DNA of 64,000 nucleotides. Source: Phycisphaerae bacterium. Its GTDB lineage: Bacteria > Planctomycetota > Phycisphaerae > UBA1845. A program made the translations under genes and the position numbers. The notes beneath the pieces are model-generated. The model worked only from the letters and a program-made list of their open reading frames with translations, was not told the origin of the DNA and did no database searches. Shown one piece after another: positions 1-64,000 of this stretch; position 1 is the first letter of the stretch; every line of letters starts with the position of its first letter. Location of the stretch: NCBI GenBank assembly GCA_963666835.2, contig CAXXGO010000006.1:672001-736000 (forward strand), in the 5' to 3' direction.

Positions 1-2
1 CC

Positions 3-347
3 GGCAAGGAGTCTCCGCTGCGTTTTGCGAAACGTGACATTCTTCCGTCACTCGAAGCCGACAAGTGCCGGCCGTGGTACGATCTCGATGCCGCGTATTT
101 GCATCGATATCTTCTGGATGAGCTGTTACAGAAGGAGCTTGGTGCCGAGCCGAAGATCCGGTACGTCAAGTCGGCCGAGGACGCCCGGCAGACCGCGCGT
201 GATGAACTGGGAGTCGCACTGTTGGTAAAGGCCACTCCGATGGCACACTTGCAGGCGGTGAGCGAGGCGGGCGGCCTGATGCCGCAAAAGAGCACCTATT
301 TCTACCCGAAACTGGCGACCGGCTTGACGATCAACCCGCTTACGTAG
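3..347 (+). CDS. DUF1015-family protein, C-terminal part (5' end outside window)
   Basis: Frame is open from the window start. C-terminal motif MPQKSTYFYPKLATGL is typical of DUF1015. Confidence 0.8.
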   Translation, partial: GKESPLRFAKRDILPSLEADKCRPWYDLDAAYLHRYLLDELLQKELGAEPKIRYVKSAEDARQTARDELGVALLVKATPMAHLQAVSEAGGLMPQKSTYFYPKLATGLTINPLT

Positions 348-374
348 AGCGGCCGCCGGAGTTGCGAGCAAGTT

Positions 375-713
375 ATGAAGAAGGTGTTCAGAACGATGGA
401 CCCCGGAGAGATGGGGATCGTCCAGACTCTAATGGCGGAAGAGGGAATCGAAACCGTAATCCTCAACGAAGCGATCAGCACGGTCATGCCCGAAGTGCCC
501 TTCCTGTCGGCGAAGCCCGAGCTTTGGGTCATAAACGACGCCGATGAAGATCGCGCCAAAGTGGTTGTAGAGCGGTATCAGTCCGGAGCGGTGCAGGCGG
601 AACTCGAAGACGAGCCGTGGATATGCCCCACCTGCGGAGAGCAAATCGAAGGGCAATTCTCCGAGTGCTGGAACTGCGCGGACGGTGCCGCGGAGCAGGA
701 ATCCGAACCCTGA
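375..713 (+). CDS. DUF2007 (putative signal-transducing) protein with C-terminal RanBP2-like Zn finger
   Basis: 112 aa; LMAEEGIE..ELWV N-terminal domain; WxCxxC-x10-CxxC. Confidence 0.75.
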   Translation: MKKVFRTMDPGEMGIVQTLMAEEGIETVILNEAISTVMPEVPFLSAKPELWVINDADEDRAKVVVERYQSGAVQAELEDEPWICPTCGEQIEGQFSECWNCADGAAEQESEP

Positions 714-743
714 CCGCCGGCGCTGATCATCCCACGCCGTTGC

Positions 744-978
744 GGCGGATCGCTCACGCTTACCGTACTGATGGCAGGTCTCGTGCCTCGACCATGCCCT
801 ACGAGGGTGGCATGGGTCAACTTGTTGACCCGTGAGGCGTGACGCGTTCCGCAGGGCGGATCCTACTGCCGGTTACAGTATCAACATGGGAGGCGACGAA
901 TCACCGCGTATCGGTCAAGGGCGGATCGCTCACGCTTACCGTACTGATGGCAGGTCTCGTGCCTCGACCATGCCCTAC
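744..978. repeat. 59-bp direct repeat (744-802, 920-978), each copy ending in a GTAG-type REP palindrome
   Basis: ggcggatcgctcacgcttaccgtactgatggcaggtctcgtgcctcgaccatgccctac occurs twice. Confidence 0.9.
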
Positions 979-997
979 TGCATTCCGCGCGGCGTTG

Positions 998-1351
998 TTA
1001 CATGCTCAATCGGATCTTAGTGCCTTCAGCCGTGTGCTCGCTGAGCACAACAGAGAACTCGTCATGGTAGTCCAAGTTGCCCAGGTGAATCCGTAGATCC
1101 ACCCGCTGGCCGGGCACGACATGTGTCTTGTTAGATGCCACGATCCCGACGCCGCCGTACCCGATGTCCACACACGTGGCCGTGTCCTCGACGCCGTCCG
1201 CGGTAATGGTGGCCGGCAGATGCCGAGCGAAGCGGTGGCAGCGCCGATGTTCGGGGCCAATGTCGCCGTGCGGAATGGGCGTCTCGAGTCCCGGGCAGAT
1301 GAGGTCTCGAATCGGTCGCTCCATCACGGGTTCGGGCTTCGGTGTGGACAT
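998..1351 (-). CDS. PilZ-like domain protein
   Basis: Start MSTPKPE with AAGGA upstream; RRCHRF (RxxxR) and DIGYGG (DxSxxG-like) motifs. Confidence 0.65.
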   Translation of the reverse strand: MSTPKPEPVMERPIRDLICPGLETPIPHGDIGPEHRRCHRFARHLPATITADGVEDTATCVDIGYGGVGIVASNKTHVVPGQRVDLRIHLGNLDYHDEFSVVLSEHTAEGTKIRLSM

Positions 1352-1537
1352 GCTCTTGGTCCTTTCGCCGGGCAAAGACAGGTGGTAATTCGACTTCTTA
1401 ACCCTCTTATCGGCTGCCGCCCGGCTGAGTTTTTGCGAGAGCATGCGGGTGCCCCCATACCTGGCGGGTGCCCCATCCATCCAGGCGTTCGCTGGGCTGG
1501 TGCGGCCGCACGGGTTCGCCGCCGGGATGGGTGGGGG

Positions 1538-3464
1538 GAAAGCGCCGGTAAGCCGGTGAGGAGTAGTGGATGAGAGAGCCATACGGTGAAGGAATAGCGA
1601 ACCACACCGACCCCGAGTCATACTGTGGTGTCCGCAAGGGCATGGCGGGAGCGTTGACAGGGGCACGTGCGGGCCGGCCATTGAGCCGTGAAAGCCTTTT
1701 ACTCCGGAGTGCCGACGCCGTCCCCCAAGGCGGAAGGCAACACCGGAGGGCGTCGTTAACGCGAGACGCCTTTCGGACTCCGCGCGGTCTTAGAACCCGA
1801 GCACGCACGGAAACTCCTCACGCGGAACCCGGGAGATCCCGCGTTCGGCCTCGAACATGGCATCGAGGTCCGCAGTGTGAATCCATAGGAGCACGACACT
1901 GATGCACGGGCGCGGGAAGTCGGACAGGCCCATAGTACCGAAGAAGACTGCGAACAACGGTGATCCCCCGGCGGGGAGGTCGTCCGCGGAGCAGTTGGAG
2001 GAAAGGGGCCTGGCCAAGGGCAACTCGATTCGACACGACAGGCACCGTACGCAGAGCCGGGATCGTCTGCAAAGCGGGTTGGATCGGGTACGACAGGCAG
2101 CGGTAAAGGATAAGGATTTACAGTTCACCACGCTTTGGCACCACGTCTATGATGTCGCTCGCCTCCGGGAGGCGTACTTGAGCCTCAAGCATGCTTCGGC
2201 ACCGGGGATGGACGGCATGACATGGGAGGCGTACGGCAGGGACCTAGAAGAACACCTCTTGGATCTGTCGGCACGTCTACAGCGCGGAGCGTACCGAGCG
2301 AGGCCGGTCAAGCGGGTCTACATTCCGAAACCCGATGGACGGCAGAGACCAATAGGGATTCCCGTGTTGGAAGACAAGATCGTCCAACGGGCGATGACCG
2401 ATGTGCTCTCGGCTGTCTACGAGGCAGACTTCCTCGGGTTCTCCTACGGATTTCGACCAGGACGGGACGCCCATCAGGCGTTAAGTGCCCTGACTGTCGG
2501 CATCGAGAGGAAGAAGGTGAATTGGGTGCTGGATGCAGACATTCGTGGATTCTTCGATGCCATAGACCACGATTGGCTGATCAAGTTCGTCGAGCACCGG
2601 ATCGCAGACCAGCGTGTCGTGCGTCACGTGAAGAAGTGGCTGAACGCCGGCGTGCTGGAGGACGGGTGTCGAAGGGACACGGAGACGGGGACGCCGCAGG
2701 GGGGCAGTATCAGCCCGCTATTGGCGAACATCTATCTCCATTACGCCTTCGACTTGTGGGCCCGCCAATGGCGACGGACGCAAGCTCACGGAGATGTGAT
2801 TATCGTGAGATATGCGGACGACTTCGTGGTGGGATTTCAACAGCGAGAGGATGCCGAGCGGTTTCGGGATGAGCTGACGGATCGCCTCCGGAAGTTCAAG
2901 CTGGAGCTACATGCGGACAAGACTCGTCTGATTGAGTTCGGCCGTTTTGCGTCGACCAATCGCAAGCGAGAAGGCCGCGGCAAACCGGCGACCTTCGAGT
3001 TTCTGGGTTTTCGCCACATCTGTGGCAAGACCCGGCGTGGGAGGTTCACGGTACTACGGCAGACTGTCGCGAAACGACGGCGTGCGAAGCTCAAAGCGAT
3101 TAAGCAAGAGCTTCGGCGACGTATGCATGCCCCCGTCCGAGAGGTGGGCGCGTATTTGCGGGCGGTGGTTCGCGGGTACTATCAGTATTATGCGGTACCG
3201 CGGAACTACCCGGCCTTAACGGCATTTCGGGATGAGGTTGTCCGTCTTTGGCGCTGGACGCTCCGGCGTCGCAGCGAGAAGACTCGGATTACCTGGGCCC
3301 GCATGAACCGTTTGGCCAAGCAGTGGATACCTGCTCCCAAAATCCTACATCCTTACCCCGACCGACACCTGGCCGTTATGACCCAAGGCAGGAGCCCAGT
3401 GCGGTAGTCCCGCACGCTGGGATCTGTGGAGGGGGTCCCGGGTAACCGGGATTCCTACTCCGAC
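1538..3464 (+). mobile_element. Group II intron (IIB-like, En-minus), copy 1
   Basis: DV GGAGCCCAGTGCGG-TAGT-CCCGCACGCTGGGATC with AGC triad; DVI with bulged A (3457); ends in AC. EBS1 CCCCCA (1722-1727) is complementary to the 5' exon TGGGGG. Boundaries come from comparing filled and empty sites. Confidence 0.93.
1902..3407 (+). CDS. ltrA: Group II intron reverse transcriptase/maturase
   Basis: RPIGIP..EDKIVQ, SYGFRPG, GTPQGGSISPLLANIYL, RYADD and FEFLGF motifs, X domain, no HNH. True start may lie downstream; the stop codon falls inside DV. Confidence 0.97.
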   Translation: MHGRGKSDRPIVPKKTANNGDPPAGRSSAEQLEERGLAKGNSIRHDRHRTQSRDRLQSGLDRVRQAAVKDKDLQFTTLWHHVYDVARLREAYLSLKHASAPGMDGMTWEAYGRDLEEHLLDLSARLQRGAYRARPVKRVYIPKPDGRQRPIGIPVLEDKIVQRAMTDVLSAVYEADFLGFSYGFRPGRDAHQALSALTVGIERKKVNWVLDADIRGFFDAIDHDWLIKFVEHRIADQRVVRHVKKWLNAGVLEDGCRRDTETGTPQGGSISPLLANIYLHYAFDLWARQWRRTQAHGDVIIVRYADDFVVGFQQREDAERFRDELTDRLRKFKLELHADKTRLIEFGRFASTNRKREGRGKPATFEFLGFRHICGKTRRGRFTVLRQTVAKRRRAKLKAIKQELRRRMHAPVREVGAYLRAVVRGYYQYYAVPRNYPALTAFRDEVVRLWRWTLRRRSEKTRITWARMNRLAKQWIPAPKILHPYPDRHLAVMTQGRSPVR

Positions 3465-3654
3465 ACGGATACGAACTAGGGAGAATCCCGCATTCCGAAA
3501 TCGGTCCCCCACCCTTCGCCTGTGGCGTAGTGCGTACGCCGCAATCGCACCTGTATACGGGGCTCTTCGTCCATTGCGATATGACCCGGGGCGAAGGATG
3601 GGGCACCGACCTGCGGGTAAACCCGGGTCTCGGTGCCGGGAACGGTGGATCGGC

Positions 3655-4614
3655 TCAGCCTCTGTCCAAGGCAACAACACGTTCGGCGATGCCGCGGATA
3701 TGACGGTCGTCGGTCCCGCAGCAGCCGCCGAGAACTCGCAAGCCAAACCTGTCGCAGACATCCATCATAAGCTCCGCGAACGCCTCCGGAGTCTCAGACA
3801 GGTCCAGTTCGGCACTTTCATCCAACTCCGCCGGGTCCAATCGCGAGGCGTTTCCCTGTAGGCCTATCACCCGCGAACAGAGCCCGGCCGCAGCTTTCGT
3901 CTCCGCTTCGAGCGCCGCGGCGAAACCAGACGGGTGAACGCAATTGACCAGGTACGCCAGCGGCCGGGGCGAGGTTTCCGCGTCGATGCGGTGCACCGCC
4001 TCGTGCAGCGGAGTCCCGTCGAGCACGGTTCCGGTCGGACGGATAACAAAGCTCAGCAGGAAGGGAACGCTGCATTCGGCCGCAGCTCGAGTGATACCCA
4101 ACGCCTCACTCACGGCCGGGATTGTGGCGGCCATGAGAAAATCCGCGCCGGCATCGGCAAGGGCACGCAATTGCGAGCGATGGAACTCGGCCGCGTCCTT
4201 CGACGATAACGCCTGCTCCGGGTCGTAGGCATCGCCGCGGCACCCGGTCAATCCGCCGATGAGAACCTGTGAAGCGTAGTCACCAAGGTCCTTGCGAATT
4301 CCGGCAAGGAACCGGACGGCGTCCCCGTTCACATCCGGATGGTCCTCCAGACCGGCGGCGTGCAGACGCTCCGGATTGGCCCGCCAGGTGGGCGTGCCGA
4401 CTACCATGGGGAGCCCGCACGCTTTGCCGATTTCGAAGTACTGCCGGTAGATTCGCGCGACGGCCGCCCACCCGTCGGGCTGATAGATCAGCCCCGCGTG
4501 GAGCACGTGCGGATCAAGCGTGACCGTGGGATCCCGGCGGAGGCGTTCGATCACCGCCCCTTCGGTCAGCACCACCTGGGAACCGCGGATCACCCCATCA
4601 AGTGACATAGTCAT
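3655..4614 (-). CDS. Homocysteine S-methyltransferase family protein
   Basis: EGAVIERL, TPTWRAN, GADFL, VNC and GGCCGTD Zn motifs. Start trimmed to MTMSL because the upstream extension runs through repeats. Confidence 0.88.
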   Translation of the reverse strand: MTMSLDGVIRGSQVVLTEGAVIERLRRDPTVTLDPHVLHAGLIYQPDGWAAVARIYRQYFEIGKACGLPMVVGTPTWRANPERLHAAGLEDHPDVNGDAVRFLAGIRKDLGDYASQVLIGGLTGCRGDAYDPEQALSSKDAAEFHRSQLRALADAGADFLMAATIPAVSEALGITRAAAECSVPFLLSFVIRPTGTVLDGTPLHEAVHRIDAETSPRPLAYLVNCVHPSGFAAALEAETKAAAGLCSRVIGLQGNASRLDPAELDESAELDLSETPEAFAELMMDVCDRFGLRVLGGCCGTDDRHIRGIAERVVALDRG

Positions 4615-4893
4615 GACATAACCGCTACCGGGCGGCGCCATGGTAACATGGCGCGCTTCCACGCCAGGGACGAGCCCCGGCGCTACATTGGCCGGGTGGC
4701 CCCCGTCCTTTTGTCTTTGCCGTGCGGTCCGAGCCTTTGCGGGCTGTTCAATGGCACTCCCGCTGGACGTGGGGGAGGCGATGATCAGCGGTCGACATTT
4801 TGCGGCAGGTCTCGTACGTCGACCATGCCCTACGAACACTTAACCGCACGTACGTCGGTGCGCAGATTGGTCCGCGGAGCAGACCCTATCGGG

Positions 4894-7800
4894 CTACGCC
4901 GTAACTTCGCACGATGTTCCGGCGGCCTGTTCTTTCGGGCTCGAGGCGGCTTTCACCAATCGCACCCGGGTGTTACCCGGCGCGTGATACTCCAGATAGC
5001 GGCCCAGAGACCGAACCGCCTGATCAGCCGAACGGAAGACCGGTACCCCGCCCGCCCGGATGGCGTTCGCCATGGCGTCGTAAGGCTGCCCGGCATCGAT
5101 AACGGCCACCAACGGCTTCGACGACTCTGCCAGCAGCTTCGGCAGCAGCGTGGTCAGGCCCGGAGACTTCTCCAGCTCCGCGGCCGTGGTCGCCAGTTGC
5201 GGTGTCAATGGTACGGCACCAACGATCACGGCATCGATTTCGGCATCTTCCATCATCGCCCGGGCGCAAGCTTCGAACACCCGCTCCCCGGCCATCGGGG
5301 TAAGGTCGAGCGGGTTCCGCACGTTCACCAGCGAGTCGATCTTGGCCTCAGCGAGGCTCTTGCCGATGCTCTGCGCGGTTTTCTCCGACAGATCCGGCAT
5401 TTCGACCTGATATCGGGCTCCCTGGATCGAATCGGCCATGCCGACCGTTTCAAACCCGGCGTTGCTGATCGCCGCGATCCGCGAACCGGCGACCTTCTTC
5501 CCGTGCAGAGCCGTACCCAACTCAATGAGCTGTTCAAACTCGCGGAAAGTGTCGGCTACGATCGCCCCGGCGTTGGAGACGGCAGCCTGGCACACATCGT
5601 AGTCCCCGGCAACGGAAGCCGTGTGCCCGGCCGTGGCCGCCCGACCCGGCGCGGTCCGCCCGGCCTTGTAGAAGACCACGGTCTTACCGGCGGCGGTAAT
5701 CTCACGTACCGCCCGCGTGAACTCGAGCCCGTCGAGATCGTTGAAGCCCTCTACGTAAACACCGAGGCAGTCGATGTCGCGGCGCTGTCCGACGTTTCGC
5801 ACCAGGTCGGACATGGTCAGGTCGATCTGGTTCCCGGCGGATACCGCCACCGCCGGATCCAGCGATTCGACGTTGCTCATCCGCGTTATGATGAAGGCTC
5901 CACTTTGGGAAACCAGAGCCACGCGCCGCGGCGGTACGTTACGCCGCGGATCGAGCTTGTTGTCCGGAATGAAGAACGTGTCGTAGCTGCCCGGGCGCGA
6001 TCGGATACCCATGGAGTTGGGCCCGAGGAACACCGGCCCGCCGTCCGCTCGTTCCCGCGAGTCCTGGATCACCTTGCGGATCTCCGCTTCGATTGCGCCG
6101 GAGCCTTCGGTTTCCCCTAATCCGCCCGGGATGAGAATAGCGGTGGTTACCTTCTTGCTGTCAATAACGGACTCGATCATCTCGGGCATCTTGTCCGACG
6201 CGGCCGCGATCACCAGCAGGTCGACCGTCTCCGGAAGAGCGGACACGTCCGCCACACAGCGGACCCCGTCGATCTCCTCGATCCCTTCCTTGATTGCGTA
6301 AACGTGATCGACCGGGAACCCGCACGCTCGCACATTTGCCAGAATGATCCGGCCGAAGTTCACCCGCTTGGCCGAGACGCCTATTACCGCAATCGACTTC
6401 GGCTCGAGCATATTCCGGATCTTCGCAACCGGACGGGCGACCGGAGCTTCGCCGATCGGACCCGCCTGCCCGCGCCCGTCGAGCGGAACCAGATGGTTCC
6501 GGACGGTCGCAAACGGGTTCACTTCCAACTCGCGCAGACCCAACTGCTGCGCGTGGCCACCCACACAGAACCGGCGGGCGATTGCCAGGAAGGCGGCAAA
6601 ACAACGAGTCATCTCACTATCGGAGACCGCCCGGGTGCGTCCGCGGGCCTTCGCCGCCAGAACATCGTAAGAGGCGGTCTTTTTGAACAGCTCGAAGAAC
6701 TCCGCCGCCGTAGTATCGGCCGCAAGAGCTTTCGCCACCGCAACGCCCGGCTTCATCTGCCGGGCGAGGTATTCGGTATCGACCCCGCCGAGCCCGGCCG
6801 CAATGATCGGGCCGAACTCACGCGTGGCTCTGATACCGACGAACAGCTCGCCGCCGAATCCGGGATTGGACTGTTTGACGAACTCGACCATCAACACCCC
6901 GGCCACCTTCTTATCGCCTTGCCGGGCAATAAGGTCGGCGACCTCGCGGTTAACCGTATCGGCGTCCTTGGATACGAACAGAACCGCCCCGGCCTCGGTC
7001 TTGTGGACGACCTCTTCGGAGACCAGCTTGAGCACCACCTTATCACCGGGAAACGCCTGCAGATGTTCGGCGGAGACGGTCTCGCCTTTGGCAATGAAAC
7101 GGTGCTTGGGAGGCGTCGCAGCCCCGGCGACCTCGAGCAGGTGATAGACCTCGTGCTCGTACAACTGCCCGCGGTTCTCTAACTGGAGTTTCCCGATAAT
7201 CCGCGCAATGGACTCTTCCGCCTCGGGAGTAAGATCCGCTTGTTCTGCCGGCGGCTGCTCGCCGACCGACAGAAGCGCGGCACCGTCACCCTCGAGCTGC
7301 TCGGGGGTCAGCGCAGCGATGGACTTCAGAACGTCTGGTGACGACAGCCCCTGTTCGAGCCCCTTTCGATAAGTCGTCGCTGCGGTTCGACCGATCCGGC
7401 AGGCCCGCTGGTTCACCGCGACGACCGCTTCGCCCTTGCGGCCGAACATCTTGGCCAAAGCGGCGTTGAGTTCGCTGAGATCCTGTCCCAACAGCTCCGA
7501 AGCGGCTCCCAGCATGATGGTGTTGACCGCTCGCGCGTTACCCGCCGCCTTGGCAAGTTCAGCCGCGTCGATAAGCACGTGGTTGGGGAACCCGCTGATC
7601 CGGTCGAGGATACTCTCGGCGGTAGGGTAGTTGGGGATATTCACGAACGGCGCCGTACTCGCCACGATCCACCCGGTCTTCTTCAGGTATTGGACGTACC
7701 GCAGAGCCTCGAGCGGCTCAATAGCAAGCACCAGATCCGCCCCGCCGAACGGGATGAGATCACTGTGCAGCTCGTGGTCGGCAAAGCGAAGGTGAGATTG

Positions 7801-7944
7801 CACGTCCCCTCCGCGCTGCGACATCCCGTGTACTTCGGCCTGTTTCACGTGCCAGTTGCGCTCAATCGCAGCAAGGGAGATAGCCTGCGCGATAGTAAGG
7901 ATCCCCTGTCCGCCAACCCCGGCGAGAATTACATTGCATTCCAT
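4894..7944 (-). CDS. Fusion: indolepyruvate oxidoreductase beta subunit + ADP-forming acyl-CoA synthetase (ATP-grasp + CoA-binding/ligase domains)
   Basis: N-terminal GVGGQG..EVHGMSQRGG (IorB); middle VVLKLVS..HKTEAGAV, FGPII..GLGG, ELEVNP (ATP-grasp); C-terminal PKSIAVIGVS, GPNSMG, SQSGA, GHTASVAG, NPLDLT. GAGGT RBS before ATG 7944. Confidence 0.9.
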   Translation of the reverse strand: MECNVILAGVGGQGILTIAQAISLAAIERNWHVKQAEVHGMSQRGGDVQSHLRFADHELHSDLIPFGGADLVLAIEPLEALRYVQYLKKTGWIVASTAPFVNIPNYPTAESILDRISGFPNHVLIDAAELAKAAGNARAVNTIMLGAASELLGQDLSELNAALAKMFGRKGEAVVAVNQRACRIGRTAATTYRKGLEQGLSSPDVLKSIAALTPEQLEGDGAALLSVGEQPPAEQADLTPEAEESIARIIGKLQLENRGQLYEHEVYHLLEVAGAATPPKHRFIAKGETVSAEHLQAFPGDKVVLKLVSEEVVHKTEAGAVLFVSKDADTVNREVADLIARQGDKKVAGVLMVEFVKQSNPGFGGELFVGIRATREFGPIIAAGLGGVDTEYLARQMKPGVAVAKALAADTTAAEFFELFKKTASYDVLAAKARGRTRAVSDSEMTRCFAAFLAIARRFCVGGHAQQLGLRELEVNPFATVRNHLVPLDGRGQAGPIGEAPVARPVAKIRNMLEPKSIAVIGVSAKRVNFGRIILANVRACGFPVDHVYAIKEGIEEIDGVRCVADVSALPETVDLLVIAAASDKMPEMIESVIDSKKVTTAILIPGGLGETEGSGAIEAEIRKVIQDSRERADGGPVFLGPNSMGIRSRPGSYDTFFIPDNKLDPRRNVPPRRVALVSQSGAFIITRMSNVESLDPAVAVSAGNQIDLTMSDLVRNVGQRRDIDCLGVYVEGFNDLDGLEFTRAVREITAAGKTVVFYKAGRTAPGRAATAGHTASVAGDYDVCQAAVSNAGAIVADTFREFEQLIELGTALHGKKVAGSRIAAISNAGFETVGMADSIQGARYQVEMPDLSEKTAQSIGKSLAEAKIDSLVNVRNPLDLTPMAGERVFEACARAMMEDAEIDAVIVGAVPLTPQLATTAAELEKSPGLTTLLPKLLAESSKPLVAVIDAGQPYDAMANAIRAGGVPVFRSADQAVRSLGRYLEYHAPGNTRVRLVKAASSPKEQAAGTSCEVTA

Positions 7945-7999
7945 CAGATTGACCTCAATCGTTAGCTCGCGGGCCCCCAGATGCGCCCGGTTGTTCTCA

Positions 8000-9613
8000 C
8001 TACGCCGATGCCGTGACCTTCTCCGTCGTGGGCTTGGCCGGCGGCCGAATCTGGATGCAAGGCCGCTGGGCCACAATAACGGAAAGCCCTTTGTGATCCA
8101 CCTCGCGGCGAACCAGTTTGACGTTCTCTTCGTGATTCCTCTTGAGCGGTTCGAGCTGGACAATGTGGTCCGCACTCACCCCAAGCCCTTCGACTATCTT
8201 GAGCAGGCCTTCCCCGGTGCCCAGCGTCGGCTGCCCACCGGTCATGCCTACCGTGGCGTTGTCCAAGAGGATCACCGTGATGTTGTTGTCGTTGTGCGCC
8301 GCCCCCAGCAGCGGGGTCATCCCCGAATGGGTGAAAGTGGAATCTCCGATCGCGCAGAGGACCGGATGAGCCCCGCCTTTAGCCGCCCCGATTGCCATAC
8401 TGACCGACGCACCCATGTCCACACAGGAATCCACCGCATTGAACGGAGGCAACGCCCCCAGCGTGTAACACCCGATATCGCTGAACAGAATCGCGTTGTC
8501 GAACGGCTTAATTGCCTCTTGCACCGCCTGGAAAGTGTCAATATGCGGGCACCCCTTGCAAAGAGCCGGTGGGCGCGGCGGCAGGCCGTCCGCGGGCTTG
8601 AGCGCGTCCAAAGCCGTCATCCCCAGCCCGGCCCGCACGGTGTCGGCGGTAAGTTCGCCATCCAGCGATAGATGCCCGGTCCGCTTGCCCATAATCGCCT
8701 TGCCCGGAATGCCCAGCAGACCGTTTAGCCGGTCCTCGATAAACGGGTAACCCTCCTCCATGACGAAGATCTCTTCGCAATGATCGATGAGCTGCCGGAT
8801 CAACTTCGTCGGCAGCGGGTAGACCCCGATCTTCAGGATCGAATAAGATGAATCGTCGCCGAGTACCTCCCGAACATAGTTGTGCCCGATTCCGGAGGTG
8901 ATGATGCCGCGAGGACCCCGCAACGTCAGGGAGTTGAACGGCGATTCCTCCGAGTAACCCCGGAGCGACTCTTGCAGATCAAGCAAACGCCGGAACCGCC
9001 GGCGGGCATTCACCGGAAGCAAAGTCCAATCACGCGTGTCCGGATAGCCGTCGATCGCCCGGGCCTTCGCCGCGTCACGCCGGATCACGTTCGACCGACT
9101 ATGGGCCAGACGCGTTACCAGGCGGAGCAGGATCGGGAGCCCGAACGACTCCGACCGCTCGAACGCCTCCCGCGTCATCTCGTAAGCCTCCTGCTGATTG
9201 GACGGCTCGAACATCGGAATCTGGGCGAAATCGCCGAAGAACCGGCTGTCCTGCTCGTTCTGCGATGAGTGCATGCTGGGGTCGTCGGCTACGGCCAACA
9301 CGAGCCCGCCGTAAGCCCCGGTCAAAGCCGAGTTGACGAACGGGTCCGCCGCCACGTTCAACCCGACATGTTTCATCGCCACCAGCGAGCGCTTGCCGAT
9401 GAACGACATCCCCAAAGCCTCTTCGTAGGCCACCTTCTCGTTCGCTGACCAACGCGCGACTACCGAATCGTCGCCGGCCGTACGCCGCTCGACGAACTCG
9501 AAGATCTCCGTGGCCGGCGTGCCCGGATACGAGAACATGCCACTGATGCCGGCGTCGATCGCGGCAATGCCGACGGCCTCGTCGCCCAAGAGAAGTTCAG
9601 TCATGGTTTCCAC
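8000..9613 (-). CDS. iorA: Indolepyruvate ferredoxin oxidoreductase alpha subunit
   Basis: LLGDEA, YPGTPATEI, NEKVAYE, MKHVGLNVAAD, PPALCKGCPH, DIGCY and GDSTFTHSG (TPP) motifs. Confidence 0.93.
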   Translation of the reverse strand: METMTELLLGDEAVGIAAIDAGISGMFSYPGTPATEIFEFVERRTAGDDSVVARWSANEKVAYEEALGMSFIGKRSLVAMKHVGLNVAADPFVNSALTGAYGGLVLAVADDPSMHSSQNEQDSRFFGDFAQIPMFEPSNQQEAYEMTREAFERSESFGLPILLRLVTRLAHSRSNVIRRDAAKARAIDGYPDTRDWTLLPVNARRRFRRLLDLQESLRGYSEESPFNSLTLRGPRGIITSGIGHNYVREVLGDDSSYSILKIGVYPLPTKLIRQLIDHCEEIFVMEEGYPFIEDRLNGLLGIPGKAIMGKRTGHLSLDGELTADTVRAGLGMTALDALKPADGLPPRPPALCKGCPHIDTFQAVQEAIKPFDNAILFSDIGCYTLGALPPFNAVDSCVDMGASVSMAIGAAKGGAHPVLCAIGDSTFTHSGMTPLLGAAHNDNNITVILLDNATVGMTGGQPTLGTGEGLLKIVEGLGVSADHIVQLEPLKRNHEENVKLVRREVDHKGLSVIVAQRPCIQIRPPAKPTTEKVTASA

Positions 9614-10268
9614 CTTCCACCGGTTACTTGTGCCATAAGGGCGGCCTTCCTCGCGGAGAGACTCGCCGAGTTTCGAAACACCCTCGGCTTACCGCCTCCC
9701 TGGGAACCCCGGCATAATGCGATCGTGAAGGGAACCCAAGCCGCTAGCCACGCGCAGCAGCGCGGACCGGCCACCACTCCTGGTACGGGCGAGCATATTC
9801 TGTGCCAGTGCGGTCCCTATAAGTTACGGACGAGGACGGGATCGGCGCGGGATCGCTCCGGCCTCGCTCGCCAGACAAGTTCATGCGTACGCACAGGCTC
9901 CGTCGCCCGCATTGCTCAGGTGTAATCCTGTAACACGGCAACAATTCCATATAACTAGGCTGGGCGCCCGGTTTCGAGCAGGGAGAGTCTCTATCCCGGA
10001 TTGTTCGTCCAGGTGAGGTACGGGCCGTAGACCGATGTAACGCCGGGGCTTGTCCCCCTGGGCGTGGAAGCGCGCTGTGTTACCGTGGCGCCACCCACAA
10101 TGGGCGGCGCTACAAAGTGACGTCACCCACAAGGGGTGGTGCTAAGGCGAGTTGCTCGCGTTTATACAGAACCCATGGATAAGCCGGGCTAGCTGCGGCT
10201 GGTCAGATTGTGTATCGAGTTGAGAGACCCGAAGCCCGGGTCGTCGGTGCGGGCGGTCGCGGCGACGC

Positions 10269-10622
10269 TCAGGCCGGCACGGTCGCAGTCTCCGCCTGCG
10301 CGAGCAGGCCTCCGATCACGGGGTCGTCCTCATCGTCCTCGGGCCAGACACCCGAATCGGATATCGAGACCACGCGGAGAATGACGGCCAGTTTGGTCTC
10401 GATGCTGTGCTCCCACCATTCCTGCAGCAGATACTCCAGGAAACTGATGTGATGAAGCGGGATCCGCTCTTCCAAACGAGCCACCTCGAGGGTGTCACGA
10501 ACGAACAGTATCTGCGCGCGGCTAAGCTGCCGCAGGCAGTCCTCCAGACGGCGCAGTTCATCCTTGGCCAGATTGCGGATTGCCTCAGTGGCCCCCTCGA
10601 ACGATCGCTCCAGCGCTTGCAT
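10269..10622 (-). CDS. Hypothetical protein
   Basis: 117 aa; strong AGGAG RBS; acidic C-terminal tail. Confidence 0.55.
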   Translation of the reverse strand: MQALERSFEGATEAIRNLAKDELRRLEDCLRQLSRAQILFVRDTLEVARLEERIPLHHISFLEYLLQEWWEHSIETKLAVILRVVSISDSGVWPEDDEDDPVIGGLLAQAETATVPA

Positions 10623-11052
10623 TTGTTTCTCCTACGGTTGGCGGTGCAGCCCGACGCCACCGCCTCCGACACTTCCTGTGTCATCGGCTGAGCAAGTGAA
10701 GTGCTTGATACGGTGGTTTCCGTAGCAGTCCCAAGCAGCACCGCCGTCGACGCGATTCTCGCTTGTCAACGGCATCATCTCCGTTATGGATCAACCGCAC
10801 GGTCCGCACAGCACCGAGACGCCCCTTAATATCGGAGCAAATGCGGGTTTGCGCAATCAGGTGTCTTCCCCAAACCGACCCGCGAATCCGCCACGCCAAC
10901 ATCAAGCGCGCTGCTGCAGACCAGGGATTCCATTCCGAATTGCATCTCGAACCCCGCAAAACGCTCCGGTTTCCGTTACGAACGCGACATTGGCGCCGGG
11001 TAGGGTAAACGCGGACGTCTATTATTCGATGCCCAGGCTGGTCGCATCGTAC

Positions 11053-12288
11053 CTACGCCGACCTCTCCGAAGACCGCTCCGGCGATGGCAGTGTCACCGC
11101 ATCGTCAATCGGCAGGCGAATCGTAAACGTGGTCCCGGAACCTTGCCCGGACTGTACCTCAATCGATCCGCCGTGTTCGTGAACGACATCTTGGACAATC
11201 GACAGGCCCAAGCCGGTCCCCTGTCCCCGGGGCTTGGTAGTGAAGAACTTGTCGAATATCCGCGCTTGGGCCTCCGGAGAGATGCCTTCCCCCGTATCTT
11301 CGACGATCAGACACGCCGTCGGCCGACTCGTTCCGGTTATGTCCCCGCTTGCCGAGGTTGACCGCGCGACAGCAATCCGAAGTGCGCCGCCATCGGGCAT
11401 AGCATCGCGGGCATTTACGGCCAGATTCAGTAGGATCTGCTGGAGTTGGGCATGGTCGGTCCTAACCACCGGCCGGGGATCGCACGCGGTGTCGATGGTC
11501 AGCCCAATCGAGGTCGGCAGGACATACCTGATCAGCGGCACAGTTTCCTCGACGGAAGCGCAGAGATCAAGGCGCTGCCGCTCGCTCGGCACTCTCCGAC
11601 TGAAGGCCAGAAGCGACCGGGTCATCTCGATCGCCCGCCGGGCGGAGGTTCCCAACATGTCCGCGGCCAGCCGTGCGTCCTCGTCGTGCGTAACCCTCCG
11701 CTCAATGGCTCCGATTGCTCCGGACATTGCCGTGAAGATGTTGTTGAGATCGTGAGCTATCCCGGCGGCGAGGTGCCCGACGGCCTCCTGCTTTTGCAGC
11801 TCTTCGAGCCGATCGGTCAGCCTGGTGTTCTCCTTTTCCGCTTTCTTGCGGGCGCTGATATCCACGGCCATCTGGTAATGCACGACGCGCTCATCGGGCC
11901 AGCGAATCGCTTTGTCAACGCAGTGATACCATCGCCCGTTAACGGGGTTACGGTATTCCCAAACAAACGCATGACCGCCAGGCTTGCCGGAAGCCCGTGC
12001 GGCTACGCAGGGGCTGCACGGCGTGGCCAGCCCCCGCAAGACCTCATGGCATTTCCGGCCGACGTCTCCTCTGAAATGCTCCCTAAAGGACTCGTTGACG
12101 TACAACAGCTCGTGGCTGTTCGGGTCGTACACGAAAACCGGTTCGTCGATACTGGCGAAAACGGCGAGCAGTTGGTGCCGGTCGCCTTCGAGAACGTGTG
12201 CGTTCTGCATGCGCTCTGCAGCGCCCTCGCAGGACTCGCCTTGCGGTGACTTCTCGGTGTCAGTCGGATCGTTGCTCGATTCTAACAT
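11053..12288 (-). CDS. PAS-domain sensor histidine kinase
   Basis: AGIAHDLNN H-box, QILLNLAVNARDAM N-box, DTGEGI, FFTTK, GTGLGL. Start uncertain. Confidence 0.9.
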   Translation of the reverse strand: MLESSNDPTDTEKSPQGESCEGAAERMQNAHVLEGDRHQLLAVFASIDEPVFVYDPNSHELLYVNESFREHFRGDVGRKCHEVLRGLATPCSPCVAARASGKPGGHAFVWEYRNPVNGRWYHCVDKAIRWPDERVVHYQMAVDISARKKAEKENTRLTDRLEELQKQEAVGHLAAGIAHDLNNIFTAMSGAIGAIERRVTHDEDARLAADMLGTSARRAIEMTRSLLAFSRRVPSERQRLDLCASVEETVPLIRYVLPTSIGLTIDTACDPRPVVRTDHAQLQQILLNLAVNARDAMPDGGALRIAVARSTSASGDITGTSRPTACLIVEDTGEGISPEAQARIFDKFFTTKPRGQGTGLGLSIVQDVVHEHGGSIEVQSGQGSGTTFTIRLPIDDAVTLPSPERSSERSA

Positions 12289-12475
12289 GGCATGCCTGCA
12301 CGGTTTCTTGGCCTCACCATCCAGCTTATTGATACGGGCGTGCGCGTGCATCGTCAACCGGAACAACGCAACTGTGACGTTCGCACAGCGCTCGGCTGCG
12401 GGCCACTCCGTGTTACTATCGAAGCTTCCATCGAAGCCACCTTCACGTAGCGCAGGCAAAACAGGGCAAAACGAC

Positions 12476-12553
12476 TAAAACCCGGGACAGTAAAACCCGG
12501 GACAGTCACCTATTTATGGGCAAAACAGGGGACAGTCACCTATTTATGGGCAA
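12476..12553. repeat. Short tandem duplications (taaaacccgggacagt x2; gggacagtcacctatttatgggcaa x2)
   Basis: Seen directly in the sequence. Confidence 0.85.
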
Positions 12554-12745
12554 GGCGTAGTGGCCGTGCCCAGGACCTCGGTTCAGGAGGCGCTATGATA
12601 GCATGCCCATGCCGCGCGAGACCGAGAGCAGCACCGTGTAAAACGGGAACTCTGTCAGGCCGTAATGGTAGAGCATCGCTTCGCATGGTGCCAAATTGAT
12701 GGCATGAACTAACTTGTTGACCCGTGGAGCGTAACGCCCCGGTGC

Positions 12746-12906
12746 GGGTGACCCGTCCTTCGCCCTGGGGAATATCGCATTAAACAGAAAGCCCGGTATT
12801 CAGATGCGGTTACGGTATGCGCGCTACGTTCCAGGCGAAGGGTGGGGAGTCGATCGCAAAACGCGAGTGCCTGTCGGGTCTCCGTCCGTCCCCCACACCG
12901 GCGGCG
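12746..12906 (-). repeat. Empty copy of the intron-target element
   Basis: Reverse complement ...ccggtgtggggg^acggacgg...ccccacccttcgcc...cccagggcgaaggacgggtcaccc aligns with the right flanks of intron copies 1 and 4. Confidence 0.8.
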
Positions 12907-12959
12907 ATCCGTCCCGAAGAGACGTTGGCATGTAGCCACAGGGGGCCGGCATTGCACCT

Positions 12960-13526
12960 TCAGACCTCTTCTATCTCCTTGCTCTTGGCGGTTACCAGCT
13001 TGTCCACTTCGTCTTCGTGCTTCTTCGTGAGTTTCTGAACGCGGTCTTTCACGTCGGACGCTTCGTCTTCACTCACCGTCTTGGCCTTTTGGGCGCTGTC
13101 CGCCGCCTTGTTGGCGTCGCGCCGGGCGTTGCGGATCGCCACCTTCTGGGCCTCCGCCATTTTCCTGACTTGCTGAACGAGCTGCTGGCGGCGTTCGCCG
13201 GATAGCGGCGGAATCGGTAGCCGGATGGCCTTGCCATCGTTCATCGGGTTCACCCCGAGATCCGAAGTCGCAAGACCCTTCTCGATGTCCTTGAGCGTGC
13301 CCGGGTCGAAGGGCTTTACCAGAAGCTGGCTGGGCTCCGGTACGCTGATGGTCGCCAGCTCCCGAAGCTCGTTCGTCGAACCATACGAGCTGACTTCGAT
13401 TTTGAGATGCTCGATCAACCCGGGATGTGCCCGGCCGGTGCGAATACCGCGCAGCTCCTGCTTGAGAAACTCCACCGCCTTCTCCATGCCCGCCTGACAC
13501 TGCTTCTCGATAGCACCCGTCGCCAT
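12960..13526 (-). CDS. frr: Ribosome recycling factor
   Basis: IRTGRA, IRLPIPPL..ERR, AIRNARRD, VQKLT motifs; downstream of pyrH. Confidence 0.97.
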   Translation of the reverse strand: MATGAIEKQCQAGMEKAVEFLKQELRGIRTGRAHPGLIEHLKIEVSSYGSTNELRELATISVPEPSQLLVKPFDPGTLKDIEKGLATSDLGVNPMNDGKAIRLPIPPLSGERRQQLVQQVRKMAEAQKVAIRNARRDANKAADSAQKAKTVSEDEASDVKDRVQKLTKKHEDEVDKLVTAKSKEIEEV

Positions 13527-13687
13527 CTCGTTACTCTCCTTTGCGATGCACTCAAGCCCGTCGCGCCGCTTCCAAAACGCGACGTCCGTCGAAAACGGGG
13601 ACTGCCGCCGAGCCGATTCGCGCTGGCGGTGCCCAAAGGACCCCGCAAGGCCTCGCGCCCTGCTCTTTCAAGCCCCGGGGGCGGCCG

Positions 13688-14410
13688 TCAGCCTGCGTCG
13701 ATGATCGTACCAACGCCGTGCCCCTGCACAACCGCCCGCATATTACCCGGCTGGTTCAGATCCAGCACAATGATCGGCACCCCGCTTCGCTGGCAAAGGT
13801 CGACCGCACTGACGTCCATCACCTGCAACCGCTGGTCGATCACCTGGTTGTATGTGAGCCGCTCGATCCGGGTCGCCGTCGGGTCGGTTACCGGGTCGGC
13901 CGTGTACACCCCGTCGACCTTCGTAGCCTTGAGCAGCACGTTCGCTCCGACCTCTGCAGAACGTAACGCCGCTCCGGTATCGGTTGTTACGAAGGGGTTA
14001 CCCGTGCCGGCCGCGAAGATGACGACGCGACCTTTTTCCAGGTGGCGAATAGCCCGGCGGCGGATGAACTTCTCGCAGACGCGGTCCACGGCCACGGCGC
14101 TTTGAACGCGGGTGGCGACGCCGATCGACTCGAGCGTATCCTGAACGGCCAGCGCGTTGATAACCGTAGCGAGCATGCCCATGTAGTGCCCGGTGGATTC
14201 TTCGATGGGCGAGTCCTTGGCGATAGCCGCTCCACGGACCAGGTTGCCCCCGCCGACCACCACGCAAAGCTGCACGCCCAGCTCGACCACCAGCTTGACC
14301 TCTTCCGCGAGCCGTTGGAGCCGGGCTCCGTCGATCCCGGTCCCGCCGCGTACGCACAAGGCCTCGCCGCTGATTTTCAACAACACTCTCTTGTATTTCA
14401 AATCCGCCAT
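13688..14410 (-). CDS. pyrH: Uridylate kinase
   Basis: RVLLKISGEAL, VGGGN, GTGNPFVTTD, KATKVDGVY. Confidence 0.97.
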   Translation of the reverse strand: MADLKYKRVLLKISGEALCVRGGTGIDGARLQRLAEEVKLVVELGVQLCVVVGGGNLVRGAAIAKDSPIEESTGHYMGMLATVINALAVQDTLESIGVATRVQSAVAVDRVCEKFIRRRAIRHLEKGRVVIFAAGTGNPFVTTDTGAALRSAEVGANVLLKATKVDGVYTADPVTDPTATRIERLTYNQVIDQRLQVMDVSAVDLCQRSGVPIIVLDLNQPGNMRAVVQGHGVGTIIDAG

Positions 14411-14647
14411 AGCGCGTCACGATACCGCGGGTGTCGGTTCGGAAAAAGACCTGAGAGCTGAAAACTGTGGCTCGACTCCGACCATCGCGCACGTGTAGGG
14501 CACGGTCGAGGAACGAGACCTGCCGCGAAGGCGCATGTCGCTCAACGAAGGTCGTACTCAGCCGGCAACGATGCGCGGGTGCCCCTCCATTCCGGCGTCT
14601 GTCGGGTTGGACCAGCCGCGCCCATTCGCCGCCGGAATGGGTGGGGG

Positions 14648-16574
14648 GAAAGCGCCGGTAAGCCGGTGAGGAGTAGTGGATGAGAGAGCCATACGGTGAA
14701 GGAATAGCGAACCACACCGACCCCGAGTCATACTGTGGTGTCCGCAAGGGCATGGCGGGAGCGTTGACAGGGGCACGTGCGGGCCGGCCATTGAGCCGTG
14801 AAAGCCTTTTACTCCGGAGTGCCGACGCCGTCCCCCAAGGCGGAAGGCAACACCGGAGGGCGTCGTTAACGCGAGACGCCTTTCGGACTCCGCGCGGTCT
14901 TAGAACCCGAGCACGCACGGAAACTCCTCACGCGGAACCCGGGAGATCCCGCGTTCGGCCTCGAACATGGCATCGAGGTCCGCAGTGTGAATCCATAGGA
15001 GCACGACACTGATGCACGGGCGCGGGAAGTCGGACAGGCCCATAGTACCGAAGAAGACTGCGAACAACGGTGATCCCCCGGCGGGGAGGTCGTCCGCGGA
15101 GCAGTTGGAGGAAAGGGGCCTGGCCAAGGGCAACTCGATTCGACACGACAGGCACCGTACGCAGAGCCGGGATCGTCTGCAAAGCGGGTTGGATCGGGTA
15201 CGACAGGCAGCGGTAAAGGATAAGGATTTACAGTTCACCACGCTTTGGCACCATGTCTATGATGTCGCTCGCCTCCGGGAGGCGTACTTGAGCCTCAAGC
15301 ATGCTTCGGCACCGGGGATGGACGGCATGACATGGGAGGCGTACGGCAGGGACCTAGAAGAACACCTCTTGGATCTGTCGGCACGTCTACAGCGCGGAGC
15401 GTACCGAGCGAGGCCGGTCAAGCGGGTCTACATTCCGAAACCCGATGGACGGCAGAGACCAATAGGGATTCCCGTGTTGGAAGACAAGATCGTCCAACGG
15501 GCGATGACCGATGTGCTCTCGGCTGTCTACGAGGCAGACTTCCTCGGGTTCTCCTACGGATTTCGACCAGGACGGGACGCCCATCAGGCGTTAAGTGCCC
15601 TGACTGTCGGCATCGAGAGGAAGAAGGTGAATTGGGTGCTGGATGCAGACATTCGTGGATTCTTCGATGCCATAGACCACGATTGGCTGATCAAGTTCGT
15701 CGAGCACCGGATCGCAGACCAGCGTGTCGTGCGTCACGTGAAGAAGTGGCTGAACGCCGGCGTGCTGGAGGACGGGTGTCGAAGGGACACGGAGACGGGG
15801 ACGCCGCAGGGGGGCAGTATCAGCCCGCTATTGGCGAACATCTATCTCCATTACGCCTTCGACTTGTGGGCCCGCCAATGGCGACGGACGCAAGCTCACG
15901 GAGATGTGATTATCGTGAGATATGCGGACGACTTCGTGGTGGGATTTCAACAGCGAGAGGATGCCGAGCGGTTTCGGGATGAGCTGACGGATCGCCTCCG
16001 GAAGTTCAAGCTGGAGCTACATGCGGACAAGACTCGTCTGATTGAGTTCGGCCGTTTTGCGTCGACCAATCGCAAGCGAGAAGGCCGCGGCAAACCGGCG
16101 ACCTTCGAGTTTCTGGGTTTTCGCCACATCTGTGGCAAGACCCGGCGTGGGAGGTTCACGGTACTACGGCAGACTGTCGCGAAACGACGGCGTGCGAAGC
16201 TCAAAGCGATTAAGCAAGAGCTTCGGCGACGTATGCATGCCCCCGTCCGAGAGGTGGGCGCGTATTTGCGGGCGGTGGTTCGCGGGTACTATCAGTATTA
16301 TGCGGTACCGCGGAACTACCCGGCCTTAACGGCATTTCGGGATGAGGTTGTCCGTCTTTGGCGCTGGACGCTCCGGCGTCGCAGCGAGAAGACTCGGATT
16401 ACCTGGGCCCGCATGAACCGTTTGGCCAAGCAGTGGATACCTGCTCCCAAAATCCTACATCCTTACCCCGACCGACACCTGGCCGTTATGACCCAAGGCA
16501 GGAGCCCAGTGCGGTAGTCCCGCACGCTGGGATCTGTGGAGGGGGTCCCGGGTAACCGGGATTCCTACTCCGAC
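14648..16574 (+). mobile_element. Group II intron, copy 2
   Basis: Matches copy 1 at offset 13110; the only difference noticed is a silent C>T (15254 vs 2144). Same TGGGGG^A insertion site. Confidence 0.93.
15012..16517 (+). CDS. ltrA: Group II intron reverse transcriptase/maturase
   Basis: Identical 501-aa protein with YADD. Confidence 0.97.
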   Translation: MHGRGKSDRPIVPKKTANNGDPPAGRSSAEQLEERGLAKGNSIRHDRHRTQSRDRLQSGLDRVRQAAVKDKDLQFTTLWHHVYDVARLREAYLSLKHASAPGMDGMTWEAYGRDLEEHLLDLSARLQRGAYRARPVKRVYIPKPDGRQRPIGIPVLEDKIVQRAMTDVLSAVYEADFLGFSYGFRPGRDAHQALSALTVGIERKKVNWVLDADIRGFFDAIDHDWLIKFVEHRIADQRVVRHVKKWLNAGVLEDGCRRDTETGTPQGGSISPLLANIYLHYAFDLWARQWRRTQAHGDVIIVRYADDFVVGFQQREDAERFRDELTDRLRKFKLELHADKTRLIEFGRFASTNRKREGRGKPATFEFLGFRHICGKTRRGRFTVLRQTVAKRRRAKLKAIKQELRRRMHAPVREVGAYLRAVVRGYYQYYAVPRNYPALTAFRDEVVRLWRWTLRRRSEKTRITWARMNRLAKQWIPAPKILHPYPDRHLAVMTQGRSPVR

Positions 16575-16719
16575 ATGGACGGGAATCCGACAGGTACCAA
16601 ACCGGGGATAGCGTGTAGGGCACGGTCGAGGAACGAGACCTGCCGCGAAGGCGCATGTCGCTCAACGAAGGTCGGGCTACGCCGGCAACGATGCGGTGAC
16701 ATAGAATGGGCGGCATCTC

Positions 16720-16748
16720 TTGACATACCCGGCTGGGGAGGGTTCAAT
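16720..16748 (+). promoter_or_regulatory. Putative sigma70 promoter of tRNA-Gln
   Basis: TTGACA-17 nt-TTCAAT just upstream of the tRNA. Confidence 0.6.
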
Positions 16749-16760
16749 GAAGGGCCTGAT

Positions 16761-16833
16761 TGGGCTGTAGTTCAATTGGTAGAACGCCTGACTCTGGATC
16801 AGGAGGTTCCAGGTTCGAGTCCTGGCAGCTCAG
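16761..16833 (+). tRNA. tRNA-Gln (anticodon CTG)
   Basis: Acceptor TGGGCTG/CAGCTCA; D arm AGTTCAATTGGTAGAAC; anticodon arm CCTGA-CTCTGGA-TCAGG; T loop GTTCGAGTCC; CCA not encoded. Confidence 0.95.
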
Positions 16834-16835
16834 TT

Positions 16836-16875
16836 GAAGCCTCGGGACGGCCCCGGCCGACCCGGGGCTTCTTTC
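16836..16875 (+). terminator. Probable intrinsic terminator after tRNA-Gln
   Basis: gaagcctcggg...cccggggcttc hairpin followed by a T-rich tail. Confidence 0.55.
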
Positions 16876-16977
16876 ATGTGCAAACCCCGCAATTAGCGGT
16901 ACGTCGCATCCAGGTTCTCGGATGTGCCACCGTTCAAGAGCAGTGGCACATCCGAAAATCGTCGGTGCGACGCAACA

Positions 16978-17169
16978 CTACTCATCATCCTGGTCCGGCA
17001 GTACACTGCTCAGAGCGTCAATCACGGCCTGCTCCACTACCGACGTGGCTCCGCTGATCGCAGCGTCCCGAAACTCCCGAGCCAACGTGCCTGAACACGA
17101 AAACGCACAAAAACCGGGCATGGCCGCCGCCAACATCAGTGCCCCCAACCTCTTTCGGGCCGTCTTCAT
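16978..17169 (-). CDS. Small exported or lipoprotein-like protein (63 aa)
   Basis: AGGAG RBS; MKTARKR followed by a hydrophobic stretch and FSC. Confidence 0.55.
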   Translation of the reverse strand: MKTARKRLGALMLAAAMPGFCAFSCSGTLAREFRDAAISGATSVVEQAVIDALSSVLPDQDDE

Positions 17170-18036
17170 CTTAAGTAGTCTCCTTACAGTAAGCCGATTC
17201 GAGCCCACTCTTCGCCGAGTGACCCCGGTTCTAGCACCCGGGCTCGTACGTTTTGCCTTCCCGGACCCCGCAGCCGACGCATTCAGGGCGTCAGGCCCAC
17301 TGCGAGTCGGCCGACTATACTCGGCGCGGCCACAACCTCAAGACTTTGCGGTCTCCAGCATCGGGATCCCGGCGGTCTTCTCCGGTTATCGGTCTATATC
17401 GAACGCGATCCCCATCGCCGCCGCTTTCCGCCAACTCGTCAGTGTCTCTACAAGATGTGGGGGTGTCCATTAGACAATGCCCAATGGGTCGGGCTCCTCG
17501 GCCGCGCAGAGGGTCATTGACCGACCTCTCGATGCGGCCGGTGATCCCCAATTGCGTGGAACGGCCGATCGTGATTGTGGCACACTCGGCGATACTGCTC
17601 AGTGCCGAACAGCCGCGCCCCGCCATCCGATCATCGCGCGGCGTCAGGGCGTTCGTATATGCCCCTTTCGATACGCGAGTACTCTCACACTGCTCATGTA
17701 TTTGTTTAGCTTAAATCGGTTCCTATATCTATCTGGTGGTGCCGAGCATTGATATCGCCGCTGACGTCACAATGGGCGAAAAAAAAGCGAAAGATAACGC
17801 AAGTCACTTGACTCAGTTGCCACGTCCCCGTTAAATTAACAGCACGCTTCGCGTGGGCCAAATGATGCCTGCGGGGGCGTGCTGTATGGGGTTGCGAGCC
17901 GTACGCCAAGGGGTATGTCACACGGTTACGTGGACAGCATGTGTACGGTTCGTGTTGAAGGGAAAGAGTCGCTCAGGGTCGGCGGGGTCCGACTTCCCAG
18001 GCACACAGGCCAGAACTTTGTGAGGAGGTATTGGTA

Positions 18037-19116
18037 ATGATCAAACGCGGACTAGCGCTGACTTTAGTGCTCGGGCTGGCGTCGATCGCACAGGCGGACG
18101 TGGATATCAAGTTGGCCCCGGATTGCTGTTTGCCGGACGAGACACTGGATTTCACGGTGAGTCTCAGCCAGGATTCCGGAGCCGATGTTTATCTTCGGAT
18201 GGTGGGTCTATTCACGTACGAGACCGCCGCGGAATTTACGGTCGGCCCCTTTGCGTGGGATGCGGCCTTCGGCACGAACCACTACCAGGACGTTGCTCAG
18301 CCGGGTCTGGCGGCGGCGTACTTGGGTCTGACCACTAATTCGGCCGAACAGGTGCTCCTCCCGGCTGACGGCAGCTACGTCGAGGTCGGCACGCTTCAGA
18401 TTACCTGCCCGCACGTCGAGTCGACTCGGCAGTTGAACGTTCTGCGGGCCAACGGCGCCGCCGACGACAGCAAGTCGGTCGTTTCCTACGGATTCGGCGT
18501 TGCTGCCGGCGATGACGTCACGTACGTACGCCCCGGCGCAGGCCTGACCGGCGGGGTCTTGATGGTGAACATCACCCCAGAATGTGGTGACGACAAGATC
18601 ATTTTCGAGTCCGCTTGGCCGGCCGATCAGACGAACCTGTGGCGGACGCAGAACAACTATGCCTTGCTGACGTTCGACAACGATATTCCGGCTGCTCCGG
18701 TTGCGGGCGAGATCGCGATTCGCGAGTTGCTCGCCGGTGGTGCCTACGGACCGGACCTGTCGGCCAACTTCACCTTCACGATCGATCCGAGCGATGCTAA
18801 GACCCTGATCGTCCAGGAAGTTGGTGCAAACCTGACGCACAATAAGTGGTTTGGGATTGAAAATGTCAGTTGGGATGATGCTGAGTGGTTTGAGGTTCAG
18901 TATCGTGTCCTGATGGGTGACGTGGACAACAACGGTCGCGTGCTGGCTCTGGACGCCGGTGCGATCTATCCGTCTGTTCCTTGTGTGAACATCACGATGC
19001 CGTGCTGGAATCCGCGGAAGGACATCGACGGGAACAACAAGATTCTGGCTCTGGACGCCGGTGCAGTTTATCCGCGTGTTCCGTCGATTGGTGTTGCCAA
19101 GCCGGCCGGCCACTGA
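18037..19116 (+). CDS. Secreted protein: cohesin-like/Ig-like beta domains + C-terminal dockerin-like repeat
   Basis: GAGGAGG RBS; signal peptide ending AQA; duplicated Ca-loop motifs GDVDNNGRVLALDAGAIY and KDIDGNNKILALDAGAVY. Confidence 0.75.
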   Translation: MIKRGLALTLVLGLASIAQADVDIKLAPDCCLPDETLDFTVSLSQDSGADVYLRMVGLFTYETAAEFTVGPFAWDAAFGTNHYQDVAQPGLAAAYLGLTTNSAEQVLLPADGSYVEVGTLQITCPHVESTRQLNVLRANGAADDSKSVVSYGFGVAAGDDVTYVRPGAGLTGGVLMVNITPECGDDKIIFESAWPADQTNLWRTQNNYALLTFDNDIPAAPVAGEIAIRELLAGGAYGPDLSANFTFTIDPSDAKTLIVQEVGANLTHNKWFGIENVSWDDAEWFEVQYRVLMGDVDNNGRVLALDAGAIYPSVPCVNITMPCWNPRKDIDGNNKILALDAGAVYPRVPSIGVAKPAGH

Positions 19117-19237
19117 TACAATTGGGCCGTTCGGTGAAAGTATTCGGGTTTTTGAAGACAAGTTTCTGAGGAAGATGGTCAATTAAGTGCGGCCTGGCCG
19201 GGTGGTGCCAGGGGGGCATGAAGAAGGAGATTGAGAG

Positions 19238-19771
19238 ATGAGGAAAGTTGCGGTTAGCATGATGTTGGTGGCCTTCGCCGCTACCAGTGCTTTGGGTTCG
19301 GTTGCTACGTTTACTGACGCCACGGGTCTTCCGGGTGAAACCGTCCAGTTGGCGATCTCGGTGGGTACGAACGCCGATACCGGTTTCGACAGTGCGGACG
19401 TCGTCATCGGTGGCGACTTGGCTTTCACGTTCGACTATGATCCGGCTTGGACTGCGGCGTTCGCGAGCACGTTCGCTCCGGCTGCCATCGGGATCTACAC
19501 GAACGATGTGTACGTCGGTGGCGGAAACCCGACGGCCGTTGCGAGCCCGATTGCTCTTGGCATGATCACCACGACGATCCCGGCCGGTGCGATGGACGGC
19601 GATACGTACGATTTCTACATCAATCCGGACATGGACGGCTTCAGTGCTCTGGGCGCTGGCGGTGTCCCGGAAGCTCTGGCTGGTATGGGCACGGTTACGG
19701 TAGTTCCCGAGCCGGCCACGATTGCTCTGCTGGGGCTGGGGGCGGTTGGCCTCCTGCGTCGCAGGAAGTAA
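19238..19771 (+). CDS. PEP-CTERM sorting-domain protein with cohesin-like domain
   Basis: AAGGAG RBS; signal peptide; GLPGETVQLAISV..IPAGAMDGDTY; C-terminus VPEPATIALLGLGAVGLLRRRK. Confidence 0.85.
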   Translation: MRKVAVSMMLVAFAATSALGSVATFTDATGLPGETVQLAISVGTNADTGFDSADVVIGGDLAFTFDYDPAWTAAFASTFAPAAIGIYTNDVYVGGGNPTAVASPIALGMITTTIPAGAMDGDTYDFYINPDMDGFSALGAGGVPEALAGMGTVTVVPEPATIALLGLGAVGLLRRRK

Positions 19772-19805
19772 TCTGACGCATAGCGTCTAAGAACGACGAT
19801 TTCAA

Positions 19806-19844
19806 ACGGGCCGTCCGCCTTGTGCGGGCGGCTTGTTTCTTTTT
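19806..19844 (+). terminator. Intrinsic terminator
   Basis: gggccgtccgc-cttgt-gcgggcggctt hairpin followed by gtttcttttt. Confidence 0.7.
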
Positions 19845-19877
19845 ACCCCGTCTCCAAGAGGACGGGCCACCCATCAT

Positions 19878-20032
19878 GTAGGGCAGGTCGAGGTACGAGA
19901 CCTGCCACAGAGGCGCGCGTCGCGCTAGGGCCTGTTCCAACCCGACAGATGCCGGTATGGGGCACCCGCCAGGGCGAAGGTGTGGAGCGCCCGTCTTTTT
20001 GCGGCAGGTCTCGTTCCTCGACCGTGCCCTAC
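19878..20032. repeat. Inverted pair of GTAG REP palindromes (19878-19906 +, 20003-20032 -)
   Basis: GTAG-GGCAGGTC-GAGGTACGA-GACCTGCC and a reverse-complement copy, between convergent genes. Confidence 0.85.
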
Positions 20033-20039
20033 GAAAACG

Positions 20040-20897
20040 CTACTGGCCCACGACAACGATGCCGGCCTTGTCGGCGGCGGCGAGCATTTCCTCGCGATCG
20101 ACCACGAACGTCTTGCCGGCCTCGATCACGAGCATCTTGGCGCCGTGCTTGTGGAGTTTGGCAATGGTCTCGGGTCCGACGGTGGGGACATCGAAACGCA
20201 TGTCCTGGTCGGGCTTGGCGACCTTGACGAGGGTCCAGCCGCCGTTTCGGCAAAGATCTCCGGCCCGTTCGATCATCCGGTCGGTGCCTTCGATGGCCTC
20301 TACGGCGATGACTTCGGTCTCTTTGACGGCGATAGACTGGCCGATGTCGAGCCGGCCCATCTCTTTGGCGATATTCCAGCCGAATTCCGCGTCGCGGGAC
20401 TGGTCGGCTGAGGGTCGGCGGCGGGTCAGCACGCCCGCGGGGGCGAGGTGTTCCTTCGAGTAGTGAATGCAATCCTGCATGATGATCCCATGGTCGGCGA
20501 ACTCGTCCGCGACGGCGGAGAGCACCGAGTCGTTACGCTTGTCTTTGAGCTTCAGAAACCAGAGTTTGAAGCCGGTCCAGTCGGGTATGTGTCGCAGAAG
20601 CCGGAACCGTCCGTACATGGCGGTCTTTTTCACCGACCCGGCCAGGATCACGTTATCGGTGCGTTGGCGCGTGAGTATGCCAATCCACTTACCCAGCCGG
20701 GCGAGGCCGGCCCAGCGGAAGACGTCCGCCCGGCGGGCGAGATCCGGATCGGCCAGGCCGCTCAGCCCGATGACCGTAACATGACACCCGGCGCGCTGCG
20801 CGCCGCTAAGCACCATAAAGGGAAACCGGCCGGCGCCGGCAATGATCCCGAGCCGCGGTGCCGGAGAACTGTCATCAACTGGAGCATTCTGGTTCAT
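20040..20897 (-). CDS. lpxI: UDP-2,3-diacylglucosamine diphosphatase LpxI
   Basis: LGIIAGAGRFP, DIGQSIAV, AVEAIEGTDRMI, KVAKPDQDMRFDVPTVG. Confidence 0.92.
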   Translation of the reverse strand: MNQNAPVDDSSPAPRLGIIAGAGRFPFMVLSGAQRAGCHVTVIGLSGLADPDLARRADVFRWAGLARLGKWIGILTRQRTDNVILAGSVKKTAMYGRFRLLRHIPDWTGFKLWFLKLKDKRNDSVLSAVADEFADHGIIMQDCIHYSKEHLAPAGVLTRRRPSADQSRDAEFGWNIAKEMGRLDIGQSIAVKETEVIAVEAIEGTDRMIERAGDLCRNGGWTLVKVAKPDQDMRFDVPTVGPETIAKLHKHGAKMLVIEAGKTFVVDREEMLAAADKAGIVVVGQ

Positions 20898-20956
20898 ACT
20901 GGATCGACCGAAGTCATCCTCGGCTGTCGAGTCGGCATTCCGCTCGGCAGTGTACC

Positions 20957-21245
20957 TGCACTGCTCAAGAGCAGTGGCACATCCAACAGGGGCCAACAAG
21001 TTGGCCCATGCCACCCTGCTTGCACTGCTCAAGGGCAGTGGCACACGGCGAGAATGGGTGTCGGGTGGCCCACCTCGTTAGCGCAGCGCTGAGGTGGGGG
21101 AGCCGGTGATCCGAGCTTCTCGCTGCTAGTGTCCACATGATGCCACTACACGGGCCAACAAGTTGGCCCAGTTGGCCCATGCCACCCTTTCTGCACTGCT
21201 CAAGAGCAGTGGCACACCCGCCACGGGCCAACAAGTCGGCCCATG
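20957..21245. repeat. BIME-like mosaic of two alternating palindromes (GCACTGCTCAAGAGCAGTGGCACA x3; GGGCCAACAAGTTGGCCCATG x3)
   Basis: Copies at 20957, 21021 and 21192, and at 20990, 21152 and 21225. Confidence 0.88.
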
Positions 21246-21254
21246 TCATACGAG

Positions 21255-22325
21255 TCAGCCTGTGTCACCAGTCTGGCTCTCGAGCTTGGAGCGCAGCTCG
21301 CGCACGTTCCGCTCCAGGTCTTTTACGCGCTGCATCCACTTGCTTGCGCTGTGTTGGGCGACCGCCAGACGCCGCCACTCGCCGGCCGGGAGGGCCGGGT
21401 AGCCCAGTACGGTCGCACCCGGCTCAACATCCTGAACGATAGCCGTTCCGCCGCCGGCGGTTACGTTATCTCCCACCTTCAGATGACCGCCCACGCCGAC
21501 CTGACCCGCCAGGGTCACGTGCCGTCCGACGGTGGCTGAGCCGGCAATACCGACGAGCCCGACCAGCATACAATCGGGTCCGATCTTGGCGCCGTGCCCG
21601 ATTACCACAGCGTTCCCGAACTTCGTACCGTCGCCGATCTCAGTTTGTCCCAGAGTCGCCCGGTCGATTGCGCAGTTGGCCCCGATCTCAACGTCGTTTC
21701 CAATGAACGCCCGCCCGACCTGGGGGATCTTGATCCACTTCTCGCCGTGCGGGGCGTAGCCCAACCCGTCCTGCCCGATGACCGAGCCGGCGTGGACCGT
21801 TACGCGGTCGCCCAGCACGCAATGATCGTACACCACGACGTTGGGAAACAAGACGCAATCGTCGCCGATCCGGGCACCGGGAGCGATGTAGCAGCCGGGG
21901 TAGATCGTGCAGTCGGACCCTATAGTGACCCCGGCCGCGATGGTGGCTCCGGCGGCGATATTGGGGTTGTCTCCGATCGTCGCTTCCGGATCGATAACCG
22001 CCCTGGGGCTGAGCCCCCATTGGGGATGCCGCCGGTAGCCGTGCAATGCGATAATCGCCACCGTAACCGCGGCATAGGGATCCGCACAGCGAATGGCCGA
22101 GACCCCGGACGGCAGGTCTATTCCATCGCGCAAGATCACCGCGGATGCCTTGGTCCGCGCGACGGCCTCAGCATACTTGGGGTTCGAGAGAAAGCTCACC
22201 TCGCCCGCACCGGCGCCCTCAAGTGCGTTGACCGCCTTAACGGTCAGATCCTCACCCTCGACGCGGGCGGCGAACCCGTAATCGCCGCAGGTCTTGCACA
22301 GTTGGCTGAGTTTCAATCCGGTCAC
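21255..22325 (-). CDS. lpxD: UDP-3-O-acyl-glucosamine N-acyltransferase
   Basis: SFLSNPKY, hexapeptide repeats, GQDGLGY, IPQVG, EIGANCAIDR. Confidence 0.95.
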   Translation of the reverse strand: MTGLKLSQLCKTCGDYGFAARVEGEDLTVKAVNALEGAGAGEVSFLSNPKYAEAVARTKASAVILRDGIDLPSGVSAIRCADPYAAVTVAIIALHGYRRHPQWGLSPRAVIDPEATIGDNPNIAAGATIAAGVTIGSDCTIYPGCYIAPGARIGDDCVLFPNVVVYDHCVLGDRVTVHAGSVIGQDGLGYAPHGEKWIKIPQVGRAFIGNDVEIGANCAIDRATLGQTEIGDGTKFGNAVVIGHGAKIGPDCMLVGLVGIAGSATVGRHVTLAGQVGVGGHLKVGDNVTAGGGTAIVQDVEPGATVLGYPALPAGEWRRLAVAQHSASKWMQRVKDLERNVRELRSKLESQTGDTG

Positions 22326-22452
22326 GCGGCAGATCCAATTGCTGCACTGTAAAACGCTTTCAGGCTACGGCGAGCATTGTACGGACGCGGTTTCGAGACT
22401 GTCAAACGAGGGAACCCGCTTGCGGATGCCGTTGCCCTGCCGCGGTGGCTTG

Positions 22453-23166
22453 TCAGCCAGCCACCGCGCCCACGGCCAGCAGGCCTACATTATAGGCCGC
22501 GTGGCAGCCCGCAGCAGAGCCGTAGCCCCGAAACCAGAAGATAAGAGCCAGGTAGGCCCCGGCGATGGCTCGAAAAGCGAAGCTGGTCCAATCGAACAAG
22601 TCCACCCCGATCGGCTGGTAGTGATGCGCCGCAAACAGCAATGCGGAGATCGCAATCGCCGCCAAGGCGACGCTGGCACGCTTGAACCGGAACAGATCCA
22701 CGCCGACCATTACAATCAGCGAGATCAGAATCAGCCTGAAGACCAGTTCTTCGTAAATGCCGGCGCCGATCCCGAACGCTAACTCGCCGACCAGACCCGG
22801 CGCGTTTCCGCCGGATGCCTGGAGCGGGATTGCCCAATTCAGAGCCAACAGCGGGACGGCCGCGACGACCGCTTCGACGTACATGAGCCCGACTCGGGTC
22901 CAGCGAATTCGCCAGTTCTCTCCCGAGGCGACTTGCGTGGCCAACAGGATCACAACGATCCCCACGCCCGGCGCCCACATTCCGACGTGGCCAAACAGCT
23001 CGAAGAACCGCCGCAGCAGATCGAACGCGATCACCCGATCCGGATGAGCCACCGAGGCCAGTTCGTAGAAGACGATTAGGGGGAGCAGGAACGCCAGTGC
23101 ATCCAGCGGTCGCGCAAGCAGCCTACGTTGCTCAGCGCGGGTCGATGATGGTTGTTGCTGGGCCAT
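22453..23166 (-). CDS. CPBP (CAAX/Abi) family intramembrane metalloprotease
   Basis: YEELVFR, FAAHH and HAAYN motifs; multiple TM segments. Confidence 0.88.
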   Translation of the reverse strand: MAQQQPSSTRAEQRRLLARPLDALAFLLPLIVFYELASVAHPDRVIAFDLLRRFFELFGHVGMWAPGVGIVVILLATQVASGENWRIRWTRVGLMYVEAVVAAVPLLALNWAIPLQASGGNAPGLVGELAFGIGAGIYEELVFRLILISLIVMVGVDLFRFKRASVALAAIAISALLFAAHHYQPIGVDLFDWTSFAFRAIAGAYLALIFWFRGYGSAAGCHAAYNVGLLAVGAVAG

Positions 23167-23446
23167 TAACGGCGTATCGTGGCGACTCGCGACCGAGATG
23201 CAAGAGTGTGCGTCCCCCGAGGTTGCCTCTCGTGCTGCTTCGAGAGAGGTCGTCCAAGACCTTCCCCCCTTGGCAAGGGGGGGATCGAGGGGGCGCATGC
23301 CGACGGAGAAGGCCCTCCCCCGGCCCCTCCTCGGTAAGGAGGGGACGAAGAAACGCGGCTACGTTCTTGGAGACGGCACGGTCAGGCTGGAGGTTTGTGT
23401 TGCGGGAGGCGCGCTGGAAGCCTGCGTTACGGGGCTGGCCTGTGAA

Positions 23447-24112
23447 ATGACTCTGACAGCCGCCAAAACGCTGCGCGGAATATACGAACGGCTCTGGGCT
23501 GCGTACGGGCCGCAGCACTGGTGGCCGGCGAAGACCGCAACGGAGGTCGTCGTCGGTGCGATCCTGACGCAGAACACGGCCTGGAAGAACGTCGCGCGGG
23601 CGATCGTCAATCTCAGGAGTGCCCGTTGCCTGACCTGGACTGCTTTGCGTGACGTGGCCGACGACCGACTGGCCGAGCTGATCCAGCCGTCGGGTACGTA
23701 CAAGGTGAAGACCAGGCGGCTTAAGGCGTTCGTTGATGTTCTATGGAACAAGCACGGCGGCTCCCTTGGGACGATGCTGCGCGGGGATCTGCAGGATGTC
23801 CGGAAGCGACTCCTGGGTATTCATGGGATCGGCCCGGAGACAGCCGACGCAATTCTGCTTTACGCGGGGACCCGTCCGACTTTCGTCGTCGACGCGTACA
23901 CCAAGCGGATCTTGCGTCGCCACCATGTCATCGACCGTAAGGCAGGCTATGAAACGGTTCGGAACTTGTTTCAGGAAGCGATCCCGCCCGATGTCACCGT
24001 GTACAATGAGTTCCACGCCTTGCTGGTGGCGCTGGCGAAGAGACACTGCCGAGTCCGCGCCGTTTGCGAAGGCTGTCCCCTCGCCGACCTGCGTCATGCG
24101 GCACAGCTTTGA
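23447..24112 (+). CDS. Endonuclease III-like HhH-GPD protein
   Basis: GPQHWWP, GAILTQNT, GIGPETADAI, VVDAYT, C-x6-C-x2-C. Confidence 0.9.
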   Translation: MTLTAAKTLRGIYERLWAAYGPQHWWPAKTATEVVVGAILTQNTAWKNVARAIVNLRSARCLTWTALRDVADDRLAELIQPSGTYKVKTRRLKAFVDVLWNKHGGSLGTMLRGDLQDVRKRLLGIHGIGPETADAILLYAGTRPTFVVDAYTKRILRRHHVIDRKAGYETVRNLFQEAIPPDVTVYNEFHALLVALAKRHCRVRAVCEGCPLADLRHAAQL

Positions 24113-24218
24113 GAGGGTGCCCCATCCATTCCGGCGTTTGTTGGCGGGGTGCCCCATCCATTCCGGCGCGGGCGAACTTGGGACAACCGCGCCATTTCCC
24201 CGCCGGAATGGGTGGGGG

Positions 24219-26145
24219 GAAAGCGCCGGTAAGCCGGTGAGGAGTAGTGGATGAGAGAGCCATACGGTGAAGGAATAGCGAACCACACCGACCCCGAGTC
24301 ATACTGTGGTGTCCGCAAGGGCATGGCGGGAGCGTTGACAGGGGCACGTGCGGGCCGGCCATTGAGCCGTGAAAGCCTTTTACTCCGGAGTGCCGACGCC
24401 GTCCCCCAAGGCGGAAGGCAACACCGGAGGGCGTCGTTAACGCGAGACGCCTTTCGGACTCCGCGCGGTCTTAGAACCCGAGCACGCACGGAAACTCCTC
24501 ACGCGGAACCCGGGAGATCCCGCGTTCGGCCTCGAACATGGCATCGAGGTCCGCAGTGTGAATCCATAGGAGCACGACACTGATGCACGGGCGCGGGAAG
24601 TCGGACAGGCCCATAGTACCGAAGAAGACTGCGAACAACGGTGATCCCCCGGCGGGGAGGTCGTCCGCGGAGCAGTTGGAGGAAAGGGGCCTGGCCAAGG
24701 GCAACTCGATTCGACACGACAGGCACCGTACGCAGAGCCGGGATCGTCTGCAAAGCGGGTTGGATCGGGTACGACAGGCAGCGGTAAAGGATAAGGATTT
24801 ACAGTTCACCACGCTTTGGCACCATGTCTATGATGTCGCTCGCCTCCGGGAGGCGTACTTGAGCCTCAAGCATGCTTCGGCACCGGGGATGGACGGCATG
24901 ACATGGGAGGCGTACGGCAGGGACCTAGAAGAACACCTCTTGGATCTGTCGGCACGTCTACAGCGCGGAGCGTACCGAGCGAGGCCGGTCAAGCGGGTCT
25001 ACATTCCGAAACCCGATGGACGGCAGAGACCAATAGGGATTCCCGTGTTGGAAGACAAGATCGTCCAACGGGCGATGACCGATGTGCTCTCGGCTGTCTA
25101 CGAGGCAGACTTCCTCGGGTTCTCCTACGGATTTCGACCAGGACGGGACGCCCATCAGGCGTTAAGTGCCCTGACTGTCGGCATCGAGAGGAAGAAGGTG
25201 AATTGGGTGCTGGATGCAGACATTCGTGGATTCTTCGATGCCATAGACCACGATTGGCTGATCAAGTTCGTCGAGCACCGGATCGCAGACCAGCGTGTCG
25301 TGCGTCACGTGAAGAAGTGGCTGAACGCCGGCGTGCTGGAGGACGGGTGTCGAAGGGACACGGAGACGGGGACGCCGCAGGGGGGCAGTATCAGCCCGCT
25401 ATTGGCGAACATCTATCTCCATTACGCCTTCGACTTGTGGGCCCGCCAATGGCGACGGACGCAAGCTCACGGAGATGTGATTATCGTGAGATATGCGGAC
25501 GACTTCGTGGTGGGATTTCAACAGCGAGAGGATGCCGAGCGGTTTCGGGATGAGCTGACGGATCGCCTCCGGAAGTTCAAGCTGGAGCTACATGCGGACA
25601 AGACTCGTCTGATTGAGTTCGGCCGTTTTGCGTCGACCAATCGCAAGCGAGAAGGCCGCGGCAAACCGGCGACCTTCGAGTTTCTGGGTTTTCGCCACAT
25701 CTGTGGCAAGACCCGGCGTGGGAGGTTCACGGTACTACGGCAGACTGTCGCGAAACGACGGCGTGCGAAGCTCAAAGCGATTAAGCAAGAGCTTCGGCGA
25801 CGTATGCATGCCCCCGTCCGAGAGGTGGGCGCGTATTTGCGGGCGGTGGTTCGCGGGTACTATCAGTATTATGCGGTACCGCGGAACTACCCGGCCTTAA
25901 CGGCATTTCGGGATGAGGTTGTCCGTCTTTGGCGCTGGACGCTCCGGCGTCGCAGCGAGAAGACTCGGATTACCTGGGCCCGCATGAACCGTTTGGCCAA
26001 GCAGTGGATACCTGCTCCCAAAATCCTACATCCTTACCCCGACCGACACCTGGCCGTTATGACCCAAGGCAGGAGCCCAGTGCGGTAGTCCCGCACGCTG
26101 GGATCTGTGGAGGGGGTCCCGGGTAACCGGGATTCCTACTCCGAC
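24219..26145 (+). mobile_element. Group II intron, copy 3
   Basis: Same sequence and same TGGGGG^ACGGAC insertion site. Confidence 0.93.
24583..26088 (+). CDS. ltrA: Group II intron reverse transcriptase/maturase
   Basis: Identical 501-aa protein. Confidence 0.97.
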   Translation: MHGRGKSDRPIVPKKTANNGDPPAGRSSAEQLEERGLAKGNSIRHDRHRTQSRDRLQSGLDRVRQAAVKDKDLQFTTLWHHVYDVARLREAYLSLKHASAPGMDGMTWEAYGRDLEEHLLDLSARLQRGAYRARPVKRVYIPKPDGRQRPIGIPVLEDKIVQRAMTDVLSAVYEADFLGFSYGFRPGRDAHQALSALTVGIERKKVNWVLDADIRGFFDAIDHDWLIKFVEHRIADQRVVRHVKKWLNAGVLEDGCRRDTETGTPQGGSISPLLANIYLHYAFDLWARQWRRTQAHGDVIIVRYADDFVVGFQQREDAERFRDELTDRLRKFKLELHADKTRLIEFGRFASTNRKREGRGKPATFEFLGFRHICGKTRRGRFTVLRQTVAKRRRAKLKAIKQELRRRMHAPVREVGAYLRAVVRGYYQYYAVPRNYPALTAFRDEVVRLWRWTLRRRSEKTRITWARMNRLAKQWIPAPKILHPYPDRHLAVMTQGRSPVR

Positions 26146-26531
26146 ACGGACAGAGATCCGAAAGCCACTCGCATTCCGCAATCGATTCCCTACCTATTGT
26201 TCAACCCGCTTCGGGGTTGGTGCGGGAGGGGTTCGGTGACCCAAGGTGGCACTAAAGCGGCTACGCCGCTTCGTTTACCCTGGGCTATGTTGTTAAACGC
26301 CTTCGGCGTAAGTTCTTAACAGGCGCGGCGTGCAAAGATACATCATGGATCAGCTCCACGGGTCAACGGGTTGACACACGTCACCTGCACTCAATCGGCC
26401 TTTGTGGCAGGTCTCGTTCCTCGACCGTGCCCTACGATGCGGTACGGTTCAGTGCCTCGACGCCCGGCGGTCCGCACAGCGGACCCTATCCCGCTCAATC
26501 ATGCAGACAGGATGTCTACGCTACGAGACTG

Positions 26532-27665
26532 CTAGTGGCCGCGGCTGCGCCCAACCAGGCCGGAGGAAGCGGTCGAGATACCCTTGACGGCCGAGCTGAG
26601 TCCCTCGCGATTCGGGGCGTACTCCATCGCCGTATCGTAGTGGACCTTTTCTTGTTCGATCAGCTCGCACAATGAGAACGTGAACGAGCGCATGCCGTCC
26701 TCTTTGGAAGATGCGATGATCGAGGCAAGATCATCGTCTTCTTCACGGCAGATCTTGTCCTTGACGACCGTGTTGTTGAGCAGGACCTCGGTAGCGGGGA
26801 ACTGGGTCCCCTTATCGATGCCCGGCAAGAGCTTCTGACAGAGAATCGCCTTCAGGCTGGTTGATAGCGAGGAGCGAATGAACGCGTGTTGTTGCCGCGG
26901 GAAGAATTCCATAATACGGTTGAAGGTCTGGGGGGCGTCGCTGCAGTGCAAAGAGCCCAGCACGAGATGACCGGTCTCCGCCGCCTGCAACGCGGCCAGC
27001 ATCGTCTCCCGGTCACGTAACTCGCCGATCATTATGCAGTCCGGGTCCTGCCGGACCACGAAGCGGAGGGCCTTCTCGAAATCGGGCACGTCGATACCGA
27101 TCTCCCGTTGTGAGATGATGGATTTCTTCGGAGTGAACATGAACTCGACCGGGTCTTCGATGGTGATTATGTGCATATTGCGAGTTTGATTGATGTGTTC
27201 GAGCATCGCCGCCATCGTGCTGCTCTTGCCGCATCCGGTAATCCCGCTGATCAGGATCAGACCCTCGACCTGCTTGCTGGCCACGGTTGTATAGATCTCA
27301 GGCAGATGCAGATCACTAAACGTGGGAACCTCGTTTTGCACCCTCCGGATCGCGACGTGCAGTTCACTTCCTGAACGGAACGCATTGATCCGATAGCGGT
27401 CTCCGGTCGCCCCGCGGGCCGAGAAATCCAGATCTTTATGCGCATCGAAATCCTCGATGCGGCTTTCCGGGACCATGCCGCGCACCATGGCCTCGATGAA
27501 CTCGCTGTCATTCAAAGGCGCCATGTCCACTTTGCGGAGGTTGCCCGCAATGCGATAGTACGGGGCGTACCGGGTCTTCAAATGGAGGTCCGAGGCGTCA
27601 AGCTGTCCCATGCTGGCCAACAGCTTGTCCATCGTCTCCTGGGGCGTCAGTGATTGTGCAGTCAC
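26532..27665 (-). CDS. PilT/PilU-family type IV pilus retraction ATPase
   Basis: ASDLHL, Walker A GITGCGKS, TIEDPVE, RQDPD..IGELRD, AETGHLV; GTG start after GGAG. Confidence 0.92.
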   Translation of the reverse strand: MTAQSLTPQETMDKLLASMGQLDASDLHLKTRYAPYYRIAGNLRKVDMAPLNDSEFIEAMVRGMVPESRIEDFDAHKDLDFSARGATGDRYRINAFRSGSELHVAIRRVQNEVPTFSDLHLPEIYTTVASKQVEGLILISGITGCGKSSTMAAMLEHINQTRNMHIITIEDPVEFMFTPKKSIISQREIGIDVPDFEKALRFVVRQDPDCIMIGELRDRETMLAALQAAETGHLVLGSLHCSDAPQTFNRIMEFFPRQQHAFIRSSLSTSLKAILCQKLLPGIDKGTQFPATEVLLNNTVVKDKICREEDDDLASIIASSKEDGMRSFTFSLCELIEQEKVHYDTAMEYAPNREGLSSAVKGISTASSGLVGRSRGH

Positions 27666-27934
27666 TTTCTTACTCCCAAACAGTAAAGGCCGTCGGCCTG
27701 AGAACCGATTCCTGCCGGTATGCCGGGGTTCCACACCTGCCGGGTCCCCATGCCGGCTCTGGCGCAAGACAATCGTTACCGGCTTGGCTTGGCTTGCCGA
27801 ACCTGGGCCGGCCCGTCCATTCTACTTCCCCCGATTTGTCCAATCAAACAGAGGCCAATTGACGTCTGCGGGGGTGGATCGATAAAGTCTGCAAGAAGAA
27901 GGGGCTTGCCAGCGATCAGAGGATGGAGTAGCGG

Positions 27935-28243
27935 ATGCCCACACGTAAGCAGATCGAGCAACTGCTGGCCGCGGAGCCGGATGATCTCTTCCTCAACTTT
28001 GGCTTGGCGGTGGAGCTGGCCAAAGAGGGGTTGGTCGATGACGCCTTGATGCGATTCAACCGCGTTCTTGAGCTTGACCCAAGCTACACGGCCGCCCATC
28101 GGCAGATGGGTACGCTGTTGATCCTCGCCGGACGCCGCGACGATGCCCGAGTTGTGCTGACACGAGGAATCGCGGCGGCCCAACAGGCCGACGATGGGCA
28201 CGGCGCCCGCGAAATGCGGCGCCTTCTCGACAGTATCCCGTGA
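27935..28243 (+). CDS. Small TPR protein
   Basis: EPDDLFLNFGLA, LELDPSYTAA TPR pattern; GGAG RBS. Confidence 0.8.
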   Translation: MPTRKQIEQLLAAEPDDLFLNFGLAVELAKEGLVDDALMRFNRVLELDPSYTAAHRQMGTLLILAGRRDDARVVLTRGIAAAQQADDGHGAREMRRLLDSIP

Positions 28244-28395
28244 TCGGGTCCCGGGGAGGTTACTTTCCGGGGTTGATTCCACGACGGGGTGTCCAGCAAG
28301 CCCTGGTCGGGGGCGTCGCCGGGCGGTGTGGGGAATCGCCCGGAGTTGCGTAGCGTGCTGCGCCGCCGAACCCTGCAGAACACGGAGGAAAAGGC

Positions 28396-29529
28396 GTGAT
28401 CACCATTATCGCCGCATGCCCTGCGTGTCACCAGGAGCTCCCAATCGAACTGGACGAACCGCCGGGACGTGACCGTGGCATTGTGGTTACTTGCGATCAC
28501 TGCGGTGTAACGAGAAGCCTACGAGCCTATCGGCGCGAATACGCCCGGCAGATCGTCGCGCAGAACCGGCGGCGGCAAGAAGAGGCGATTGCCCACGCCA
28601 CCACCGAACAACAACGTCTACAGAGGATTGCGGCCCAAGCTGCCAATGCCGCGCGGGAGGCCGCACTGCGCACCGCGGCAGCGGCTCTTGCCGAACGGGC
28701 GAATCCGGCGCCGGTGCGAAGGACCGGTTCTGCCGGAGTGCCGTGGAGGAATCGGCGCGGACTCAAGACCCCAGCGTTCGTCGGGGCCGGGGCCGCCGTG
28801 CTGGCATTGGTCGCGGTCACGGCTTTCTGGGCGACTCGAACGGAGCCTGTGGAGACAGGAGCCAAGGCCGAACTCCCCTTGCCACCGGACATAGCCGACT
28901 GGGATCAGCCGCAAACCTCGGACGCCAAGTCGGCGGCAGAATCGCACTATGATCTGCTACGGGCTATGGCCCAACAGTTGTCAGCCCGAGACTACCGGGA
29001 CGCCAATGGCCGACAGATAGATACAAGTCAGGCCTTGGGCATGGTAATCGGCGGAGCCGGCCGGCTCTGCAAACCCGGTGCGTTGCCTTTCGAGATCGAG
29101 TGGCGGCTTAACGCCGGGCTGACGGGTGCCGATCCGGTTAGTTCGCTGACTGTCGGAGAGGAAGGACGGCGATACGGTGAGGATCTCTTCGGGGCAGCGC
29201 GCAACGAGTGGGCGGGTCTTCCAACTGCGGCAGGCGTAGCGCCCGATGGATTCGTGGCGGCCGGGGTCGAGGTCCTCGAGACCGCCGACCAGGCAATGCG
29301 CGACGGGGCTCGCATGGAGCGACCGAACGAGTACGGCTGGCAGTACTGTTACGTTGCCGAAAAGCGGTTGGGTGATTACTTCTTCAAGTGTACGATTCGG
29401 GACACCATCGAATCGGACATTTGGGAAACGAAGCCCGGGAGCCGGATTGTCTTGGAGTTCACGTTCGATCCCGACGTTGCGCCGGATGAGCCCGGGCAGT
29501 TTGCGGATGAGCACGGCGGCGGGCAATAA
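28396..29529 (+). CDS. Hypothetical membrane protein with N-terminal Zn ribbon
   Basis: CPAC..CDHC, coiled coil, one TM segment, C-terminal domain; GGAGG RBS. Confidence 0.7.
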   Translation: MITIIAACPACHQELPIELDEPPGRDRGIVVTCDHCGVTRSLRAYRREYARQIVAQNRRRQEEAIAHATTEQQRLQRIAAQAANAAREAALRTAAAALAERANPAPVRRTGSAGVPWRNRRGLKTPAFVGAGAAVLALVAVTAFWATRTEPVETGAKAELPLPPDIADWDQPQTSDAKSAAESHYDLLRAMAQQLSARDYRDANGRQIDTSQALGMVIGGAGRLCKPGALPFEIEWRLNAGLTGADPVSSLTVGEEGRRYGEDLFGAARNEWAGLPTAAGVAPDGFVAAGVEVLETADQAMRDGARMERPNEYGWQYCYVAEKRLGDYFFKCTIRDTIESDIWETKPGSRIVLEFTFDPDVAPDEPGQFADEHGGGQ

Positions 29530-29998
29530 CAGTGATTGAGACAGCCTCGCCGGTACCGCTCACGCACACGTTATCTGCAGCTTGTTCACATTCGGGCGCG
29601 AGACCGGTGTCGTTTCTGACGAGATCGGTCACGATCTCGCCCTTTTTGCCAGGGAGGTGTACAGAAGGGGGGGATGGCGACGTAGAAGTGTGTTCTCCGG
29701 TGCCGGGGTCTGCGGCCCCGGTAAGACGGGGAGGAGGTGACGCGATCACGTTATTGGAGGAAGCGCCGGGTCGCTCTAACCGGGCGCGCGTCCGATCTTG
29801 TCTATCATCACATGTGAATGGTCCGTATTTCACAGGCAGGGGCGGGCGGGCCGTTCTGCAGAGGTCTTGACAGCACCCTCGCGCAAACGGACCCTTTTCG
29901 CGGTGCTGCAACCTAACGGTGGCGCGTACGTAATAACAAGTGGCGACGCGGAGGGTGCGTCGACGCGAAACAGGTTGGCTATGCAGGTGAGTCCAAAC

Positions 29999-31102
29999 AT
30001 GGCAAGGCACGAGCGAACGTACTGGGTACTGGCTATCGCGGTAGCGGCCCTTTTCCCGGCCGGTGGGGCATTCGGCACCGAAGCGCCCAAGGCATCAACC
30101 AGACTCCCGGATCTGGATTTAAGCCAGCCTGCGGCAGCGGCCACCGTTGAACGGATATGCGATACCGCCGTGAGCAATATCGCCCGCCGCTACAACCTGA
30201 ACGAGGAACAGACCCGAACCACCAGCGAGCTGATGAAGCGGGAGGTCGGCAAGTTCATCGAGGAACATGAGGAGCTGGTCTGGCCCGTTATCCGCGAGCT
30301 GCTGGCCAAGCAGCTTCAGCCGCCCGAGAACGCCGCGGAGCTCAAGCGGCTTGGGAAGTCGGCGCGAGAACTGGCGGCGCTGGCCAAGGATGCCATCTTC
30401 CGCGCCAACGCGGAGTGGCGGCAGATGCTCTCCGACGAGCAGAAGGCCGTACACGACTTCGATCTGGCCGAAATGGAAAAGACCTTCGACAAGATGGACC
30501 AGACTCTTGGTGGTTGGGAGAAGGGTGAGCACACGCATGATCCGATGTTCCCGCCGCCCAACATGGCCGGCAGTCCGCCGCGCCCGTCGAAGCCGGCGGA
30601 GGGGACGATTCCCGAGCCGAAGCAGGAGTTCTTCAAGGTTACGATCTTCGATACTTTCGTCGAGGAGTTCATCAAGGACTACAACCTGGATGCGGCTCAG
30701 AAGGAAACCGCCCGATCCATCCTGAAGGAGTTCAAGGCCAAGGCGAACGACTTCAAGAGTGCCAAGTCGGCCGAGTTTGCTCAGATTGAATCGTCCCGCG
30801 CCAAGGCTGTGCGCGATCGGGACTACAAGAAGGCCGCCGAGGCGGACGCTTCGCGTAAGAAACTGCTCGAGCCGGTGTATCAGCTTTTTGCTGAGATGAG
30901 AGACCGGCTTAAGAGCTTGCTCACGAGTACTCAGTTGGAGCTGTTCGCCGCTAAGAACAAGGGCGAGACCTCAGAGAAGAGCGAAGACACTAGTCCGAAG
31001 AAGGACGAGAAGCCTCAAATCAAGAAGAGGACCTCGGCCGAGGTGAAGAAGTCTGGCGAGAAGAAAGAACCTAAGCCGGCCAAGACCACGCCGAACCCGT
31101 AG
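29999..31102 (+). CDS. Hypothetical secreted helical protein
   Basis: Signal peptide; two repeats of YNLxxxQ...L(S/T)xxQ; K/E-rich tail; stop TAG coincides with a REP GTAG. Confidence 0.75.
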   Translation: MARHERTYWVLAIAVAALFPAGGAFGTEAPKASTRLPDLDLSQPAAAATVERICDTAVSNIARRYNLNEEQTRTTSELMKREVGKFIEEHEELVWPVIRELLAKQLQPPENAAELKRLGKSARELAALAKDAIFRANAEWRQMLSDEQKAVHDFDLAEMEKTFDKMDQTLGGWEKGEHTHDPMFPPPNMAGSPPRPSKPAEGTIPEPKQEFFKVTIFDTFVEEFIKDYNLDAAQKETARSILKEFKAKANDFKSAKSAEFAQIESSRAKAVRDRDYKKAAEADASRKKLLEPVYQLFAEMRDRLKSLLTSTQLELFAAKNKGETSEKSEDTSPKKDEKPQIKKRTSAEVKKSGEKKEPKPAKTTPNP

Positions 31103-31895
31103 GGCAGGTCGAGGTACGAGACCTGCCGCAAAGGCGAGCGTCGCGCGAGGACCACGTAGGGCACGGTCGAGGCACGAGACCTGCCATCAAGGCCGCCAAT
31201 GGCTCGAGCTGCACGAACATGCGCCACTTGTGTGCCTCGCGGAACCAGCCCGTCAGGGCGACAGCTCTGCCCAGCCCGTGGCGTGAGCCGCGGGATCGCG
31301 TCGTACGTCAACCCCAGCCCCGCCCCGGGGCGGCACTTCGGCATTGGAAGAGGTACCGGCCGGCGCCAACGTATTCCCCTTATGATGTTGAATCACCGGC
31401 GTCCGATCCAAACCTCGATGTCTTGTGCCGCCCCCGAGGGGGCTTGGCGCGAGGCGGCCGCACGGTTCCCCCAGGCTTACGCCATGGGGCTACAGCACCT
31501 GTCGCCCCAAGGGGCTTGGCTTGCGACACGATCGAGGCACGAGACCTGCCGAGATGGCGCGCGTCGCGCGAAGACCACGGAGGGTACGGTCGAGGTACGA
31601 GACCTGCCGTCCTGGGTGCCATGGGCAAGCGTCGCCGATTTGCGCAGCGAAGTACCGGTCGTCACTCGATCTCGCGTTAGGGTCATGGACCGTTCCAGCT
31701 TGCCCGTGATGCCTGCGGCTCGCCAAGCTCCACGGGTCAACAAGTTGACCCATGACACCCGGTTGTCACCCCCTGTAGGGCATGGTCGAGGCACGAGAGA
31801 ATAGGTGCGACTGGGTCGCACCCTATCGGCTGTCGCCCAAACGGGGCTCCACTACCGCTGCCGCCCCGCGCTGCTCGAGAGCAGTGGCACACCCG
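31099..31895. repeat. Mosaic of REP-like palindromes between convergent genes
   Basis: GTAG-family REPs at 31099, 31156, ~31525, ~31580 and 31775; GGGTCAACAAGTTGACCC at ~31734; CTGCTCGAGAGCAGTGGCAC at ~31871; an inverted-repeat element at ~31245-31520. Confidence 0.85.
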
Positions 31896-31916
31896 AAGAC
31901 TGGGTGTGAAGCAGCC

Positions 31917-32645
31917 CTAGAACTTGCCGAGAAGAGGGATGGCGGAGATCGCAACGTCGCCGTCGCGGATGGTGCTGTAATCGGTGGGTCCTTCGACCTT
32001 GCGATCCCAATACGGAGCGCCGTAACCGAAGGTGGCTACTTCCGGGCTATCCGCGGTCAGGCGGTCGAATTGCATGGGGACCGGCTCGACGGCTACCGGT
32101 ACCCGGTGGATCCGGTCCAACGCGTCCGGAGGAATGGGTGACGGAAGATTGACACTCCAGAAGCCCGGTCCGGGTAGAGTCTCATCGAGAAGATCGGGGA
32201 TGACGGCGGCGCACACCTCGGCGGCTCTGGTCCAATCGAGCTCGACTCCGCGCCGAATCGCTTGGGATAATGCGATGGAGCGAATGCCCAGGATGGCCCC
32301 CTCGCGCGCCCCGGCGATCGTCCCCGAGTAGAAGACATCCACCCCGGAGTTGGCGCCCCGGTTTATCCCGGATACGACCAGATCGATCGGGCCGTTCATC
32401 AGTTCCGCATGGGCCAGTCGAACGCAATCGGCGGGAGTTCCGCCAACCGCAAAGACCTGCCCGGCCACGTCGCAAGTCCTGTGCTCCACCGTTATCGGTC
32501 CGCGCAGGGTGATCATGTGGCTGCACGCCGAGCGCTCTGAGGCGGGGGCGACCACGTAGATCTTGCCCAGCCCGGCCAGAGCCCGATAGGCGGCGAGAAT
32601 CCCGGGAGCGTCCCATCCGTCGTCATTGGTAAGCATGATATTCAT
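31917..32645 (-). CDS. surE: 5'/3'-nucleotidase SurE
   Basis: LTNDDG..APGI, GTPADCV, VSGINRGAN, YSGT. Confidence 0.95.
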   Translation of the reverse strand: MNIMLTNDDGWDAPGILAAYRALAGLGKIYVVAPASERSACSHMITLRGPITVEHRTCDVAGQVFAVGGTPADCVRLAHAELMNGPIDLVVSGINRGANSGVDVFYSGTIAGAREGAILGIRSIALSQAIRRGVELDWTRAAEVCAAVIPDLLDETLPGPGFWSVNLPSPIPPDALDRIHRVPVAVEPVPMQFDRLTADSPEVATFGYGAPYWDRKVEGPTDYSTIRDGDVAISAIPLLGKF

Positions 32646-33039
32646 GTTTGGTGTTTCGCTTTATTGCGGGTGAGCTGCCGGGCCCGGGGTACACCTTGCC
32701 CGAACGGCATCGCCGACTTTGTGTTCAAACCTTGCAAGACCCGCGCCGCGGGGCGGGACTCGACTTACGGGCAACACTCGCTCCCATAAACCCGGATCAC
32801 GGAGAACCAACTATATTACTTGGCCGGGCTCGCTCCCCAATCGTAGGCTTCAACGGGCTAGATACTCCAAATTGCCCAGGCTCTACAAGCGCGTCTGCCG
32901 AGGCCGATCTCACCGGCGCGCCGGAGTCGATCGCGTCGGGGGAGCGTGCGGTCGTCGCATTGCGACGGGATAAGAAGTGATGCCCAGTCAGTTTCAAGAC
33001 TGGAGGGTCTAACGTCTGGATGTTCGAGGGAGAGGGGGC

Positions 33040-34323
33040 ATGCACAGCACTACGGCACATCCGAGCGGGTCGATCATCGATCTGCCAAGCAGCGCACCTA
33101 CCGTTCGCGTTACGGCCGGCGTTGGTTCAGCAGGGCAGAAGACCTGGAACATCCGGCGTCCGGTGACGTTAATCGGTTCACGGCGTCCTGCGCACATCGT
33201 CCTGCACGATCGCAACGTCAGCGTTGCCCATTGCGTTATCGTTCATACGGGAACCGAAGTGCTGCTGAAGGACCTGCACACCACCGGCGGCACGCTACGC
33301 AATAACGATCCTATCGATCTGATTGTGCTCAACGACGGCGATGTTGTTGCAATAGGGCGGACGAAGATCCAGGTGGCGATTCAGGCTTCGCAGGATGTTA
33401 ACGAAGACTCGGGTTGCGGGATCGAGTATGTGGAGCCCACAAAGCTCCCCAAACCACTGACCCTGCGGCTGGAGCATACGGATCGGCGATGGCAGGTTGA
33501 AGATGCCGTGACGCTGATCGGCCGGCACCGCAAGGCTGCGATAAGGATCGAAAAAGAGGACGTGTCCACCCGCCACGCGATCTTGTTTCGCTTTGCCAGA
33601 GAGGTGGCAGTCTTTGACCTGGGGAGTCGCACCGGGACCTCCGTAAACGGCGAGCCCTGTTCATTGGCTCGGATTCCCAGCGGAGCGTGCATAGGTCTGG
33701 GAGCCTGCAGTCTGCTTGCCGGCTTGGCGGATGTGCCGGCAGCAGCGCCGCAGACGCCTGCTACGCCCCAGCCACAATCCGATCGTGCCGAGAACCTCGG
33801 GGCGTCAGGCAGGGCGGAAGCTCCTCCGCGGCCCCAGGCGCCGCCGCCGCCGTTACCCCGGCGCGAGGACGCGCCGGCGCGATCACTTGGGGAGATCCAG
33901 ACCGAGTTGACCTCGTTGCATTCCAACATCTCTGAGTCGTGGGATCGCCTTAACGCCTGGCAATCTCAGCTCCGACAGGACGCTGACCGCCTGAGCGAGC
34001 AGGATGAGAGCCTGACCAGTCGCGAGGCCGAGTTGGATGCTCGAGACGCCGCGCTTCGTGGGCATTTGCATGATGTCACCAGCTACAACGAGCAGATCCT
34101 GGAGCGAGAGCGCGAGCTGGCCGCCGAGGCCGCCCGCATTCAGGAGAAGCGCGACGAGCTGGCCTCAACGATGGCGGACCTAGCCAAACGGGAAGCAGAA
34201 GTTGCCCGTCGGGCAGATGAACTAAAGCGCCGCGAGCACGTAGTAGCCCAGCGATGGGCGCGGGTTCAATCCGCCACCTGTCCGCACTGTCGGAAGCCGA
34301 TCCGGAGCGATTCGGCCCCTTAA
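33040..34323 (+). CDS. Tandem-FHA domain protein with coiled coil
   Basis: Two FHA-like domains (IGS..VSVAHC..; IGR..VSTRHA..DLGSRTGTSVNG), Pro-rich linker, coiled coil, terminal CPHC. Confidence 0.85.
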   Translation: MHSTTAHPSGSIIDLPSSAPTVRVTAGVGSAGQKTWNIRRPVTLIGSRRPAHIVLHDRNVSVAHCVIVHTGTEVLLKDLHTTGGTLRNNDPIDLIVLNDGDVVAIGRTKIQVAIQASQDVNEDSGCGIEYVEPTKLPKPLTLRLEHTDRRWQVEDAVTLIGRHRKAAIRIEKEDVSTRHAILFRFAREVAVFDLGSRTGTSVNGEPCSLARIPSGACIGLGACSLLAGLADVPAAAPQTPATPQPQSDRAENLGASGRAEAPPRPQAPPPPLPRREDAPARSLGEIQTELTSLHSNISESWDRLNAWQSQLRQDADRLSEQDESLTSREAELDARDAALRGHLHDVTSYNEQILERERELAAEAARIQEKRDELASTMADLAKREAEVARRADELKRREHVVAQRWARVQSATCPHCRKPIRSDSAP

Positions 34324-34389
34324 GCGCACCGGATGGCCGAGAAAACCAGCCCGTGGTGCGCACGCTGGAAATCACCGGGTGACCGGGCA

Positions 34390-34869
34390 CTATTCGCGCA
34401 GGATCATCCCGGTTACTTCCGCCTCAAAGACCATCTTCCCGTTAACCACACCTTGCGTGGCGGAGATGATCCGACGGGACCGGTACGTTTTCCCCGCAGC
34501 GAGTATGTACAGACGGCAGGGGGCCACGACCGCATCGCGGAACTTGCACTGATCAATGCCCCCGAACCCCATGAACCCGTCGTAGACGTTGAGCAGCTTC
34601 GCCAGTACGGCCGATGCCTGCCCCGCCATCTCCAACATAAGCACCCCCGGCAGCAGAGGCCTGTCCGGCACGTGCCCCCGGAACCACCAGTCATCGGGGC
34701 GGATGTCCCGGTAGGCCACGATCTGTCGGGCATCGAGGTCTACGTGGCAGATCCCGTGCAGCAACATGAACTCGTGGCGGTGTGGCAGAAGCTCGTAGAT
34801 CTGCTCCTGGGTCAGACGAGTTTGGCTCAGGTCGGTTTCGTCAAGGTTGACCAAGAACGGGGGAGGCAT
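34390..34869 (-). CDS. 3-hydroxyacyl-ACP dehydratase (FabZ/FabA family)
   Basis: LLPHR, WFRGHVP..PLLPGVLMLE, KFRDAV. Confidence 0.88.
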   Translation of the reverse strand: MPPPFLVNLDETDLSQTRLTQEQIYELLPHRHEFMLLHGICHVDLDARQIVAYRDIRPDDWWFRGHVPDRPLLPGVLMLEMAGQASAVLAKLLNVYDGFMGFGGIDQCKFRDAVVAPCRLYILAAGKTYRSRRIISATQGVVNGKMVFEAEVTGMILRE

Positions 34870-35045
34870 GAAGGCCGCTCCATCCACTTTGTCCACGTAT
34901 GCCCGGCACCGCGCCGGGCCGCGGTCATTCCCCACAGGCAAGGCCGACCCGTCGGTCGGCGCGCGCCCCCGAGCCTCGATGGAGCAGCGGCTCCCTCGCC
35001 AAGCCGGAGCAAGGCACCCAACCGATCGGTCGAGCCACTTTGGTA

Positions 35046-35225
35046 CTACGCTCTATCTTCCGCGCGGACTTCCAGGATCTTCTTACGAACCTCCTGCGCG
35101 GCCTCCTTGACATCCTGCATTGTCTTGCGAACACGCGTACCCGCAGCCTTATTGCCGCCCGACGCCTTGCTGACATCATCAGCAGCCGCCTCAACCAGCT
35201 CTCTCAGGCGTTCGTATTCTTCCAT
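35046..35225 (-). CDS. Histone H1-like (Hc1-family) small protein, 59 aa
   Basis: Hand translation MEEYERLRELVEAAADDVSKASGGNKAAGTRVRKTMQDVKEAAQEVRKKILEVRAEDRA; GGAGGT RBS; absent from the supplied ORF track. Confidence 0.85.
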   Translation of the reverse strand: MEEYERLRELVEAAADDVSKASGGNKAAGTRVRKTMQDVKEAAQEVRKKILEVRAEDRA

Positions 35226-35690
35226 GCCGGCGGACCTCCCGTTAGTAGCAGCCCTCGGGTGCGGTCGTTACGCAACCGCACGTTGGCAGAAAGTCTAGCA
35301 GAGCGAGGGCGCGGCTGCAAAGGACCCGGCCGCGTAAAAACCGTGCTGGCGTACGCTGTAACGCAGTTTTTATTGGCCGGATCAGCGAACCGTTAATCCG
35401 GCCCTATTTTGTCTTGCGACGTAACCTATGTATTTTTAAGGCTTTACGGGGATAGGCTTTCTCGGCCTGCCCCAAGCCTGAATCCCGCGTGACAACCCAG
35501 TTAAGGCCGCCGGGAGGCTCCAATAATACTGAAATCGCAGATTCGACAATTCGACCTGAGGCAAGAGTGATCGGTCGAGAGCGGAGCCTAATTCGTATAG
35601 TGAACTTCTTAATGCGTCCGATATCTGGCTCGTGTTCGCATGGAGGCGGCACACCGGTTCGAGAAGGCGAAAACCCAGCAGAGAAGGTGC

Positions 35691-36950
35691 ATGATGCGAT
35701 CTGCAACGATCTGGCACGGATGCCTCATCGGCATGGCCGTCACTTGCGTACCGGCGTTGGCCGGCGACGTTGATCCCGTACGCGTGCAGTCTCGCACCTT
35801 CGAGATTGAGTACGAGGTCAATCCCGCGGCTCTTCCGCTGACTGCCGTCCGTCTGTGGTACACTCTAGACGAAGGGCGAACCTGGACTGCGCACGCCAAC
35901 GATGAGGACTGTGTGTCACCGGCTACGTTCCATGCAACTCAGGAGGGCTTATACGGGGTCTTCTTCCAGCTCGAGAACGCGACCGGGGTGTCCAGTACAC
36001 CTCCGGGCTCGTCCACCATTCCCCATCAGTGGGCTTTCGTCGACGAAACTCCGCCGGTCGTTCAGCTTCACGAGTTGCGGCAGACCACCATGTTGGGGCA
36101 GCGCGTCGTTCAGATTCGCTGGACGGCGGTTGACGCGAATCTGACGCCGCGGCCTATAGAGATCGAATACCAGCGGCTACCCGGTGGGCAGGCGACTTCC
36201 GTGGTCGACGATCCCATCGCCAATACCGGTCGCTATGACTGGCGGTTGCCGGACGATCTGGCAGGCTCCGCAGCGGTGCGTCTCTTCGTCAACGATTGCG
36301 GGGGGCATCGCGTCGCCAGCGAACGGCAGATTGTCGAGATCCTTCCTCTTCCAGGGCATGCAACGCCTGTGGGGCTCTCTGCGACGGGCCTTGCGGAGCC
36401 TTCTCGCCAGCAGGTGGCTGTGGCCACCAGTTCCGACTTCGAAGGTCGGAACGCCCTTCGAGGCCGTCAGCTTTACAGGGAGGCCTTAGCGTTTCGTGAT
36501 CTCGGTGATTATCGCCAAGCGGTGTCGCGGCTGCGTGAAGTAGTCAAGCTGGATCCGCAGATGGCGGAAGCGTTTTCCGAGATGGGGGCGATGCTCTACC
36601 TGCTCGGTGATTACGACGAAGCCCTGGCCGCGTTCGACATAGCCTTGGCACAGAAACCCGCACTGCGTTCCGCTTTGCAGGGGGCGGCGAAGGTCTTCCG
36701 GCAGAAGCACGATTACGCCTCCGCGGCCGCGCACCTGCGGACGATTCTCAGGTATAACCCGAACGACGCCGAGACCTGGATGTTCCTCGGGGACGTGGGC
36801 ATTTTCCAGGGTGACGAGGCTCTGGCACGAGAATGCTACATTCGTGCTACCCAGATCGACCCGGAGGCCACGGTGGTCATTGAGCAGGCGGGGAAACGGC
36901 TCGCGTTGATGGCGGATGTTTCGCGATCATATCGGCAAAAAGGACATTGA
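35691..36950 (+). CDS. Secreted protein with beta-rich N-terminus and C-terminal TPRs
   Basis: Signal peptide; LWYTLDEGRTW, VDETPP; TPR repeats. Confidence 0.8.
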   Translation: MMRSATIWHGCLIGMAVTCVPALAGDVDPVRVQSRTFEIEYEVNPAALPLTAVRLWYTLDEGRTWTAHANDEDCVSPATFHATQEGLYGVFFQLENATGVSSTPPGSSTIPHQWAFVDETPPVVQLHELRQTTMLGQRVVQIRWTAVDANLTPRPIEIEYQRLPGGQATSVVDDPIANTGRYDWRLPDDLAGSAAVRLFVNDCGGHRVASERQIVEILPLPGHATPVGLSATGLAEPSRQQVAVATSSDFEGRNALRGRQLYREALAFRDLGDYRQAVSRLREVVKLDPQMAEAFSEMGAMLYLLGDYDEALAAFDIALAQKPALRSALQGAAKVFRQKHDYASAAAHLRTILRYNPNDAETWMFLGDVGIFQGDEALARECYIRATQIDPEATVVIEQAGKRLALMADVSRSYRQKGH

Positions 36951-36954
36951 TTGA

Positions 36955-37953
36955 ATGGAAGCACCGTCGGCAAAACTGAAACCGGTGTTCGCAATCGTCG
37001 GACCCGATCGGTTTCTGCGCCGGGAAGCTCTGCAGGGTATTCTCGCGCAGGCCGGGGAGGATTTCGACCATATCGAGCGGGTCGAAGGCGCTACGGCCGT
37101 ACTGGCCGAGGTGCTCGATGGTGTCCGAACTATGTCGCTGCTGGGTTCGTGCCGGGTAGTAGTCGTCGATGGGGCCGATCCGTTTATTACCGCCCATCGC
37201 GCCGCTCTGGAGCGTTACTGTGCGGAGCCGGCTCCGGGTGGGTGTCTTATTCTCGGCTGCAACTCTTTGCCGAAAAACACGCGCCTCTATCGGATCATCA
37301 ACGAACAGAATGTCGTTATCCACTGCGAGCCCCCGAAAGGTCGCGCGGTGACCGCGTGGATCACGGCTCGAGCCCGTTCCGTTCATGGAAAGAACCTCGG
37401 GGCGGTAGCGGCACAGGCGCTTCGCCGCCAGATCGGCGACAGCCCCGGACTCCTTGATGCCGAATTGGGCAAGCTCTCCGCTTACGTCGGATCACGTCCG
37501 GAGATTGCCCCGGAAGATGTCAGCGCCCTTACCGGGCATCATCGCGAGGAGAAGGTGTTTGCCATTACCGATGCGATTTCCTCCGGCGACACTAAGACGG
37601 CACTTCGCCATTGGCGGCAAGTGCTGGCCACGGATCGCGCCGCTCCGGCTCGAGCTATCGCCGGTCTGGCGTGGGGGGTCCGGCGTCTGCTGCAGGCCAA
37701 GTGTGATTGGGCGGACGGTACGGATCTTCGCGAACTGGCCCGCCGGATGTACGTGGACCCCGGAGTGTTACGAGACCGGCTGGAAGGTTTCACTATCGGG
37801 GAGTTCGAGGACCAACAACAGGATCTTCTCTCTGCGGATGTAGCCATAAAGACCGGCGCCACAACCGCAGATATCGGGGTCGAGAAGTTCATTGTGAAGC
37901 ACAGCGAACGCCGACGAACAGCGCATACTCGGCGAACAGGAAACGCATCATGA
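36955..37953 (+). CDS. holA: DNA polymerase III delta subunit
   Basis: AIVGPDRFL, TMSLLGSCRVVVV, ELGKLSAY, VFAITDAI, DVAIKTG. Confidence 0.88.
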   Translation: MEAPSAKLKPVFAIVGPDRFLRREALQGILAQAGEDFDHIERVEGATAVLAEVLDGVRTMSLLGSCRVVVVDGADPFITAHRAALERYCAEPAPGGCLILGCNSLPKNTRLYRIINEQNVVIHCEPPKGRAVTAWITARARSVHGKNLGAVAAQALRRQIGDSPGLLDAELGKLSAYVGSRPEIAPEDVSALTGHHREEKVFAITDAISSGDTKTALRHWRQVLATDRAAPARAIAGLAWGVRRLLQAKCDWADGTDLRELARRMYVDPGVLRDRLEGFTIGEFEDQQQDLLSADVAIKTGATTADIGVEKFIVKHSERRRTAHTRRTGNAS

Positions 37954-39233
37954 CGGGTAATCACGTTTCTTCGGCTATCCGGCATAGCTTGTTGGTGCTG
38001 GCAATCGCGGCGTCTTTGGCCGGCTGTGCGAATCTCCAACCGCATTATTCCGGACCGGTGCAGACCACTCCGGCACCGGCCCAAGTCGAGCCGCAAACCG
38101 CCGCCGAGCCCGATCCGGCCGGTGAGCCGCCGCAACGTGAGATGCTTGCCGCAATCGCCGATTTTCTGGAGCGGACCGGTGAATACGGGCTGAGTCCCGA
38201 GACACAGCCCCTTCCCGAGATCACGCGCACGGCGGTGACGCCGCCTTCGTGGGACTCCGCACCGGCCGGTCCCCGAGCCGCACGCGCCGCTGTCGAACCG
38301 CGGCAGGTTGTTTCTGAAGCGGTCGCACCGGAGACGGCTATCGCCAACACCCGCATGGTGCTGACCGACGCTGAGCCGGCCGCGACCGGTCCGGCCTTGC
38401 CGGTGGTCAAACGTGTTACGATTCGTTCCGCACAGCCGAAACCGACACCGCAAGCAGCGCCTCCGGATAACACTACCAACGAGCCGATGGAGTTCTACCC
38501 GAATGAGGCGGTGGTTACGGTGGACAAGTTTCTCGAGCACCTCGAGGCTGCCCATCAGCAGAATCGGGATTTTGATTCTGAGTGGCAGCTTCGTCTCGTA
38601 AGAGCGGCTCTGAATCGCGAAGATCAATCGGGTGAATCCGCCACGAACCTCAGTCCGAACGCTTGGAGTATCCTGACCGACCTGATCCGCGTGGGAGTCG
38701 CCGCCCGACGGGTCGCCCGGAACCCGCTTCTATCCGGGGAGGAGGCGCTCACATGCGTCGATGACCTCCGTTTGGAGTTGGCCGACCGAGCGGATCCAAT
38801 CATCTCGACCATAGCATTGTGCCGCAAGGTTGTCACTTTCGGGGTGTTTGAGGAGCTGGATGCGGATCGGTTCGTCGCCGGCCGGTCCGTCGCGGCGATC
38901 GTTTACTCGAGCATTCGCAACTTGCGGTCCGAGCAGACGTCCGACGGGCGGTACCAAGCCCGGCTCGCCACCCGGCTGGAGGTGCTCACTGCGGCCGGGC
39001 AACCCGTTTGGCAACATGAAGAGCCCGAGATTGTGGACACGTGCCGGGAGCGGCGGACGGACTTTTTCGTTGCTCAGCGGATCGTTCTGCCGCCCACCCT
39101 TGTGGCCGGTGACTACGTGCTGAAAGTGATGGTCGAGGACAAACTTGCGGAAAGGACCAACGAGGGTCTGCACCGCTTCTCGATTGCGGCGTCGACCTCG
39201 GTAGCGTCGAGGCGTTCGGGTTGGCCGCCGTAA
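37950..39233 (+). CDS. Hypothetical lipoprotein
   Basis: Lipobox LAGC; ATGA overlap with holA. Confidence 0.75.
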   Translation: MTGNHVSSAIRHSLLVLAIAASLAGCANLQPHYSGPVQTTPAPAQVEPQTAAEPDPAGEPPQREMLAAIADFLERTGEYGLSPETQPLPEITRTAVTPPSWDSAPAGPRAARAAVEPRQVVSEAVAPETAIANTRMVLTDAEPAATGPALPVVKRVTIRSAQPKPTPQAAPPDNTTNEPMEFYPNEAVVTVDKFLEHLEAAHQQNRDFDSEWQLRLVRAALNREDQSGESATNLSPNAWSILTDLIRVGVAARRVARNPLLSGEEALTCVDDLRLELADRADPIISTIALCRKVVTFGVFEELDADRFVAGRSVAAIVYSSIRNLRSEQTSDGRYQARLATRLEVLTAAGQPVWQHEEPEIVDTCRERRTDFFVAQRIVLPPTLVAGDYVLKVMVEDKLAERTNEGLHRFSIAASTSVASRRSGWPP

Positions 39234-39458
39234 TCTATGCTGATAAAGAAGGTTATGGTGCGGTGCCCACTGTGGGGTATTGCCGCTTCGGTGGAACAAG
39301 GGCAGAGAATCGACAGGATCTTGATAGATCGCTAACTGAAACGGCTTGGCGCCGTCTACCTGGACGGTACACTCAATGTTATCGGTTGTGCGGCGTTCCG
39401 CCGGCGCGGTCCGGAGCGCGCAACCCGTGTTTAGTCACGCGTTAGTTCAGAACGGAGT

Positions 39459-40367
39459 ATGATTATGAAACGAGTGCTCAGTCTGGTATGCATTCTGGTG
39501 GTTTCGACCGCCGCGTTCGCTCAACAGTCGGAATCGACGGAGATCACCACAGTAACCACAACGGTTAGCGGCGGTGAAGATCTGATGACCCAGCTTTGGT
39601 TCATGGAAGACGCTACGCCGTTAGAGACGGGCAAGCTCGATTTGCGGCTGGGCTTCTCCTGGGTTACAGAGTCAGAACACGCGAATCTCGGTGAATCCAG
39701 CGACGACTTCGTGTTGACGTCGGCGCTTGTCTGGGGAGCTGCCGAGAATCTGGAGCTGTCGCTTGCCGTAGGAAGCTGGTTGGGTGACGGCGGTGATGTC
39801 GGACCGTTCGAAGACGGCAACCACGATACTACCGTCGGTTTGCTGTGGCGCATCCACGAGCAGGGTGACGAGTGCCCGGGGCACGGGTGTATTCAGTTAC
39901 CGAGTATCGCCCTATCGGCCGCTGTACGCATCCCGACAGGCTGCAGCTCGAGTGGGATGGATGGTGAGCTCCGCTTGGTTATGACGCACAACTACGACAA
40001 CGGCATTCGCTCGCATCTGAATGCCTTTGTGAAGGCGGTGGACGACGATAATCTGGAGAGCGTCAACCCTGACTACCGCTGGTGGTGGGATAACCGCGAC
40101 GACGTGGATGTTCGCAGTACCCAATGGGGTGTCGTCATCGGTGCAGACGGCCCGCTGTGTGCTGATGGAGCGGTCCGCTGGGTAGCCGATTACGTCCACC
40201 GCAGCAGTCGGTTCGATGGCGGAGACGAATTGGACATTCTCGAGCTCGGTTGGGAATGGACCGCGGACAGGCATAAGTTCGGCATGTCGGTGCATGGCGG
40301 CTTGGATCACACCGGTGAGAACCCGAACTTTGGTGCCGGCTTGATGTACTCGCTGTCGCTGGGATAA
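39459..40367 (+). CDS. Putative outer-membrane beta-barrel protein
   Basis: Signal peptide ending AFA; alternating beta-strand pattern; aromatic C-terminal strand. Confidence 0.7.
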   Translation: MIMKRVLSLVCILVVSTAAFAQQSESTEITTVTTTVSGGEDLMTQLWFMEDATPLETGKLDLRLGFSWVTESEHANLGESSDDFVLTSALVWGAAENLELSLAVGSWLGDGGDVGPFEDGNHDTTVGLLWRIHEQGDECPGHGCIQLPSIALSAAVRIPTGCSSSGMDGELRLVMTHNYDNGIRSHLNAFVKAVDDDNLESVNPDYRWWWDNRDDVDVRSTQWGVVIGADGPLCADGAVRWVADYVHRSSRFDGGDELDILELGWEWTADRHKFGMSVHGGLDHTGENPNFGAGLMYSLSLG

Positions 40368-40500
40368 TCGGCCGAACGGCGTAATAATCTGCAAACGACT
40401 TACGGGAGCCCGAGCGCCGGTCGCTTGGGCTCCCGTTTCTGTTGCCCGCACCGGATGAGCCACACCGCCGCGGGAGGCGTCGGTCGTGTTTCCGGGGGTG

Positions 40501-40641
40501 GGTTGGAAGCCTGCGCTACGGGGGGCGTATTCCGTTACCGTGGAGCCGGCGTTTCCCAGGGGCAGGCTGGAAGCCTGCGTTACGGGAGCGTGTCTTGTTG
40601 CGGTTGCCCTGTGTTTGGGCAGGCTGGACGCCTGCGTTACG
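40501..40641. repeat. Three copies of GGCTGGAAGCCTGCGTTACG-type repeat
   Basis: Copies at 40501, ~40565 and ~40622; the same family occurs at ~23413, 47046, 49081-49147, 54623 and 62632. Confidence 0.8.
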
Positions 40642-40693
40642 TTGCCGTTGCTTTCTGCATTGACGAGAGCCGGAGGATGAGCCGCGAGCGTCT

Positions 40694-41503
40694 ATGAAAG
40701 TCGGAATCCTCACCAGCGTCGACACCCGCCATCGCTATTTTGCGCGGGCGCTGGCTCGCGCCGTTAAGGTCGTGGCGGTTGGTTATGAGCAAACGGGGTA
40801 CTCGCCGGCGGCAGTATCCCCAACCGGCCTGTCTCCGGAAGAGGCCTGTGTTGTCGAGCGTCATTTCGCCGAGCGTTCCCGACAGGAAGAGCTGTTCTTC
40901 GGGACTGATAGCGAGTTCCTTAACGACGAGGCCGGGATTCGCGTTATCCACTTGGCGCCCGGTACGTTGAACGACGTCGAGACCGTATCGACGTTCGAGG
41001 ATGCCGGGGTAGATACGGTGGCGGTCTATGGAACGAACCTGCTCAAGCCGCCGCTGCTGGGGCGGTGGGGCGATCGGATGATCAACCTCCATTTGGGCCT
41101 TTCGCCGTACTACCGTGGGACGGCCACGAACTTCTATCCACTTCTGAACGAAGAGCCGCAGTATGTAGGGGCGACGATCCACGTGCTGGCGTCCGGTATC
41201 GACAATGGTCCGATTCTGCGTCATGCCCGCCCCGAGATTACCGCCGCCGATATGCCTCATACAATCGGATGCAAGGCGATTCAGGCCGGAATCACCGCGA
41301 TGATCGGGGTGCTGGCCGATCTGGAGAACGGTGTATTCAATCCCGTCCCGCAGTGGCCGGTGCCCAACCCGCGCCTCTACCTGCGCAAGGACTACCACCC
41401 CCGCCAGGTTGTGGAACTCTACCGCAAGATCGAAGCCGGTCTGATCCGCGACTACGTTGCTGCGGGCTGCGCTCGTACCGAGCGGATAAGACTCGTGGTT
41501 TGA
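40694..41503 (+). CDS. Formyltransferase-family protein
   Basis: INLHLGLSPYYRG and IDNGPI motifs. Confidence 0.85.
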   Translation: MKVGILTSVDTRHRYFARALARAVKVVAVGYEQTGYSPAAVSPTGLSPEEACVVERHFAERSRQEELFFGTDSEFLNDEAGIRVIHLAPGTLNDVETVSTFEDAGVDTVAVYGTNLLKPPLLGRWGDRMINLHLGLSPYYRGTATNFYPLLNEEPQYVGATIHVLASGIDNGPILRHARPEITAADMPHTIGCKAIQAGITAMIGVLADLENGVFNPVPQWPVPNPRLYLRKDYHPRQVVELYRKIEAGLIRDYVAAGCARTERIRLVV

Positions 41504-41595
41504 CGCCGCGGTGACCCTTCCTTCGCCCGGTGTTATATCGCAGTGGACAGAAACTCTCGTACACAGATAAAGACGCGGCACCCGCTTTGCGTTTT

Positions 41596-41722
41596 GGGCG
41601 AAGGGTGGGGAATCGATTGTGGAAGGCGGGTGTCCGTCGGATTATCGTCCGTCCCCCACCCATCCCGGCGGTGAGCTGACGCGGTTGTTCGAGGGCGGCG
41701 GGCGCCGGTATGGGGCACCCGC
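41596..41722 (-). repeat. Empty copy of the intron-target element with a perfect target
   Basis: Reverse complement ccgccgggatgggtggggg^acggacgataatccga equals the ligated-exon context of the filled sites. Confidence 0.88.
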
Positions 41723-42155
41723 GCCGGGCGCGCGGCGGCGGTTACCGGACACTGACGCGGTTGTTTGGGCGGTTGGCCGGCGGTGCTCGCGGGTTGCGTC
41801 TCAGCGGTTGAAGCGGAAGCCCTATAAGAGCCAGACTGGCGGCACTGAATTCCAGTAACGAGATTTTCCTAAAGAACCTGTTTGCCCGAGCCCGGATTGT
41901 TTCTTACATCATAAGTGTGAGCATTGGACACGCAGAAGTCGACCGATCCGGAGGGCGAAAGAAGCAGCATTCATCGTCCAGTCCTATCGGCAACGCGTCG
42001 CGAAGCGATCGTGACTAGTCGACACCGCGCCTGTACCACAATCCGCGACCCCTGGGAGGTCCGGGTTTCCATCGAGGGACCAGGCCCCAGTTTGGGCTTT
42101 GCTCGTCCTTCGAAGGCGGCATGATCCGCCCAAAAACGGAAGAGGAGTTGAAGAT

Positions 42156-42320
42156 ATGAATACGTTGAAGAGGTTCCTGAAGTCCGAAGACGGCCCGACG
42201 GCAACGGAATACGCTGTTATGCTGTCGCTGATCATCGTCGCCTGCATTGCCACGGTATCGCTGCTGGGCTCGTCGGTGAACGATATGTTCGCCAGTGTTG
42301 ACGATGCGCTCAGTGAGTAG
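42156..42320 (+). CDS. Flp family type IVb pilin
   Basis: MNTLKRFLKSEDG-PTATEYAVML followed by a hydrophobic segment; GAGGAG RBS. Confidence 0.92.
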   Translation: MNTLKRFLKSEDGPTATEYAVMLSLIIVACIATVSLLGSSVNDMFASVDDALSE

Positions 42321-42378
42321 GACGGCGTTTAAGGACAACCGGCCGGGTAGATCGTTGCGGTCGGGAGCTTGACAACTC

Positions 42379-42426
42379 AGCGGTGGGCGCTGCCGAACCT
42401 TCGGTGGCGACCCACCGCTTTTTTTG
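42379..42426 (+). terminator. Intrinsic terminator
   Basis: agcggtggg...cccaccgct hairpin followed by a T run. Confidence 0.75.
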
Positions 42427-42546
42427 ATTCTTCGTGAGCCGGTGGGAGGGCATGCGTTGCGAAGGTCAGTCACGCGCAAATCAGCAGGCGATTGCTGCGC
42501 AGTACCGGTTTGAGCCGGTCAACGTTGGGGTCCGGTTGCGGTGGGA

Positions 42547-43527
42547 TCAGTCGACGGCCACTACGGACCTATACACTTCTCCGCAAGGTTTGAAGTACTC
42601 TGCTCCAACCGCTTGCCAGTCTACGCAATCCCGGCAGACCGGAGGTAGCCGATTCCATTCGTGGTTGCGATGGTCCTGGCGGAGCTGCCGCATAGTCGAG
42701 GTCCAGATCTGCTCGATGGACTGCTCGTTGACGTTTCCACCGACGAAACGCCCCTCGCTGTCAACGGCGCAGGCTACGACGTCGCCGTTCCACTGGATAG
42801 TGCAGGTGTTATTGACCCATGGGCAGGCGATACGCTGATTGTAATCGGTGGCCAGGTTGACGGCCTCGACGTGCCCCGTCCAGGTGAGTTTCTCGCGGAT
42901 CTTCACGTCTGCTCCGAGACTGAGCCAATACTCGGCGAAGGCCGCGGCCTCGTGCTCGTTATCGTCCATTTTAGAGAATTGGCAGATAATCAGCGGCGTC
43001 TCGATTCCCAAAGAGTCCAGCTCGCGTTTCCGTTCCAGCAACTCGCGTACTCCGGCATAGACCGGCTCGAACTTCCCGTGGGGATCGCGGGTGAAGCGAA
43101 TGCGCTCGAACGTCTCTTTGGTGAACCCGTCCAAGCTGAGCAGGAATCGGCGCAAGCCGCACGTCAGAATCTCGTCGATGAACTCGCCGCGGCAGAACGA
43201 TCCGTTGGAATTCAACACGATGTTGGTCAGACCGAGTTCGCGGGCTTGGCGGATCTTAGAATAGAGCCGATCGCGCAGTACGAGCGCCTCGCCGTAGAAG
43301 GTCGGCCAGAATTCGGCATCCGGAGCCTTCTCGGCCACCTCTTCGACGATCTTCGTCCAAAGCTCGTCGCTCATGGTTCCTTTCTTCCGCTGCAGCGCGG
43401 CGTGGTGGCAGTGGCTGCACTGGAAGTTGCACAGCGCCGTCGTCTCGGCCACGATCTGCGGAGGAAAGTCGTGCTCCCTGAGGTTCGCTTCTATTCCCAA
43501 CAACGCCCGTAGTTTCTCTTTGTTCAT
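42547..43527 (-). CDS. Radical SAM/SPASM protein
   Basis: CNFQCSHC; C-terminal CPW..GDVVAC..GNV..CRDC. Confidence 0.9.
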   Translation of the reverse strand: MNKEKLRALLGIEANLREHDFPPQIVAETTALCNFQCSHCHHAALQRKKGTMSDELWTKIVEEVAEKAPDAEFWPTFYGEALVLRDRLYSKIRQARELGLTNIVLNSNGSFCRGEFIDEILTCGLRRFLLSLDGFTKETFERIRFTRDPHGKFEPVYAGVRELLERKRELDSLGIETPLIICQFSKMDDNEHEAAAFAEYWLSLGADVKIREKLTWTGHVEAVNLATDYNQRIACPWVNNTCTIQWNGDVVACAVDSEGRFVGGNVNEQSIEQIWTSTMRQLRQDHRNHEWNRLPPVCRDCVDWQAVGAEYFKPCGEVYRSVVAVD

Positions 43528-43551
43528 CCGTTTCAGCCCTCAGGTCTTGGA

Positions 43552-44739
43552 TCAGTTAGTTGTCACCGCTGCGCAAACCGGCTGCTCCGCGGCAATCTGC
43601 GCGTTACCGACGGTCTCGACCACGGCCGCGATTACCCGTTCGACCTCGTCGTCGGTCATTTGGGGGAATAGCGGCAGGCTCAGGGTCCGGTCGCCAATGG
43701 ATTCGGCGTGGGGCAGGTCGCCGCGCCGGAACCCGAAGGACGTTCTGAAATAGCGGAGCAGGTGAATCGCCCGGTAGTTGACGACCACGCTGATTCCGCG
43801 CCGCTCCAATTCGGCGATGATCTTGTCACGCCTGTTCGCATCGACCCAAATCGGGAACAGATGCCGTGCCGACCAGGACGCCTTTTGCACCAAGGGCATA
43901 TCGAGCCCGGCAAGGCCTGCGAAGGCATCCTCGTAACGTGCACAGATTTCCCGGCGCCGCGCACATTGCTCGTCCAACTTGCGGATTTGCGGGACCAGCA
44001 ACGCCCCACGGATGTTGTCCAGATTGTATTTCCACCCCGGCTCGTCCATGTCCCAATGCCGATAAGGCTTGTGATAACGATCTGCGGCGGACGAGGTCAT
44101 TCCGTGCAGCGCCAGTCTTCGAACCCGTTTCGCCAGCGCTCGGTCATTAGTGGCCAACGCCCCACCCTCGCCGCAGGTCATGGCCTTGGTGGCATAGAAC
44201 GAGAAGCAGGCTGCGCGGCTGTGGCTGCCCGGCCGGACCACGCCGCGGCGGGCTTCGACGCAGTGGGCGCTGTCCTCGATCAGCGAGAGGTCTCGCGCCC
44301 GGGCGAAGCGGCTCAGCGACTCCATATCGCAAAGCAGACCGTACAGATGGACCGGGATGATAGCACGAGTGAGCGGGGTTACCCGCGATGCTACGGTTTC
44401 GGCGGTCAGACAGCCGGTTTGCGGATCGACATCCGCGAAGACGGGGACCGCCCCGGCCATGAGTACGGCATTGGCCGTAGCCACGAATGTCATCGCCGGG
44501 ACGATGACTTCGTCACCGGGGCCGATGTCCTCGGCCAGCAGGGCCAGGTGGAGCGCGGCCGTGCCGGAATCCAGGCAGACCACTTCGGCCACGTCAAGAT
44601 AGTCGGCCAGAGCCTGCTCGGCGCGGGTTACCGCGGCTCCGGTTGTGAGGATCGGGTCGTTAAGAGCGGCCAGCACCGCGGCCTTCTCTTCGTCTCCGAG
44701 AGCGTGCCGGAAGAACTCGACGCGTTTATCAGAAGACAT
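43552..44739 (-). CDS. DegT/DnrJ/EryC1/StrS sugar aminotransferase
   Basis: SGTAALHLAL, TFVATANA, IEDSAH, FSFYATKAMTCGEGG. Confidence 0.93.
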   Translation of the reverse strand: MSSDKRVEFFRHALGDEEKAAVLAALNDPILTTGAAVTRAEQALADYLDVAEVVCLDSGTAALHLALLAEDIGPGDEVIVPAMTFVATANAVLMAGAVPVFADVDPQTGCLTAETVASRVTPLTRAIIPVHLYGLLCDMESLSRFARARDLSLIEDSAHCVEARRGVVRPGSHSRAACFSFYATKAMTCGEGGALATNDRALAKRVRRLALHGMTSSAADRYHKPYRHWDMDEPGWKYNLDNIRGALLVPQIRKLDEQCARRREICARYEDAFAGLAGLDMPLVQKASWSARHLFPIWVDANRRDKIIAELERRGISVVVNYRAIHLLRYFRTSFGFRRGDLPHAESIGDRTLSLPLFPQMTDDEVERVIAAVVETVGNAQIAAEQPVCAAVTTN

Positions 44740-45790
44740 CGCCGGCCTCCGCGGCGCGCTGCCGGGGCGCCGACCGGGTAAGGCTACCCAACCACCGGAA
44801 CCCGGATCGCAGCAGTGCTACCGTCGCTCCGGCACAGATGAACCAGCTCAGGAAGGTGTGCATGGCCAGGGCTACTACGGCGAATGCGATTCCGCGTTCC
44901 TGCAGGCACAGCCGCAGGAACCGGTGGTTCAATCCGACCGCCGCCAGGCCGCAGAGCAGGGCCAAAGTCCAAACCGGCGGGTGCCACAGGGCGAGAACTG
45001 CAGTCAGACAAGTTAGCGTTGACAGAATGGCCACCGCGGCCTCGCGGCTGGTGCTCCCTACGCTGTCCGCGCCGGGCGATTCCGAGCGTAGATCCCACCA
45101 CATGATGACCCGGCGGAAGTATAGCTTAGCCTGATTCAGCAGGGTGTCATACCTATGACGCACGCGGATGTTGGTACTGAAGGGGATCATGCCGTGCGCC
45201 CGGCGGAAGCGATAACCGAACTCGTAATCCTCGACATCGGCCGACGGGAGGTCTTCGTTGAAGCCGCCCACAGCGAGCATTGCCGAGCGTTTTATCGTAA
45301 AGGCCCGAGCACCGATGTGTCCGACGTACGTGATTCCGCTTTCGCGGTCCATCACCCAACTGGCATCGAGCAGGGCCTTGTATTCCGGAAAGAGCCCCGA
45401 GTTGATCGGGTGGCGGTCGCAAGATCCGCCGCATACGAGGAAGTCGGGATGCTCCTGGTAAATCTGCAGAATCGCGTCTATGACTCCCGGCACCACCGCG
45501 GTGTCGGAATCCACGAAGAAGAGCAACTCGCACCGGGCCTGGCGGGCACCGCGATTGCGCGCCGCGGCCGGGCCCCGGTTGTGCTCCTGACGAACGAAAC
45601 ACACTTGCGGGTAGCGGCTTTTGAGCCGGTCGTAGATACCGGGATCCGGCGAGCAATCATCGACCACGATCACTTCGATCCGATGGAGGTCGCCCTCCAG
45701 GGACTTAAGGAGGGTGGCGATGTCGTCAGGCCGGTTGTACGCCGGGACTACGACGCTCAGTACCGGATTGCGCGGAGTCTCTTCCATCAT
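44729..45790 (-). CDS. Family 2 glycosyltransferase with C-terminal TM segments
   Basis: SVVVPAYN, VVDDCS, GPAAARNRG, FVDSD, GGFNE..EDYE. Confidence 0.9.
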   Translation of the reverse strand: MMEETPRNPVLSVVVPAYNRPDDIATLLKSLEGDLHRIEVIVVDDCSPDPGIYDRLKSRYPQVCFVRQEHNRGPAAARNRGARQARCELLFFVDSDTAVVPGVIDAILQIYQEHPDFLVCGGSCDRHPINSGLFPEYKALLDASWVMDRESGITYVGHIGARAFTIKRSAMLAVGGFNEDLPSADVEDYEFGYRFRRAHGMIPFSTNIRVRHRYDTLLNQAKLYFRRVIMWWDLRSESPGADSVGSTSREAAVAILSTLTCLTAVLALWHPPVWTLALLCGLAAVGLNHRFLRLCLQERGIAFAVVALAMHTFLSWFICAGATVALLRSGFRWLGSLTRSAPRQRAAEAGDVF

Positions 45791-46892
45791 GGTCCTTTGT
45801 TTGATGGAGCAAACCGGCCAGCACCCGCGGGTATTGCAGCGGATTGAAGGCCAGCGACGCATATATGGCACACTCGAAAGTACACCGGCATTTGCTCTTG
45901 CGGATATAATCGCGGATATTCCGCGCGTTCTTGTCGCCGAGCAGCTTAACGATGTCGAGATCATAATCGCGGACGTTTCCGAGCAGGGACTCCCGGCGGT
46001 CCGCGAGGATCTCGCACGGTACGACGTCGCCGTTGGAGTAAACCTCCACCAGCTTGCGCCCGGCCACGCAGGGGATGACGTATTCATCGTGCTTGGCCAC
46101 CCGGGTTACCACGGAGCGCATCGCGTTGGCCAAGGCTCTTAGCGGCAAACTGAGATATTGCCCGGAACGGTTCTCCTCGCGGTGCAGGAGATCCGTCATG
46201 GTTTCGTAGGCCTCAAGGGGCACATCCTTGGCATCCGGCTCCTTGGTCGAGCCGCGGGCCAGCAGATAGGCGTGCGAATCGACGGCGAACCGGTCCTTGA
46301 CGAACTCGTATAGCTCGGTTGTGTGTTCCCAGTTGTATTTGCTGACCACGGAGGTTACGCCGACGCTGAGGTGATCGCGGCGACCCGCCCGGTCGCGCAG
46401 TTCAACGAGCCGGTCGATGCACCGGCAGGCCTTATCGAAACACCCGGCCACCCCGCGAACGCGCTCGTGGGTTTTCCTCAGACCGTCCAGGCTGGTGGTG
46501 ACCATCAGGTCCAGATCCGGGCAGCGATCGAGGATTTCTTCCACCTGCTCGACCGCCCGATCGGGAAGGGTGCCGTTGGTGATCAGCGTACACTTGGCCA
46601 CGTGGGAGTTGCGGTAGAAAGCCTCGGCGATCTTGGGAAGGTCGCGATTAAGCGTAGGCTCGCCGCCCGTCAGAGTGAGCTGCACGAGATTACGGAACGA
46701 CCGCGACAGCGTCGTGAACTCTTCGAGAGTCAGGTCGTTGGTGCGCTGCTGCATTCGTCCCCACGTCAAGCACATGTCACAACGAAGGTTGCACATGTTG
46801 TTGACGTACAGGATCAGATACGCCGGTTCTCGCGGGCGGGCAAGTGCCCGACCCATGGCGGAGACGACCCGGAGTTTCTTCGCGACGCTCAT
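45726..46892 (-). CDS. Radical SAM/SPASM protein
   Basis: CNLRCDMC, TGGEP, CVAG..NGDVVPCE..C.CTFEC. Confidence 0.9.
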   Translation of the reverse strand: MSVAKKLRVVSAMGRALARPREPAYLILYVNNMCNLRCDMCLTWGRMQQRTNDLTLEEFTTLSRSFRNLVQLTLTGGEPTLNRDLPKIAEAFYRNSHVAKCTLITNGTLPDRAVEQVEEILDRCPDLDLMVTTSLDGLRKTHERVRGVAGCFDKACRCIDRLVELRDRAGRRDHLSVGVTSVVSKYNWEHTTELYEFVKDRFAVDSHAYLLARGSTKEPDAKDVPLEAYETMTDLLHREENRSGQYLSLPLRALANAMRSVVTRVAKHDEYVIPCVAGRKLVEVYSNGDVVPCEILADRRESLLGNVRDYDLDIVKLLGDKNARNIRDYIRKSKCRCTFECAIYASLAFNPLQYPRVLAGLLHQTKDHDGRDSAQSGTERRSPGVQPA

Positions 46893-47076
46893 GCAGTCCT
46901 CCCGGCAACGACCGTGTTGGCCGCCGGTACGAGGTATTTCCCCGGGAGGTCATCGGCCCGGCGGTTACCATGTAGGATATCGGTCTATCCCCGATGCCGG
47001 ATAAGCAAACGGCGCTTTTCTCGGACCGACAGGCCTGGGCAGCCACGTAACGCAGGCTTTTAGCCTGCTAGAGCGT

Positions 47077-47367
47077 GGGTGCCCCGTCCTTCGCCCTGGG
47101 CGATATCGCAGTAGGCTGAGAGGTCTCGTGTATAGGCGTAGTTGCGGCATGCCGGGTGCCATGGTCCACGCTTGCGTGGCCATGAAGGTCGGCAGCCCCG
47201 TAGGGCACGGTCGAGGCACGAGACCTGCCGCAAAGGCGCGCGGCGCGCGAAAACTGATTGCGGAACAGGATCACCTCTCGGATCTTCATCCGTCCCCCCA
47301 CCCATTCCGGCGGGGAATCGGCGAGGCTGTTCCAGGTCGGCCCGCGCCGGAATGAAAGGGCACCCGC
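47077..47367 (-). repeat. Empty copy of the intron-target element (6-G variant) with an internal GTAG REP at 47200-47229
   Basis: Both terminal inverted repeats are present; target reads ggaatgggtgggggg-acggatg. Confidence 0.82.
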
Positions 47368-47415
47368 CGCCACATTGATTTACCGGTTGCACTTCGCTTT
47401 GATGGACAATTCGGG

Positions 47416-48924
47416 CTAGCCAGTCATGGCTGGGGCGGTTTCGGGGGCGGTATCACCTACCGAGAGTGGGGCGGGTCTCCAGCGCTTATTCCGCCGCCGA
47501 CGGAGTTTTCGCAGCAGTGGGTTGATCCCGAACAGGCGAATGTGCGACAGGTATTGCCCGAAGGAGACTCCGCCGAACTTGTAGACGTAGAAGGCGAAGT
47601 GCGTCATGAAGAGGACGTTGAACAGCAGGGGCAGCCGGAACTTCGTTAACCACACCAGCAACGGCGTCAACCGAGGGAAGATCATACACAGGTAGTACAC
47701 TCTCTTGAGGTTGGCAAGGCGCTGGCGGTCCGGCAGATCCAGGTGCATATCGTGATGGAACGTGGAATCGAATTCGCGGTCGGCCGGAAGGTACTTCTGG
47801 ACCTCCGGCAGCTCCGTCATGGGGATGCCGGGATACGGCTGGAAGAACGTAGTCCACAGATACGTCGGTTTAAGCGCCCGGTAGAAAGGAAGGCGGTCGA
47901 CGTGATCCTGTACGGTATCTCCCGGGAGCCCGAAGAAGGCCCCGGATACGTACTCGATCTTGTATTTCCTGAGCAAGCGTCCGACTCGCAAGTACTCTTC
48001 GTCCCGGACGTGCTTGTTCATCATGTCGCGACGTTGTGCGTAGCTGCCGGTCTCGGCGGAAACCCCCATACTCTTCGCCCCGGCCTCGGCCATCAAACGG
48101 ATATCATCCTCCGTAGTAATCCCGCCGAAGCGGAAATTGGCCTTGAACGGCAGACCGATTCGGTCGCGGTAAAGGGTCAGAAACTCGCGTAGCCACCTGT
48201 TATCCAGCCAGAGCACTTCGTCGGTGAAATAGACTTCCTTGATCTTGACCGGTCGCCGGCGAATCCTCAATTCGATCTCTTGAATGACTGCCTCGGGTGG
48301 GCGTTTGCGAACGTAGCCGCGTCCGAAGTGCTTGGACAAAACCGCGTTCGCGCAGAACGCGCAGCAAAACGGGCAGCCGCGGCCCGCGGCAATCCGCAGG
48401 TGGCCGCTCTTAAGAAACCGGGGGTATTTGTCGTAAAGCTCCAGGTCGTGGAGCGGCAGCTTATTGATGTCGAGCAGCGCGCTCGGGTGAGGGTTTTTGA
48501 TAATTCCGTTCTCCGTCTTCACCCAGCAGCTTTCAAGATGCGTGAAGGGTTCTTTATTATCGAGGCGACGGGCTAGTTCCGTCATAGGAAGCTCGCCCTC
48601 GCCGTGGCAGACGATATCCACGCCGGGATTCTCGATGATGTCCGGATTCATGATTGCGTGGACGTTGCCGAAGATGGTGACGGCCCCGGTTGTTTCCTTC
48701 ACGCGCTGCGCCATTCGCAGGGCCCACGGAACTGTCGGAGTCAGGATCGAGAAACCGACGATGTCCGGTCGGAAGGCTGTAACTTCTTGCAGAAGCCGGT
48801 TTCCGTCGGTTTCGCATTCGATGAAGACCTCGACGGAGTGCCCGGCCTCTTTGAGGACGGCGGAGATGGACATCAGGCCCATGTACTCCATCATCACATC
48901 CTGACACAACGCTACCCGAGCCAT
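47416..48924 (-). CDS. B12-binding radical SAM protein
   Basis: N-terminal cobalamin-binding domain (GLMSISAVLKEAGH, PDIVGFS, GEGE); RGCPFCCAFC. Confidence 0.92.
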   Translation of the reverse strand: MARVALCQDVMMEYMGLMSISAVLKEAGHSVEVFIECETDGNRLLQEVTAFRPDIVGFSILTPTVPWALRMAQRVKETTGAVTIFGNVHAIMNPDIIENPGVDIVCHGEGELPMTELARRLDNKEPFTHLESCWVKTENGIIKNPHPSALLDINKLPLHDLELYDKYPRFLKSGHLRIAAGRGCPFCCAFCANAVLSKHFGRGYVRKRPPEAVIQEIELRIRRRPVKIKEVYFTDEVLWLDNRWLREFLTLYRDRIGLPFKANFRFGGITTEDDIRLMAEAGAKSMGVSAETGSYAQRRDMMNKHVRDEEYLRVGRLLRKYKIEYVSGAFFGLPGDTVQDHVDRLPFYRALKPTYLWTTFFQPYPGIPMTELPEVQKYLPADREFDSTFHHDMHLDLPDRQRLANLKRVYYLCMIFPRLTPLLVWLTKFRLPLLFNVLFMTHFAFYVYKFGGVSFGQYLSHIRLFGINPLLRKLRRRRNKRWRPAPLSVGDTAPETAPAMTG

Positions 48925-49269
48925 AGTTGATCCTCACGGCAGACCTATGACGGCGCGCACGCGACGGCGCGCGCGGTTTCTGCCATCTCTGTTTATCGGA
49001 TGTTGCCGGGGGGTACTGATGTTATCGGTCGCGCGGGCCGGGCGCGGGCGGACGGGATGGCTGCGTTGCACAATCCAGCAGGCAGGATGCCCGCGTTACG
49101 CGACCGTGCAGGCAGGATGCCTGCGTCACGCAAGATGCCTGTGTTACGGTCGTAAATTCGTTATTGCGAATGTCCGATATTCCCTCTGAGAGGTGTGTTA
49201 TCGGCCTTCGGGTCTGCTCTTTCCGGTTATGGCGAAGGGGGTGTGCCCGATCGTCCAAGAGGTCTACAA

Positions 49270-51237
49270 GTGTGTGGAATCTGCGGGTTCGTTGGGAAAA
49301 GCGACCGGTCGAAGTTGGCCGCGATGACTGCCGCTCTGCGCCATCGCGGCCCGGACGATGAGGCATTTTTCGTCAGCGATCAAGCCTGTCTGGGGGCACG
49401 GCGGCTGGCCATCGTAGATGTGGACCACGGCCGGCAGCCGATGACCAGCGAAGACGGCTCGATTGTCGTCGTCTTCAACGGCGAGATCTACAACGCCGAT
49501 GCTCTTCGGAGGCAACTCCAAGCGCGGGGGCATCGTTTCAGCACCCGGTGCGATACCGAAGTCATCCCCCACCTCTATGAGGAGTGCGGCGACGGCTTTG
49601 CGCAAGTACTGAACGGGCAGTTCGCCATCGCGGTTTGGGAGGTTCGAAACCGGCGGCTGTTGTTGACTCGCGATCGGATCGGCATCAAGCCCCTTTTCTT
49701 CGGTCAACGGCATGGGCGTTTCTTCTTCGGTAGTGAGCTCAAGAGTATTCTGGCCGGTTTGGGTGAACCTCCTCCGATCAGCCTGGAGGCGTTTTACCAT
49801 TATTTGTCGTTCAAGTGCGTTCCGGCTCCATTAACCATCTATGAGGGGTTGTCGGCCGTCCGGCCTGCCGAGCAAGTGGTCTTTCATGACGGCAGGGTGA
49901 CACGCCGTTCGTATTGGTCCTTTGACGGCGCGGTCACCGAGGCTATGGATGAACGGGAAGCGGTCGACCGGTTGGACGCCGCGCTGGCCCGCTCCGTAAA
50001 GCGGCGGATGATCGCCGATGTTCCCGTGGGCGCCATGCTCAGCGGCGGGTTGGATTCGAGCCTGATCGTATCCTACGCGGCCGAGTTGAGCGATCGCCCG
50101 CTCCAGACCTTCACTCTCGGTTTCACCGACGACTTCGCCAACAAGCGCGCGGAGATCGAGGCGGCCCGCAAGGTCGCCCGGCTGTTCGGCACGGAGCACC
50201 ACGAGCACTTCACCACGCACGAGGAGTTGCTCGCCGGGCTGCCGGGGGCGCTGCGGGCGTTTGACGAACCGTTCGCCGGCGTGATGAGTCCGTATTTCCT
50301 TAACCGTCTCGTTCGTCAGCACGTGAAGGTGTGCCTGTCGGGAGACGGAGCTGATGAGCTGTTCGGTTCGTACCTGGCGCACCGTCTGGCTCAGCCGGTT
50401 CGACAGGTACTGTCCCGTGGCGCAGATGCGGTTCGACGCGCGCCCCACCTGCTCGCCCCCTTTGAAAAAGAGGTCGAACGCGTAATCGCCGTCGCGCACC
50501 GCCAGGATTGGGCGTGGCGGGCATCGTTGCTGGTCTTCAGCGATCAGGAGAAACGCGAGTTGCTCAACCCGGACTATCCCGCCTTCGCGACGTTCAGCAC
50601 GGCGGCGATGGTGCGAAGCACTTTTGCGAGGTGCCGGACCAACGACGTCCAGAACCGCCAACAGGAATACGACTGTCGCACCCTGTTGCCGGATCTGGTT
50701 CTGAATTTCAACGATCGGTTGTCCATGGCGCATTCGATCGAAACTCGGGTGCCGTTCCTCGACCACGAGCTGACGGAATACGCCTTTGCCCTGCCCGGGC
50801 GGATGAAGATCCGCGACGGCTGTTGTAAGTGGTTGCTCAAACAGGTCGGGCGTCGGCGGTTGCCGGACGAAATCGTCGATCGCCCCAAAGAAGGCTTCGT
50901 AATGCCGATCAACGCCTGGCAGCGAAGCGCATTCCGTCAGGCTATCGAACAGACTCTTACCCCGAAACGTCTCGCTCGGCACGGCTTCTTCCGCCCGCAG
51001 CGCGTGCAGAACCTGGTCCGTGAGTACTACGCCGGAGAGACGGACCTGCAGTACAAGGTGTGGGCTCTCTACTGTTTTCAAACCTGGTACGAGGGCGCTG
51101 TTGACGGTTACGGTGCCGACGAGTCGGCAGTGGTCCGGCATGACGCGTTAGATATGACACCTGTGCGACATAACCCGGCTTCAGATGTTCGTGTGGAAAC
51201 GCGACTGGAGCAGGCTAACGCGGCGGTCACGCCATAA
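49270..51237 (+). CDS. asnB: Asparagine synthase (glutamine-hydrolysing) family amidotransferase
   Basis: N-terminal CGICG, HRGPD, RLAIVD, NGEIYN, LSGGLDSS, SGDGADELF. Confidence 0.93.
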   Translation: MCGICGFVGKSDRSKLAAMTAALRHRGPDDEAFFVSDQACLGARRLAIVDVDHGRQPMTSEDGSIVVVFNGEIYNADALRRQLQARGHRFSTRCDTEVIPHLYEECGDGFAQVLNGQFAIAVWEVRNRRLLLTRDRIGIKPLFFGQRHGRFFFGSELKSILAGLGEPPPISLEAFYHYLSFKCVPAPLTIYEGLSAVRPAEQVVFHDGRVTRRSYWSFDGAVTEAMDEREAVDRLDAALARSVKRRMIADVPVGAMLSGGLDSSLIVSYAAELSDRPLQTFTLGFTDDFANKRAEIEAARKVARLFGTEHHEHFTTHEELLAGLPGALRAFDEPFAGVMSPYFLNRLVRQHVKVCLSGDGADELFGSYLAHRLAQPVRQVLSRGADAVRRAPHLLAPFEKEVERVIAVAHRQDWAWRASLLVFSDQEKRELLNPDYPAFATFSTAAMVRSTFARCRTNDVQNRQQEYDCRTLLPDLVLNFNDRLSMAHSIETRVPFLDHELTEYAFALPGRMKIRDGCCKWLLKQVGRRRLPDEIVDRPKEGFVMPINAWQRSAFRQAIEQTLTPKRLARHGFFRPQRVQNLVREYYAGETDLQYKVWALYCFQTWYEGAVDGYGADESAVVRHDALDMTPVRHNPASDVRVETRLEQANAAVTP

Positions 51238-51259
51238 CGGTGACCAGGAGCCGACATCT

Positions 51260-52339
51260 ATGAAGGAATGGTTGCTCAACTACCTCCGTTGCCCTAAGAC
51301 CGGCGCCCCGCTTCGCCTGGAGCAGGCGATCTGGCAGGGAGACGACATCGAGAGCGGCATGCTGGTGACGCCGGCAGGTGGCCAGGCGTACCCGATCATC
51401 CGCGGTATTCCGCGTCTGGTGGAAGGCATCCGCAGCGAAGCGGACCTGCAGCAGACTTATGTAGAGAGCTTCGGGAACCAGTGGAACGGTTTCGATTCCT
51501 GGCGCGATGTGGACGAGCGGGAGTTCTTCTCCGTAAGTGACCGCACCCCGGAAACGCTGGCCGGCAAGGTCGTGCTCGATGCCGGGTGCGGCGTCGGGCG
51601 CTTCTCGCGCGTAATGGGGCAGCACTGTCGGCGGTTAGTCGGTTTCGACCTGTCGGTCGGAGTAGACCGGGCCCGCCGGCACACGCGGCACCTGGGCAAC
51701 TGCGAGTTCGTGCAGGCCGACGCTCACGCCCCCCCGTTTGCCCCCCAACGCTTCGATTACGTGTGGAGCCATGGCGTGCTCCATCATAGCCGAGACACCA
51801 AGGTGGCATTTGAGAAGCTGGCGCCGCTCGTCACTGAGGGCGGAACCTTCCAACTGATCGTGTTTTTCAAGGCCTGGCTACCGCTGCGAATCACTGACTC
51901 GCTGGCTCGGGCTCTGGTTCGTAACTTGCCGGAACGGTTGGCCTTACGGGTATGCCGGGCGATGGGTGGCTTGCGACACCTGCCCTTCCCGTCGTGGTGG
52001 AAGCGATTCTTCTGGTTCAGTCTCTATCCCACCGCTGAGCTGCGTACCTTCTGCAACCACGACTGGTACATGCCCCGGTACCATCACGAGCACACGGTCC
52101 CCGAAGTGAAGGGCTGGTTCGAAGAGCAGGGCTTCGTCGGTCTGCGGTACATCAACGGCTGGCCTTACGCACCCCTGTCCGAGAAGTACACCGAGCCCGA
52201 CTTCGGGAGGGGAGCGCGACTGGGGCAACTCCTCGGGGTGGTCGGGCAAAGGCCCGGAGTCGTGCGACAAGCTGGAGCCGCTCGATCGCCGGGGGAAACG
52301 GCTTGCCGGACTTATGCTGCGGCAATGGACGGTTGTTGA
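51260..52339 (+). CDS. Trm112-like domain + class I SAM methyltransferase
   Basis: LRCP..YPIIRGIPRL; VLDAGCGVG; SHGVLHH; AGGAG RBS. Confidence 0.88.
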   Translation: MKEWLLNYLRCPKTGAPLRLEQAIWQGDDIESGMLVTPAGGQAYPIIRGIPRLVEGIRSEADLQQTYVESFGNQWNGFDSWRDVDEREFFSVSDRTPETLAGKVVLDAGCGVGRFSRVMGQHCRRLVGFDLSVGVDRARRHTRHLGNCEFVQADAHAPPFAPQRFDYVWSHGVLHHSRDTKVAFEKLAPLVTEGGTFQLIVFFKAWLPLRITDSLARALVRNLPERLALRVCRAMGGLRHLPFPSWWKRFFWFSLYPTAELRTFCNHDWYMPRYHHEHTVPEVKGWFEEQGFVGLRYINGWPYAPLSEKYTEPDFGRGARLGQLLGVVGQRPGVVRQAGAARSPGETACRTYAAAMDGC

Positions 52340-52376
52340 GGCCGAAGCGCAGATTACCGAAAGAACCGGTAGAACG

Positions 52377-53267
52377 ATGCGCGTCTTATTGACAGCAATG
52401 ACTGGGATGGGGAACGCAGCGCTCAGCGCCCTGCGTACCGCCGGGATCGAGGTTGTCGCCGTCATTGCCGATCCGCTTCCCGGACCCGGGTTTCCTCACT
52501 ATCCGTGCAAGGAACTGTTCGATCAGTGTCTCGCGTGGCGAATTCCGGTTTGGCCGGGAATGAGCCTTCGAAGCACCGCAAACGCCAGGCGGATCAGGAA
52601 TGTCGGCGTGGACGCATTCATCATAGCCACCAGCCACAAAATCGTATCTCAGGACCTGGTGGATGCTATGGAAGGTCGGGTTATCAATTGTCATCCGTCG
52701 CTGCTATCGCGGCACCGCGGACCGACGCCTGTGGCTTGGACCATCGAGTGCGGCGACCGCGAGACCGGTTTGACGTTCATCCAGCCCACGGCCGAAATCG
52801 ACGCCGGCCCGGTCTGGTATCAGTGCCGTACTCCGGTCGGAAGCACCGAGACGGCCGGTAGCCTACGGCAGCGGCTCGACTGGTCGATTCTGCCCAGCGT
52901 TCTGCCGGAGGTGGTGGAAGGGGTGGTTACCGGGCGTTTGCAGCCCATGCCGCAGCAAGGTGCTCCCACGTACGAACCCCGGTTCCGCGAAGCTGACATT
53001 GAATGGGGCAATGAGACTGCGGAGAGTTGCCTGAGGCGGTTCCGGGCTCGGACGCCGCACCCCGGAGTGTTCATCCGTTACTCCGGGCGGCGTTATCGCG
53101 TCGAAGCGTTATCTGTGACCGCCGATCGTAACGGAAGCTGCCCCGGAGCAATCGAGCAACTCGGACCGGGGCGATTTGCGACTCATGTTACCGACGCGCT
53201 CCTCACCGCTGAGGTCGCCGGTTGCACGGAAGGGCAGACGCTTACCTGCCCAGGACAGAGGAAATGA
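52377..53267 (+). CDS. Formyltransferase (Fmt/ArnA-like)
   Basis: INCHPSLLSRHRGPTP and IDAGPV motifs. Confidence 0.87.
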   Translation: MRVLLTAMTGMGNAALSALRTAGIEVVAVIADPLPGPGFPHYPCKELFDQCLAWRIPVWPGMSLRSTANARRIRNVGVDAFIIATSHKIVSQDLVDAMEGRVINCHPSLLSRHRGPTPVAWTIECGDRETGLTFIQPTAEIDAGPVWYQCRTPVGSTETAGSLRQRLDWSILPSVLPEVVEGVVTGRLQPMPQQGAPTYEPRFREADIEWGNETAESCLRRFRARTPHPGVFIRYSGRRYRVEALSVTADRNGSCPGAIEQLGPGRFATHVTDALLTAEVAGCTEGQTLTCPGQRK

Positions 53268-54001
53268 CTACCGAACCAGACAGCCCGACCCGAACGTGTG
53301 TGGTATTGCAGCCCGGCTACCTGCCCTGGCTGGGGTTTTTCGAGCAGTTGTACCGCGCGGATGCATTCGTCTACCTCGATGACGTACAGTTCGACAAGCA
53401 CGGCTGGCGTAACCGTAACCAGATTAAGGGGCCGAGCGGAGCACAGTGGCTCACGGTGCCCGTGCGGATCAGCGGACTAAAGCAGCCGCGGATCAACGAC
53501 GTTTTGATCGACCGAACCAAAGCGAACTGGGCGTCTAAGCATCTCAAGAGCCTCAGTATGAACTACGGGGCCACGCCGTTTTTCGATTGGCTGTACCCCG
53601 AACTTGCGGAGATGCTGACGAGAGCGTGGACCAACCTCGCGGAGCTGGATATCGCCCTCGTGGATCTGCTCTGTGCCAAGATGTCACTGAGTCGTCAGAT
53701 AGAGCGCAGTTCGGCCTTGAACATCTCCGGCCGGCGCAATGAACGACTGATCGAGATCTGCCGCCACTTCGATTGCCGGACTTACTACACCGGAGCGGCC
53801 GCGCAGGTCTATCTCGATGTCCGCGCGTTCCGAAACGCGGGGATCGAACCGGTTTTCCAAGACTATGTCCATCCGACGTACCCGCAACGGTACGGTTCGT
53901 TCGTCTCGCACCTGTCGGTTGTCGACCTGCTGTTCAATTGCGGACCACAGAGCCTGGACGTGCTTCTTTCCGGAGCGCTGACCGCCGTTGAAGTCGGCTG
54001 A
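53264..54001 (+). CDS. WbqC-family protein
   Basis: QPGYLPWLGFF, DDVQF, RNRNQI, WLTVPV, LSVVDLLFNCG. Confidence 0.92.
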   Translation: MTTEPDSPTRTCVVLQPGYLPWLGFFEQLYRADAFVYLDDVQFDKHGWRNRNQIKGPSGAQWLTVPVRISGLKQPRINDVLIDRTKANWASKHLKSLSMNYGATPFFDWLYPELAEMLTRAWTNLAELDIALVDLLCAKMSLSRQIERSSALNISGRRNERLIEICRHFDCRTYYTGAAAQVYLDVRAFRNAGIEPVFQDYVHPTYPQRYGSFVSHLSVVDLLFNCGPQSLDVLLSGALTAVEVG

Positions 54002-54012
54002 AGGGTATCTAT

Positions 54013-54618
54013 ATGTTCTCAGACGGTACGGTAACGCTGGCACCATTTGAACGGACCGATTTACCGAAGGTGCTGTCGTGGATCAACGATCCCGAGCTGT
54101 GTCGGGCCGTAGATCGCGTTTTGCCCGTGACCAGCCTTGAACACCAGTCGTGGTATGAATCGCTGGTCAAGCGGAACGATGCCGTCGCTTTCGCCATCGG
54201 CTATGACGACGAGACGATTGGGCTTTGCGGACTCAATGGCATTCATCCACGCTGCCGCCATGCGGACTTGTGGATCTACATTGGCGACGCTCATTACCGG
54301 GGGCGGGCCCTCGGACGCCGGGCCGTGTACTTGTTGTGTCGCTTCGGTTTTGAGCAACTCAATCTTCACCGAATCTGTCTGTCAGTCGTCGACGGTAACG
54401 AGATGGCCATCCGCAGCTACCTGACCTGCGGTTTTCGCGAGGAAGGGCGGGCGCGCGAGCACACTTACATCGACGGCGCCTATCGCGATATCGTGTGCAT
54501 GGGCCTGCTTTGCCATGAACTGACCGACGGCCACTCCGGCCGGCAAGGCCAAACCGTAAGCCGAGCGACCGCCGTAACCAAGCCAGCCGACGAAGTCTGC
54601 CTCCAAGGCGTCGAGTGA
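54013..54618 (+). CDS. GNAT (RimJ/RimL-like) acetyltransferase
   Basis: IYIGD..RGRALG, LNLHRI, AIRSY..GFREEG. Confidence 0.88.
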   Translation: MFSDGTVTLAPFERTDLPKVLSWINDPELCRAVDRVLPVTSLEHQSWYESLVKRNDAVAFAIGYDDETIGLCGLNGIHPRCRHADLWIYIGDAHYRGRALGRRAVYLLCRFGFEQLNLHRICLSVVDGNEMAIRSYLTCGFREEGRAREHTYIDGAYRDIVCMGLLCHELTDGHSGRQGQTVSRATAVTKPADEVCLQGVE

Positions 54619-54753
54619 CTCGCGTAACGCAGGCTTGAAGCGGTTGCGGCAGGTCTCGTACCTCGACCTGCCCTATATCGCGGGTGCCCCATCCATTCCG
54701 GCATTTGCCAAGCTGGGACAGTAACGCCGGCTCCCCGCCGGAATGGGTGGGGG

Positions 54754-56680
54754 GAAAGCGCCGGTAAGCCGGTGAGGAGTAGTGGATGAGAGAGCCATAC
54801 GGTGAAGGAATAGCGAACCACACCGACCCCGAGTCATACTGTGGTGTCCGCAAGGGCATGGCGGGAGCGTTGACAGGGGCACGTGCGGGCCGGCCATTGA
54901 GCCGTGAAAGCCTTTTACTCCGGAGTGCCGACGCCGTCCCCCAAGGCGGAAGGCAACACCGGAGGGCGTCGTTAACGCGAGACGCCTTTCGGACTCCGCG
55001 CGGTCTTAGAACCCGAGCACGCACGGAAACTCCTCACGCGGAACCCGGGAGATCCCGCGTTCGGCCTCGAACATGGCATCGAGGTCCGCAGTGTGAATCC
55101 ATAGGAGCACGACACTGATGCACGGGCGCGGGAAGTCGGACAGGCCCATAGTACCGAAGAAGACTGCGAACAACGGTGATCCCCCGGCGGGGAGGTCGTC
55201 CGCGGAGCAGTTGGAGGAAAGGGGCCTGGCCAAGGGCAACTCGATTCGACACGACAGGCACCGTACGCAGAGCCGGGATCGTCTGCAAAGCGGGTTGGAT
55301 CGGGTACGACAGGCAGCGGTAAAGGATAAGGATTTACAGTTCACCACGCTTTGGCACCATGTCTATGATGTCGCTCGCCTCCGGGAGGCGTACTTGAGCC
55401 TCAAGCATGCTTCGGCACCGGGGATGGACGGCATGACATGGGAGGCGTACGGCAGGGACCTAGAAGAACACCTCTTGGATCTGTCGGCACGTCTACAGCG
55501 CGGAGCGTACCGAGCGAGGCCGGTCAAGCGGGTCTACATTCCGAAACCCGATGGACGGCAGAGACCAATAGGGATTCCCGTGTTGGAAGACAAGATCGTC
55601 CAACGGGCGATGACCGATGTGCTCTCGGCTGTCTACGAGGCAGACTTCCTCGGGTTCTCCTACGGATTTCGACCAGGACGGGACGCCCATCAGGCGTTAA
55701 GTGCCCTGACTGTCGGCATCGAGAGGAAGAAGGTGAATTGGGTGCTGGATGCAGACATTCGTGGATTCTTCGATGCCATAGACCACGATTGGCTGATCAA
55801 GTTCGTCGAGCACCGGATCGCAGACCAGCGTGTCGTGCGTCACGTGAAGAAGTGGCTGAACGCCGGCGTGCTGGAGGACGGGTGTCGAAGGGACACGGAG
55901 ACGGGGACGCCGCAGGGGGGCAGTATCAGCCCGCTATTGGCGAACATCTATCTCCATTACGCCTTCGACTTGTGGGCCCGCCAATGGCGACGGACGCAAG
56001 CTCACGGAGATGTGATTATCGTGAGATATGCGGACGACTTCGTGGTGGGATTTCAACAGCGAGAGGATGCCGAGCGGTTTCGGGATGAGCTGACGGATCG
56101 CCTCCGGAAGTTCAAGCTGGAGCTACATGCGGACAAGACTCGTCTGATTGAGTTCGGCCGTTTTGCGTCGACCAATCGCAAGCGAGAAGGCCGCGGCAAA
56201 CCGGCGACCTTCGAGTTTCTGGGTTTTCGCCACATCTGTGGCAAGACCCGGCGTGGGAGGTTCACGGTACTACGGCAGACTGTCGCGAAACGACGGCGTG
56301 CGAAGCTCAAAGCGATTAAGCAAGAGCTTCGGCGACGTATGCATGCCCCCGTCCGAGAGGTGGGCGCGTATTTGCGGGCGGTGGTTCGCGGGTACTATCA
56401 GTATTATGCGGTACCGCGGAACTACCCGGCCTTAACGGCATTTCGGGATGAGGTTGTCCGTCTTTGGCGCTGGACGCTCCGGCGTCGCAGCGAGAAGACT
56501 CGGATTACCTGGGCCCGCATGAACCGTTTGGCCAAGCAGTGGATACCTGCTCCCAAAATCCTACATCCTTACCCCGACCGACACCTGGCCGTTATGACCC
56601 AAGGCAGGAGCCCAGTGCGGTAGTCCCGCACGCTGGGATCTGTGGAGGGGGTCCCGGGTAACCGGGATTCCTACTCCGAC
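54754..56680 (+). mobile_element. Group II intron, copy 4
   Basis: Same sequence; inserted in a complete target element spanning ~54680-56824. Confidence 0.93.
55118..56623 (+). CDS. ltrA: Group II intron reverse transcriptase/maturase
   Basis: Identical 501-aa protein. Confidence 0.97.
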   Translation: MHGRGKSDRPIVPKKTANNGDPPAGRSSAEQLEERGLAKGNSIRHDRHRTQSRDRLQSGLDRVRQAAVKDKDLQFTTLWHHVYDVARLREAYLSLKHASAPGMDGMTWEAYGRDLEEHLLDLSARLQRGAYRARPVKRVYIPKPDGRQRPIGIPVLEDKIVQRAMTDVLSAVYEADFLGFSYGFRPGRDAHQALSALTVGIERKKVNWVLDADIRGFFDAIDHDWLIKFVEHRIADQRVVRHVKKWLNAGVLEDGCRRDTETGTPQGGSISPLLANIYLHYAFDLWARQWRRTQAHGDVIIVRYADDFVVGFQQREDAERFRDELTDRLRKFKLELHADKTRLIEFGRFASTNRKREGRGKPATFEFLGFRHICGKTRRGRFTVLRQTVAKRRRAKLKAIKQELRRRMHAPVREVGAYLRAVVRGYYQYYAVPRNYPALTAFRDEVVRLWRWTLRRRSEKTRITWARMNRLAKQWIPAPKILHPYPDRHLAVMTQGRSPVR

Positions 56681-57010
56681 ACGGACGAAAATCCGAAAAG
56701 CAACCACGCTAGGCAATCGATTCCCCACCCTTCGCCTGGTGCACGGCGCGCATCCGGCGATTGCGCCGGCATACGAGAGCTCTCGGCCTAATGCGAGACA
56801 ACCCAGGGCGAAGGACGGGGCACCCCGCTCGTACCTCGACCTGCCCTACAGCCTGCGATATGCCCCGGACCGAAGAACGCGGAACTCTCGCTTTCGAGAA
56901 CCCTGACCGAATCCCGCTGGGGCGGGCGGATGGCTACCGATTCACGGTATGGTAAACTGACGCTGCCGGGGTCAAGGTCGCCTCGGAGAGCGCTGAATCG
57001 AAGGGATATC

Positions 57011-58138
57011 ATGAGCAATAACGTTGCCTTTCGGATCATCGACGCCAACTTCAACCGGGCGCGCGAGGCACTACGTGTTATGGAGGAGTATGCCCGGTTT
57101 GTGCTTGATGACGCTGCGCTGGCATCTGAAGTCAAAGGGCTTCGCCACGACCTTGGCCGGAGTATTACGGCTTTCGAAGAGCGCGGGCAACAGGCCATGC
57201 AACCGGGAGAAACAGAATCGCTCGGGGCGGGCGCGGAAATATCACCGGGGCAGTCGGACCCCGTAATACGGCACCGGGATATCGTCGGCGATGTCGGGCG
57301 GAATGTAACCACGCCCGGGGAATATGAGCGGGCGGATCTCGGCCACGTTGCCCAAGCGGCCGGGAAACGACTTAGCGAAGCGCTGCGGGCGCTGGAGGAG
57401 TATGGTAAGACCATCCGTCCGGACTTCGCGGCCGCGATCGAGAGCCTCCGTTATCGTGGATACGAACTGGAGCGGCGAATCGGCCTGGTCACAACCGCCC
57501 GGAAGCGCTTCTCCGGAATTCGGCTGTACGTTCTCATTACCGAGGCTCTGTGCCAAAGCGACTGGTTCGCCACCGCCGAAGCGGTTCTGCGGGGCGGAGC
57601 GGACTGCCTGCAACTTCGCGAGAAAGGTTTGCCCGATCGGGAGTTGCTCGAACGGGCGCGGCGTCTTGCCGAGCTCTGCCATGAACACGAAGCACTGTTG
57701 ATTATCAATGATCGCCCGGATATCGCCGCTTTGAGCGGAGCGGACGGAGTTCACGTTGGCCAGGACGACCTCTCGGTTGCGCAGGCGCGGCGAGTCGTCC
57801 CGGCGACCGCCGTTGTGGGGATCAGCACGCACACGCGTGGGCAGTTGGATGCGGCCGTCGAGGCAGCTCCCGACTACATCGCCGTCGGACCGATGTTCGC
57901 TACGGTAACGAAGCCGCAGGAGTACCTCGCCGGTCCGCCGGCTCTGACCGCCGCTAGGAAAAGAACGGCCCTCCCATTGGTAGCCATTGGAGGGGTGGGC
58001 GAACCCAACGCCGCCGAAGTTCTTGCGGCAGCGCCCTGTTGCTTGTGTGTCTGCCGATCGGTGGTTTCCCAAACCGATAGTGAAGCCGCCGCGGCGCGCT
58101 TGCGGGAGCTGATCGACGGTGCGGCGAATACTCGTTAA
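57011..58138 (+). CDS. thiE: Thiamine-phosphate synthase with N-terminal ThiD2-like domain
   Basis: RIIDANFNRAREALRVMEE; QLREK, IINDRPD, GVHVGQDD, GISTH, VAIGG. Confidence 0.92.
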   Translation: MSNNVAFRIIDANFNRAREALRVMEEYARFVLDDAALASEVKGLRHDLGRSITAFEERGQQAMQPGETESLGAGAEISPGQSDPVIRHRDIVGDVGRNVTTPGEYERADLGHVAQAAGKRLSEALRALEEYGKTIRPDFAAAIESLRYRGYELERRIGLVTTARKRFSGIRLYVLITEALCQSDWFATAEAVLRGGADCLQLREKGLPDRELLERARRLAELCHEHEALLIINDRPDIAALSGADGVHVGQDDLSVAQARRVVPATAVVGISTHTRGQLDAAVEAAPDYIAVGPMFATVTKPQEYLAGPPALTAARKRTALPLVAIGGVGEPNAAEVLAAAPCCLCVCRSVVSQTDSEAAAARLRELIDGAANTR

Positions 58139-58212
58139 CGACCATCCGTAAAGCAGCGCAGGGATAGAGCCCGGTTGTGGATGGGCCCCGAGCTTCTACA
58201 TGTGCCAAAGCG

Positions 58213-59655
58213 TTAGAACATATTCCACAGGTGTTGGTTGGTTACTTCGTGGTGGAACATGACTTCACCGCGTTTGACGAGCGCGCCGAGTTCCCGCGGG
58301 CATCGATCGGCGGCCATTAGCTTCACCTCCGCAATCCTGCTTTGGCAATCCTCCCCGAGAATGGTAGCCATCCAATTGCTGGCCTTGAAGAAGCGAATGG
58401 CCTCGTAGATATCCCCCGGCAGGACCGCTGACTCTGAGCCACTCCGCGCCGAGGAAGGGGACTCACCGATGGGTCCTTCCAGCCCGGTCCGCAGCAGGGT
58501 GTAAAGCAGCAGATACGGATTGGCGTCCGGCGCGATTGAACGTAGCTCTATCCGGGCGGTGCGTTCATTGGCCAGCGGAAACCGGGCCATCGCCGCCCGA
58601 TTGGTGGCCGACGCGGTTATCTGGTTCGGGGCTTCGAAATTCGGATCCAGGCGGCGGTAGGCGTTGACGCTCGGGTTGAGTACCAGGCACATGTCGCCGG
58701 CGTTGGCCAGGATTCGCCTGATGAAGTCCCACGCTGATTCGGACAAACGGTCCTTGCCCGCGGCGTCGAAGAAGAGGTTCTTGCCCTCACGATTCAGTGA
58801 GAGGTTGCAGTGCATCCCGTTGCCGTTGATCCCGGCCTTGGGCTTGGGTAGAAACGACGCAGTCAGCCCGAGATTAGCGGCTACCTGCCGGCAGATGAGC
58901 TTGTAGAGTTGGATCTGGTCTGCGGTGACCATCGCCTCGGCAAACGCGAAGTTCATCTCGAACTGCGACGGCGCGACCTCCGGATGGTCCTTCTCGTTGA
59001 GGAAGCCCATCGCCCGCTGAGTCTCCGCGGCCCGATCGATGAACTGCCGCAGAGGGTCCTGCGGCAACGAATGGTAATAGCCGCCGGTTGAGATGAACTC
59101 GAACTGACCGGTCTCGTAATAGCGCCGTTCCGCGTCTATGCCCTTGAACAGGAACCCTTCGATCTCCGGGGCGACGTTGAGAATCACGCCTTGGTCGTGC
59201 AGAAGCTGCTCGGTAAGTTGCCTCAGGCGGGAGCGGAAGTCTGCAGGATACGGGCTGCCGTCCTGGGCGCAGACCTCCCCGAACACGATCACCTTGCCCG
59301 GGCCGAAGATGTCGGCCGGAAGCCAGTAGAACGCCGACCAGTCCACGATCAGCTTCAGGTCGGATTCACTTATCGCAGAAAACCCGCGGATGGATGATCC
59401 GTCGAAAGTGAGGTTGTCCGCCGAGGCCAGAAGGAACTTCTTGTCGTAATCGAGCATGTGGAAGCGGCCTTCGAGGTCCGAGAAACAGACCGTAACCGCC
59501 TTGATGAGCTTCTCGTCGGTCAGGTACTTGCGACGCTCCTGCTCGACCGTCTCGCGCGGGACCCGCTCCAAACGTGCGCGGCGAGCCTCGAGGTTCATCT
59601 CCTCCAGGCGTTCGTACGGAATCTCGAGAAACCCGCGAAGGTGGTTTCGTTCCAT
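58213..59655 (-). CDS. glnA: Glutamine synthetase (type I family)
   Basis: FDGSSIRGF, HPEVAPSQFE, FLPKP..GNGMH, NAYRRL, RIELR..DANPYL; GGAG RBS. Confidence 0.9.
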   Translation of the reverse strand: MERNHLRGFLEIPYERLEEMNLEARRARLERVPRETVEQERRKYLTDEKLIKAVTVCFSDLEGRFHMLDYDKKFLLASADNLTFDGSSIRGFSAISESDLKLIVDWSAFYWLPADIFGPGKVIVFGEVCAQDGSPYPADFRSRLRQLTEQLLHDQGVILNVAPEIEGFLFKGIDAERRYYETGQFEFISTGGYYHSLPQDPLRQFIDRAAETQRAMGFLNEKDHPEVAPSQFEMNFAFAEAMVTADQIQLYKLICRQVAANLGLTASFLPKPKAGINGNGMHCNLSLNREGKNLFFDAAGKDRLSESAWDFIRRILANAGDMCLVLNPSVNAYRRLDPNFEAPNQITASATNRAAMARFPLANERTARIELRSIAPDANPYLLLYTLLRTGLEGPIGESPSSARSGSESAVLPGDIYEAIRFFKASNWMATILGEDCQSRIAEVKLMAADRCPRELGALVKRGEVMFHHEVTNQHLWNMF

Positions 59656-60513
59656 GATTACTCCATCCTGCCCGATGACTCTGTCAACCGTACCGCGGAC
59701 GATCACTCGACCATCGCCCGTCTCTACATCTCCTGTCGGCCAAACCCGGACGATCTTGGCGTAAGTTACATGTGACGCCCGATAACCACAACGGTCTCGT
59801 CAGCGGGGCGCGGTGGGTTTGGCGTCTCGATGGTACGAGCGAGTACCGCCGCAAACCCCGCGGCGAATCTCGTACCTCGGCCTTGCCGACGTTGCTGCCA
59901 CTCTCCTGGCACGAAGTTTTGTAGAGCTCGATCTGAAAGCCGGGCGCGAGTCCTGATTGTCCTACACATCATCCGACGCATCCACGGACTGCAGTCGCTC
60001 GGCTTTCGAACCGGTCCACCCAGCCCAAGGGGCTAAGCGATGGACGGAGGCAAGTCCGCCATCCGCGGACGCTGCCCCCGGACCGGCCGGCGCGACCAAT
60101 CTGACCCTGCGAAGGGTCAAACGGTCCCGGCGAATTTGCCTCGTGATGCCGCCGTGCCTTGTGATGCATTCGGTAAGAGGCCGGGTAGCCGCAACAGAAG
60201 TGCGCTCTACTACCCGCATCCGGCCTCGTTGACACGTTCGGGTGGGGGCGGTAGGTTACGAAAAAGAGCGGTGGATATTTGTGGGGCCGAGCTCGGCCCC
60301 CTTTTTTTGCCGGGATCAGACGATCGGCGGAACAGCGTAGCGTCGCCCTCGTTGTAATACAGCCCGGGATTCTACAACGGATTTCCGGCTTGGAGCTCGT
60401 GGCGCTACGTCACACCTGGTTCTCGGGTGTGCCACTGCTTTTTAGCAGTGCCGGGACATGGTGTGGATTGGATCCGGACCTTTACGAGTGACCAGTAATC
60501 CAGGACGCCCGGA

Positions 60514-61857
60514 ATGAGTTCTCCAACGATGCCCAACACGTGCGTCTTCGGCCTTAGCTGGGGCGACGAGGGCAAGGGTAAGCTCGTCGACCTGCTCTGC
60601 AGTAACTTCGATGTGGTTGTGCGCTTTAACGGCGGGGCCAACGCCGGGCACACGGTCTGCATCGGGGATCAGAAGTTTGCCCTTCATCTGCTCCCAACCG
60701 GCGTGCTCCGCAAAGACACTACGGGAGTAATCGGGCCCGGCGTAGTGGTCGATCCGATCACTCTGCTCGAAGAGATTGACGGCTTGGCCCAGCGCGGGAT
60801 GGACGTAACCGGCCGGCTGCGAATCAGTGATCGAGCACACCTGGTGCTGGCGTATCACAAGATCGAAGACCGCCTCAGCGAGGGGGCCGCGACCGATACC
60901 GCCCGAATCGGAACCACGGCCCGCGGAATCGGCCCGTGCTATGCCGACAAGATGAAGCGCAGTACCGCAATCCGCTTCAACGATCTCATTCACGACCCGG
61001 GGCTCGACGAGCGGGTCCGTGCGATCGTCGCTTCCCGGAAAGCGGCCTTACTGGCGATGTATGGCGACGACGGCGGGCTCGATGCCGATCGCGTGATTGC
61101 CGACATCGCCACCGCGCGATCACGCCTGGGCGAACTGGTGGGTAATACTACCGAATTCCTTCAGCAAACCATGGACTCCGGGCGGGCGATCCTTTTTGAA
61201 GGTGCCAACGGCATGCTGCTCGATGTGAACCACGGGACGTATCCGTTTGTCACTTCGAGCAACACGGGCCCGCACGGGATCGGACCGGGTGCGGGCATAC
61301 CCGCCGCCCGCGTGACCCGCTCGATCGGGGTGGCCAAGGCCTACGCCACGCGCGTCGGTGCCGGGCCGTTCGTGTCCGAGTTACACGACGAGACCGGCGA
61401 ACGAATCCGCCAGGCCGGGCACGAGTTCGGCACCACTACCGGTCGCCCCCGCCGTTGCGGCTGGTTCGACGCCGTTTCCTGCCGCTACTCGGCACAGAGA
61501 AGCGGGGCCACCGACGTTGCCCTGATGCACCTCGACACGCTTAGCGGTTTTGAGGGGGTGGGCGTTTGCGTTGCCTATCGCGTTGACGGCCATACCTATG
61601 ACACGGTAATGGCAGATGCGACGTTGCTGGCCCGGGCGGAACCGGTAGTTGAAATGGTGCCCGGTTGGAAGGAGAACCTGCGCGAGGTTCGGCAGTTCGA
61701 GGATCTGCCCGCTGCAGCCCGAAGCTACGTCCAGCGTATAGAGTCTCTGGTCCATGTTCCGGTATCCATAGTCGGGGTGGGCCCCGAGCGCGCCCAGACC
61801 TTGGCCCGTGGAGATCTTCAGAACATGTTGGAGCCGGCGGGGGATTCTGCACCTTGA
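60514..61857 (+). CDS. purA: Adenylosuccinate synthetase
   Basis: WGDEGKGK, GGANAGHT, IGTTARGIGP, GTYPFVTSS, GTTTGRPRRCGW. Confidence 0.97.
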   Translation: MSSPTMPNTCVFGLSWGDEGKGKLVDLLCSNFDVVVRFNGGANAGHTVCIGDQKFALHLLPTGVLRKDTTGVIGPGVVVDPITLLEEIDGLAQRGMDVTGRLRISDRAHLVLAYHKIEDRLSEGAATDTARIGTTARGIGPCYADKMKRSTAIRFNDLIHDPGLDERVRAIVASRKAALLAMYGDDGGLDADRVIADIATARSRLGELVGNTTEFLQQTMDSGRAILFEGANGMLLDVNHGTYPFVTSSNTGPHGIGPGAGIPAARVTRSIGVAKAYATRVGAGPFVSELHDETGERIRQAGHEFGTTTGRPRRCGWFDAVSCRYSAQRSGATDVALMHLDTLSGFEGVGVCVAYRVDGHTYDTVMADATLLARAEPVVEMVPGWKENLREVRQFEDLPAAARSYVQRIESLVHVPVSIVGVGPERAQTLARGDLQNMLEPAGDSAP

Positions 61858-61865
61858 CTCAGTCT

Positions 61866-62636
61866 ATGACCGAACCGCCGCTCGACCCCCAGGAAGTTCT
61901 CGGGCTCCGCCCCGAGCAACTGCCCCGGCATATTGCGATCATCATGGACGGCAACGGCCGGTGGGCTCAACAGCGCGGGGAACCCCGCATCCGCGGGCAC
62001 GAAGAGGGTGCCAAGAGCGTCCGCAAGGTCGTCACTCACTGCGCCCGCCTCGGAATCGGAGCTCTCACCCTGTATAGCTTCAGCACCGAGAACTGGCGGC
62101 GGCCTCCCGATGAAGTCAACTTCCTGATGGACCTTTATGTGCGGTACCTTATGGCCGAGCGCGAGACCATCATGAACAACAACGTCCGGTTCCTCCACGT
62201 CGGCCGGCGTAGCGGGCTACCGGACGCGGTGCTCGCCGAAATGGACCGGACCGTCGAAATGAGCCGGGCGAATTCCGGGCTCAAGCTGTGCTTGGCGCTG
62301 AACTACGGTTCGCGCGATGAGATCGTCGAAGCCGTTCGTGCCATTGCGAATCGCGCTGTGGCCGGGACAGTCAAACCCGAGGAGATCGACGAGCCCATGA
62401 TATCGAACGCACTCTACACGGCCGGGCTGCCCGATCCGGATTTGTTGATCCGCACGGCCAGCGAGCGGCGTTTGAGTAACTTCCTATTATGGCAGATCAG
62501 CTACGCCGAGTTTCACGTTTGTGACACCGCCTGGCCCGACTTCGGGGCCGAAGAGCTGAACGCTGCGATCACTGACTATGCCAACCGCGAACGCCGGTTC
62601 GGCGGCGTCTCAACCCCGGCGCGCGGCGCCACGTAA
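61866..62636 (+). CDS. uppS: Undecaprenyl diphosphate synthase (isoprenyl transferase)
   Basis: HIAIIMDGNGRWA, FSTENW, NYGSR, PDLLIRT..RLSNFLLWQ. Confidence 0.96.
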   Translation: MTEPPLDPQEVLGLRPEQLPRHIAIIMDGNGRWAQQRGEPRIRGHEEGAKSVRKVVTHCARLGIGALTLYSFSTENWRRPPDEVNFLMDLYVRYLMAERETIMNNNVRFLHVGRRSGLPDAVLAEMDRTVEMSRANSGLKLCLALNYGSRDEIVEAVRAIANRAVAGTVKPEEIDEPMISNALYTAGLPDPDLLIRTASERRLSNFLLWQISYAEFHVCDTAWPDFGAEELNAAITDYANRERRFGGVSTPARGAT

Positions 62637-62650
62637 CGCAGGCTTCCTGC

Positions 62651-64000
62651 CAATAATGTCCGGAACCCGTTGATTTCACGGCGGATCCGGGCTCGCTGGC
62701 GTGAGCCGCGAGCTGAGGCGGTGCGCGGGCGGCGCAGGCCCCGTGGAGCGACGGGCGCAAGCTGCCTTACTCGGCGCATACCGATAGCCGCGCTGGTCGG
62801 GCTGCGGACCGGCGCGGAACGCTACTTCCTGTTTTTTTCGCGTTGCCGTTCGGCGGCGCGGCGGCGTTCACGACGCCGTCGCTCAGCAATCTCGAACGAT
62901 CCTTGCCGCGGCATTAACCCGGAAACTACGGCTGAGACAATCACAAAGTCGTATTTCGATGGCCGCGAGCCAGTCTCGACCGCGATCAGCAGCAACGCCA
63001 CCATCATCACGTAGACCTGCACGGTCATCCCGGATTCGTCTTCCGAGAAGAAATGCTGGAAACTCGCAGAACTCTTCAGCCATCGGAAGAACAGCTCTAC
63101 TTGCCACCGGTGCTGGTAGATCAGCGCGATCATCCAGGCCGGGATGTCCAACAAGTCCGTAAGCAAACGCATCCGCTTCTGTTTACCTTCGCGGTCGGTG
63201 AACTCGACCACTACCTCACGTAAACGCGGTAAGTCGTGCGCCTCGGGATCAACGCCCAAGGTAACCTCGGTGTCGATCGCAACACCTGCGGCCACATCCT
63301 CATCGCTGAGCGGTTTGACCCTTACGGAATTGGTATGCACGTTCTTACGCAAACGCACGACGAAGGAACTCTTGACCTTAATGATTTCCTCGAGGAGGCC
63401 ATACGATTGAAAACCGCGGTCCATGACGTACAGGCAATCGGGCTCAAGATGCGTTCCGAGCACCTTGGCTTCACGCATCTGTCCATCCGTGACCGTGCAA
63501 CATTCGGGAACGCCCTTGAGGACATCGAAATCGACGTGCACGCGGATCTGGCCCTTACGGACCCCCTTCTTCTCGGATTGGTTGTACAACGCCCAGGCGA
63601 TTCGCGGAGCCACCGCGAAGAAGGTGCCGTCGACGGCCAGGAGCTTCTGTGTCAGGCTATCCAGGCGGTTGTCATGCGGTTGGATGTCGGCACGCTCCAC
63701 AAGCGAGTCGATCAACGGCAGCAGTAGGGCCGGGTCGAAGACCTTCTGGGCGTCGGAGACTGTGCTCTTGGGCATCCGAGGGATTCCATACCGCTTTCGA
63801 ATCCGAGGATGTTCGAAGAGATCCTCGATGCTGCGCAGGCCTGTAACCGACGGGTTGAAGAAGGCCAACAGGTGAGCCACCACCAGTTGATCGTAGAACA
63901 CGTCCCGGTTGGCGTGGGCCGGCTGGTCATGGAGGTGTTCGAGGTAGTCTTCGATCAGTCGTGTGTAGCGGATTCCGATCAAATCGGGCGGCAACTTGGC
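62651..64000 (-). mobile_element. IS4-family element, truncated by the window end
   Basis: Transposase ORF plus a candidate terminal repeat beginning CAATAATGTCCGG at 62651. The other end is not in the window. Confidence 0.7.
62822..63994 (-). CDS. IS4-family DDE transposase (5' end probably outside window)
   Basis: AVDGT, VMDRGF, FVVRL and YQHRWQVELFFRWLK (YREK signature). Confidence 0.92.
   Translation of the reverse strand: MPPDLIGIRYTRLIEDYLEHLHDQPAHANRDVFYDQLVVAHLLAFFNPSVTGLRSIEDLFEHPRIRKRYGIPRMPKSTVSDAQKVFDPALLLPLIDSLVERADIQPHDNRLDSLTQKLLAVDGTFFAVAPRIAWALYNQSEKKGVRKGQIRVHVDFDVLKGVPECCTVTDGQMREAKVLGTHLEPDCLYVMDRGFQSYGLLEEIIKVKSSFVVRLRKNVHTNSVRVKPLSDEDVAAGVAIDTEVTLGVDPEAHDLPRLREVVVEFTDREGKQKRMRLLTDLLDIPAWMIALIYQHRWQVELFFRWLKSSASFQHFFSEDESGMTVQVYVMMVALLLIAVETGSRPSKYDFVIVSAVVSGLMPRQGSFEIAERRRRERRRAAERQREKNRK

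Follow-up and report, generated by a model that had tools for sequence, protein, structure and literature searches.

A multi-copy class E group II intron with a 5' end two nucleotides longer than GUGCG

The stretch of DNA analysed (64 kb; the window) contains four copies of a group II intron of 1927 nt, all on the plus strand. Copy 1 occupies 1538-3464, and copies 2, 3 and 4, with the same ends, occupy 14648-16574, 24219-26145 and 54754-56680. In copy 1, domain I matched RF02005 with 169 bits, and domains V-VI matched RF00029 weakly (36.9 bits, E 4e-5, below the gathering score of 40; fold z -3.6). Domain V (3391-3425) has the AGC triad at 3393-3395, and domain VI (3427-3464) shows a bulged branch adenosine, A3457, with a 7-nt spacer to an AC end at C3464. 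The intron encodes an RT/maturase of 501 amino acids (1902-3407, plus strand) with an intact YADD motif; RVT_1 was its sole Pfam match (E 1.6e-40), no endonuclease domain was detected, and the ORF ends at domain V. The loop of the Id3 hairpin (1721-1727) consists of delta (T1721) and EBS1 (CCCCCA, 1722-1727), opposite the IBS1 sequence TGGGGG in the final six bases of the 5' exon (1532-1537). EBS3 (T1790) pairs with A3465, the first base of the 3' exon, and a candidate EBS2 (CCTTTT, 1695-1700) shows weak pairing (score 4.5 of 6) with exon positions -7 to -12. The features of a group II retroelement, namely the domain I core, domain V/VI, a YADD RT, EBS1-IBS1 and EBS3-IBS3, were present. Directly after IBS1, the consensus GUGYG (which has published exceptions) was absent. 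Elsewhere in the window, a tRNA gene (16761-16833) lies just 3' of copy 2, and a DDE transposase gene is located at the window end (62822-63994, minus strand).

Using BLAST, we found 12 full copies of the intron in the genome (6.0 Mb, 7 contigs), each at least 99.8% identical and alike at both ends. Eleven were of normal length, with 0-3 differences from copy 1 and the ORF intact; the twelfth, on contig C1, had a 1-nt insertion. Two 3' fragments of the same intron family (C7:69536-69129 and C7:94469-94516) stand at non-cognate 3' flanks, and the genome has two more distant RT genes (C6:1065660-1066925 and C6:1809121-1809834, with 45% and 31% identity). In one RNA run a small share matched, and no contig crossed the junction.

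The four window copies (starts 1538, 14648, 24219 and 54754) read TGGGGG^GAAAGCGCCGGTAAG at the 5' junction and CTCCGAC at the 3' end. Throughout the genome the same arrangement was seen: in 12 of 12 copies, five G are followed by GAAAGCGCC, and the CTCCGAC end is followed by A. The first-pass annotation had noted a common insert start and CCGAC end for the window copies, no GTGYG at the boundary, retention of the bulged A3457 and an empty site with its junction at 41652/41653. All four observations held: the ends are those of every copy in the genome, every copy starts with GAAAGCG, A3457 lies 7 nt from the 3' end, and the empty site is as described.

The intron inserts into a composite, palindromic repeat between genes, with the five-G site on both arms; ten copies are inserted in one arm and two in the other. 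Around copy 1 the repeat occupies 1464-1537 and 3465-3610, and similar repeats are found at 41509-41700, 12747-12900 and 47075-47370. These provide three empty targets on the minus strand: 41648-41663 (five G, in an intergenic palindromic repeat, junction 41652/41653), 12885-12896 (five G, junction 12889/12890) and 47288-47305, with six G at 47294-47299. The last is the sole six-G case in the genome: among 61 empty targets (minimum of four G), 58 have five G and two have four; 39 pattern matches with two or three G were left out of this count as probable chance. The rejoined flanks of all 12 copies each matched an empty repeat across the junction; for three of the 12 the match was gap-free (94-97% identity), and one best match was the six-G site. 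EBS1, in the register set by relatives, pairs with TGGGGG at six of six positions. The EBS3 column was complementary to the +1 base of the 3' exon in 60 of 67 introns, and this covariation confirmed the 3' end used in subtracting empty from filled sites. In read set X2, possibly from the source sample, a collapsed intron contig began exactly at 1538, with a depth of ~58 versus ~4 for its flanks. By the five-G empty targets, the EBS1-IBS1 pairing and the EBS3 covariation, the boundary is fixed at 1537/1538.

On contig C6, all 10 full copies are on the plus strand, whereas minus-strand sites make up 30 of the 49 empty targets (P 3e-4). This strand bias suggests that homing may depend on the replication fork. 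Most copies sit in regions of almost no GC skew, which gave no indication of leading or lagging strand.

The same genome has a second intron family (family B), 70% identical in domain I, which starts with GAAAGC after GACCTG, at a target with no G run. What remains of it is a 670-nt copy lacking the ORF (C6:259364-260033) and three remnants, i.e., a 140-nt form with only both ends kept (C6:234347-234486) and two 5' stubs (C1:352856, minus strand, and C7:29181), all in a REP-like repeat of ~750 copies. In 749 copies of the GACCTG repeat, the next base was C in 742, GAAAGC followed in 4, and other bases in 3. EBS1 of family B, CAGGTC, is the exact complement of GACCTG. Because the GAAAGC start follows GACCTG at a site with no G run, the first G is part of the intron, independently of the G run at the other target.

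Starting from 164 loci with related RTs, we obtained 125 domain I hits, 113 with the full region and exon, and 102 distinct contexts. EBS1 was defined as the hexamer that follows delta, and the exon was slid against it. One clear register was found in 90 of the 102 contexts, compared with less than 1% per register for shuffled EBS1; most of these relatives are single contigs with no empty allele. A 5' end of normal length was called in 68 introns (GTGCG 37, GAGCG 27, GTGTG 3, GTACG 1), one base longer in 11 (GATGCG 5, GTAGCG 2, GTTGCG 1, GAACAG 1, AAAGCG 1, AGTGCG 1) and two bases longer in another 11 (GAAAGCG 8, GATAGCG 2, GAGAGCG 1), with the two families of this genome in the last group. 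Yeast ai5-gamma likewise starts with GAGCG. These counts include near-copies; collapsed at 85% identity, they became 35, 10 and 10. The first base was G in 88 of the 90, and the 11 introns with two extra bases had 11 different IBS1 hexamers. EBS2 pairing was weak in both forms and no weaker in the long ones, with a mean best score (of 6) of 4.5 in long and 4.37 in normal forms, compared with 3.67 after shuffling. Searches of six related genomes with RF02005 and with DNA found no multi-copy intron with two extra bases. In relative L058 (genome G289), which has an empty tandem copy of its own insertion site directly upstream, the GAGAGCG start was fixed with no appeal to pairing. L058 is inserted in this short tandem duplication (~60 nt 5' of the intron), which looks like the 3' end of a tRNA (att-like).

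The relatives align with no gap at the start, from GCGCC onward, and in the region of the EBS1 hairpin. The epsilon' loop motif of copy 1, GAGC (1649-1652; AAGC in most relatives), would pair through its GC with G1542-C1543. The epsilon' dinucleotide was GC in 89 of the 90 relatives and GT in the sole intron starting with GTACG. A joint change of epsilon' and positions 3-4 was seen in relative L089, the one relative that provides this covariation; four others, the three with GTGTG starts and L031, retained GC. The gap-free alignment and the epsilon' GC together identify G1542-C1543-G1544 as the canonical G3-C4-G5. With G1538 as G1, the linker between G1 and G3 is, by this alignment, three bases (A1539-1541) in place of one, and the lengthened 5' end G-AAA-GCG (1538-1544), supported also by the EBS1 register, makes the intron 2 nt longer than GUGCG or GAGCG introns. 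The alternative put forward earlier, a 4-nt extension ahead of a GCGCC start, was nearly right in regarding the end as extended and overcounted the added bases. It had also been considered that close relatives might commonly start this way. This proved partly so: 22 of the 90 relatives had a lengthened end, which makes it a recurrent trait of the class E clade and not a peculiarity of the window intron.

Several side observations were made among the relatives. L031 and L037 (Bryobacterales) represent a multi-copy intron starting with GAACAG, in which even G3-C4 is absent and epsilon' is still GC. A second intron of G122 (L180-L182), at two or three places, apparently starts with a lengthened end of the GATGCG type; it was not called by EBS1. 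L010 has an odd domain VI, and apparent AA (not AY) 3' ends, placed by profile only, were seen in L001, L004, L005, L007, L010, L031, L093, L104, L113, L116 and others.

By the RT tree, the intron is a bacterial class E intron (IIB-like, with no endonuclease). Its RT is 58% identical to the split RT on plasmid pRmeGR4b, which we took as S.me.I4, and 37% identical to the intact RT there; the split RT is sister to the whole clade (support 98). The class E placement uses this one reference, an S.me.I4 candidate identified by inference from PMC5894124. References of classes D, F/g3, g1 and g2, as named in tables of PMC3552965, were 30-37% identical and all fell outside the clade. The class E traits present are the RT grouping, the lack of a detected endonuclease domain and the 7-nt spacer from A3457 to C3464, a spacer length described for class E in PMC9294222.

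Long forms were scattered over both trees. In the RNA tree (domain I with the variable start left out, 88 rows; bootstrap not settled), the two-base-longer label needed 8 changes, at least 4 of them forced by starred branches. In the RT tree (a quick search of 80 rows, with 29 near-copies removed manually), 6 changes were needed, at least 4 of them forced, and the nearest neighbours of the window intron start with GAGCG (support 92). A single origin of the long end was supported by neither tree; the scatter indicates that long forms arose or reverted several times. L164 has a GAAAGCG end (L164:1305-1325) and shares 94% identity with a GAGCG family. For L120 the best reading is AAAGCG (L120:525-540); over 320 nt of ribozyme this intron is identical to L117, which starts with GAGCG. 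L120 and L164 are both single metagenome contigs, and these may be fresh junction changes or possibly assembly errors.

For this intron, the sequence data establish the boundary and register, an intact RT, the branch A, the epsilon', EBS1 and EBS3 elements and 12 precise recent insertions, and the first-pass annotation was correct in describing a recently mobile intron with an altered 5' end. We consider it likely that the intron is an active class E retroelement with G-AAA-GCG as its true 5' end, that it spreads by reverse splicing of the lariat, and that the length of the linker is tolerated. The 5' splice site would be set by EBS1-IBS1 pairing alone; that this pairing sets the splice site has been stated for a IIC structure (PMC3669008) and for IIE/IIF introns (PMC3753933). 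G1 would still be the base linked to the branch point, A3457, and would pair with the penultimate A. G-C at positions 5-6 would engage in epsilon as usual, with the two additional A looped out between both anchors. The lariat would then fully reverse-splice into the five-G site of the palindromic repeat, which is present in many copies; single-stranded DNA at the replication fork is the probable substrate. Finally, the RT would copy the longer end faithfully, so that it is inherited. Lariat retrohoming gives precise 5' junctions, whereas retrohoming of linear RNA is mostly imprecise (PMC3280974, PMC4748821); with 12 of 12 identical, precise 5' junctions at different sites, the lariat route is favoured. 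Non-templated addition of A by the RT was rejected as the source of the two A, since added bases would differ between copies; moreover, A added to the cDNA reads T on the sense strand (PMC3280974). Within the clade, the linker between G1 and G3 appears free to be 1 to 3 nt long and to have changed several times, and we read it as a tolerated, near-neutral variant.

A bolder reading, which we hold tentatively and rate as somewhat less than probable, is that this widespread clade no longer ties G1 to the epsilon/lambda anchors. Branching and full reverse splicing would then proceed with a position-2 linker of 1, 2 or 3 nt, and new lengths would arise quickly at the 5' integration junction; one relative, otherwise identical in the 5' segment of the ribozyme, starts with A.

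That the longer linker is instead adaptive, tuning the balance between splicing and reverse splicing or the recognition of targets in many-copy repeats, we think unlikely. GAAAGCG does occur in 8 contexts on separate branches, and GAAAGCG/GAAAGC is found in both repeat-targeting families of this genome. However, the compensatory change in domain I envisaged in the first-pass annotation did not emerge: among 55 representatives, no domain I column followed the long form (2195 Fisher tests, best p 0.003). Sister introns starting with GAGCG or GUGCG are likewise multi-copy (the GUGCG sister intron in G167 has three copies), and two long ends lie inside one GAGCG family of 94-100% identity.

Less probable still is that the boundary is right but branching is blocked by the longer end, so that the intron is excised by hydrolysis or as circles and spreads as linear RNA, with the cDNA joined precisely to the 5' exon. 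Three class E introns, assayed in vitro without their protein, spliced by hydrolysis only and gave a linear product (PMC3753933), so lariat formation is not assured, and known introns with an extended 5' end splice by hydrolysis (PMC4024640). Against this, the bulged A and the 7-nt spacer, lost in the published hydrolytic cases, were kept in all ten two-base-longer introns with the 3' end in view; all 12 junctions are precise, whereas linear retrohoming is much less efficient as well as mostly imprecise (PMC3280974, PMC4748821).

Two further explanations carry almost no weight. The suggestion of the first-pass annotation that GAAAG replaces GUGYG base for base, with A3/A4 in place of G3/Y4, fits the consensus by count in having G at positions 1 and 5, but the gap-free alignment of about 100 relatives from GCGCC onward puts the position-5 G on G3, and epsilon' is GC, not UU. 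Equally hard to credit is an exonic first G with an intron start of AAAG (the boundary shift once allowed for in view of the six-G site), or an artefact of assembly or target duplication: the six-G empty site exists, a seventh pair between delta U and G is possible, and L120 is best read with an A start, but five G stand in 58 of 61 empty sites, EBS1 pairs at all six positions in that register, the rejoined flanks of three copies match with no gap, GAAAG, GAGAG or GATAG follows an exon T or C, or a single G fixed by empty sites, in family B and seven relatives, and the X2 high-depth contig, possibly from the source sample, starts at 1538.

Boundary finders keyed to GUGYG would misplace the 5' end in about a quarter of the clade, and the boundaries of classes E and F are already the worst predicted (PMC4028801). 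We found no description of lengthened class E starts in the literature searched, and nothing further on exceptions to GUGYG in PMC7923331 and PMC3245105; examples may already exist in the Zimmerly database, in the boundary figure of PMC4028801, or in Toro 2002, Simon 2008 and Li 2011.

The window intron shares with the class E introns S.me.I4, Cl.be.I2 and Ch.ph.I2 an RT without endonuclease, a IIB-type EBS3 and the 7-nt spacer from branch site to 3' end, and differs from them in a 5' end 2 nt longer than GUGYG. The intron on pRmeGR4b, read by eye, apparently starts with GUACG of normal length. RmInt1 of Sinorhizobium meliloti (class D) homes into a many-copy element with a strand bias. Like the window intron, RmInt1 has no endonuclease and about ten copies per genome (PMC5894124), but its RT is only 34% identical and belongs to a separate clade. 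The groEL-type IIB1 introns (EcKTE56.groEL and Avi.groEL) are also mobile and have extra sequence near the 5' end. In these, however, 300-700 nt are inserted in the basal loop of domain I, the RT has an endonuclease (PMC12584367), and the insert lies downstream of the start motif and is of another kind (PMC12584367, PMC4028801).

Among published accounts, we met exceptions to GUGYG in two sets of introns, both of which have lost the branch site and retromobility. C.te.I1 of Clostridium tetani has an 8-nt spacer followed by an intact GUGYG, a disrupted branch site and, as described in PMC4024640, no EBS2; it is hydrolytic and immobile. In C.te.I1 and the window intron alike, the 5' splice site lies upstream of the canonical register, at a position set by EBS1-IBS1; the window intron differs in having 2 extra bases, an intact branch A and RT, and 12 recent copies. 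Mitochondrial rRNA IIB1 introns (Li et al. 2011) have 5'-terminal insertions of 1-33 nt and have lost the branch A, EBS2 and the RT frame (PMC4024640, PMC4424553). They share with the bacterial introns a repeated, independent lengthening of the 5' end, whereas the bacterial long-start introns are retromobile, with branch A and RT retained. Of the traits of the C.te.I1 and Li 2011 type, the window intron thus has the upstream, EBS1-set splice site, with loss of neither the branch A nor RT-based mobility.

Because the 5'-extended introns they discussed had lost branching and retromobility, McNeil and Zimmerly proposed that, to reverse-splice into DNA, a mobile group II intron may require IBS1 immediately beside GUGYG (PMC4024640). 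By genomic evidence, the window intron is a counter-example to this suggested need for adjacency and a modest but clean challenge to a printed expectation. Uncoupling of G1 from the epsilon/lambda anchors, if true, would overturn the suggestion and offer a natural series for freeing 5' splice sites from a fixed register. On one scaffold the clade provides GUGCG, GAGCG, GAUGCG, GUAGCG, GAAAGCG, GAGAGCG and GAUAGCG, so that the question can be put to the test with a two-base swap; GAAAGCG, GAAGCG, GAGCG, GUGCG, GAAAAGCG and a change of G1 to A could be compared on the scaffold of this intron.
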